Shown here: positions 1 to 39,584 of the stretch, piece by piece | Position numbering within the stretch: position 1 is the first letter of the stretch | Layout of the letters: every line of letters begins with the position of its first letter | Source of the DNA: Elusimicrobiota bacterium | GTDB taxonomy: Bacteria > Elusimicrobiota > Elusimicrobia > UBA1565 > UBA9628 | Assembly (NCBI GenBank): GCA_027319565.1 | Contig: DAHVNA010000017.1 | Location: 1-39,584, forward strand | Length of the DNA stretch: 39,584 nt | Reading direction: 5' to 3' | Position numbers and translations under genes: made by a program | Notes under the pieces: model-generated | Database searches by the model: none | What the model was told of the DNA's origin: nothing | The model's input: only the letters and a program-made list of their open reading frames with translations

Positions 1-832
1 TTTATTGAGTTTCCTGCATTTTTTGTGGCCTTCTTCTTCCGTTCGATACGCGATTCCTTTTTTGCCCTTTGTGTGGATATTTGTCATGGTCGGGCTCTTT
101 GTGGATTCCTCCGTTCAAACCCGGAATTTAGCCTTGATTTTAAGCGCAGTCGTTTTTATCCGTTGCGGGGCTATTGACCGGCTTTTTATCTCCATGAGAC
201 CAAGAAAAAATCCAATTGTCTTTTCCAATACTCTTCAATGGATTAAACTAAATACTCCAGCGTCCGCTCGGATTGCTACTTATGATGATGTTTTGCTTAT
301 GCTGATCGATCGGCGTTATGCCAGAACTGCGGTAGCTAAAAATCCGGATGAATGGATTTGCTTTCTTATAAATAAACACCTTGATTATGTTGAAACAGTT
401 CCTATTTTTTTTAGTGGATTTTCTTCTTCAGCTGACCTTCTCACCTATTCCAAGCAAGTTCAGTGGATGGAGAGTAGTCCCTATTTTAAAAATGTTTACA
501 GTAATTCTTATGAGGGAACGAAGGTATACCGCTTTTCCCATCCCCATCCAAAAATATTTTTGAGGGCCTACCAAGATTATCAAGAAGCGTCGATTGCGGT
601 TCAATTGGGATTTAAAAAGCGTAAAAAATTTATCCAAAAAGAACTTAAGGAAGCCGTTCAGCTTGAACCCAATTTGGCCTATGCCTGGGCGGCCTTGGGA
701 AGTATCGAGGCATCGCCCCAAAAGCGTCTCTATTATTTTGAGCGTGCGGCCAAGGCCGATCCCAGCTCGAATGAGATTGCGGAAGATCTAGCGAAAACTC
801 GCCAAGCCGCGCGGCAAAAGCCCGCGTCTTGA
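1..832 (+). CDS. Membrane protein with C-terminal TPR-like repeat, 5'-truncated by the window edge (possibly the C-terminus of a GT-C/ArnT-like glycosyltransferase)
   Basis: Open frame from the window edge. Hydrophobic helices with 'RYAIPFLPF' (typical GT-C late loop), then a periplasmic 'WIKLNTPASARI' segment and TPR-like 'AVQLEPNLAYAWAALG...YFERAAKADP'. Confidence 0.6.
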   Translation, partial: LLSFLHFLWPSSSVRYAIPFLPFVWIFVMVGLFVDSSVQTRNLALILSAVVFIRCGAIDRLFISMRPRKNPIVFSNTLQWIKLNTPASARIATYDDVLLMLIDRRYARTAVAKNPDEWICFLINKHLDYVETVPIFFSGFSSSADLLTYSKQVQWMESSPYFKNVYSNSYEGTKVYRFSHPHPKIFLRAYQDYQEASIAVQLGFKKRKKFIQKELKEAVQLEPNLAYAWAALGSIEASPQKRLYYFERAAKADPSSNEIAEDLAKTRQAARQKPAS

Positions 833-883
833 CTCATCTGATTTCATGAGGGTATCCGCCATGTCCTATAGCGCTTGCGGTGT

Positions 884-2137
884 TTAAGAAAAAAGCCGGC
901 GGGAAGGGGCGCTCCAGATATCCGGATCCGCTATTTTTCTTATACGATCTCCTCGGGAAATGACGATGCCGCCAAGCCAGCGTTCCTTAAAAACTTGGGC
1001 GATGCGCTTAAGAGCCGTTGCGTCGCTGAGCGCCACGGTCTCTCTATTTTTAATTTCAAGACCGATGACTCCTTTGCCTTCCACTTCAAGAATAACATCT
1101 ACCTCAAGGCCTCCACGGGTCCTGTAAAAATACATCTCCGCGTTTTTTTGCAAGGTCTTGAGCCATTTGGCGATTTCAGAGACGACCATATTCTCATACA
1201 AAGCCCCTGAGGTCTCTCCCCATATGCCGGTCATTTGTCTTAAGAGTCCGACATCAATCCAGTAGAGTTTTGGGGTCTTAACCAGGGATGTCGAGTGATT
1301 CGCGAAATAAGGCTGGAGCAAAAGGACTTGATAGGAGATCCGCAAGTATTCCAGATAGCGCTTGGCGGTGTCGACGCTGACGGCGGCGTCTCTGGCCAAC
1401 TCCGAGTAATTTAAGAGGTTGGATGCGCGCAAGGCCGAACGCTTCTGAAATTTTCGAAACGGATCCAAATCCGACAGTCGGGCCAAATCGGCCAGATCTC
1501 TTTCCAGGTAAGAATATTCATAGTCTTTAAGCCATTTACGCCTCTCTTCATCGGGAAGATGGAGAAGAGCGGGCATTCCGCCCCAACGCAACAAATAAGA
1601 TTCCGCCTCCTTCAGTTTTGCGTCTTCCTCGCCAAAGATTTGGGAGGTTTTCTCGAGAATTGGGCTGATTTTATTTCCGGATAGAATCTCGTCCAATAAG
1701 GGTTTCGGGGCGGTGTTTGGATCCGGAGAAAGAATTTCACTCATCATCAGCGGCCAAAGCTCGTAAATGGAAATGCGCCCGGCCAAGGATTCGCGGATTT
1801 TTTTAAGGAGAAGAATCTGGCTTGAACCTAAAAGAATGGAAAAGCCGACAGAATCAGCGTCATAAGCGTATTTTATTTTTTCAAAAAGAGACGGCTCTTT
1901 TTGAATTTCATCAAAGACTGCGCTTCCCGCATCCTTGTCCCATCTTGAGGCCGGAATATCCCGCAAGAAACTCCGGATTTCCAAAGAGTCCAGATTTAAA
2001 TAGCGCAGATGAGGATAGGTTTTCTTGGCCAGGCTCGTTTTTCCAGTTTGACGAGCTCCAATTAAGAGGAGGAGCTTCTTTCCGGAGCTATGAGCCGGTA
2101 TAATCCCAGATAAAACCCTATATTTATCGCTTGGAAT
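884..2137 (-). CDS. AAA_14/DUF4143 ATP-binding protein (start uncertain)
   Basis: ORF-track protein has Walker B 'VFDEIQK', 'GGMP', 'KTPKLYWIDVGL' and 'FYRTRGGLEVD...EIK'. The frame stays open upstream of 1984 and encodes Walker A 'GARQTGKT'. 2137 is an in-frame ATT, and an in-frame TAA lies at 2155-2153. Confidence 0.8.
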   Translation of the reverse strand: MPSDKYRVLSGIIPAHSSGKKLLLLIGARQTGKTSLAKKTYPHLRYLNLDSLEIRSFLRDIPASRWDKDAGSAVFDEIQKEPSLFEKIKYAYDADSVGFSILLGSSQILLLKKIRESLAGRISIYELWPLMMSEILSPDPNTAPKPLLDEILSGNKISPILEKTSQIFGEEDAKLKEAESYLLRWGGMPALLHLPDEERRKWLKDYEYSYLERDLADLARLSDLDPFRKFQKRSALRASNLLNYSELARDAAVSVDTAKRYLEYLRISYQVLLLQPYFANHSTSLVKTPKLYWIDVGLLRQMTGIWGETSGALYENMVVSEIAKWLKTLQKNAEMYFYRTRGGLEVDVILEVEGKGVIGLEIKNRETVALSDATALKRIAQVFKERWLGGIVISRGDRIRKIADPDIWSAPSRRLFS

Positions 2138-2216
2138 CGTAAAATTTACAGCTTATTTTACTATATAAGTCATATTATTTCATAAACGCATCCAGAAAAT
2201 TGCTGGGGAAGTAATT

Positions 2217-2810
2217 CTATCGCGGGCGAGTGAAGCATTTCCGGCAGCGGGCCTCGTATTTATCCAAGGCGCCGACTTCGATGAGTTTTTTGGAAACGCT
2301 GGTTCTCTGGGTGCGATTAGCGAAATTTCCGCAGACGGAGCAGATGGCGAGATTTTTGGTCACAAATTCGGAGAGGGCCATCAATTGAGCGGTGACTGGA
2401 AAGGGCTCGCCCCTAAAATCCTGATCGAGACCGGCGATGATCACTCGAAGGCCTTTGTCGGCCAAGGCTTCGCAAACGTGCACGATTCTCTCGTCAAAAA
2501 ACTGGACCTCGTCGATGCCGATGACTTGCGTATCGGCTTTGACGAGCTTGAGAATCTCGCCAGATTTTTTGGCGGCAATGCACGGGGTTGAGTGTTTGTC
2601 ATGGCTGACGATATGATCTTTCGCGTAGCGATCGTCTAACACCGAGCTAAAGACTTGCACCTTTTGTTTGGCGATAGCGGCCAGGCGCAGGCGGCGAATA
2701 AGTTCCTGAGTTTTGCCGGAGAACATGCTTCCCACGATCATCTCAATCCAACCGCAGGGGCGTCCCACGATGGCGGTAATACTTGTCGGTGCGCCTCCAG
2801 CTTGAATCAT
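2217..2810 (-). CDS. tdk: Thymidine kinase
   Basis: 'GSMFSGKT', 'IGIDEVQFF', 'AGLDQDFRGEPF', zinc Cys pairs CSVC/CRKC. ATG at 2810 overlaps the rfbB stop (ATGA). Confidence 0.95.
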   Translation of the reverse strand: MIQAGGAPTSITAIVGRPCGWIEMIVGSMFSGKTQELIRRLRLAAIAKQKVQVFSSVLDDRYAKDHIVSHDKHSTPCIAAKKSGEILKLVKADTQVIGIDEVQFFDERIVHVCEALADKGLRVIIAGLDQDFRGEPFPVTAQLMALSEFVTKNLAICSVCGNFANRTQRTSVSKKLIEVGALDKYEARCRKCFTRPR

Positions 2811-3835
2811 GAGGGAAGGGATAAGGAGACGGATTTTTTTAAGTATTGCTTCTGATAATAATCCCTGTAGCCTCCCGACTCTTTTAATGGTTTCCACCAA
2901 GACGGGCAGGTTTTGTACCAGTCAATGGTTTCTTTAAGCGCTTTTTCAAAAGGATATTGAAATTTAAATCCCAGCTTTCGCAACTTTGAGTCGTTCAGGG
3001 CGTAGCGGCGATCATGCCCAGGGCGATCGGGAACGGAAGCGACGAGAGAGGGAGAAATTTCCATCATCTTTCGCACGTAAGAGACCAGTTCCTTGTTTTT
3101 GAGAGAGGTGTCTCCGCCGATATTGTAAATCTCGCCTGGAACGCCCTTCCTTAGCACATAGGCGATGGCGGCGACATGGTCTTTGACATAAAGCCAATCG
3201 CGGACGTTCAATCCGTCGCCGTAAAGCGGGTAGGATTTGTTTTCCAGGAAATTGGTAATCATGAGCGGCATGGCTTTTTCCGGGTATTGATAGGGGCCGA
3301 AATTATTCGAGGCCCGGGTGATAATGACCGGCAGCCCATGGGTCATAAAGGCCGCTCGGGCCAGATGATCGGAGGCGGCCTTGGATGCGGCGTAGGGGCT
3401 ATTGGGAAAAAGCGGATCCTTTTCAGTCGAGCGGCGGCGGCCCGGAATTGAGCCGTAGACCTCATCGGTCGATACATGGATAAAACGTTTTACTTTTTCC
3501 GCGCGGGCGGCATCTAATAGAACCTGGGTTCCAAAGACATTGGTTTTTAAAAAAGGTCCCGGGTCTAAAATAGAGCGGTCTACATGGCTTTCCGCCGCGA
3601 AATGAACGACGGCTTCGCATCCCGCCATCGCTTGCCCTACAATGGCGGGTTCGCTGATATCTCCGCGGACCCAAAAATAGCGTTTGTCTCCGGAGAGGTC
3701 TTTGAGATTTTCCGGGTTTCCGGCGTAGGTCTGAAGATCGAGATTGACGACATGAGTTTCCGGGCTGTTTTTAAGCGTGTAGCGGATAAAGTTTGACCCG
3801 ATAAAACCCAATCCGCCGGTGACCAGTATCTTCAT
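2807..3835 (-). CDS. rfbB: dTDP-glucose 4,6-dehydratase
   Basis: 'ILVTGGLGFIGSNF', 'TYAGN', 'HFAAESHVDRSI', 'STDEVYG', 'SPYAASKA', 'NNFGPYQYPEK', 'DRPGHDRRYA'. Start taken at MKIL (3835). Confidence 0.95.
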   Translation of the reverse strand: MKILVTGGLGFIGSNFIRYTLKNSPETHVVNLDLQTYAGNPENLKDLSGDKRYFWVRGDISEPAIVGQAMAGCEAVVHFAAESHVDRSILDPGPFLKTNVFGTQVLLDAARAEKVKRFIHVSTDEVYGSIPGRRRSTEKDPLFPNSPYAASKAASDHLARAAFMTHGLPVIITRASNNFGPYQYPEKAMPLMITNFLENKSYPLYGDGLNVRDWLYVKDHVAAIAYVLRKGVPGEIYNIGGDTSLKNKELVSYVRKMMEISPSLVASVPDRPGHDRRYALNDSKLRKLGFKFQYPFEKALKETIDWYKTCPSWWKPLKESGGYRDYYQKQYLKKSVSLSLPS

Positions 3836-3837
3836 TT

Positions 3838-4785
3838 TTAGGCGAAATAATTTTTGACGAAATAATTCCACGTGTCTTTAAGCCCCTCTTCAAAATTCAT
3901 CTTGGGCTTATATTTTAAGATGCGCTTGGCTTTTGAAATATCCGCTTGGGTTTTGCGGACATCCCCTTGCCTTTTGGGCAGATGTTTGATGGCGAGCTTT
4001 CTGCCGACAATTTTTTCGATGACATGAATTAAATCAAGCAGGGAATAGCTGTCGCCATTGGCTATATTAAACACTTCTCCAGAGCCTTGTTTGGAGAAGG
4101 CCGCAAGGAGATTGGCTTGAACCACGTTTTCGATATGGGTAAAATCGCGGCTCTGCTTTCCGTCCCAATGGACTTCGAGAGGCTTTTTCTGCCAGGCCAG
4201 TTCCATAAATTTGGGGACGACCACGGAATATTGAGACTCCGGGTCTTGGCGGGGGCCGAATACATTAAAATAACGCAAGCTCACCGTCTCAAGTCCATAT
4301 GTTTTAGAAAAGAGAACGCAATAATGCTCGCCGGCAAGTTTGGATGCGGCATATGGAGACACCGGTTCGGGCTTATACTCCTCTTTTTGTGGAAATTTTT
4401 TGCAGTCGCCGTAAGCCGAGGAAGTCGAGGCGTAGACCAGGCGCTTGACCTTGGCGTCTTTGGCGGCGACTAATAAGTTGAGCGTTCCCGTCGCGTTGTT
4501 TTCGTGCGCGTCAAAAGGCCGGTCCACCGATTTTGGCACCGAGCGCATCGCCGCCTGATGGAAAATAAAATCGACACCTTTGACTGCCTTGCGGCAATCA
4601 TCCAAGGAACGGATATCTCCCTTGATGAAATCAATGGAATTTTTAAAAGCCTCCATATGAGAAAGTTTTCCGGCCGACAGATTGTCGATAATGCGGACTT
4701 TTTTCCCTTGCTTGACTAGCGTTTCCGCAATATGAGAGCCGATAAACCCGGCCCCTCCCGTGATGAGACAGAGTTCTTTGGCCAT
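3838..4785 (-). CDS. NAD-dependent nucleotide-sugar epimerase (UDP-GlcNAc/UDP-Glc 4-epimerase, WbpP-like SDR)
   Basis: 'ITGGAGFIGSH', 'HQAAMRSVPKSV', 'SPYAASK', 'LRYFNVFGPRQDP', 'DGKQSRDF'. Confidence 0.9.
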   Translation of the reverse strand: MAKELCLITGGAGFIGSHIAETLVKQGKKVRIIDNLSAGKLSHMEAFKNSIDFIKGDIRSLDDCRKAVKGVDFIFHQAAMRSVPKSVDRPFDAHENNATGTLNLLVAAKDAKVKRLVYASTSSAYGDCKKFPQKEEYKPEPVSPYAASKLAGEHYCVLFSKTYGLETVSLRYFNVFGPRQDPESQYSVVVPKFMELAWQKKPLEVHWDGKQSRDFTHIENVVQANLLAAFSKQGSGEVFNIANGDSYSLLDLIHVIEKIVGRKLAIKHLPKRQGDVRKTQADISKAKRILKYKPKMNFEEGLKDTWNYFVKNYFA

Positions 4786-4808
4786 GGGTTTACTCTCCTT
4801 TAAAATTC

Positions 4809-5357
4809 CTATTTCGTGGCGGAAGATCCCGCGCTTGGAGTTTTCTTTTTAGCGGGCATGAAATATCCGTCAAGACCGGCGACGATATAGCGAGTCATCA
4901 TATCCCAAATGACTCCCTGGGCCTGTTGCTCGGTCATGCCTCCGGGCATGTTAAAGGCTGCATAGGGCTCGATTCCTTGGAGATTGTTATTGCTCCAGAG
5001 GACTTTTCCGGTTTTGGGGTCTTTTAAAACCGCATGGGCGGTAATGGTCAATTGGTAAGCGGTTGGAACCAAATTCGCGCCGGTTTGGGTGGGAATCAAT
5101 AGATAGGTTTCAAGAGTAATCGTCAGAATTCCTTGACATTGAGAGCGGGTCCCAATTTTATAGCCTTCGTCGAGCAATTGGTTTTGCATCGCTGTCTGAA
5201 GCGCGTCTTCGAGCCCAAACTGTTGGGTTTTGTTGCGAACCGTGTCGATAAAAACCGAGTGTCCATTGGGCGGCTTGGGCTTATGGAATAGACACAAACA
5301 TCCCGAAAAAGAAAGCGCGGAAATTAAAGCAAGAGAGAGAGAGACGGTTTTTTTCAT
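4809..5357 (-). CDS. lptE: LPS assembly lipoprotein LptE family
   Basis: Lipobox 'FSGC'; 'SVFIDTVRNKTQQFGLEDAL' and 'DPKTGKVLWS' match the LptE pattern. Confidence 0.75.
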   Translation of the reverse strand: MKKTVSLSLALISALSFSGCLCLFHKPKPPNGHSVFIDTVRNKTQQFGLEDALQTAMQNQLLDEGYKIGTRSQCQGILTITLETYLLIPTQTGANLVPTAYQLTITAHAVLKDPKTGKVLWSNNNLQGIEPYAAFNMPGGMTEQQAQGVIWDMMTRYIVAGLDGYFMPAKKKTPSAGSSATK

Positions 5358-5400
5358 AACGAGTTATTATACAACATGAAGATAATGATAGACTGAAATC

Positions 5401-7473
5401 GTGAAAGCCAAGATTAAAGACATCATTTCTGTTTTGCTCGTCTTAATTTCTTGCGCTCTTCTTTTTCTTTATGAGCGCCAAACCAAGGTTTTTTTGACCG
5501 GAGCGGAGTGGCTTCATTCGTTTTCCTTGGCTCCGGTGAGCGGGCCTTTTTCACTCCGTTCGTTTTTGGGCGTCTTCATGACGAGTTTGTCTTCAACTCT
5601 CGTTTGTCTATCCTGGGTTTTTGTGGCGCTTTTTTTGGGGCTTGCGGTTTTAAAACGAATTCAAGTTTTCCCCTCACTTGAAGCGAGAAATTTATTAATG
5701 GCTTTAGGGCTTGGCCTGGGGCTTTTGTCTTTTTCCGTTTTTATTTTGGGAGTTTTTCATCTTCTTTATCCCATCTCCGCCTTGGTCTTGGCTTTGAGCG
5801 CCTTGGCGATCAGTTTCTTGGAACTTCGGAAAGCGCCCCTAGGACCGCCCTTTCGTTTGAGTCCTGAATGCCGCGAAACTTTTCAAGAGCCCGCCGCTTT
5901 TCTCATATTGATTTTTTGCGCGTTGGTTTTGGCTTTTCATTTCTTGGGCGCGCTATTGCCACCGACCTCTTTTGACGAGATGGATTACCAGCTGGCGTTG
6001 CCGAAACTCTATATTCTTCATCACGCTTTAATCAACACCCCGTTTAATCATCTGTCTTACCTCCCTAAAAACATCACGCTTCTTTTTACATTGGGGCTTT
6101 TGTCCGGCGGCCCGATTGTGTCGACGCTTTTCTCCTTGACCCTTGGAATTTTGTGCGTGTTGGCTGTCTATTTTTTTAGCCGGGATAAAATGGGCTCAAA
6201 CGCGGCTTTTTGGAGTTCTGTTTTCTTTTTCCTGATTCCGGTCATCGGCAATCAGATGAGAAACGCGGTGGCCGATTTGGGAACCGGGTTTTATGAACTC
6301 ATCGGAGTTTTTTTAATCCTTGAATGGGCTGAACAAAAAGAAAAGCGGATGCTTTTTTTAAGCGCCATTTTTTGGGGGCTTGCCTTAAGCTCAAAATATA
6401 CCGCCTTGCCGGGCTTTATCATTGCCTGCGCGTTTCTCCTGTTTTATTCCTTAAAAAGAGAAAAAGGTTTCATTTCGGCCCCGCTTATTTTTTTAAGCGT
6501 GGCTTTATTGCTATTTCTTCCCACCATGGCTTGGAATTTTTTCTGGACCGGAAATCCGCTGACCCCGCTTTTGAGCCGCTGGATCCATAGCCGTAATTTC
6601 TTTTATCTGGGTCGGTATAAACCGCTCGTCGATTATGCCGCTGGGCGCGGAATTCCGGATTATTTCCCGATTAAAAATTTTGGAGATGTTGTTAAACTTC
6701 CCTGGCGCTTGTGCGTGCGGCACAATGATTACAATCACGATCTGGGGGCGGCATTTCTAGCGGCGGCTCCCTTATCTATTTTAAGCCTCAAGAAAAAAAT
6801 ATCTCCCTGGATGACTCGCCTTTCTTTCTTTGTCATTTCTTATTGGTTTTTCTGGATGCTGATTCCCATTCATATGACGCGCTATTTTGTCGCGGGTTTA
6901 GCTTTGACGAGTTTGATGTTCGGGTGGTGGGTGTCGGAGACGTTTAAAATGGGAAGAGTGCGGTATCTCCTTGTGCTTCCGCTCATCTTTGCTTTCATCC
7001 AACAAGGAATGCGGATGATTGATATCCAAAATACCCGCAAGCGCCCATGGGGATACTTGAGTGGACGCGCTTCCCAGGATGATTACATTGACGCGATATT
7101 AAACGATTCTCCATATGACGCTGAGATCTATGCCAACCGTCATATCCCCAAAGATTCGACGATCCTGGTCTTTGACGAATTTAGAACTTTTTATCTTGAT
7201 CGAAAATTTATCGCCGCGACCCCATGGGATCACGAGCTTTGGCATGAAGTCATCGCCCAAAGTCGAAATGGACGGGAAATCTCCCAGCGCTTACATCGGC
7301 TTGGAATTACCCATTTTCTCGCCAATGACACCTATCTGCGGGGAAATTCCGGATTTTCTTGGGCGGATCCGTGGAGCCCGCAAGAACGCTTGAGGGCCGC
7401 GCGTTTTATCGCAAAGCGGATGAAGCGCATCTACACCGACGGAAACGAGGTTTGGATCGCCCAAATTAAGTAA
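5401..7473 (+). CDS. Polytopic GT-C fold glycosyltransferase-like membrane protein (ArnT/PMT-like)
   Basis: More than 12 hydrophobic segments; 'FDEMDYQLALPK', 'GLALSSKYT', 'WTGNPL', 'TRYF'; C-terminal periplasmic domain. Confidence 0.75.
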   Translation: MKAKIKDIISVLLVLISCALLFLYERQTKVFLTGAEWLHSFSLAPVSGPFSLRSFLGVFMTSLSSTLVCLSWVFVALFLGLAVLKRIQVFPSLEARNLLMALGLGLGLLSFSVFILGVFHLLYPISALVLALSALAISFLELRKAPLGPPFRLSPECRETFQEPAAFLILIFCALVLAFHFLGALLPPTSFDEMDYQLALPKLYILHHALINTPFNHLSYLPKNITLLFTLGLLSGGPIVSTLFSLTLGILCVLAVYFFSRDKMGSNAAFWSSVFFFLIPVIGNQMRNAVADLGTGFYELIGVFLILEWAEQKEKRMLFLSAIFWGLALSSKYTALPGFIIACAFLLFYSLKREKGFISAPLIFLSVALLLFLPTMAWNFFWTGNPLTPLLSRWIHSRNFFYLGRYKPLVDYAAGRGIPDYFPIKNFGDVVKLPWRLCVRHNDYNHDLGAAFLAAAPLSILSLKKKISPWMTRLSFFVISYWFFWMLIPIHMTRYFVAGLALTSLMFGWWVSETFKMGRVRYLLVLPLIFAFIQQGMRMIDIQNTRKRPWGYLSGRASQDDYIDAILNDSPYDAEIYANRHIPKDSTILVFDEFRTFYLDRKFIAATPWDHELWHEVIAQSRNGREISQRLHRLGITHFLANDTYLRGNSGFSWADPWSPQERLRAARFIAKRMKRIYTDGNEVWIAQIK

Positions 7474-7496
7474 ACTAAGGCTTAGAGGCGCAAACC

Positions 7497-7874
7497 GTGG
7501 CAAAGATATTGGTCGTTGATGACGATTTTGAAATCGTTAGCGTGGTCAGAGATGTCTTGAGCAGAGACGGTCACGAGGTTCAAACCGCTTCTGATGCCGC
7601 CGAAGGAATGAAAAAAGCGCGGGAGATGGTTCCCGATCTGATTATTCTGGATTTCCATATGCCGGGGGCAAACGGAGCCCATCTTTTCGAAAATCTCAGA
7701 AGAAACGCCTCGAGCTCAAAAACTCCCGTGATCTTCATGAGCGGACAAGCTTCCAAAGAAGATATCTTTTCCGAGACTTGCGAGTCCGGAGATTGCTGTT
7801 TCTTGGCCAAGCCAGTCGATATCAAAGAACTGAGACGCGTGATCGATGCGATGTTGGGAGCCAAAGGTGTCTAA
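7497..7874 (+). CDS. Single-domain response regulator (receiver)
   Basis: 'KILVVDDD', 'PDLIILDFHMPG', 'IFMSG', 'LAKP'. Confidence 0.93.
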   Translation: MAKILVVDDDFEIVSVVRDVLSRDGHEVQTASDAAEGMKKAREMVPDLIILDFHMPGANGAHLFENLRRNASSSKTPVIFMSGQASKEDIFSETCESGDCCFLAKPVDIKELRRVIDAMLGAKGV

Positions 7875-8475
7875 TCTGGTTTTGGTTCGGCATGGGCAAT
7901 CCTTGTGGAACTTGGAAAACCGTTTTACCGGTTGGGTGGATATTGAGCTAAGCGACAAGGGCAGAGAAGAAGCCCAAAAAGCGGGGAGACGTCTTGCGGG
8001 ATTTGGTTTTCAGATGGCGTTTACATCCGCTCTTAAGCGCGCTCAACAGACCTTGGATATTATTTTAAAGGAAATTCATCAAACCGAAATTCCCATATTC
8101 AAGGATCAGGCCCTCAATGAAAGGCATTACGGCGATTTGCAGGGCCTAAACAAGGCGGAGACCGCAAAAAAATACGGAGACAATCAGGTTCGCCTGTGGC
8201 GAAGGTCTTATGACGTTGAGCCTCCCCATGGGGAGAGTCTGAAAGACACCGCCGCCCGGGTTTTGCCCTATTTCCGCTCTAAAATCATGCCCGAAATCCA
8301 AAAGGGGAAAGATATTTTGGTCGTCGCTCATGGAAATAGTTTGCGTTCGGTCATTATGTCTTTGGAAAATTTGTCTCCGGATCAAATTGTGTCTGTCGAG
8401 ATTCCTACCGGGCAACCTTGGGTCTATGAAATGGATCCCGCAGGGAAAATTCTGTCTAAAGAAATTAGCGCCTAA
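7867..8475 (+). CDS. gpmA: 2,3-bisphosphoglycerate-dependent phosphoglycerate mutase
   Basis: 'LVRHGQSLWN', 'FTGWVD', 'NERHYGDLQGLNK', 'WRRSYD', 'AHGNSLR'. GTG start at 7867. Confidence 0.95.
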   Translation: MSNLVLVRHGQSLWNLENRFTGWVDIELSDKGREEAQKAGRRLAGFGFQMAFTSALKRAQQTLDIILKEIHQTEIPIFKDQALNERHYGDLQGLNKAETAKKYGDNQVRLWRRSYDVEPPHGESLKDTAARVLPYFRSKIMPEIQKGKDILVVAHGNSLRSVIMSLENLSPDQIVSVEIPTGQPWVYEMDPAGKILSKEISA

Positions 8476-9398
8476 GAATTAACGGTTTTGGCGACTGCGG
8501 CGGGATTGTCCCAAATTGCGTTTTTAAATCGCCGATGGACCCATAACCACTGAGCTGGATTTTTCCGAATCCAACCTTCCACTCTTAAGGATAAGGCTTG
8601 GGTAAATTCCTTGGAATCTTCCGGAATCTCCTCGGGATTGATGGCCGGTTCAAAAATGACGTGAATGATTCCCTTCTCGTCCCGGGTTTGAGAAACCGGG
8701 ACAATCGGGGCTTGGGCTCGTTTGGAGAAAAGCCCTAAAACTCCAAGAGTGTGAACCTGGGCGGTGAAAAATTGAACGTAGATTCCGGCCGGCGGGGCGA
8801 TGTATTGATCCAAAACAAAGCCGATTGATTTTTGATTGTGAAGGCCTTTTAAGACCGCGCTCAGTCTCTGTTCCTTGTAGGCCGAACCGCATCCCGCCAA
8901 AGCTCTTAAAGAAGTGATTTTTTTATTTAGCCAGGCGGGCTTCAGTTGTCGGGTGATGATGGTGACGGGAACGCCTTTTAATGCCGCGATGATCGACATA
9001 ATCTCCCAGTTGGCTAAATGGGCCGAGACAAAAAGGACTCCTTTTCCGCGTTTGTGGGCTTTTTGCCAATTTTCAAGCCCCTCAACCGCGGCAATTTTCT
9101 GGACGTAGGATAGGTAGTGTCCCGGAATGGGAGAAAACATATGCAAAAGCTCAAAAGCCAAAATCCCGTAATGCTCAAAGTTTTCTTTAAGTAGTCGTTG
9201 CCTGTCAGAGGCCGATATCTCTGGCATACAGAGACTGATATTTTCCCAGGCGATGCGTTTGCGCGTGCCGCCTATCCAAAGGAGAAAATGCCCGAGCGCT
9301 TTTCCTAACTTAATTTCCAAAGAGCGCGGCAAAAAAGAAACTAGCGTTCCCGTCAATGTCAGGATGATCCAAAGAAATAGTGAAAGAATGGGGTTCAT
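8472..9398 (-). CDS. lpxL: Lipid A late acyltransferase (LpxL/HtrB family)
   Basis: 'SAHLANWE', 'LDQ' and C-terminal 'IRKNPAQWLWVHRRFK'. Confidence 0.88.
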   Translation of the reverse strand: MNPILSLFLWIILTLTGTLVSFLPRSLEIKLGKALGHFLLWIGGTRKRIAWENISLCMPEISASDRQRLLKENFEHYGILAFELLHMFSPIPGHYLSYVQKIAAVEGLENWQKAHKRGKGVLFVSAHLANWEIMSIIAALKGVPVTIITRQLKPAWLNKKITSLRALAGCGSAYKEQRLSAVLKGLHNQKSIGFVLDQYIAPPAGIYVQFFTAQVHTLGVLGLFSKRAQAPIVPVSQTRDEKGIIHVIFEPAINPEEIPEDSKEFTQALSLRVEGWIRKNPAQWLWVHRRFKNAIWDNPAAVAKTVNS

Positions 9399-9428
9399 GA
9401 GCGTTAAGAAATTCTATAAAATACGGGT

Positions 9429-9818
9429 ATGGGATTTTCCTCTCCATCCCGGCGTGGGCATCAGAGATTTTCTTGCTCGATTCCGGTCATGGTCTACAAA
9501 TCCATGCTGCGCCCGCGTTTGGGAGAGGCGACGATTCTCGACTTGGGGATGGGGGGCGCGCGGATATCTTCCCCCGTCATTCTTCAGGTTCGGGAAAATT
9601 ATCAGCTTAAATTCGCCTACCGCGATCGGAAACTTAGTTTCGATTTTCAAGTCGTTTGGAAAAAAGAAGGAAATTCCAAAGGCGCAAATTTTTACGGCCT
9701 TACTTTTCTGTTGAGTCCGCGCAAGGAAGAGGCGCTTAAAGCCTTGGTCGATTGTCTGCGCACGGAAGAGAAATCTCCGGGCTCGGGGATGGATTTAAAG
9801 AATTACTGGAATTCCTAA
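9429..9818 (+). CDS. PilZ domain protein (c-di-GMP receptor)
   Basis: RxxxR motif 'RRGHQR', DxxxxG motif 'DLGMGGA', 'VVW', 'YGLTF'. Confidence 0.85.
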   Translation: MGFSSPSRRGHQRFSCSIPVMVYKSMLRPRLGEATILDLGMGGARISSPVILQVRENYQLKFAYRDRKLSFDFQVVWKKEGNSKGANFYGLTFLLSPRKEEALKALVDCLRTEEKSPGSGMDLKNYWNS

Positions 9819-9833
9819 ATCCCTTTAAAATCC

Positions 9834-9895
9834 ATCACTCCGATGAAAGTCGGGGTCCAAGTATATCCCTAGATTCCGGCTTTCGCCGGAATGAC
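9834..9895. repeat. 62-bp REP-like palindromic element, copy 1
   Basis: ATCACTCCGAT-GAAA-GTCGGGGTCCA...TAGATTCCGGC-TTTC-GCCGGAATGAC: two inverted GAAA hairpins. Same length and architecture as 36764-36825. Lies between convergent genes. Confidence 0.85.
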
Positions 9896-9932
9896 GAAAA
9901 TGCAAATGTAAAGAAACGGTTGTATCCCTATT

Positions 9933-10142
9933 CTAGGCTTTGGGCGGCTCGGGAAGAGCGGGTTTTTCCTCCGCTTTTTTCTCGGTCGCGTTAAGTGGTT
10001 CCATTCCTTCTCTAAGGCCTTGTTTAAAGGCTCCCATCGATTTGCCCAGGGCCTTGGCCGCCTCGGTGATGCGGCCTGGTCCAAATAGAATCAGGCCTAC
10101 TACCAAGACAACGAGTATTTCTCCGAAACTGAGATCAGGCAT
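9933..10142 (-). CDS. tatA: Twin-arginine translocase TatA/TatE subunit
   Basis: 'EILVVLVVGLILFGPGRI...AKALGKSMGAFKQG'. Confidence 0.93.
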   Translation of the reverse strand: MPDLSFGEILVVLVVGLILFGPGRITEAAKALGKSMGAFKQGLREGMEPLNATEKKAEEKPALPEPPKA

Positions 10143-10143
10143 C

Positions 10144-10710
10144 TTATTTACCGCCTAGGGGTTGCAGCGATCCATTGGAAACCAAATGCTTGTATTCCTT
10201 GGGATAAAGATTCTTGAAATTATTCAAAAGCTTCGTTCGATTAGCGATCCAGGCTTTAAGGTTTTTTCCCATTTTGCGCTGTTTGGAATCAAAAACCAAA
10301 AACTCCCAGATTTTTTTGCCGTCTTTTCCGACCGGGCACCCCGGTTTGGACATCATCCGGTGCACGTAGCGGCTCCAGATTTTGGGCTCTGCCTTGATGA
10401 TATTGGGGCCGACCTTGAAGATTTCCGGTTGGGTTTTTTTAGCGGCTGCCATTTCAGCATCGGTGAGTTCAAGAAATTGAGAGTTGATCGGCCGGGCGAT
10501 GGTGTGGCAAGCCTGGCATTTTTGGGAGAAAACCTTGTAATAAAGCTTCATTTTGGGTGGATAATGAGACACGTCGATGGTGGTCGGCCCGAAATCATTG
10601 GGATAAATACCCACATCCGCCTTGACCGTCGGTTTATATTTAGCCGAAGCGACCGCGGCAACGGAGAAAACGGCAATCAAAGACACGGCAAATATTTTTA
10701 AGCGATTCAT
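10144..10710 (-). CDS. Secreted monoheme c-type cytochrome
   Basis: Strong SD (AGGAGG) before ATG 10710; signal peptide ending in 'AVASA'; heme motif CQACH; candidate distal Met in 'RMMSKPG'. Confidence 0.8.
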   Translation of the reverse strand: MNRLKIFAVSLIAVFSVAAVASAKYKPTVKADVGIYPNDFGPTTIDVSHYPPKMKLYYKVFSQKCQACHTIARPINSQFLELTDAEMAAAKKTQPEIFKVGPNIIKAEPKIWSRYVHRMMSKPGCPVGKDGKKIWEFLVFDSKQRKMGKNLKAWIANRTKLLNNFKNLYPKEYKHLVSNGSLQPLGGK

Positions 10711-10786
10711 ACTTCCTCCTATTTCATTTCCTATCTTCATTTTACATTTTTTAGAAAAGTTATCAAATTGGTCAAGAAATAAATCG

Positions 10787-11371
10787 TCAGCGATGGTGGC
10801 GGACGGGATTTTTGCGGATGAAATCAAGAACGCCTTGAGGCGTCCACTTGTTCTCGTAGAATTCTTTGAGGTTTTCCATTTTCGGGCTTAGCAAAACGCT
10901 TTCCACATTGTGGTTGACCATGCCGCCTTCAGGGATGGCAAGAACGTCAAAATAGGACTCAAAGTCGGCCAAGGCCTGGGGGTTTCCAGTGGCAAAGGTG
11001 GCCAGCTTGAGATCGGCGCGATATTTTTGGGCGTAGTTTTTGAGAACCTTGGGGGTATCAAATTGAGGATCGAGAGTGACAATCAGAATATGGAAGGGCC
11101 GCTGATGCTTTAACTTTTTCCACTTTTCCAGGAGTTGCATCGTTAGCGAAGTGGTCAAGGGACACATGCTTTTCATCGGACAGCGGGTATAAATAAAGGA
11201 AATAAAAACATACTTTCCCTTAAAATCATAGAGATGAAAGGTTTTTCCGTCCTGATTGGTGAAGGCGAAATTTGGAATTGTTTTGGATGCGGTGGCGGAA
11301 AAAGCGGTTTTAGCCGGATTAAAAAGAGAAGTAAAGAATAAAAAAAGGAAAATTTGTGCGCGGAGCTTCAT
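10787..11371 (-). CDS. SCO1/SenC family copper chaperone
   Basis: 'FAFTNQDGK', 'FIYTRCPMKSMCP', 'TLDPQFDTP', conserved His in 'VNHN'. Confidence 0.9.
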   Translation of the reverse strand: MKLRAQIFLFLFFTSLFNPAKTAFSATASKTIPNFAFTNQDGKTFHLYDFKGKYVFISFIYTRCPMKSMCPLTTSLTMQLLEKWKKLKHQRPFHILIVTLDPQFDTPKVLKNYAQKYRADLKLATFATGNPQALADFESYFDVLAIPEGGMVNHNVESVLLSPKMENLKEFYENKWTPQGVLDFIRKNPVRHHR

Positions 11372-11373
11372 TG

Positions 11374-13038
11374 TCAAATTATAGGAATTTTAAGTTTTTG
11401 TCGCTTCGCGGTTTTTCGCGCCTGTTCATATCCCGCGTCGAGATGGCGGGCGACTCCGAGAGCGGGGTCATTGGTCAAGACTCGTTCGATGCGGATATCC
11501 ATTTCTTTGCTGCCATCGGCGACGGTGACTTGTCCCGCATGCAAGGCATATCCCATCCCGACTCCTCCTCCGTGGTGAAAACTGACCCAAGAAGCTCCCG
11601 AGGCGGTGTTTAAAAGCGCGTTGAGAATGGGCCAGTCCGCGACGGCATCCGAGCCGTCTTTCATCGCCTCGGTTTCGCGGTAAGGACTTGCGACCGATCC
11701 GGTGTCGAGATGATCTCGTCCCATGACGATGGGGGCTTTGATTTTTCCTTTTCGGACCAGATAATTGATCCGTAGTCCCATCTCGGCTCTTTCTCCGAGA
11801 CCCAACCAACAGATGCGCGCCGGAAGGCCTTGAAAGGCGATTTTCTTGGAAGCCAGATCCATCCAGCGCATGAGAGATTTATTATGGGGAAATAAGCGCC
11901 TGACTTCGGCGTCAGTGACGGCGATATCATTGGGATCTCCGGATAAAGCGGCCCAGCGGAAGGGGCCTTTTCCCTCGCAAAAAAGCGGGCGTATAAATTC
12001 CGGGACAAATCCTGGAATCTCATGGGCATTTTTAACTCCGCCTTGATAAGCCAAGGTGCGGATATTGTTTCCATAATCAAAGGTCACCGCTCCCTGGCGC
12101 TTAATTTCCAACATGCCTCTCACGTGATCGGCGGCTGATTCCTTGACTTGCTTGAGATACTCTTCGGGATTTGATTTTCTTAAAGCGGCGGCCTCTTCAA
12201 GACCGAGGTTTTTGGGAATATACCCAAACATCGGATCATGGGCCGAAGTTTGATCGGTGAGAACGTCAATGGGAATTTTTCTTAAAGCTAATTCGGGAAT
12301 GATTTCGGCGGCGTTCCCCAAGAGTCCGATGCTCAGGGCCTCTCCTTTTTCCTTGGCCTTAAGCGCTTGGGATAAGGCGTGGTCTAAATTGGTTTCCGCG
12401 ATGTCAAGGTATCTGGTTTTAAGCCGCATCTCGATTCTTTTTGGATCGATCTCAACGGCCAGCATGACCCCGCCGTTCATAGTCGCGGCCAAGGGCTGAG
12501 CCCCGCCCATCCCTCCAAGGCCCGCGGTGACGATCAGGCGATTTTTGAGGCTTCCGTTAAAATGCTTTCTCGCGGCAGCGGCAAAAGTCTCGTAGGTTCC
12601 CTGGACGATTCCCTGGCTTCCTATATAAATCCAAGATCCCGCGGTCATTTGTCCGAACATCATGAGGCCCTTCTTTTCAAGTTCGTCGAAGGTTTCCCAA
12701 TTGGCCCAGCGCCCGACTAGATTTGAATTGGCGATCAGAACTCGCGGGGAATAAGGGTGTGTCCGAAAAACGGCGACGGGCTTTCCGGACTGAATCAAAA
12801 GGGTTTCGTCGTTGTTGAGGGCTTTAAGGGCGCTTACGATGGCGTAAAAAGACTGCCAATTTCTCGCCGCCTTGCCGCGGCCGCCATAAACGACCAAGTC
12901 TTCCGGGCGCTCGGCGACTTCGGGATCGAGATTGTTGTGCAACATTCGCAAAGCGGCTTCCTGTTGCCAACCCTTACAAGAAATTTTGGTTCCGCGCGGA
13001 GCGCGCAGAGGTTTTAAAGGAGGAAGATTTCGCTTCAC
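11374..13038 (-). CDS. hutU: Urocanate hydratase
   Basis: '[19 protein letters not shown]', '[12 protein letters not shown]', 'TDQTSAHDP', '[20 protein letters not shown]', 'HHGGGVG'. Confidence 0.98.
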
Positions 13039-13529
13039 TGATTATTATCGTTAGAAAGAGATTTTAGGGTTTTCCGGGTCGTTTGATTGACCCGTTGGAC
13101 TCCGGATGGAAGCGTAATAAAGGTTCCATTTCCGCCGCGGATCGCGGGCGTGTTCTTAAAAACTTTTCGGATCGAGGTATTCGGAGTTTGAGCGATTACG
13201 GCTTTTCCTTTTACTAGAGACGCCAAGGCCGGGGCCAGATCATTTGAAACTTTCGCGGGATCGTTTTGGTTGGAGATGGCCACCGGAGATGATTGAGCGG
13301 AAAAAGACTCAAGAGGAGTGAGGGGCTTATTTGAGGCGTTAAACCGAGAACAACTGGCTTCTCCCGGAACAGAGCAGGGCTGGGTGTTTTCAACGACATC
13401 TCCCCAGGCCTGATCGTCTGGAATGAGCGCAAGGGTTTTTCTGATGGAGGCCTCTTGAGCCCGAACCGAAGGTGACAGCGAAAGAAAAACGAGCGCTACG
13501 GCACTGGAAAATGAAATCAGTTTCCCCAT
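13035..13529 (-). CDS. Hypothetical secreted protein
   Basis: Sec signal ending in 'VRA'; stop overlaps the hutU start (GTGA); preceded by a -10-like box and the palindromic motif. Confidence 0.7.
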
Positions 13530-13562
13530 GCTCTAAGAGTATCCTTTGGGAAATTAGGGCGC

Positions 13563-13604
13563 AAGGGCCAAAAGGCCTAGAGAGCGTCTAGGCCCTCCGG
13601 CCCC
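13563..13604 (-). promoter_or_regulatory. Two-box palindromic upstream motif (variant copy)
   Basis: Minus strand GGGGCCGGAGGGCCTA-N9-TAGGCCTTTTGGCCCTT, ending 33 nt before ATG 13529. Resembles 36927-36966 and 39524-39563. Confidence 0.6.
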
Positions 13605-13640
13605 GCGAACGCGCTAAAATTTATTTTATATACTTAAGGT

Positions 13641-14081
13641 ATGTCGCTATTTGAACGGATCAAAAGCGTTTTTTCTGGCAAAGAAAGCCCCGCTTCTCAT
13701 TCCGAGGCGGAGGCTCAAGCGGGGAGCGTCAAGAGCCCTTCTGCCACTGATGAGACTCCGGATCTTTTATCCGGAAAAGGAATTCCCGCTTTTTTCTACC
13801 GTAAGTGGAAAGATCCCGCGTTTATCAAACAGATGCGGGCTTTGGCGGCCCAGATGCAGCGAGAAGGCGTCGATCTTAAAAGCATGTCCGCCGTCAAGGC
13901 TTGGATTGAAAAAAACAAAGAGGCCATTGAATCCGGAAAAATAAGCGCCCAACCGGAAGCCGGCGCGAAAGCCGCTCCTTATATTAAGAGTTCGCCGGAT
14001 ATATCCAGAAACGACCCCTGTCCTTGCGGATCGGGGAAAAAATATAAGAAATGCTGCGCCCTCAAAGCGGCGAAGACGTGA
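13641..14081 (+). CDS. SEC-C motif (zinc-binding) protein
   Basis: C-terminal '[18 protein letters not shown]'. Confidence 0.9.
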
Positions 14082-14938
14082 ACTCTCGGCCGCTGAAGGT
14101 CGGAAAATTCGAGTTGTTTCCCATCAAAGACGGCACTTTTCGTTTGGACGGCGGCGCGATGTTTGGAGTGGTTCCTAAGACCCTCTGGAACCGGGAGATT
14201 GCCGCCGATGAGATGAACCGTATTCCTTTGGCCTTGGGGGCTTTATTGATCAAGACCCCCCGGGGGCGTTTCGTTTTGGTGGATACGGGGTTGTCTTCCA
14301 AATATGACAATCAGCCCAAATTCCGAAAGCTCTATGGCGTCGAACGCCCTCAGACCTTGAAAGATGAACTCAAGGCCATGGGGCTCTCTTTAGCGGATAT
14401 CAGCCTAGTCATCAATACCCATTTGCATTTTGATCATGCGGGGGGAAATACCGAATTTTCGGAAAAAGGCGTTCCCATTCCCGCTTTTCCAAAGGCGCGC
14501 TATTTAATTCAGAAAGAAGAGTGGGATGACGCCTCACATCCCCATGAGAGAAATCAAGCCAGCTACTTTAAAGAAAATTTTGAGCCCTTAGACAGCGCCG
14601 GTTTGGTAGACTTAATCAGCGGAGAATACGAAATTGAGCCGGGGCTTCGCGTGATTCGTTCCGGCGGGCACACCCGCGGGCATCAATGCGTTCAGATTGT
14701 TTCCGAGGGAGAAATTGCCGTCTTTTGGGGAGATTTAATTCCGACTGCCGCTCATCTTCCACTTCCGTGGATTATGGGCTATGATTTGTATCCGGTGGAT
14801 ACCTTGGAAATTAAGCGGGATATGCTCAAAAGAGCCTTGGATGAAAATTGGACCTTGATTTTTCAGCACGATCCTCGTCTAAGAAGCGCGAAATTGGATT
14901 TTCAAAATGGAAAATATGCGGCGAAAATCTTGGATTAA
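14078..14938 (+). CDS. MBL-fold metallo-hydrolase (YtnP/lactonase-like)
   Basis: '[12 protein letters not shown]', '[10 protein letters not shown]', 'GHTRGHQ', 'GDLIPT', 'MGYDLYP', 'QHD'. GTG start overlaps the upstream stop. Confidence 0.92.
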
Positions 14939-15422
14939 AAAAAGCGGCGTATTGACGGCTGCGGCAATTTTTTCTTCTTGCGGAATGTCCCATGTTAAAT
15001 CCCGCCCTTCTCAGCCTTTATTTCCTCCTTTGATGCCGGTCGCTTCTTCTCCGGCCATTCCGGCCAATGCCGATATCCTCGTTGATTCGAAGGATCAAAT
15101 TTCCTTTTTTGGAGAAGACGGGGCTTCGTATCTGAAAATTTATGTGGATCATCATTATGCCGGACGCACCGCTATCGCCGCTAAAAGCGCCCTTAAAAAA
15201 TGGGGAGAAGTTTTAAGTTCCGGGCGGCACCTCCTGCGTTTTGAGAAATGGGATTTGAAGCCTTCGGGCAATTGGCAGACCTTGCTTCCACGCTATCAGC
15301 CGCGCCCGCTGTGGATTTCGGTCGATTTGAGTTCCGAAACGCTTGTTTCTCTGATTTTTTATAATCATGAGCTTAAACACTCCTTAACTGTTCAAACTCG
15401 CCCGATTCCTAAAACAAAATAA
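14907..15422 (+). CDS. Hypothetical lipoprotein (beta-sandwich/PEGA-like)
   Basis: Basic n-region and lipobox 'FSSC'; 'IYVDHHYAGRT', 'LSSGRHLLRFEK'. The start may be 14916. Confidence 0.6.
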   Translation: MENMRRKSWIKKSGVLTAAAIFSSCGMSHVKSRPSQPLFPPLMPVASSPAIPANADILVDSKDQISFFGEDGASYLKIYVDHHYAGRTAIAAKSALKKWGEVLSSGRHLLRFEKWDLKPSGNWQTLLPRYQPRPLWISVDLSSETLVSLIFYNHELKHSLTVQTRPIPKTK

Positions 15423-15444
15423 AGGGCGTCGTTTGCCGTTTTCT

Positions 15445-18400
15445 TCAGAACTGGAATATCATCTGCGATCCAAGCTGAAATGACATGTAATTATTGACCG
15501 CCAAGACGGGATTTTGGAGCATGGAAAAAGAGCCGTTGAGAGTCAATCGCAGGTTTTTGGCCAGAGTATAATCGGCATTGGTCGTTATCGAGGTTGTGCG
15601 CGTGTCGTTGGCTTGTATGACCGGAGATTGGCTATAGGCGTAGGAAAGAGTGTTGGTCCAGATCAGGCGGTTGACAAAATAGAGGACCTTGTGCATAAAT
15701 GGAATTTTAAGCCCGCCCGGCATTTCTAGGTCTCCGCGGATAAGGACGCTGGGCGTAATGACGGTCGTATTGTTGGTTTGAATTCCGGTTCCCATAGTCG
15801 TCACGTCCCGAGTGTAGGTGGTTTGAGGGGTCCAGGTAAAATCTCCCCACCGGAAACTGGTTTGGATGGTTGCGTCCTGATGGGTGGTTTTTTGCGTGTT
15901 GGCATTGACTAAGAGATTGTCCGAGGCTGAGTTGTTATCGTCTATGGTGATAGTCGTATCGAAATAATTGCGGATCAGAGTTCGAATATTGGTTTGAAAC
16001 TCAGAATCGGTGTTGATGGTTTGCCCCACGTTATTGGTTTTGTGCGCTTGATAGCGGATATCAAGTTGGGTGTTACTCATCCAGCTTTCCGTATAGAGAA
16101 GTTTTTCCAACTGTCCCATCGATAGGACCACGTCCGGCAGAGTCGTTTCTATCGTTTCGGATTGCGTGCCGGTAATGTCATTTTTTTGCCTGCTGAGAAC
16201 CCAGTTGTTGGTAAATGAGAAAGTGCGGAAGGCCGACAATCGACCTTGGAGATTATAAGCCGACAGGGGTTCCCAGCGCTGGGTTGAATTATAGGTGTCT
16301 CTTTCGGTTAAACTAGTCAGGGTCGCTCCGACGTTGTGAGGGTTAATCTCGCTGCGAATCCACAGATCTCCGAGATCGTTAAAGTTGGTCGCGACGTTGT
16401 TCCAGACATCTCCGTCTTGGAGTTGATAACCATTGATGATAGACAGCGTTCTTAAAAGCCTGTTTTTCGGGAATATCTGCCCAAAATTAAGCGGAATAGA
16501 AATCGAGCCGTTGGCCATGCGGCTAATCGCTTTCGTTTGTCCCGGCTGATAAACGACGGTGGACAAAACGACCGGCGCGGCGCCGGCGGTCGGGGTGCTG
16601 GTCACCACAAAAGTCGAGATGGTCATATCGGCATTTTCGATAGTGTTGATGGAATAGTTTACCGATGGGGTTAGCCAGGATAGGAGTTTCCAATTAGATG
16701 AGAATCCGGCGGTCTGATTGCGGCTAAGCATATAGTTTCCATTGTTGACATCGTTTCCGCCGAGTCCTTGGCTTTGTTGGTTAACGTTTGTCAGTTGGTA
16801 GTTCGGGGTAAAAGAGGCTCCTTTCCAGGGAGTCATCGTGAGATTAAGCGCGCCTCCTTCGGTCGTGTCGACGGTATTGGCGGCATTGAGACTTTCCGCC
16901 TCGGCGAGATTGGTCGATTGCCCGTAATTTATTTTGTAGACCGAATAAGTTCCGTTAGCGTTGATGTTTCGCGGCAAGAAATCGCTTTGACTGGGAACTG
17001 TATATTGCAAGGTTCCCAAGTAGGTGTCGGTGTTATCGGTTCTGTCCAGGGAATCATACTTGATATTATTTTGCGTATAGTTAAACCCAAGATGAGGGAT
17101 ATTGGGCAAATTGAGATTGGCCTGGAAACTGCCGTTGGTCGTCGTTACTTTTCCTGTTTGGAGGATGTTGACGAGGTTTGAGAGGTTTCCGGTTAAGGTT
17201 TCATTGGGGGTGTCGGTGATTTGTTGCGAGACGTTAAACGTCATTGGCAGATAAGAGAGTCTCGTGATGTTGAGAAATGCGCTATTTTGCTCGTTAGATT
17301 GGTTGGAAACCACCGTAACCGGAGTTTGGAAGTTTTGACTTACCGATCGAGTCTCAAGACCAAAGCTGGCCCAGCCGGGGACAAGGAAATTAGCTTTGAT
17401 GTCATCGGCGTTGCCGATTCTTGAAATGGGATCGGCCAGATAAATTTCATCCAAATAGACGATTCCACTCGTCGGAGTATTGTCCGGCAAGGCATTGGGG
17501 CCGAAATTTGTCCGCCGAATACCGGCGACAATTTCTCCCACTTGCTGCAGGCTCGGAATCCCGGAGCTGACTAGGACAGGCTGGTTGACCAAACCGGGTG
17601 GACCTGTAATCGAAACGGATTGCCAGTTATAGGCGATTTGTTGCGAGTTAGTCGCCTGGGTGATGCTAATTTCCGCCCAACCGACAAAATTGAGATTGAC
17701 GTCGACTTCAAAGAAATTGGTGTTATTTCCAACGCGCAAAAAGAAGGTGTTGTCATTGCAGTCGGCGGAAGGGTCGTTGCAAGTTCCGTTGGCATTGGGA
17801 TCCTGGGCGTTTCCATAGAGGAGAAAATTAAAAGTGCGGTGTTGGCTGATGTCGATTCCATTGGCGAATATTTCCTCGGTGGTGACGACGGCGCTGGCGT
17901 AAGGAACGATGAAATTATTGATGGTCATGCTCGAAAAATCAAGTTCCAAGGATTGCTCTTGCACGTTTTGCGTGTTCGATTGCTGTTGAAGGTTGGAGAC
18001 GCTGCCGTAAAGTTCATTAAAAACCTGCCCCGCGATGCCTGGTTCGTTGTAGATCGGAATGTATTTGGGATCTTGGACATTGTTAATGGGAGCGGCAAAA
18101 AGGCTTTCATTGGCGACCGGGGGGGAATTTGTCGCCGGGTCGGTCGCTTGTCCGGGGAGCCAGGTGTTTCCCACCACGGCGATAGCGGCAAATTGGATAA
18201 CTCCCTTGCTTGCGCAGGTAACTCCGTTAGCGGTATCGCAGTTTGGATTTTTCCTGACGGAAATTCGCAACTGCCTGATCGCGGTCCACAAACTCGCGGT
18301 AGCGCTTGAAATATGGATGGGAATTTGAAAGGTTTGCCAGCAGAGACTGCTGTTGTTTTGGCACTGTGATGAGCCGGATCCAAAATTAATTCCGGTGTTG

Positions 18401-21201
18401 ACCATGTCATGATTAAGGCCGTCGGTAATGCTGGGGAAAACGGAGTTAGTGGGATTGTTGGGATCCGGCACGTATCCAAAATCGCCGCCGGTGAAATCTT
18501 GAGAATAAATGACCATCTGGTCCTCGTTAAAGTCTTCGCTGTCTAGAATTCCGTTATTGGCGCCGTATCGCGCCGAAGGAAGTCCCGGGGGAGAGTAAAC
18601 CCAACCGATATCTTCTCCCGGAGCGAGGACGCCGGTGCAGTCTAGGTCCTCGGTTTTGGCGGCGTGATAGATAATGCGCCCGTCCGGGCAGGTGATGGTC
18701 ATTCCACCGGTGCTGTCCATGTCGTCGCTGATGCGTCCCAAATGGAAGTCAAGTTGGTTTCCGGAATTGTCGCCAAGGACGGTGACTTCGAGCATGATAT
18801 CATGCGAAAAATCATTTCCTCCAAGCGAGAACGCGTATCCAAGAGATTCTTCAGTCGAAGCGGGGTCGGAAAAATCATAATTCATCACTAAGACAGGCTG
18901 GGTGTTTTGGGGATTGGCTGGGGCGCTAGGGTTAATTTGAAGGGTTGGAACATATCCTAATGCCCAGGTCATTTTGGTCGGATCGGTGGGCTGTCCTCCG
19001 GGGTTAGAAGCGATGAACCAATCGAGATTGATCATGTTGGCCGCCGTCTGTTGCGCGATTCCCTCCATGTTGTCGACGATGGCGTAGGGGTTTAAGTTCA
19101 TATCTTGTTTGCTTTGCGCCACTTCGGCCGATAGGGAGGTAATCTCGAAGTGCTTTCCAAGGTTTATGTCATGAAGATCGGCATTGGCGTCATAGACCAG
19201 CAAACTCTGGCTGAGATCGGTGACGTTGGGCGTAATGGGAGATTTGGTTCCTGTTTGATAAAGAACGGTCGAACCAAGCTTAAAATGCGGGTTAAAGTGA
19301 TAGGAGGCGCGAGCCCCCAATAAAGCCACGTCTCCGGCGGTGCTTCCTCCCGGCGCTTCGACGTCATAGGTGATGTCGATTTGGGAATTCTGTCCGATTC
19401 TGCCCGGGTTAAAAAATGTCACGAATCCCGCTTGATAGTCGATGAAATAATCGACATTGCGCGTGTATTTGACGTTATCAACCAAGATGATTTCGCTCAT
19501 CGGGGTGATATTGGGCTCTAGTTCAAAGGTGGCGAGATGGTAGCTGTATTCGATGTGGAAAGAGCGTTCCGAAATGGGGTTGGGAGAATAGATTTGAGGA
19601 TCGGGAGTGGCGGAATCAGTCGTTAAGGCAAAGGGCTCGAGCAATTGGAAGTAACCCAGCTGAAATTGGACCTGAATTGTTTGCGGATAAACTTGGGGCG
19701 GGTTTAACGACGGGCCGACCACCTGCTGTTGTTGATTGACGACTTGAAGAACGAAATTTCCCTGTCCGTTGTCGGGCACGATTTGGGTTTGCCCGATGTT
19801 GTAAAAAGTGAGGAGTTCGCGATCGTAGCCCACTTCGGTCATACTCGAGACGATGGGAATATTGGATTGAGTCTTGATGATCTTTGGGGCATTAAAACAG
19901 CCGTTTCCATTGTTGGACGGAGGAGGGGCGTCGATGCAGGGAATCATGCTTGAGCTTGAAGATTCAACGCTGACATTGTTTCCGCTAGCGTCTATGACGC
20001 TGACCGCGAGAACGTCTTGGAGAGCAGCTGGGGTTCTCAGGGTCAATATTCCATGGATATAATCGATGGTGTAGTCTTGCCCCGAGTTAAGCTGTACAAA
20101 TTCCGCCGTCACCGAGGATGTGGTTTGGGCGGCGATATCGTTGACGGTCATCTGCGCGCTGTTGACGTTGACCTGGGATTGATTGAGATTTGCGAGATAA
20201 ATCTGTTCGCTTCCGGCTTTGAGCGGGAGTCTTGCGGGATTTCCGAAGGTGAGATCGTAATAGGTATTTTGGACGTAGGCGGTGTCTAGGATATTAGTCG
20301 TGACGAACTGCGTATTGCCGACAAATTGCTTGGTGTGGGTTAGGCCTTGCGTGCGGCTGCCGATGACGGTGGCTCTAAAACCCTTGTGTTGAACATCGGC
20401 CCTGATGCCAAAGACCTGCTTGTCGTAAGAGACAAACTCGGTGGACGGTAGATTGAGGTTGATATCTCCAAAAGCGACATTTCTGACGGTCGAATTTTTG
20501 TCGCCGGTATAGGTGACATAAATATCCTGGTGTTGATTGGGGCGAGTATCGTCATAATTGACGTTGACGGCGATATGGGGACCCACCTTTCCCTGCATCC
20601 TCAGCTGCATTTGTTGCGTGATGTTGAATGCGGCCGTTGTCTGCGGGCGCCCGGTGATGGCCTGATTTTGAAGGTAACGTTGTTCGTTAAAATTAAATCC
20701 AATGACTTTTCTTCCGGTGACGGAAAGGCTGGTTCCGTAATTTGGAAGAGAAAATTCGGGCGGAGGAGGCTTTGGCGGGCCTTTGATTACGATTCCTTCC
20801 GGATTAAACTGCGGCTCTGGGGGAAGCACGGGGGGCGGGGTTTCTATCGTGTCCCGGGCTTGGATAAATTTTTCTTTTGTGTAGACAAAGGGATGAATAT
20901 TCTCCTCGAATTTGAAGAAATTCGCGGTTTCATTTTCTTCTGTTGAAACGATGGGAATTTCCAAGAGATGATCGGGATCGGGGCGATCTAAAAGCAGAAA
21001 CTTGTGGGACGAAATGAGAAGAAGAAGCGACTTGGGAGGATTAAGCGCCCTTTTTTCTTGTTTCAGTTTTCGATGTTGGGCCTTGGCTTGAGCGGCGAAA
21101 TCGGGGTCATAAGGCATTGAAAACTGGGCATGGAGAAAACGCGGAAGCGCCAGAAGCGAGAGGGCCGCTAATAAATAAAATAAAGTCTTTCGCGTTTTCA
21201 A
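15445..21201 (-). CDS. Very large outer-membrane protein, SprA/Sov (T9SS translocon)-like
   Basis: Signal peptide; SprA-N-like 'QQMQLRMQGKVG..IAVNVNYDD...YTGD...VAFGDINLNLP..EFV..DKQVFGI'; 'EDLD/EDFN' Ca-loop-like motifs; C-terminal amphipathic beta strands ending in Phe. Similarity recognised by eye. Confidence 0.75.
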   Translation of the reverse strand: MKTRKTLFYLLAALSLLALPRFLHAQFSMPYDPDFAAQAKAQHRKLKQEKRALNPPKSLLLLISSHKFLLLDRPDPDHLLEIPIVSTEENETANFFKFEENIHPFVYTKEKFIQARDTIETPPPVLPPEPQFNPEGIVIKGPPKPPPPEFSLPNYGTSLSVTGRKVIGFNFNEQRYLQNQAITGRPQTTAAFNITQQMQLRMQGKVGPHIAVNVNYDDTRPNQHQDIYVTYTGDKNSTVRNVAFGDINLNLPSTEFVSYDKQVFGIRADVQHKGFRATVIGSRTQGLTHTKQFVGNTQFVTTNILDTAYVQNTYYDLTFGNPARLPLKAGSEQIYLANLNQSQVNVNSAQMTVNDIAAQTTSSVTAEFVQLNSGQDYTIDYIHGILTLRTPAALQDVLAVSVIDASGNNVSVESSSSSMIPCIDAPPPSNNGNGCFNAPKIIKTQSNIPIVSSMTEVGYDRELLTFYNIGQTQIVPDNGQGNFVLQVVNQQQQVVGPSLNPPQVYPQTIQVQFQLGYFQLLEPFALTTDSATPDPQIYSPNPISERSFHIEYSYHLATFELEPNITPMSEIILVDNVKYTRNVDYFIDYQAGFVTFFNPGRIGQNSQIDITYDVEAPGGSTAGDVALLGARASYHFNPHFKLGSTVLYQTGTKSPITPNVTDLSQSLLVYDANADLHDINLGKHFEITSLSAEVAQSKQDMNLNPYAIVDNMEGIAQQTAANMINLDWFIASNPGGQPTDPTKMTWALGYVPTLQINPSAPANPQNTQPVLVMNYDFSDPASTEESLGYAFSLGGNDFSHDIMLEVTVLGDNSGNQLDFHLGRISDDMDSTGGMTITCPDGRIIYHAAKTEDLDCTGVLAPGEDIGWVYSPPGLPSARYGANNGILDSEDFNEDQMVIYSQDFTGGDFGYVPDPNNPTNSVFPSITDGLNHDMVNTGINFGSGSSQCQNNSSLCWQTFQIPIHISSATASLWTAIRQLRISVRKNPNCDTANGVTCASKGVIQFAAIAVVGNTWLPGQATDPATNSPPVANESLFAAPINNVQDPKYIPIYNEPGIAGQVFNELYGSVSNLQQQSNTQNVQEQSLELDFSSMTINNFIVPYASAVVTTEEIFANGIDISQHRTFNFLLYGNAQDPNANGTCNDPSADCNDNTFFLRVGNNTNFFEVDVNLNFVGWAEISITQATNSQQIAYNWQSVSITGPPGLVNQPVLVSSGIPSLQQVGEIVAGIRRTNFGPNALPDNTPTSGIVYLDEIYLADPISRIGNADDIKANFLVPGWASFGLETRSVSQNFQTPVTVVSNQSNEQNSAFLNITRLSYLPMTFNVSQQITDTPNETLTGNLSNLVNILQTGKVTTTNGSFQANLNLPNIPHLGFNYTQNNIKYDSLDRTDNTDTYLGTLQYTVPSQSDFLPRNINANGTYSVYKINYGQSTNLAEAESLNAANTVDTTEGGALNLTMTPWKGASFTPNYQLTNVNQQSQGLGGNDVNNGNYMLSRNQTAGFSSNWKLLSWLTPSVNYSINTIENADMTISTFVVTSTPTAGAAPVVLSTVVYQPGQTKAISRMANGSISIPLNFGQIFPKNRLLRTLSIINGYQLQDGDVWNNVATNFNDLGDLWIRSEINPHNVGATLTSLTERDTYNSTQRWEPLSAYNLQGRLSAFRTFSFTNNWVLSRQKNDITGTQSETIETTLPDVVLSMGQLEKLLYTESWMSNTQLDIRYQAHKTNNVGQTINTDSEFQTNIRTLIRNYFDTTITIDDNNSASDNLLVNANTQKTTHQDATIQTSFRWGDFTWTPQTTYTRDVTTMGTGIQTNNTTVITPSVLIRGDLEMPGGLKIPFMHKVLYFVNRLIWTNTLSYAYSQSPVIQANDTRTTSITTNADYTLAKNLRLTLNGSFSMLQNPVLAVNNYMSFQLGSQMIFQF

Positions 21202-21303
21202 AATAATAATACCTGTCTTACTGAATTGTAAGAGAAGCGTGTTACAAAGGGATGTTCAAATGAGATCGATTTTGGAGTCACGGCAAAAGGCGGGTTTTGA
21301 GCG

Positions 21304-21344
21304 AAAAAGGGGCTCTTCCCGGGTATCGGGAGGCATAACCCCTT
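21304..21344 (-). terminator. Putative intrinsic terminator (riboswitch expression platform)
   Basis: Minus strand AAGGGGTT..TCCCG-ATACC-CGGGA..AGCCCC followed by TTTTT, between the aptamer and the SprA-like gene. Confidence 0.55.
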
Positions 21345-21384
21345 CCTCTTGGGCGGGGCCCAAGTTTTTTGCGTGTTCATTTGT

Positions 21385-21458
21385 TTCGGCAACCTGACAA
21401 TCCTTTCGGACTCAGGGCTTTGCGTCCCCGTCTTTGGACGGGTTTGCCTTTATCGCCT
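21385..21458 (-). ncRNA. Cyclic di-GMP-I (GEMM) riboswitch aptamer, compact variant
   Basis: Minus strand CGATAAAGGCAAACCCGTC-CAAA-GACGGGGACGCAAAGCCCTGA..TCC-GAAA-GGA..TCAGGTTGCCGA has the GGCAAACC / GACGCAAAGC / GTTGCCG hallmarks. Confidence 0.88.
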
Positions 21459-21529
21459 GCCTCGATGAATTTCCCCACTCAAAGGACGCCTTTCGGCTAT
21501 CCTCGGCAACAGGCAGGATCGCCATTAAG

Positions 21530-21557
21530 AGTGTAACAGAGTATTTGCGGCTGTCAA
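21530..21557 (-). promoter_or_regulatory. Sigma70-type promoter for the riboswitch/SprA-like transcript
   Basis: TTGACA-N16-TACACT with an extended -10 TG; predicted start near 21523. Confidence 0.7.
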
Positions 21558-21663
21558 GGGATAAATTTGCGAATTATTTTGCGGGGACAAATACTTAAAA
21601 AATCGCTTTTATTTAAAAGATATTTTTATTCTAATTTAGGGTAAATTGATAAAATACAGGTCA

Positions 21664-22638
21664 ATGAACGCCATTGAGGTCGAACTTCTCGCTAAGGAAT
21701 ATCAGGTTTTTGAACGCAAACCCGGGCTTTGGGGATCTATTGTTTCTGTCTTTTGGAGAGAGTGGAAAAACGTTCGGGCTGTTGACGCGATTTCTTTTGG
21801 GATTCAGGAGGGAGAGTTAGTTGGGTTTCTAGGGGCCAATGGCGCCGGAAAGACGACGACTCTTAAGATGCTCTCAGGCCTCTTAACCCCCAGTTCCGGA
21901 AGCGTCCGGGTTTTGGGGTTTCATCCTTGGAAAAGAGAGAGAGAATTTCAAAGGCAAATTTCTCTGGTTATGGGTCAGCGGACTCAATTATGGTGGGAAA
22001 TTCCCGCTCAAGAAACTTTTCGCTTAAACCAGGCGATTTATGGCCTGTCGGAAAAAGAGTATAGCCAGAGTTTAGGCGAGCTCGTTGAGATGCTGGATTT
22101 AAAAGACTGCCTTTCGGTTCCGGTCAAAAAGCTTTCCTTGGGGCAGCGAATGCGGGCGGAATTAGCGGCGGCTTTGCTTCATCGCCCGAAAATTCTTTTA
22201 CTCGATGAGCCGACATTGGGCCTTGATGTCGTGATGCAGAAAAAAGTGCGCGAGTTTATTCTCGACTACAACCGGAAATGGAAAGCCTCGATTCTGTTGA
22301 CCAGCCACAATATGGACGATTTGGCGGCTCTTTGCCAGCGGGTGTTGATGTTGGAAAAGGGAAAAATTATTTACGACGGGAGTCTTGAACAACTCGTGCG
22401 GCGATACGCCGAAAATAAAGTCATCCGAATGGTTTTTGAGGAGCGCGTTTCTCCCGTTCAAATCGCCGCGTTAGGGGCTCGCCTTGATTCCCTGGGGACC
22501 AGCGCTCTCATTTCGGTTCCACGCTCCGAGGTCTCAAAAAAGGCGGCTCTTTTTTTGTCGTCTTTTCCGATAGTGGATCTGACGATTGAAGAGGCCTCGG
22601 TCGATGAAATTGTTCGTACAATTTTTTCTCGAGCATGA
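21664..22638 (+). CDS. ABC transporter ATP-binding protein (ABC-2 type)
   Basis: 'GANGAGKTT', 'LSLGQRMR', 'LLLDEPT', 'TSH'. ATG at 21664. Confidence 0.95.
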   Translation: MNAIEVELLAKEYQVFERKPGLWGSIVSVFWREWKNVRAVDAISFGIQEGELVGFLGANGAGKTTTLKMLSGLLTPSSGSVRVLGFHPWKREREFQRQISLVMGQRTQLWWEIPAQETFRLNQAIYGLSEKEYSQSLGELVEMLDLKDCLSVPVKKLSLGQRMRAELAAALLHRPKILLLDEPTLGLDVVMQKKVREFILDYNRKWKASILLTSHNMDDLAALCQRVLMLEKGKIIYDGSLEQLVRRYAENKVIRMVFEERVSPVQIAALGARLDSLGTSALISVPRSEVSKKAALFLSSFPIVDLTIEEASVDEIVRTIFSRA

Positions 22639-23429
22639 GAAAGTATTGGCGCGCCTATCAGATATCAATTCAAGAAACTCTTCAAAGGCGTTCTTCTTTG
22701 CTCATGGACCGCGTGGGAGGCTTGGCGGTGATGCTCAGCCTTTATTATTTTTGGAAAACCTTGTTGTCTGGGCGTCCGTCATTTTTGGGCTATTCCTATT
22801 CTCAAATGTTGACCTATATTTTGGGAATGAATATTTTAAGATCGTTCGCTTTAACGGGTCGAGGATGGGAATTGGTGGGGGAGATTTCTTCCGGCAAAAT
22901 ATCTTCCTATCTCGTTCGGCCTTTAAACTATCATGGGTATGCTTTGTCTTTGGATTTGTCCAAAAAAACGATACACCTCTTTGCCGCCTTAATCGAAGTG
23001 GGAGCTCTGATATTTTTCTTTCATCCGCCTTTTTATCTTCCGCAATCGATTCTGTCGGCGCTCGCGTTTTTAGCGGCTCTTGTCTTGGCTTCCCTTCTTT
23101 TCTTTTTCCTCGAATTTTTAGTCAGTTCGCTTGCCTTTTGGACTTCGGAATCCGGCGGACCGCTTTTTTTCTTTGAATTATGCGTTCAATTCGCCGCGGG
23201 TGCGTTTTTTCCGCTGGATGTTTTGCCGCGCTTGATTCAGAAAGGCTTGTCTTTCAGCCCGTTTCCCTATCTTGTTTTTTTGCCCATCAATATCTATCTC
23301 GGACGGGTGGGTGAAGGGCAGATATTTCGGGATTTATGGATGGCGGGTCTTTGGACCGCCATTTTCGCCGCCGTTTCACTGGCGGTTTGGAGAAAAGGCC
23401 TGGCAAGTTATTCGGCCGAGGGCGGATGA
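22635..23429 (+). CDS. ABC-2 family permease (DUF990 type)
   Basis: Six TM segments; 'EISSGKISSYLVRP', 'LAFW', 'GAFFPLDVLP'. ATGA overlap. Confidence 0.9.
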   Translation: MRKYWRAYQISIQETLQRRSSLLMDRVGGLAVMLSLYYFWKTLLSGRPSFLGYSYSQMLTYILGMNILRSFALTGRGWELVGEISSGKISSYLVRPLNYHGYALSLDLSKKTIHLFAALIEVGALIFFFHPPFYLPQSILSALAFLAALVLASLLFFFLEFLVSSLAFWTSESGGPLFFFELCVQFAAGAFFPLDVLPRLIQKGLSFSPFPYLVFLPINIYLGRVGEGQIFRDLWMAGLWTAIFAAVSLAVWRKGLASYSAEGG

Positions 23430-24211
23430 AAAAGTATTTGAGAGTCTGGTGGAAAATGTCTTCGATGAGCTTGATGGCTCAAATCTCCCATCCCTTGGGC
23501 TCAATCGGATTTTTACTGGGGAAAATTGTTCGCATTGCGTTTTTCTTCGCCTTTATTATCGCGATTTTTAGGCACATTAAAAGTTTGGCGGGATATTCTT
23601 TATCCGAAACGGCTCTTTTTTTCCTGACTTTTAATATCGTCGATATTTCGGCGCAGATTCTTTTTCGCGGAATTTATAGCGCTCGCCGGGCCGTGACCGA
23701 GGGGGATTTTGATTTCTATTTGCTTCAGCCTTGTTCCGCCCTTTTTCGATTGTCGATGACGACTTTTGATTTCTTGGACGCGATTACGCTTTTGCCGGTA
23801 ATCATCATGACCGGCGAAATCTTGGCTAAGTTTTTCTCTCCCACTTTTTTTATTCACTGCCTTCTTTATTTCTTTTTGACCTTGAATGCGGTTTTGATCG
23901 CCTCCTCATTTCATATTCTTGTCGCGGGGCTGGCGGTCAGAACTCAAGAATTGGAAAATACAATTTGGATCTATCGGGATATCATGTTCATGGGAAGGTT
24001 TCCCAGCGACGTTTATGGCCCGCTTTTTCAACTTTTTTTGACCTTTATCTTGCCGATTGCCGTGATGACGAGTTTTCCGGTCCGGGCTTTTTTAGGGCTC
24101 TTGTCGCCGCAATGGATTGTGTACTCTTTTGCCCTCTCCGGGTCGCTGATCGCTTTGAGTCTGTGGTTTTGGAAAACTTCCGTGCGGCAATATACTTCGT
24201 CTTCGAGTTAA
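23426..24211 (+). CDS. ABC-2 family permease (DUF990 type)
   Basis: 'GDFDFYLLQP', 'RFPSDVY', 'TFILP', C-terminal 'YTSSSS'. ATG at 23426 overlaps the upstream stop. Confidence 0.9.
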   Translation: MKKYLRVWWKMSSMSLMAQISHPLGSIGFLLGKIVRIAFFFAFIIAIFRHIKSLAGYSLSETALFFLTFNIVDISAQILFRGIYSARRAVTEGDFDFYLLQPCSALFRLSMTTFDFLDAITLLPVIIMTGEILAKFFSPTFFIHCLLYFFLTLNAVLIASSFHILVAGLAVRTQELENTIWIYRDIMFMGRFPSDVYGPLFQLFLTFILPIAVMTSFPVRAFLGLLSPQWIVYSFALSGSLIALSLWFWKTSVRQYTSSSS

Positions 24212-24276
24212 TTTATCTGATATCATCTAAAAGGCGCTGAACTATGGCATTGGAAAATCGGGCGGTCTAAAGACTC

Positions 24277-26826
24277 GTGATCGCTTTTGTTTCCAGTTTG
24301 CTGTTCGGTTTTTTAGGGCTCGGCGGCGGGATTTATGCCCAAAGCGTTCCGTCGGTGTCCACAATGACGGTTCCCTATTCTAAATTGGATCTCCCCAGTC
24401 CGGTGGATTCTAGTATCGTTCCGTCATCGTCGACCGCGATGCCTGGCATGGCCGGATTTAAGGTTCTCGCGGCCTCAAGCGCCCCTGTGAACTCGGTCTC
24501 AAACTCTTCGGCGCCGGCCTCAAGCGCGCAAGCCTCTTCGGAGTCGGATGCTTCCGATGATTCCGATTTGCCTCCGCCCGAGCCCTGGGTCATTGGAGAA
24601 ATTGCGGTTTCCGGAAACAAGAACGTGCGCAAGAGCGTCATTCTCGATGAGGTCAAGGCCAGAAAAGGCGGAATTTATGAAAGCTCGGATCTCAGTCAAG
24701 ATATCCAGAGCCTTTTGGATCTCGGAGATTTCGAGAGAGTGGGGGCCGATATCACCGCGCTTAAAACGCCGGTTCCAACCAGATACAAAGATGTGGCAGG
24801 GTCGCCTTACGAGGTCAAATTGACTTTTTTGATTACGGAGCGTCCGATTATCAATACGATCGTCTTTAAGGGCGCTCATGCGATTTCCGCAGTCATTTTA
24901 TCTGAGAAAGTCGCTTTAAAACATGGGGATCCCTTGGATTTAGTCAAACTAGATAAAGGCAAGGATAAAATCCTGAAGCTCTACACCAAGAAAGGTTTCT
25001 TAGATGCCAAGGTTTCAGATACCGTTAAAACCGACACGACGACCCTCAAAAGCGATATCGTCTTTCATATTTCAGAGGGGAAAAAGTCCAAGATATTCTG
25101 GGTTTCCCTCAAAGGGGTCCATGCGTTTAAGAAAAGTAAAATCAGGGGGCTTTTGACTAATAAGCGTGGGAAACCTTTTTCAAGAAAGGCTCTGCCGCGG
25201 GACATCGAAAAAATTAAAGCCTATTATGAAATTCACGGCTATAGCGATATCAAAATCAGCACCCCTGTTGTCTGGCATAGCTTGGACCGTCTTAGAATTT
25301 ATATCGATTTAAAGGTCAAGGAAGGCCCCTTGTACCGGTTCGGGGGCACCACTTTTTCGGGAAATTTGGTTTTTACCTCGACTGATTTATATAAGGTCCT
25401 CGAATATCACCAAGGCCGGGTTTTTAATGAAGAGAAATTTATCGATACCATCCGGGCGATTCAGCAGAAATATGCCAATAAGGGATATTTGAAAGCGCGC
25501 GTGTTCCCCATAAAAACCTATAATAGTCAAACCAAGCAAATGGACGTGCACTTTAGCATTTTTGAAGGCAATGTCATCTATGTTGAACGCGTGCGGGTGG
25601 AGGGAAATAAAACGACAAAGACCTATGCGCTTCGCCGCGAAATCATCACCAATCCTGGCGATCCTTTTTCCGCCAAAAAGGTCAAGCGCAGCCGCGAAAT
25701 GCTCATGAACCTGGGTTTTCTTGACAGCGTGAACGTGGATATTCAAAGTCCGGATGATCCCAATGAGGTGGACTTGACCTATGACGTAGTCGAAGGCAAG
25801 CCGGGGATGATGACGGCCGGAGGCGCCTATTCTTCGATCATGGGGTTATTTGGCACTCTGTCATTAACGAATATGAATTTCCTAGGCCGCGCTCAGAAAT
25901 TATCCGCCAATTGGTCTTTCGGACAGAGAATTTTAATGTATTCCGTCAATTGGAGCACTCCGTTTGTCGGCAACAGCCCCACGAGCTTGGGCATCAGCCT
26001 GTTTGACTCTATGCAGATTAGCCCCTTTGGGGGATCTCTCTATGCCTATACGCTTTATTCTAAAGGCGCGACGGTGACCGTCGGTCCCCGCTTTGAAGAC
26101 GATCAATACCTCCTCAACTTTTCCTATACTCTTTCCCAGATGCAAATTAGCGGAATCCAAACCGGCTTTAATAATTTGTTGACCCAAGGAACCAGCATTT
26201 ATTCATATGGAACGGTCAGTTTTTCCCGCGATACCCGGGATAATATCTGGGATCCCCACAGCGGCAGCCAAAACATGATCTCGCTTGAATTGGCGGGAGG
26301 CCCTTTCATGGGGCAAGTCAATTTCTTTCAGCCGACTTTAAAAGATGCGATTTACTATCAGTTGTTTTCCGTTGACGATTATCCCTTTGTCCTTGGGGCT
26401 TTAAACCGGGCTTCAATTATTACGGCGTTTGGATCGACCACGGTGGTCCCCGTGTTTAACCGGTTTTTCCTGGGCGGGGAAAACGATTTGCGCGGATATG
26501 AGCCGACCGGCGAAGTCGGAGACCCCAACGGCGGAACAGTCTATGACGTTTCGACCTTAAGCGTCAGCTTTCCAGTCGTTAAATCTCATCAGCGGAGTAT
26601 CGCCGATTTTGAAACTTTCTTTGACGCGGGTTCTGCCTGGGCGGGCGCGCGGCAGATGAGTATCCAAATTGGAACATCTCAGACCGACATTAAAACTGAT
26701 GCCGGCGTTGGAATCCGTTTTGTCACTCCAGCTTTTCCCATTCGTCTGGATTGGGGATACGGCTTTGAACATAATCCCAACGAAGCTAAATCCGTCGTCA
26801 CTTTTGGCATGGGGCAGGCTTTCTAA
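24277..26826 (+). CDS. bamA: Outer membrane protein assembly factor BamA
   Basis: POTRA repeats ('GNKTTKTYALRRE'), 'RFFLGGENDLRGY', 'GVGIRFVTPAFPIRLDWG', terminal Phe. Ser-rich N-terminal extension. Confidence 0.95.
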   Translation: MIAFVSSLLFGFLGLGGGIYAQSVPSVSTMTVPYSKLDLPSPVDSSIVPSSSTAMPGMAGFKVLAASSAPVNSVSNSSAPASSAQASSESDASDDSDLPPPEPWVIGEIAVSGNKNVRKSVILDEVKARKGGIYESSDLSQDIQSLLDLGDFERVGADITALKTPVPTRYKDVAGSPYEVKLTFLITERPIINTIVFKGAHAISAVILSEKVALKHGDPLDLVKLDKGKDKILKLYTKKGFLDAKVSDTVKTDTTTLKSDIVFHISEGKKSKIFWVSLKGVHAFKKSKIRGLLTNKRGKPFSRKALPRDIEKIKAYYEIHGYSDIKISTPVVWHSLDRLRIYIDLKVKEGPLYRFGGTTFSGNLVFTSTDLYKVLEYHQGRVFNEEKFIDTIRAIQQKYANKGYLKARVFPIKTYNSQTKQMDVHFSIFEGNVIYVERVRVEGNKTTKTYALRREIITNPGDPFSAKKVKRSREMLMNLGFLDSVNVDIQSPDDPNEVDLTYDVVEGKPGMMTAGGAYSSIMGLFGTLSLTNMNFLGRAQKLSANWSFGQRILMYSVNWSTPFVGNSPTSLGISLFDSMQISPFGGSLYAYTLYSKGATVTVGPRFEDDQYLLNFSYTLSQMQISGIQTGFNNLLTQGTSIYSYGTVSFSRDTRDNIWDPHSGSQNMISLELAGGPFMGQVNFFQPTLKDAIYYQLFSVDDYPFVLGALNRASIITAFGSTTVVPVFNRFFLGGENDLRGYEPTGEVGDPNGGTVYDVSTLSVSFPVVKSHQRSIADFETFFDAGSAWAGARQMSIQIGTSQTDIKTDAGVGIRFVTPAFPIRLDWGYGFEHNPNEAKSVVTFGMGQAF

Positions 26827-27857
26827 TGATAACCGCCTTGGCTTTTTTGCTTTTGACGCCCCGGGTTGAGGCCGCAATTGAGTTGTCTTTGGAGTCCAAT
26901 CGGGTTGAGCGCGGAAATATCGGATATGTGGACATGGAAAAACTCTTTGAAGAATTTCCCGAAACCATCGCCGCCAAGAAAAAATTTAAAAAAGACCTTC
27001 AAAAAGCCGAGGACAAAATCAACCTTGAAAAAATAGGAATTTTGCATTTAAGGCAAGACCTTTCTGAATTGCGAATGGAAAGGCGTTATGAACAGAAGAA
27101 TCAATCAAAATCCTTTTCCCAGAAAGCGGTTCTTGTTTCCTCTTCCGTTGTCACTTCTTCTTCGCCGGCGGCCGTGGCTTTAAGTTCCGCCGCAGTTTCG
27201 CCCAAGATTCAGGGCTCTTCGCAAACCTATGTTTCCTCTCGGACCGTTCAAGGAACTCCTATCGCTTCCGTTGCTGCCTCTTCGGCAGTCGCGGTGTCCT
27301 CATCGGTCGCTGTTTCAACCTCCGCGCCCAAAAATCAAAGCGCGCCTATAGATCGCAGTTTGATATCGGCTCTTCCCGGTTTTGGTCGGTCGCCAGCGGA
27401 GGAAAAGTCTTCGCATTCAATGTATTTGTCTTCCGCTCCCCATGTTTCCTCTATGAGTTCTGTCGCCTCTCCGCCGTCCGTGAGCTCTCCCTCGTTGCCG
27501 GTCAACCCCGTCTTTGACATTTCTTCAACTCATCAAAAGCCCATTCCGCCTTCCCAAATGAGCATCCAGCAGCTGGATGCCAAGATTAACAAAGAGAAAC
27601 AAGAAATCGCTCAGGATCAGGCGAACTTAAAGCAGGATGAATCCTCCATAGAAAAAAATCTTCTGAATCTGGAAAATCGGGAAACCCAGGGGCTTCTGGG
27701 AAAGATTTATAAAGTCATCCGGGAAGTGGCTACGGAATCGGGCGTTAGCGTGGTCGTTGATAAAAGCCAAATTCTTTACGGACACAATGCCGTCGATTTG
27801 ACGGATAAGGTCTTAAAGAGGCTTAAGGTATTAAAAGAATCAGGAGGTTTTCAGTGA
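26826..27857 (+). CDS. skp: OmpH/Skp family chaperone with a long Ser/Pro-rich insertion
   Basis: '[10 protein letters not shown]' N-terminus and '[11 protein letters not shown]...DLTDKVL' C-terminus; canonical position between bamA and lpxD. Confidence 0.85.
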
Positions 27858-28906
27858 GCGAGAATTCTCTATATTTGGGGAAAAAGGCCGCCGAAATAGC
27901 GGCTCTGGTGCGTGGGAAATTGGAGGGAGACGGCGATTTGATGATCGCGGGGCTTGATTCTCTGGAAAATGCCGGGCCGTTGGATCTTTCTTTTTTGGGA
28001 AATCCCAAGTATGCCGAGGCCGCGAGAAATTCTCGCGCCGGGTGTTTGCTTTTGCCGAAAGGATCTGAAAATATCTCTTACCAAGCTCCGAGCCGAATTT
28101 ATGTCGAAGATCCGCAATACGCGTTTTCGCAGCTGTTGGTGGAGATTGAATCGCGGTTTCCGAAATCTCCGCCCTTGGTCGATGAAAGAGCCGTCATCCA
28201 TTATGAGGCGCGGTTGGGACCGGAGGTTTCAGTTTCCCCGTTTGTGGTCGTCGAAAGAAAGGCGGTTGTTGGCGAGCGCACGGTCATCGGCCCTCACTGT
28301 TTTATCGGCGCCGGGGCTCGGATAGGACATAGTTGCCGCATCTATCCCAATGTGGTCATCCGTGAAAATTGCGTCATCGGCGACCGCGCGATTATTCATT
28401 CCGGGACCGTGGTTGGTTCCGACGGTTTTGGATTTTCAACGGATAAGAAAACCGGTCAGCATCGAAAAATTCCGCAGTTGGGAAATGTCGTCATTGGAGA
28501 TGATGTCGAAATTGGCGCCAACGTCGCTATCGATCGAGCGACCATCGGCTCGACCGTGATCGGAGATGGAACTAAAATCGACAACTTAGTTCAAATCGCC
28601 CATAACGTCAGGATCGGGAAAAGGTGTCTGATCGTCGGCCAGGTGGGAATCGCGGGTTCGACTCAATTGGGGGACCAGGTGATTTTGGCGGGCCAGGTGG
28701 GAATTGTCGGTCACCTTAAAATCGGAGATGGAGCCACAGTGATGGCTCAGAGCGGAGTGATGAATGACGTTGAAAAGGGGCAAATTCTCTTTGGGTCTCC
28801 GGCTAAGCCGAGAAAAGAAGCGATGAAGCTTTTGGCTCTCTATGGAAGGCTTCCGGAGCTTTTTGAATCCATCAAGAAATTAGCGGGACGCGAATTAATT
28901 GAGTGA
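27854..28906 (+). CDS. lpxD: UDP-3-O-(3-hydroxyacyl)glucosamine N-acyltransferase
   Basis: 'LSFLGNPKY', hexapeptide repeats, 'GSDGFGF', 'KIPQLG', '[12 protein letters not shown]'. Confidence 0.97.
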
Positions 28907-28938
28907 GATAGTATCTCGCTATCTCCCTGGAGATTTTT

Positions 28939-29817
28939 ATGGAAACAATGCAGGCGACGATTAAAAAAGAAATCAGTCTTGAGGGCATCGGCCTTCATAC
29001 CGGAAGCCCGTCGAAACTGACTTTCCGTCCGGCTCCGGCGAACACCGGCATCCGGTTTTTCAGGACCGATTTGCCGGGGCACCCGATGGTTCCGGCGCGC
29101 TTGGATTTTGTCGTTACGACCGTTCGTGGAACCAATCTGGGACTTGGGGAAGCGAAAATACACACTGTCGAGCATGTCCTTTCCGCCTGTACCGGCGCGG
29201 GTATTGATAATATCGATGTCTGGGTTTCCGCCCCCGAGCCCCCGATTATGGACGGTTCGGCTCTTCCGTTTGTGAAGGCGATTTTGACGGCCGGAATTGA
29301 ACATTACCCCGACGCTCCCAAGCGCTGGCTTCATTTGCCGGGGGAAGTCCTTTATCAGGACGGGAAAGCGAAGTACCGGGCTATTCCTTCAGATAATTTT
29401 GAGATTCGAGCGACTTTAATTCACGAGCACCCCTTGATGCCGGAGATGAGCTTGACTCTTGAATTGAACCGCGAGATCTATCTTCGAGAAATCGCTCCGG
29501 CCCGCACTTTTTGTTTTGAACACGAGGTTGAGTTTCTCAAGTCGCAGGGATTGGCCCAGGGCGGATCTCTTGATAACGCGATTGTCATCGGCAAAGACCG
29601 CTATCATACCAATGAGGGCGGTTTGCGCTTTCCAGACGAGTTTGTTCGCCATAAAATGCTAGACTTAATAGGGGATCTAACCTTGATCGGTCGCCCGCTT
29701 TTCAAGATGCGGGTCGAGGCTGAATATCTGGGCCACGCCCACAACGTCGCTTTCGCCAAACTTCTGAGGGAAGCGGCGGTCAAAATGAGAGGCAAAAAAT
29801 CCCTGGAGGCGCATTAA
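28939..29817 (+). CDS. lpxC: UDP-3-O-acyl-N-acetylglucosamine deacetylase
   Basis: 'GIGLHTG', 'TVEHVLSA', 'PIMDGSA', 'ARTF', 'RHKMLDLIGDL', 'GH'. Confidence 0.97.
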   Translation: METMQATIKKEISLEGIGLHTGSPSKLTFRPAPANTGIRFFRTDLPGHPMVPARLDFVVTTVRGTNLGLGEAKIHTVEHVLSACTGAGIDNIDVWVSAPEPPIMDGSALPFVKAILTAGIEHYPDAPKRWLHLPGEVLYQDGKAKYRAIPSDNFEIRATLIHEHPLMPEMSLTLELNREIYLREIAPARTFCFEHEVEFLKSQGLAQGGSLDNAIVIGKDRYHTNEGGLRFPDEFVRHKMLDLIGDLTLIGRPLFKMRVEAEYLGHAHNVAFAKLLREAAVKMRGKKSLEAH

Positions 29818-30287
29818 TGGAAAACGTTCTTGCTTCGCAGCCGGTAATCAGGGTCGTTGATATCAAGGGAATCAAAAAGGCGATTCCCCACCGCTATCCC
29901 TTTCTTTTAGTCGATCGGGTTGAGGTTATCGAAGAAGATAAGCGCGCGGTGGGCACCAAGATGGTGACGATCAATGAACCCTTTTTTCAAGGTCATTTTC
30001 CCGATCATCCAATCATGCCCGGCGTTTTAATCATGGAAGCCTTGGCCCAGGCCGCTTGCGTGATGCTTTTGTCTAAGGGAGGCTATGAAAATAAAATAGC
30101 CTACTTCATGGGGATTGAAGAGGCAAAATTTAGAAATCCCGTTTTCCCCGGGACCGAGCTTAAGCTTCATATTGAAGTTCTTAGGCTTGGCCGGGCCGGT
30201 AAATTTAAGGGAGAAGCTAAAATTGGAGACAAGGTCGCCGCCGAAGGCGTGATGACTTTTGCGGTCGTCGATAAAGAGGTGGCATAA
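29817..30287 (+). CDS. fabZ: 3-hydroxyacyl-ACP dehydratase
   Basis: 'IPHRYPFLLVDR', 'FFQGHFP..PIMPGVLIMEALAQ'. Confidence 0.97.
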   Translation: MENVLASQPVIRVVDIKGIKKAIPHRYPFLLVDRVEVIEEDKRAVGTKMVTINEPFFQGHFPDHPIMPGVLIMEALAQAACVMLLSKGGYENKIAYFMGIEEAKFRNPVFPGTELKLHIEVLRLGRAGKFKGEAKIGDKVAAEGVMTFAVVDKEVA

Positions 30288-31090
30288 TGTCTATTCATTC
30301 AACCGCCGTCATTGATCCCAATGCGCAAATAGATTCTAGCGCCGATATCGGCCCGTACGCGGTCATCGGTCCTCACACCAAGATTGGAGCCGGCTGCATT
30401 GTTGGCTCTCATGCCGTCATCGAAAGAACCCAGATGGGCAAGAATAACCGAATTTTCCCCGGCGCCTATGTCGGCGGGGCGCCCCAAGACCTTAAATTTT
30501 CGGGCGAAGAAACCCTTCTGATCATGGGGGATTCCAATACGGTTCGGGAATGCGTCACCTTAAACCGCGGGACCCATGCCACCGGAAAAACCGTGATTGG
30601 ATCTAATTGTCTCTTCATGGCTTATTCCCATGTCGCTCATGATTGCGTGATCGGAAATCACGTGATTTTCGCCAATTCGGTCGCGATGGCGGGCCATATC
30701 GAGGTGGGAGATTTTACCGTGGTCGGCGGGCTTGCGGCCGCCCATCAACATACCAGAATTGGCCGTTTGTGCATGATTGGGGGGGGCGCGATGATCCCCA
30801 AGGACGTTCCGCCTTTTTGCATGGTCCAGGGAGACCGGGCGACGCTCAAGGGCCTTAATCTTTTAGGGCTTCGCCGCGCCGGGGTTTCTCCCTCGGCGGT
30901 CAAAATGATTAAAGAGGGTTACCGCGTTCTCTTTATGTCCGGCATGCCCTTGGAAGAGGCGCTTTCCCAGGCGGAGTCGATTCGTTGCGCGGAAGTGCGC
31001 GAGATGATCTCTTTTATCCGCTCTTCCAAACGCGGAGTGATTCGACCCGCTCCCCGCGGGGCTCAGCAGGAAGAGGAAGTTGCCGTTTAA
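30287..31090 (+). CDS. lpxA: Acyl-ACP--UDP-N-acetylglucosamine O-acyltransferase
   Basis: 'IHSTAVIDP', 'PQDLKF', 'RECVTLNRGT', 'SHVAHDC', 'HQ', 'GLNLLGLRR'. Confidence 0.97.
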   Translation: MSIHSTAVIDPNAQIDSSADIGPYAVIGPHTKIGAGCIVGSHAVIERTQMGKNNRIFPGAYVGGAPQDLKFSGEETLLIMGDSNTVRECVTLNRGTHATGKTVIGSNCLFMAYSHVAHDCVIGNHVIFANSVAMAGHIEVGDFTVVGGLAAAHQHTRIGRLCMIGGGAMIPKDVPPFCMVQGDRATLKGLNLLGLRRAGVSPSAVKMIKEGYRVLFMSGMPLEEALSQAESIRCAEVREMISFIRSSKRGVIRPAPRGAQQEEEVAV

Positions 31091-31108
31091 AATTAAAAGA
31101 AGGGTGTC

Positions 31109-32623
31109 ATGCCTTCGGTCTTAAAACGCGCCGTTTGCATCCACGGCCATTTCTATCAGCCTCCTCGAGAAAGCCCTTGGACCGGCCGCATTGAACGCCA
31201 AGAATCCGCCGGAGATTATCACGATTGGAATGAGAGAATAGCCGCCGAATGTTATGCCCCCAATATCGAAGCTCGGATTATGGGGCCCAATGGACAAGTT
31301 CTAAAGCGCCTTAACAATTACGGCCTCATCAGTTTTAATTTTGGTCCCACCTTGATGATGTGGCTTGAAAAAGAAAACCCGGCGGCCTACGCCAAAATTA
31401 TCGCCGCCGATCGTGAAAGCTCGCGGCGTCTTAATGGACATGGAAACGCCATCGCCCAAGCCTTTGTCCATCTGATTTTGCCGTTGGCCGACCCTCGCGA
31501 CCAGAGAACGGTTCTCTATTGGGGAATTGCGGATTTTAAACGACGTTTTGGCCGGGAACCGGAAGCCTTGTGGCTGCCGGAAACCGCTTGCGACGATCAG
31601 GTCTTAAGCCTTTTGATTGATTTCAAAATGAAATATCTCATTTTGTCTCCCAGCCAAGCCGAGCGGGTCCGGCCGCTTAAAAACCAAGGGCCCTGGTGGA
31701 ATGTCTCGGACGGTTCTATTGATCCCAAGAAACCCTATCGCTGGTTTGATCCCAAGAGCGCGCGAAAACACTTTATCGACATCTTCTTTTATGACGGGCC
31801 TATTTCGGCTGCGATTTCTTTTGAGAAATTGATGTCTGATGCGAAGGTTTGCGCGGACAGGATTGTTCAAGCTTTTGGCGGGGATGCGGAAGACGGCCTT
31901 GTTTCGATGGCGACCGACGGTGAGATATACGGACATCATCATAAATTCGCGGAGATGGGTTTAGCCTACCTCTTGAGCGAAGAATTGCCGAAAAGAAAAA
32001 TTGAAGTCGTCAATTATGGATATTTTCTGTCCAAGAATCCGCCCTTGTGGGAAGTTCAAATTAAATCCGGACCGCAAGGCTTGGGAACTTCCTGGAGTTG
32101 CTCGCATGGCGTGGGGCGTTGGTTTCTCGATTGCGGCTGCGGCTCGGAGGGAAAAAGCCAAAGATGGAGAACGCCCTTAAGGCAGGCCTTAAACACTCTT
32201 AAATCCCGCCTTGACGAGGTGACCATTGACAAAGGGCAGGGACTATTCAAAGATGTTTGGTTAGCCCGCAATGATTATGGAGAAATACTGAGCGCTCAAG
32301 TCTCTCAGTTGCCGGATTCATTTATCCATCGCCATTTATTGAAAAAATCTGCTTTGGATGTGAAGCGGGCTTTCCAGCTCATGGAAATGCAGAAATTTTC
32401 CCTCTATATGTTCACCAGTTGTGGATGGTTTTTTTCCGATATCGCGGGGCTTGAGGCGGTTCAAAATCTTAAATACGCCCGACGGGCGATAGAGCTGGCT
32501 GAGGAAATCTCAGGCCAAAACCTTGAGCCGGAGTTTTTAGAAATACTGGCCCAAGCTCCGGGCAATGACCCCAAATTCCCTGACGGGTTTGCGGTCTATG
32601 AGGATTTAGCCTCCCGGGGGTAA
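31109..32623 (+). CDS. Glycoside hydrolase family 57 protein (DUF3536-containing)
   Basis: 'IHGHFYQPPRE.PW', 'HDWNERI..ECY', 'WLPETA', 'ATDGEIYGHH', 'SWSCSHGVGRW', 'MFTSCGWFF'. Confidence 0.92.
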   Translation: MPSVLKRAVCIHGHFYQPPRESPWTGRIERQESAGDYHDWNERIAAECYAPNIEARIMGPNGQVLKRLNNYGLISFNFGPTLMMWLEKENPAAYAKIIAADRESSRRLNGHGNAIAQAFVHLILPLADPRDQRTVLYWGIADFKRRFGREPEALWLPETACDDQVLSLLIDFKMKYLILSPSQAERVRPLKNQGPWWNVSDGSIDPKKPYRWFDPKSARKHFIDIFFYDGPISAAISFEKLMSDAKVCADRIVQAFGGDAEDGLVSMATDGEIYGHHHKFAEMGLAYLLSEELPKRKIEVVNYGYFLSKNPPLWEVQIKSGPQGLGTSWSCSHGVGRWFLDCGCGSEGKSQRWRTPLRQALNTLKSRLDEVTIDKGQGLFKDVWLARNDYGEILSAQVSQLPDSFIHRHLLKKSALDVKRAFQLMEMQKFSLYMFTSCGWFFSDIAGLEAVQNLKYARRAIELAEEISGQNLEPEFLEILAQAPGNDPKFPDGFAVYEDLASRG

Positions 32624-32860
32624 GGTCGACTGGTTAGCCATGGACTGCGGCTCGCATTGTCCGCCTTGTCCGGGAACGGGAACATATCCTTGAGGACAAT
32701 TAGTCGCCGGATATCCGCACCCGGCCGATTGACCGGCGCCGGGGCCGCCCGAGGCTCCCATGGCTCCGCCACCCATTCCTCCGCTTCCGCAGCCAAAGAC
32801 TCCCGAGAGAACCATTCCAACCGTTGCGGTGATTACGGCGTAAGAAATTCGTTTGACCAT
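32606..32860 (-). CDS. Small Gly-rich, Cys-containing lipoprotein
   Basis: GGAGG SD, near-consensus promoter upstream, n/h-region and lipobox 'VFGC'. Confidence 0.7.
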   Translation of the reverse strand: MVKRISYAVITATVGMVLSGVFGCGSGGMGGGAMGASGGPGAGQSAGCGYPATNCPQGYVPVPGQGGQCEPQSMANQSTLPPGG

Positions 32861-32877
32861 AAAATCCTCCCAACCCT

Positions 32878-32906
32878 AGTGTAAGCCCCGGAATGCCGTT
32901 TGTCAA
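32878..32906 (-). promoter_or_regulatory. Sigma70 promoter for the small lipoprotein
   Basis: TTGACA-N17-TACACT. Confidence 0.75.
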
Positions 32907-32979
32907 GAACAGGGCGGGTTTTTTACCAATTTTTTACGAATGGGGGCCTGTCCCTATTTTCTTTAAATCCCTTTAAATT

Positions 32980-33063
32980 TGCGCGAGGAGGGATTTGAAC
33001 CCTCAAGGCCTTGCGGCCACACGGTCCTGAGCCGTGCGCGTCTGCCAGTTCCGCCACCCGCGC
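32980..33063 (-). tRNA. tRNA-Leu (CAG)
   Basis: GCGCGGG/CTCGCGC acceptor stem, anticodon arm CACGG-CTCAGGA-CCGTG, long variable arm, GTTCAAATC T loop. CCA not encoded. Confidence 0.97.
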
Positions 33064-33087
33064 GTGAGTCTATTTTACAAAATGATT

Positions 33088-33846
33088 CTAATTATCGAGG
33101 CGGAAAATCATTTGTTGGGCGATTTTAACGGCGATAGGCCCCTGTGCGTTTCGGGCGGGAGAAAATTTCATCAGCCGCGCCACTTGTTTGGCCGCTTCGT
33201 TAAAATCGGCGGCGGCGGGTTTAAGAATATCGACCCCGGTGACCTGTCCGTCAATTCCGATATGGATGGCGACTAAAACGCTCGCTTCTTGGCCTTTTTC
33301 TCTTTCCGCTTTTGGGTAGAACCTCTCAAGATTTTTAAGCACCTCGTTTAGATTTAAAAGTTTTGGCGGAATAATTCCTGCGGGAGAACCGCCGTTGCCG
33401 GTTCCCGTGGGAGAGCCGTAATTAGCGCCCTTTCCGGAGCCCCCAGCGAGCGGAGAGGTCCCGGTTCCCGTTTTGGTTCCTCCCGGGGTGCTTGGTTTTT
33501 GGGGCGGAAGGGGAATGGTCTTTTGAGTATTTTTAGTGGGAAGAGTCCAAGTCTTGGGAGTAGGCGGCGGCGTTTTCGGCGGCGGGGTTTTAGGCGCCAC
33601 TTGAGCTGGAAGCGGGGAGGCTTTGATGACCTGTCGTTTAGGGGCGCCTAGTTTTTTAGGGCCGGTTCCAATAACGGGATTAGTCAAATCGACTTCGATG
33701 GGAGAATTTGAATTTTTTTTGAAATGGAAGTTAAGGCTTAAAGCGAGCAGCAGGGCGTGAAGGGCCGCGGACAATAATAGGCATTGCGGCCAGCTGAGCG
33801 TCGGAATTTTTTTAGGGGGGGCCTGGGGCTTAAGTTTTTGATTCAC
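33088..33846 (-). CDS. tonB: TonB family energy transducer
   Basis: TM 'LLSAALHALLL' (S..H motif), Pro/Lys-rich spacer, C-terminal 'YPKAEREKGQE...FNEAA...FSPA'. Confidence 0.9.
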   Translation of the reverse strand: MNQKLKPQAPPKKIPTLSWPQCLLLSAALHALLLALSLNFHFKKNSNSPIEVDLTNPVIGTGPKKLGAPKRQVIKASPLPAQVAPKTPPPKTPPPTPKTWTLPTKNTQKTIPLPPQKPSTPGGTKTGTGTSPLAGGSGKGANYGSPTGTGNGGSPAGIIPPKLLNLNEVLKNLERFYPKAEREKGQEASVLVAIHIGIDGQVTGVDILKPAAADFNEAAKQVARLMKFSPARNAQGPIAVKIAQQMIFRLDN

Positions 33847-34244
33847 AGGCTTTTAACTTCAAGCCCTATTTTGTGGATTCCAGAACCGCGAATGAGATCT
33901 AAAAGAGACACGATTTTTCCGTAGGCGACTGTTTTGTCGGCCGCGAGAGTGACGCGGGTATCTGGATTTAACTCCACCATCTGGGTGAGGGTTTGAACGA
34001 GTTGGGCGGAAGTAACGGGTTTTCCGGAAAAATAAATTTGGGTTTTTGAATCCATCGAGATTTCAAGGGCCTTGGTGGCCGTGTGAGAATGGTGCGCGGC
34101 CTTGGGGACATCGATTTTAATAGTTCGATGGGCGATCATGGGGGCGGTGACCATGAAGATAATCAGCAAAACCAAGACCACGTCCACCAGCGGAGTGATA
34201 TTGATTCCGGTCATGGGGCCGGAGGTTTTTCCGGGAACTTGCAT
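33843..34244 (-). CDS. exbD: Biopolymer transporter ExbD/TolR
   Basis: 'INITPLVDVVLVLLIIFMVTAP', 'ADKTVAYG'. Confidence 0.93.
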   Translation of the reverse strand: MQVPGKTSGPMTGINITPLVDVVLVLLIIFMVTAPMIAHRTIKIDVPKAAHHSHTATKALEISMDSKTQIYFSGKPVTSAQLVQTLTQMVELNPDTRVTLAADKTVAYGKIVSLLDLIRGSGIHKIGLEVKSL

Positions 34245-34248
34245 GTCC

Positions 34249-34836
34249 TTATTCGGAACGCGATCGGATCGAAACGATTAACGACTCGGTTCCGGAGAGA
34301 ATTTTCTGAACCTTGTCTTGAAAATAGTTATAGCTGATGACGCAGGGAATGGCGACAAACAGCCCGATAGCGGTGGTGACCAGGGCTTCGGAGAGGCCTT
34401 TCATGACGACTTCGGGTCCGGCCCCGCTTTGAGATAAATCATGAAAGGCTTTGATGACGCCTAAGACCGTTCCCAAAAGCCCGATAAAGGGGGCGTTCGA
34501 TCCCAGAGTTCCTAAAATAAGCAGTCTTTTTTCAAGGAGATTTTTTTCGGGCCAGCTTTTGGCCGCGAAGAGTTCGCTGCTAAACGGGTTTTTTCTGGAG
34601 CGATCGGTCAAGGCTTCGGCCAATAATCGGCTGGAGGAACCGTCGAATTGGGAAAGATCAATTTTTTCGTTTCCCGCTAGTAAAGCGTTTTGGAGCCCAA
34701 GAAATGCGGCTTCTTCTCTTTTGAGAAATAGTCCGCGTTCAATAATGACCGCCAAGGCCAGAATGGAACAGGCAATCAGCGCCCAGATGATCCAATCTCC
34801 GCCGCTAAAAGCGAGGGCTTTTAAAATTGCGAGCAT
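34249..34836 (-). CDS. exbB: MotA/TolQ/ExbB proton channel
   Basis: 'GTLGSNAPFIGLLGTVLG', 'GLSEALVTTAIGLFVAIP'. Confidence 0.93.
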   Translation of the reverse strand: MLAILKALAFSGGDWIIWALIACSILALAVIIERGLFLKREEAAFLGLQNALLAGNEKIDLSQFDGSSSRLLAEALTDRSRKNPFSSELFAAKSWPEKNLLEKRLLILGTLGSNAPFIGLLGTVLGVIKAFHDLSQSGAGPEVVMKGLSEALVTTAIGLFVAIPCVISYNYFQDKVQKILSGTESLIVSIRSRSE

Positions 34837-34853
34837 ATCATTTCGTTAGAACC

Positions 34854-35723
34854 CTAAGGCTTTCTGTATTTTTCCATTTTCAGCAGAGCCCAGCACAGTT
34901 CTGCTTGAACGGAGGGGTTGGTCTCGGTGTAAAGTTGCGGTTGGATGAGGGAAAAAACGTCGTTGTGTCCCATCTCCCCGAGATAATGAGTGGCAAAGGC
35001 GCGGGTAAACCAATCCATATCCTGATAGTGGTGGAGAAGGGTTTCGCGTCCAAAGGTATTTCCTAATTCCCAGGCCAGGTGCGAGGCATAGAGCTTGACC
35101 GCGAGAGAGGGGTCCACTTGTGCAGCGGTATAAATAATAGAGCTGATGTTGGAATCGGGTTGGCCATTGGCCATGATGTAAAGCGCTTCCATGGCGGTAA
35201 AGCGCACCGTGACATTGGTGTTTTGGAGCGCAGATTGGAAAAGCGGGATAAACTGCTGGTCATGCGTATAGGCTAAGGCGTCAAGGGCAAGAGCCTGGAT
35301 CTGCACGTTGGTCCCGGTCTGAATAATGGTCTGGAGGGAATTTTGAAGCGTGAGGTCTTTAGTTCCCGCCAGCCCTTCGGTGAGAAGAAAGCCCAGTTCG
35401 GTGTAGCGGGTTTGAAGGTTATAGCCGTCCAAGGTGGTCAGATTGGCCAAATTGGTCAAGGAAGGGTCCAATTGTTCTTGGGCGTTGGGCCTCAGATTGG
35501 GTAGTTGAAGAAGGCGCAGCAAGTTCGCGTTGATTTGGGGATCCAAAACGGCGTTGGGGGGCAATTTGAGCCTCGGGGCCGTGATGATGAGGGGTTCAAG
35601 CTCAAGAATGGGAGCTGCGGCCTCGGGCGAGGATGCCGCCGGTGGCGTCGCGGGCGAAGGCGCGTTCTGAGCGCGAACGCTTCTCGCTAGAAAGAGTGCG
35701 CAAACAAAAATTATTTTTTTCAT
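34854..35723 (-). CDS. Secreted HEAT-repeat protein
   Basis: Signal 'MKK...SVRA'; HEAT-like 'VQIQALALDALA', 'VTVRFTAMEAL', 'WFTRAFATHYLG'. Paralogous to 35720-36631. Confidence 0.8.
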   Translation of the reverse strand: MKKIIFVCALFLARSVRAQNAPSPATPPAASSPEAAAPILELEPLIITAPRLKLPPNAVLDPQINANLLRLLQLPNLRPNAQEQLDPSLTNLANLTTLDGYNLQTRYTELGFLLTEGLAGTKDLTLQNSLQTIIQTGTNVQIQALALDALAYTHDQQFIPLFQSALQNTNVTVRFTAMEALYIMANGQPDSNISSIIYTAAQVDPSLAVKLYASHLAWELGNTFGRETLLHHYQDMDWFTRAFATHYLGEMGHNDVFSLIQPQLYTETNPSVQAELCWALLKMEKYRKP

Positions 35724-36631
35724 TGACTGGCCATCTTTTTAGGAAATAGTTTAATGGCGGCGATGCAGTCTTCCGCAACGACAAAATTATATTGCTGCTC
35801 TTGATTGATCCGGTTGACTAGTCGATCGTAATCGCTGGCGTCGCCGTAATCTCCTAAATATTGCGCGGCCATCGCGCGGACAACCCAACTAGGATTATTC
35901 AAAAAAGAACGGAGCATCGGAACGCCGCTGGGATCTCCCAGGCGCGCTAAAAGCCCGGTGGCGTAAACGTTGAGAATTGGGATTCCTTCTCTGTTGGGAT
36001 CGGTTTCGCTCTTTAATAAAGGAATGGCGTGTTGCGGATGGCCCCAAACCGCCAGCGCTTCCATCGCTCCAAAGCGTACCCCGGAATGGAAATAGAGAAG
36101 AGCTTCTTTAAATACGGGCTCATCGGCGAGATTATGCTGATTGGCCAAAATAATCAAGGCCTCCGAGCGAACTTCGTAATTGGTGCTCCAACGCGCCATG
36201 GTGACAAGTTCTTTTCGAATGCGTGGATTACCTGTATCAACCGATAAGGCCTCGGTGATGGGAATTCCGATATGGGTATAGTGGTTTCTGAGGCGAAATC
36301 CCGTTGGGGTTCCAATGCTGATGATGTCCCCAAGCGGAGTGCCGCTGGTGTTATTGAGGGTCACGGTCTCTTGATTGAGATTGTCGAAAAGATTGACGAG
36401 GGTGCTGGTAATTAAGGGATCGGTTTGCGCGGTTTGGGTGGAACTGACCACGGCGGGCGTTGCCCCAGGTTGCGCCGCTTGTCCGGCGCCTGCGGCTCCG
36501 GGCGTTCCAGGTTGGGGAACGCAGGAAGAAAGAGCGAGTACCGCTAAAGATAAGATGGCGAGGGACAGGATCGAACTGTCGACACCTGGTTTTTCAGACC
36601 AGTGCTCTACCACTGAGCTACCTCGCCTCAT
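35720..36631 (-). CDS. HEAT-repeat lipoprotein whose N-terminal coding region contains tRNA-Phe
   Basis: Lipobox 'LSSC' at codon 37; HEAT-like 'EVRSEALIIL', 'GVRFGAMEAL', 'WVVRAMAAQYLG'; stop overlaps the next ATG. The only canonical starts before the lipobox are ATG 36631 and GTG 36613 (inside the tRNA). Confidence 0.8.
   Translation of the reverse strand: MRRGSSVVEHWSEKPGVDSSILSLAILSLAVLALSSCVPQPGTPGAAGAGQAAQPGATPAVVSSTQTAQTDPLITSTLVNLFDNLNQETVTLNNTSGTPLGDIISIGTPTGFRLRNHYTHIGIPITEALSVDTGNPRIRKELVTMARWSTNYEVRSEALIILANQHNLADEPVFKEALLYFHSGVRFGAMEALAVWGHPQHAIPLLKSETDPNREGIPILNVYATGLLARLGDPSGVPMLRSFLNNPSWVVRAMAAQYLGDYGDASDYDRLVNRINQEQQYNFVVAEDCIAAIKLFPKKMASQ
36556..36627 (-). tRNA. tRNA-Phe (GAA)
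   Basis: GGCGAGG/CCTCGCC-A acceptor; D arm GCTC-AGTGGTA-GAGC; anticodon arm CTGGT-CTGAAAA-ACCAG; T arm GACAG-TTCGATC-CTGTC. CCA not encoded. Confidence 0.97.
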
Positions 36632-36763
36632 ATCCTTGATTCTACAATACTTTCCAACGCTTTGCGATTTCTTTAACGGAAAAAATGTTTTTGGGGTAGG
36701 TTGGCATGGCTATTGCTTGATATTGTCGCGCTAGTGTAGTGAGTTGGATACCATTTTAGATTC

Positions 36764-36825
36764 GTCGCCCCGGCGAAAGCCGGGGTCCAGACATATTCAT
36801 AGATTCCAACTTTCGTCGGAATGAC
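36764..36825. repeat. 62-bp REP-like palindromic element, copy 2
   Basis: GTCGCCCCGGC-GAAA-GCCGGGGTCCA...TAGATTCCAAC-TTTC-GTCGGAATGAC, matching 9834-9895. Confidence 0.85.
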
Positions 36826-36926
36826 AACGAGTCAAATGTAAAGAAGCATTGGGATCGCTACTCTCGCCTAGACGAGCGGTATAAGTTCCAGCGAGAGTTT
36901 CCGCAGTTCATTATACCCGCCAAAAT

Positions 36927-36966
36927 TAGGTCCTTTGCCGGAAGCGATATGGGACTTTAGACCCAT
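36927..36966 (+). promoter_or_regulatory. Two-box palindromic upstream motif
   Basis: TAGGTCCTTTGCCGGA-N7-TGGGACTTTAGACCCAT, ending 34 nt before ATG 37001. Near-identical boxes at 39524-39563. Confidence 0.75.
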
Positions 36967-37000
36967 GCGCTTGAGCTGAGATATCGGCATAATAAGGGAC

Positions 37001-39490
37001 ATGAAAAATCAAAAAATGTTTTTGAGCTCTCTCTTATCTTTGTCCTTGTCTCTTTCTTCTTTAAGTCCCGCCTTCGCCGGAATGAACGTCGAAAATGAGG
37101 TTCCCAGAGGACCGGAAAATGTTTCGCCAATGGCGCTCGCCCCTTTTGATTTTTCAGTTCAAAATATTCCAGAACTCTCGGGAGGCCAATCAGAATTATC
37201 AGGATTAAAAGAAAAGTCTCTTCCCAGTTTGGAGTCTCGGGCGGTTTTGCTCCCGTCCAAAATTTCTCGGGTTCAAACTCAAGAAATTTCTCCCGCTGTC
37301 GTTCAAAAGCGGGGCCAAGGGCTTTTAAAACCAACGCGCTTTTCCGCGATTTTGAGGCATTTGAAGAAGATTTTGGGTCGCGGGGTTTTTCAAAACTCCA
37401 ATCAACCCATCGAAAAGATTAATTTTGACGGCCAATCCGCTTTTTCAAGCGCGTCTCTAGGCGTTCGACAGAAACCCTGGCAGAACGAGAAAACTCCGCC
37501 TTCTCTTGATCGCCGTTTTTTGCTTGAGCCCCCCAACAATGGAATTGTCTCTCTTAAAGAATTTCACCTTTCCGCCAATTCCGCTTCCCCGCAGGGCGAA
37601 CAACCGCTGACTCTCAACGCCGATCCTTCGGACATGGCTTCAATTGAAAAGGCTTTGCGGCAGGAAGTGGACTCTAACCCGGAGAAATACGGGCTTTCAA
37701 ATCAATATGGAACTCCGAATCTGCAGATGGCGACGGTTCATGTCGTTAAACTTTCGGGACAAGCCGATCAGGCCGACAGCATCATCGCGGTTTTTAGACA
37801 ATGGCAAAAAGGGGTAGACCGAGACGGCTCTCCTTATTATCTTTTGGTTGACGGCGCAGACCTGCGCTTTCATATGAAGGTTTTAAACGGCAAGCCGATT
37901 GTGATGGGAATCGAAGGCGGGTTTACCCCGGGAATCGACCCGGCCATCATGAAACCGGGTTATGACGATAGTCAGCTTGAAGAGATTGCCCTCAAACAAT
38001 TGTCTTCGGGGCCGTCCAACGGCGGAAATTCGGCGGACAACGTGATTCGCCCAAAGGTGCCGGGACATTTCAATTTGGGAAACGCGACTCCGCAAGTGGT
38101 TTTGATGGCGCGGGAAATCGTTTATCTTTCGGGAGCCTGGAGAGCGGTTAATATTTATCAAGGCAATTCCCTTTCCGGAGGACAAAAAATTATTCTCGTC
38201 GATGTTAAAACCGGAGAAGCCTTTCCGTTGGGAGCGGACGGAATTCTTAGTCGCTATCGCGCTGCCGCGGAAAATTCCGTTTCCGGGACGGCCCTGGGGC
38301 GCGGAACCTTGTTGACCGATGACGGGCAGGACCATGGCCCGATTGGAGAAATGCCGTTACCCAACGCCAAGATTTTCGATTCTCAGGGGCGCGTGATTAC
38401 GGTGACCGATGAGAACGGCAATTTTACGATTCCCGCCGGCGTTAATGACGGGAAGCCGATGCCGATTGTCGTGCGCCTAGACGGGATTTACGGTCCGGTG
38501 ATCGATGATGATTCCTCTGACTCCCCTCTAGTCGCCAATTTAACCGTCAAACCGGGAGAAACCGTTCGCGTGACCGTCAACCCTGACGGGGATAACGAGC
38601 AAAGCGCGGCCAGCGTCAACGCCTATGTTTATTCTTATCGCCTCTTTAATTGGTTTAAGTCTTATCTCGGGCTTTCCGATCCCCGCTTTTACGTTCCCTT
38701 GGCGGGTTCGATTCATACAAACGGGACCAGTCTTCCGGGAAACGCCGATTATGACCCCATGACCGACGGTTTTTATTTAATGAAACGGGCGACGCTACCT
38801 GAGAAAATTCGCGGCAAGGATGGACAAATTAAGACCGTGATGGTCACCTTTGAAAACACCTCGCAACCTTCCATCTCTCTTCATGAACTGGGACATCGTT
38901 TTGTCCAAAGAGCTTCCCAGCTCAATTTAACCGATGAGCAATTGAACTCTCCATCATATCGTTTCGTTAAAAATCCGATTAGCCCCGTGATGGGCTCGGG
39001 CTCTAACGAGGCGACGGCCGACACCATTTCCATGTTTATGAGAAATAGCCCGGTCATTGGAAACGGTTTTATCTTAAATCCTCTGCCTGGAATGCCGGCC
39101 ATCATCCGAACCGGAGAGAATAAGACCGCTTATGATTCTAAAAATCCTGACCCTCACAATCAGGGGGAAACCCAGATGGGGACGGCCTGGATGAGCCGCA
39201 AGGATATCATGGTCGCGATGGGAGAAGCGGAAGGCGCTTTCCGCTCGGCTTTGATTTTTGTCCTGGCGCAACTCTATGCCCAGCCCGAAGATCCCGTCAG
39301 CGCCTTGACCCACGCCCTTTTGGCCGATATGTCTAAAGATGGAAATACTCCGCATGAGGCCATCATCCGCTCCCATGCAAAAAACGATCACGGCCTTGAT
39401 CTTCCGGCTTCTCCGTCTTTTCCCTCAAGCCAAAATCTTGCCTCGAAAAATTCCCCCGAGACTTCTCCGGCGGGGAAAACCGTTCGGTAA
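37001..39490 (+). CDS. Secreted zinc metallopeptidase, thermolysin/fungalysin (M4/M36)-like
   Basis: Signal ending in 'PAFA'; PepSY-like 'LVDVKTGE'; 'HELGH' (HExxH), third ligand in 'NEATAD', and 'DPHNQG'. Confidence 0.8.
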   Translation: MKNQKMFLSSLLSLSLSLSSLSPAFAGMNVENEVPRGPENVSPMALAPFDFSVQNIPELSGGQSELSGLKEKSLPSLESRAVLLPSKISRVQTQEISPAVVQKRGQGLLKPTRFSAILRHLKKILGRGVFQNSNQPIEKINFDGQSAFSSASLGVRQKPWQNEKTPPSLDRRFLLEPPNNGIVSLKEFHLSANSASPQGEQPLTLNADPSDMASIEKALRQEVDSNPEKYGLSNQYGTPNLQMATVHVVKLSGQADQADSIIAVFRQWQKGVDRDGSPYYLLVDGADLRFHMKVLNGKPIVMGIEGGFTPGIDPAIMKPGYDDSQLEEIALKQLSSGPSNGGNSADNVIRPKVPGHFNLGNATPQVVLMAREIVYLSGAWRAVNIYQGNSLSGGQKIILVDVKTGEAFPLGADGILSRYRAAAENSVSGTALGRGTLLTDDGQDHGPIGEMPLPNAKIFDSQGRVITVTDENGNFTIPAGVNDGKPMPIVVRLDGIYGPVIDDDSSDSPLVANLTVKPGETVRVTVNPDGDNEQSAASVNAYVYSYRLFNWFKSYLGLSDPRFYVPLAGSIHTNGTSLPGNADYDPMTDGFYLMKRATLPEKIRGKDGQIKTVMVTFENTSQPSISLHELGHRFVQRASQLNLTDEQLNSPSYRFVKNPISPVMGSGSNEATADTISMFMRNSPVIGNGFILNPLPGMPAIIRTGENKTAYDSKNPDPHNQGETQMGTAWMSRKDIMVAMGEAEGAFRSALIFVLAQLYAQPEDPVSALTHALLADMSKDGNTPHEAIIRSHAKNDHGLDLPASPSFPSSQNLASKNSPETSPAGKTVR

Positions 39491-39523
39491 GCGAGAGAAC
39501 TCATGAGACAAGCGCTTTCAATC

Positions 39524-39563
39524 TGGGTCCTTTGCCGGACCAGGCCTAGGACTTTAGACCCAT
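39524..39563 (+). promoter_or_regulatory. Two-box palindromic upstream motif (probably for the next gene, beyond the window)
   Basis: TGGGTCCTTTGCCGGA-N7-TAGGACTTTAGACCCAT. Confidence 0.7.
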
Positions 39564-39584
39564 ACGGATTTTTAAATAAGGGAA

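What the first reader, a model, noticed from the sequence alone, without database searches (positions are those of the whole stretch)
35720..36644. Intact tRNA-Phe encoded in frame, on the same strand, inside a lipoprotein's signal-peptide coding region
Seen: a perfect tRNA-Phe(GAA) cloverleaf (36627-36556) starts 4 nt into an ORF beginning at ATG 36631. The frame reads through all 72 nt without a stop (MRRGSSVVEHWSEKPGVDSSILSLA) and continues into ILSLAVLALSS-C (lipobox) and a HEAT-repeat body. The T arm and acceptor stem supply hydrophobic residues ('ILSLA', repeated straight after at protein level with different codons). No ATG/GTG/TTG lies between the tRNA 3' end and the lipobox Cys. A TAGAAT -10 box sits 7 nt before the ATG. 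Known: pre-tRNAs are cut by RNase P and 3' nucleases. Inference: one transcript may be either a leaderless mRNA or a pre-tRNA with a 4-nt leader, so tRNA maturation would decapitate the first gene of the HEAT-HEAT-exbB-exbD-tonB operon. This would be a dual-coding tRNA/mRNA switch.
Basis: partly seen in the sequence, partly recalled or inferred. Interest (0 to 1): 0.88.

Follow-up and report, generated by a model that had tools for sequence, protein, structure and literature searches.

The report
Working tRNA inside a protein gene
In a group of uncultured Elusimicrobiota bacteria, the only phenylalanine tRNA gene found lies wholly inside the reading frame of a conserved lipoprotein gene, so the same 72 bases very probably serve both as a tRNA and as codons of the protein's export signal; this overlap has not yet been tested in cells.

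Summary
Real, and not an assembly accident. The only tRNA-Phe found in this Elusimicrobiota genome (36627-36556) lies in frame inside the signal-peptide region of a HEAT-repeat lipoprotein gene. The layout recurs in 6 of 6 genomes of the genus and in a 65%-identical metagenomic homologue; these form one clade (100/100), and no outgroup locus examined has it. The tRNA is invariant while synonymous sites next to it differ about 50%. The 12 codons right after it evolve as protein (pN/pS about 0.14) and hold no shared canonical start. An in-frame ATG sits upstream in 7 of 7 loci, at two different offsets. Orthologues are leaderless genes (-10 box 5-8 nt before the start in 27 of 37), as here. Best reading (about 0.75): one transcript is either translated through the tRNA or cut by RNase P and a 3' nuclease into tRNA, with a timing window before the acceptor stem closes. 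No RNA or protein data exist. A regulated switch is not shown (about 0.15). Ten literature searches listed no precedent; this scan earlier noted a similar, unproven phage case on other DNA.

The parts
36639..36644 (-). -10-like box TAGAAT, 7 nt before the ATG and 11 nt before the tRNA; inferred shared promoter
   Evidence: Sequence; same hexamer and spacing in L168 with a different spacer; genome-wide peak of such boxes 6-7 nt before in-frame ATGs. Function inferred.
36629..36631 (-). ATG, probable leaderless start of the lipoprotein gene
   Evidence: In frame 4 nt before the tRNA in G000, G003, G005, L168 and 13 nt before it in G001, G002, G004.
36556..36627 (-). tRNA-Phe(GAA), 72 nt, no encoded CCA; also holds 23 whole codons and parts of two more (residues 2-26)
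   Evidence: invariant in 7 of 7 loci; one copy found per genome in G000-G005.
36611..36613 (-). In-frame GTG (Val7) in the D-loop, with GAGGT 6 nt upstream; possible second start
   Evidence: Sequence; database proteins P0007 and P0025 were called from it.
36521..36556 (-). Hydrophobic and lipobox part of the signal peptide (Ile26 to Cys37); its first base is the tRNA discriminator
   Evidence: pS 0.486, pN 0.066 in six genus genomes; one extra codon in L168; Cys invariant in 11 of 11 aligned proteins.
35720..36631 (-). HEAT-repeat lipoprotein 1 (303 aa)
   Evidence: PF13646; found in 71 of 77 other family genomes; all-helical model, nearest folds alphaRep/HEAT, none at E<=0.001.
34854..35723 (-). 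HEAT-repeat paralogue 2; its ATG overlaps the stop of gene 1 (ATGA)
   Evidence: ATGA overlap also in L061-L065 and L168; fused to gene 1 in several outgroups.
34249..34836 (-). exbB/tolQ-type gene
   Evidence: PF01618
33843..34244 (-). exbD/tolR-type gene
   Evidence: PF02472
33088..33846 (-). tonB-type gene
   Evidence: PF03544
32980..33063 (-). tRNA-Leu(CAG) 24 nt after tonB; does not overlap a gene

Best explanation
A working tRNA-Phe gene became lodged, in frame, in the 5' end of a leaderless lipoprotein gene in the ancestor of one Elusimicrobiota clade, and both functions have been kept. SHOWN by sequence comparison: the tRNA is under RNA-level constraint; the codons directly after it are under protein-level constraint; an in-frame ATG upstream is kept. 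INFERRED: (1) one promoter starts the transcript at or next to the ATG; (2) a ribosome that loads before about 75-80 nt are made, when the acceptor stem closes over the start region, reads through the tRNA and makes a prolipoprotein with a 36-39 residue signal peptide, whose tRNA-coded part gives the basic N-terminus (RR), a polar spacer and the first third of the hydrophobic core, all removed at Cys by Lgt/LspA; (3) otherwise, or after a round of translation, RNase P removes the short leader and a 3' cut (probably RNase E/G-type plus trimming and CCA addition) frees the tRNA and leaves gene 1 without a start. The split is most likely a fixed kinetic partition that holds the lipoprotein low, tolerated because the signal peptide is discarded.
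For: Layout in 6 of 6 genus genomes and L168 at 65% identity; one clade, 100/100. tRNA pS 0 and pN 0 against pS 0.55-0.60 in the body; 23 of 23 degenerate tRNA codons invariant against 25 of 143 amino-acid-invariant body codons. Post-tRNA h/c region pN/pS 0.066/0.486. ATG in frame in 7 of 7 at two offsets; in G001/G002/G004 the -10 to ATG gap is 17, 15, 16 nt while ATG to tRNA stays 13 nt; outgroup rate 4 of 83. Downstream length change is a whole codon. Orthologues: -10-like box 5-8 nt before the start in 27 of 37 genomes, control windows 1-9 of 37. Genome: 68 and 36 boxes at 6 and 7 nt against 5-22 at other distances. Orthologue signal peptides are 15-22 aa, with K/R in 26 of 27; a start after the tRNA would give 11-12 aa with no charge. 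Start region is ordinarily open at 30 nt (rank 149 of 288) and among the most closed at 90 nt (rank 14 of 288). RNase P RNA and protein, RNase E/G, Lgt, LspA present.
Against: No transcript, ribosome or peptide data were available. Start-site accessibility is critical for leaderless initiation in Caulobacter reporters (10.1101/2020.05.06.081141, passages), and the finished cloverleaf hides this start. Transcription starts favour purine then pyrimidine, so AUG at a 5' end arises more often than by chance (PMC9094748, passages). The two ATG offsets are only two independent states; among order-level outgroups 4 of 24 have such an ATG, and L057 has one plus 605 open nt. Two of 10 tRNA-bearing homologues (P0007, P0025) were called from the internal GTG, and their DNA could not be seen. 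P0025 has Met at the discriminator codon. The signal peptide has net charge 0 to +1 and is about twice the family length. The tRNA sequence shows no adaptation to coding: it is identical in G006 and G014, where it is free-standing.
Confidence: 0.75

Rival explanations
1. Translation starts at the codon that begins on the tRNA discriminator (ATC/ATT/ATA, ATG in one homologue), so the overlap is one base and the upstream ATG is incidental.
For: The codon is ATN in all 7 DNA loci and Met in P0025. In G000, 4 of 45 tRNAs have the start of a long ORF only 6-7 nt past their 3' end, so starts close to tRNA ends exist here.
Against: The third base drifts freely (ATC x3, ATT x3, ATA x1), as for an ordinary hydrophobic codon whose A is fixed by the tRNA. 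The product would have an 11-12 residue uncharged signal, outside the family range of 15-22 with K/R. A 3' cut after the discriminator removes the A of that codon, and an intact acceptor stem abuts it (inference). It leaves the 7 of 7 upstream ATGs unexplained.
Confidence: 0.08
2. Translation starts at the GTG in the D-loop using the GAGGT of the acceptor stem as ribosome-binding site, perhaps after RNase P has cut. Still dual coding, for about three quarters of the tRNA.
For: GAGGT lies 6 nt before the in-frame GTG, near the genome's 6-8 nt SD peak; gene callers chose it for P0007 and P0025.
Against: Both elements are generic tRNA sequence, present in free-standing copies, and are paired in the folded RNA. 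The peptide would lose its N-terminal arginines (net -2). It does not explain the kept upstream ATG.
Confidence: 0.08
3. Regulated switch: the cell tunes the choice between tRNA maturation and translation, coupling the ExbBD-TonB operon to RNase P activity or translation state. This sits on top of the best explanation and does not replace it.
For: The two fates exclude each other on a given molecule at a given time; gene 2 overlaps gene 1 by ATGA in all loci checked, so coupling could pass the effect on; the start closes when the tRNA folds.
Against: No alternative structure: acceptor-stem pairing probability 0.68-1.00 in all 7 loci at three lengths. No Phe codon in the frame up to Cys. Orthologues run the same operon with no tRNA, and G001/G002/G004 changed leader type. 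No expression data.
Confidence: 0.15
4. Artefact or dead gene: the assembler joined a shared tRNA node to the gene, or the gene's 5' end is decayed and untranslated.
For: Unitigs break at the tRNA because co-occurring relatives share it; none of the listed pieces bridges the 3' junction by 31 nt on both sides (79 pieces not shown).
Against: Seven loci with diverged flanks on both sides; the exact 303-aa protein is on 5 contigs; five unitigs carry 22-26 nt of the tRNA 3' end on the gene, and one 173-nt unitig of a relative covers the tRNA, 51 nt upstream and 17 nt downstream; purifying selection up to the tRNA edge.
Confidence: 0.03

Closest known systems
tRNA-mRNA co-transcripts cut by RNase P, e.g. 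E. coli secG leuU (PMC2241853; abstract and section headings seen)
   Same: One transcript holds an mRNA and a pre-tRNA; RNase P separates them, and a section heading states that this leads to rapid decay of secG mRNA.
   Different: There the tRNA lies outside the reading frame. Here it lies between the start codon and the rest of the gene, so maturation cuts the frame itself.
Archaeal C/D box sRNA genes overlapping ORFs in Pyrobaculum (PMC6009581; passages seen)
   Same: A structured non-coding RNA gene overlaps a protein gene, including sense overlap at the 5' end, with likely co-transcription.
   Different: [quoted passage not shown] Here a whole tRNA is internal, sense, and keeps full RNA constraint.
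Rickettsia palindromic elements inserted in frame (PMC10969869; passages seen)
   Same: A folded DNA/RNA element lands in frame in a gene and is translated as part of the protein.
   Different: RPEs are multi-copy mobile repeats with no essential RNA product. This insert is the single tRNA-Phe found and must be cut out to work.
tmRNA (recalled, no call)
   Same: One RNA has tRNA-like and coding roles.
   Different: tmRNA keeps the two roles in separate domains, has no anticodon arm or start codon, and uses both in one reaction. Here the same bases do both, in different fates of the transcript.
Integrases whose attP lies in the int gene and that integrate in tRNA genes, such as SSV1 and Mx8 (recalled, no call)
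   Same: Part of a tRNA sequence is read as protein.
   Different: Only the att part of the tRNA overlaps, and it follows from integration. No integrase gene is among the ORFs of 28000-39584 annotated here, and the host gene is a conserved lipoprotein.

Membership tests
Functional bacterial tRNA-Phe | Full cloverleaf with GAA anticodon | tested here: met
   (73.6 bits, model 1-71/71)
Functional bacterial tRNA-Phe | RNA-level constraint and no other copy in the genome | tested here: met
   0 changes in 72 nt over 7 loci; one copy found in each of G000-G005, which are 71-97% complete
Functional bacterial tRNA-Phe | Mature, charged RNA in cells | not testable with these tools
   No RNA holder listed
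Sec/SPII lipoprotein | Hydrophobic core followed by lipobox Cys; Lgt and LspA in the genome | tested here: met
   Residues 21-36 hydrophobic, Cys37; Cys invariant. Lipobox consensus recalled; no SignalP run.
Sec/SPII lipoprotein | Short, basic n-region | tested here: inconclusive
   RR at the N-terminus but about 20 residues and net charge 0 to +1, against 15-22 residue signals in orthologues
Leaderless mRNA | -10 box 5-8 nt before an AUG/GUG start | tested here: met
   G000, G003, G005, L168; 27 of 37 orthologues. G001, G002, G004 have a short leader instead.
Leaderless mRNA | Unstructured start region | tested here: not met
   Not met once the tRNA is complete (rank 14 of 288 at 90 nt); ordinary at 30 nt (149 of 288)
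Leaderless mRNA | Mapped transcription start on the start codon | not testable with these tools
   No RNA data
RNase P-separated tRNA-mRNA co-transcript (secG leuU type) | tRNA lies outside the reading frame | tested here: not met
In-frame mobile palindromic repeat (RPE type) | Multi-copy repeat with no essential RNA product | tested here: not met
   One match per genome; canonical tRNA
Riboswitch/attenuator-like RNA switch | Two competing folds or sensing codons | tested here: not met
   Acceptor stem 0.68-1.00 in all loci; no Phe codon before Cys37. Equilibrium folding only.

The most novel reading that the evidence does not exclude
The cell's only tRNA-Phe is routinely translated as part of an envelope protein's signal peptide, and the race between ribosome loading and tRNA folding and processing is used to tie output of the HEAT-HEAT-ExbBD-TonB operon to the supply of free ribosomes or RNase P: a pre-tRNA acting as its own translational control element.
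Probability: 0.15. Interest if true: 0.95.

Novelty: categorically new. Interest (0 to 1): 0.82.

Why it matters
tRNA genes and protein frames on one strand are normally treated as exclusive, and two database gene calls of this family appear cut short at the 5' end (P0012 begins at the h-region, P0006 in the body; the cause is my inference). A conserved case in which a whole, apparently essential tRNA is also coding shows that signal peptides can absorb a full tRNA, and suggests that such overlaps are hidden by annotation rules. It also gives a natural construct to test two open points: how fast a ribosome must load on a leaderless transcript before structure closes over the start, and whether an RNA can be translated first and matured to tRNA afterwards.

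Tried and rejected
Expression: no RNA holder listed, so only DNA contigs could be laid. A decayed tRNA in the long N-terminus of G021: rejected; G021, G084 and G085 have TACAAT-6 nt-GTG starts and two have stops just upstream. ARAGORN at a lowered threshold gave noise and was not used. ILSLA repeat as a conserved feature or target-site duplication: not conserved in L168, P0004, P0007, P0025; the 15-nt likeness in the genus remains unexplained. Downstream GTG at +104 nt as start: not conserved and upstream codons are under selection. Twin-arginine signal: RRGSS does not fit the recalled Tat consensus; not tested further. A second tRNA-Phe in G001-G005: a 7-nt pattern was too short to use; a longer one gave one true tRNA each plus 5 other matches against 3 in the control. 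Other tRNAs of G000 inside long frames: none with an upstream start and a long frame in the part that was shown (output cut in the middle). Search of 1.84 billion representatives with residues 1-45: 17 hits; the 8 read look like spurious translations of tRNA loci. Shorter homologues: none. RNase Z below cut-off, RNase J and RNase Y not found in the incomplete genome. The fold search named no function. No complex was predicted, since no binding claim is made. Literature: ten searches, listings only, showed no paper on a whole tRNA inside a sense reading frame; the library lacks most subscription journals and no supplements were read.

Full report
1. Observation. On the minus strand the window reads TAGAAT (36644-36639), 7 nt, ATG (36631), one more A, then tRNA-Phe(GAA) 36627-36556. 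Rfam matches the whole tRNA model at 73.6 bits. The ORF 36631-35720 runs through all 72 nt into a hydrophobic stretch, Cys37 and HEAT_2 repeats, followed by a second HEAT gene, exbB, exbD and tonB. ARAGORN finds no other tRNA-Phe in the genome (2.03 Mb, 91.65% complete). Close named relatives are titled Elusimicrobia (2 of the 5 full-length hits; the other 3 are titled 'bacterium'). Those five loci show the same flanks as genus genomes and are not counted separately.

2. Spread. The gene has a match in 38 of 41 genomes of the order sample and 72 of 78 of the family. Of the 30 loci returned, the 6 of the genus carry the tRNA in the same frame and the other 24 carry no tRNA within about 1.5 kb; 8 longer outgroup regions carry none. 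Of 17 metagenome loci, the closest (L168, 65% identity) carries it and 16 do not. Protein searches add P0004, P0007 and P0025 with the tRNA-coded peptide. In a tree of 57 protein bodies these form one clade of 11 rows at 100/100; 10 have the peptide and P0006 is called from inside the body, so its state is unknown (midpoint root, no one-clade test run). Each of G000-G005 has one match to the tRNA, always here. In other genera tRNA-Phe lies elsewhere, in varied contexts. One origin in the clade ancestor is the simplest reading.

3. The tRNA is a working tRNA (inference from constraint). Over 7 loci it has no change at all, while the body has pS 0.60. Of 143 body codons with an invariant, degenerate amino acid only 25 are invariant in DNA; in the tRNA 23 of 23 are. 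Protein constraint alone cannot give that.

4. The codons after the tRNA are translated (inference from constraint). From the discriminator to Cys, pS is 0.486 and pN 0.066 in the genus, near the body's 0.552 and 0.047; L168 has one more codon, in frame. In deeper homologues the residues change but stay hydrophobic. So the start is at or before the discriminator.

5. Which start. An in-frame ATG with no stop lies 4 nt before the tRNA in G000, G003, G005 and L168, and 13 nt before it in G001, G002 and G004, where the -4 codon is not ATG and the -10 box lies further up. In those three the -10 to ATG gap is 17, 15 and 16 nt, but ATG to tRNA is always 13 nt, and a purine-rich tetramer (AAGA, GAGA, AGGA) sits 7 nt before the ATG, the genome's commonest SD distance. 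Among 83 distinct outgroup tRNA-Phe upstream regions 4 have such an ATG (4 of 24 in the order-level subset); kin are not independent, and the clade shows two states, not seven events. The orthologues are leaderless-type genes: a TANNNT box lies 5-8 nt before the start in 27 of 37 genomes, against 1-9 of 37 in six control windows. In G000 a strict -10 box peaks 6-7 nt before in-frame ATGs (68 and 36; 5-22 elsewhere; 4 and 6 for out-of-frame ATGs). The window's gene keeps that architecture with the tRNA placed after ATG-A. The two rival starts are the D-loop GTG and the ATN codon on the discriminator. The ATN codon is ATC, ATT or ATA in the 7 loci and Met in P0025; a free third base fits a hydrophobic sense codon better than a start, and the peptide would be 11-12 residues with no charge, where orthologue signals are 15-22 residues with K/R in 26 of 27. 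P0007 and P0025 were called from the GTG; their DNA could not be seen, which leaves open whether they have the upstream ATG.

6. Mechanism. Predicted folding keeps the acceptor stem (0.68-1.00) in all loci; the minimum-energy fold of the unmodified interior is not the cloverleaf but lies within 2-4 kcal/mol of it. The first 15 nt are as open as those of other leaderless candidates when 30 nt exist (149 of 288) and among the most closed at 90 nt (14 of 288). Accessibility governs leaderless initiation in Caulobacter reporters (10.1101/2020.05.06.081141, passages). So a ribosome probably has to load while the tRNA is still being transcribed; late transcripts fold and are cut. RNase P RNA and protein and an RNase E/G are present; RNase Z scored below cut-off and RNase J and Y were not found. 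The tRNA has no encoded CCA. A translated transcript could refold and be matured afterwards, so the fates need not exclude each other over an RNA's life. All of this paragraph is inference. Gene 2 overlaps gene 1 by ATGA in G000, L061-L065 and L168 and is fused to it in several outgroups, so it may share gene 1's limit. The protein's own job is unknown; its link to ExbBD-TonB is conserved and the model is an alphaRep-like helical repeat with no match at E<=0.001.

7. Against. There is no RNA, ribosome or peptide evidence. AUG at a transcript's first base is favoured by start-site base preference (PMC9094748, passages). This frame of tRNA-Phe is open by nature, and in L040 and L044 it runs in frame into a downstream gene that has its own ATG; L057 has an upstream ATG and 605 open nt. 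The tRNA is identical to free-standing copies in G006 and G014. Unitigs break at the tRNA; five reach 22-26 nt into it from the gene side and one spans it with short flanks. The exact protein is on 5 contigs.

8. Switch. Nothing found points to regulation: no competing fold, no Phe codons before Cys, a changed leader type in three species, and the same operon without tRNA in all outgroups checked. I rate it about 0.15.

9. Known systems. Closest are RNase P-separated co-transcripts such as secG leuU (PMC2241853, abstract and headings), sRNA-ORF overlaps in Pyrobaculum (PMC6009581, passages) and in-frame RPE repeats (PMC10969869, passages); tmRNA and att-in-int integrases are recalled. Each differs in a defining feature. 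Ten searches (listings only) showed no whole tRNA inside a sense frame; this does not prove absence from print. The scan's notes held nothing by sequence or place and one similar unproven phage case by words (e1-6054038), which I did not test.

10. Verdict. Observation confirmed; dual coding about 0.75 from the upstream ATG and about 0.83 counting the internal GTG; regulated switch about 0.15. Interest 0.82.

Noticed in passing
G000 contigs C27, C29, C34, C42; also L040, L044, L050: Four of 45 tRNAs in the genome (Leu-TAA, Arg-TCT, Leu-GAG, Met) have the ATG/GTG of a long same-strand ORF only 6-7 nt past their 3' end, with an A/T-rich gap and no SD; three outgroup tRNA-Phe genes show 7-8 nt. 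These mRNAs may get their 5' ends from tRNA 3' processing.
   Followed up: partly
L040 (G007) and L044 (G020): The same frame of tRNA-Phe runs without a stop into a downstream secreted-type gene that has its own ATG 8 nt after the discriminator, with an in-frame GTG or TTG 19 nt upstream of the tRNA: a possible precursor state of such fusions.
   Followed up: partly
window 36760-36830: Palindromic repeat upstream of the promoter with about 10-15 similar copies in the genome.
   Followed up: no
window 32980-33063: tRNA-Leu(CAG) 24 nt after tonB with its own -10-like box; also near the operon in L061-L065, while 8 outgroup regions hold no tRNA.
   Followed up: partly
window 37001-39490: Divergent 829-aa ORF with an N-terminal hydrophobic stretch and only a weak Pfam hit; conserved next to the locus in the genus with a second long ORF behind it.
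   Followed up: no
G000 C43 (about 18618-18692) and C56 (63102-63175): Two ARAGORN 'tRNA-Val(GAC)' calls with unusual, expanded anticodon loops, beside a normal Val(GAC) on C58.
   Followed up: no
P0012, P0006: JGI-sourced calls of this gene start inside the h-region or the body, unlike ENA/NCBI calls that read through the tRNA.
   Followed up: no
L011 (G023:C5): One TGA inside the match to the HEAT gene 1 orthologue.
   Followed up: no
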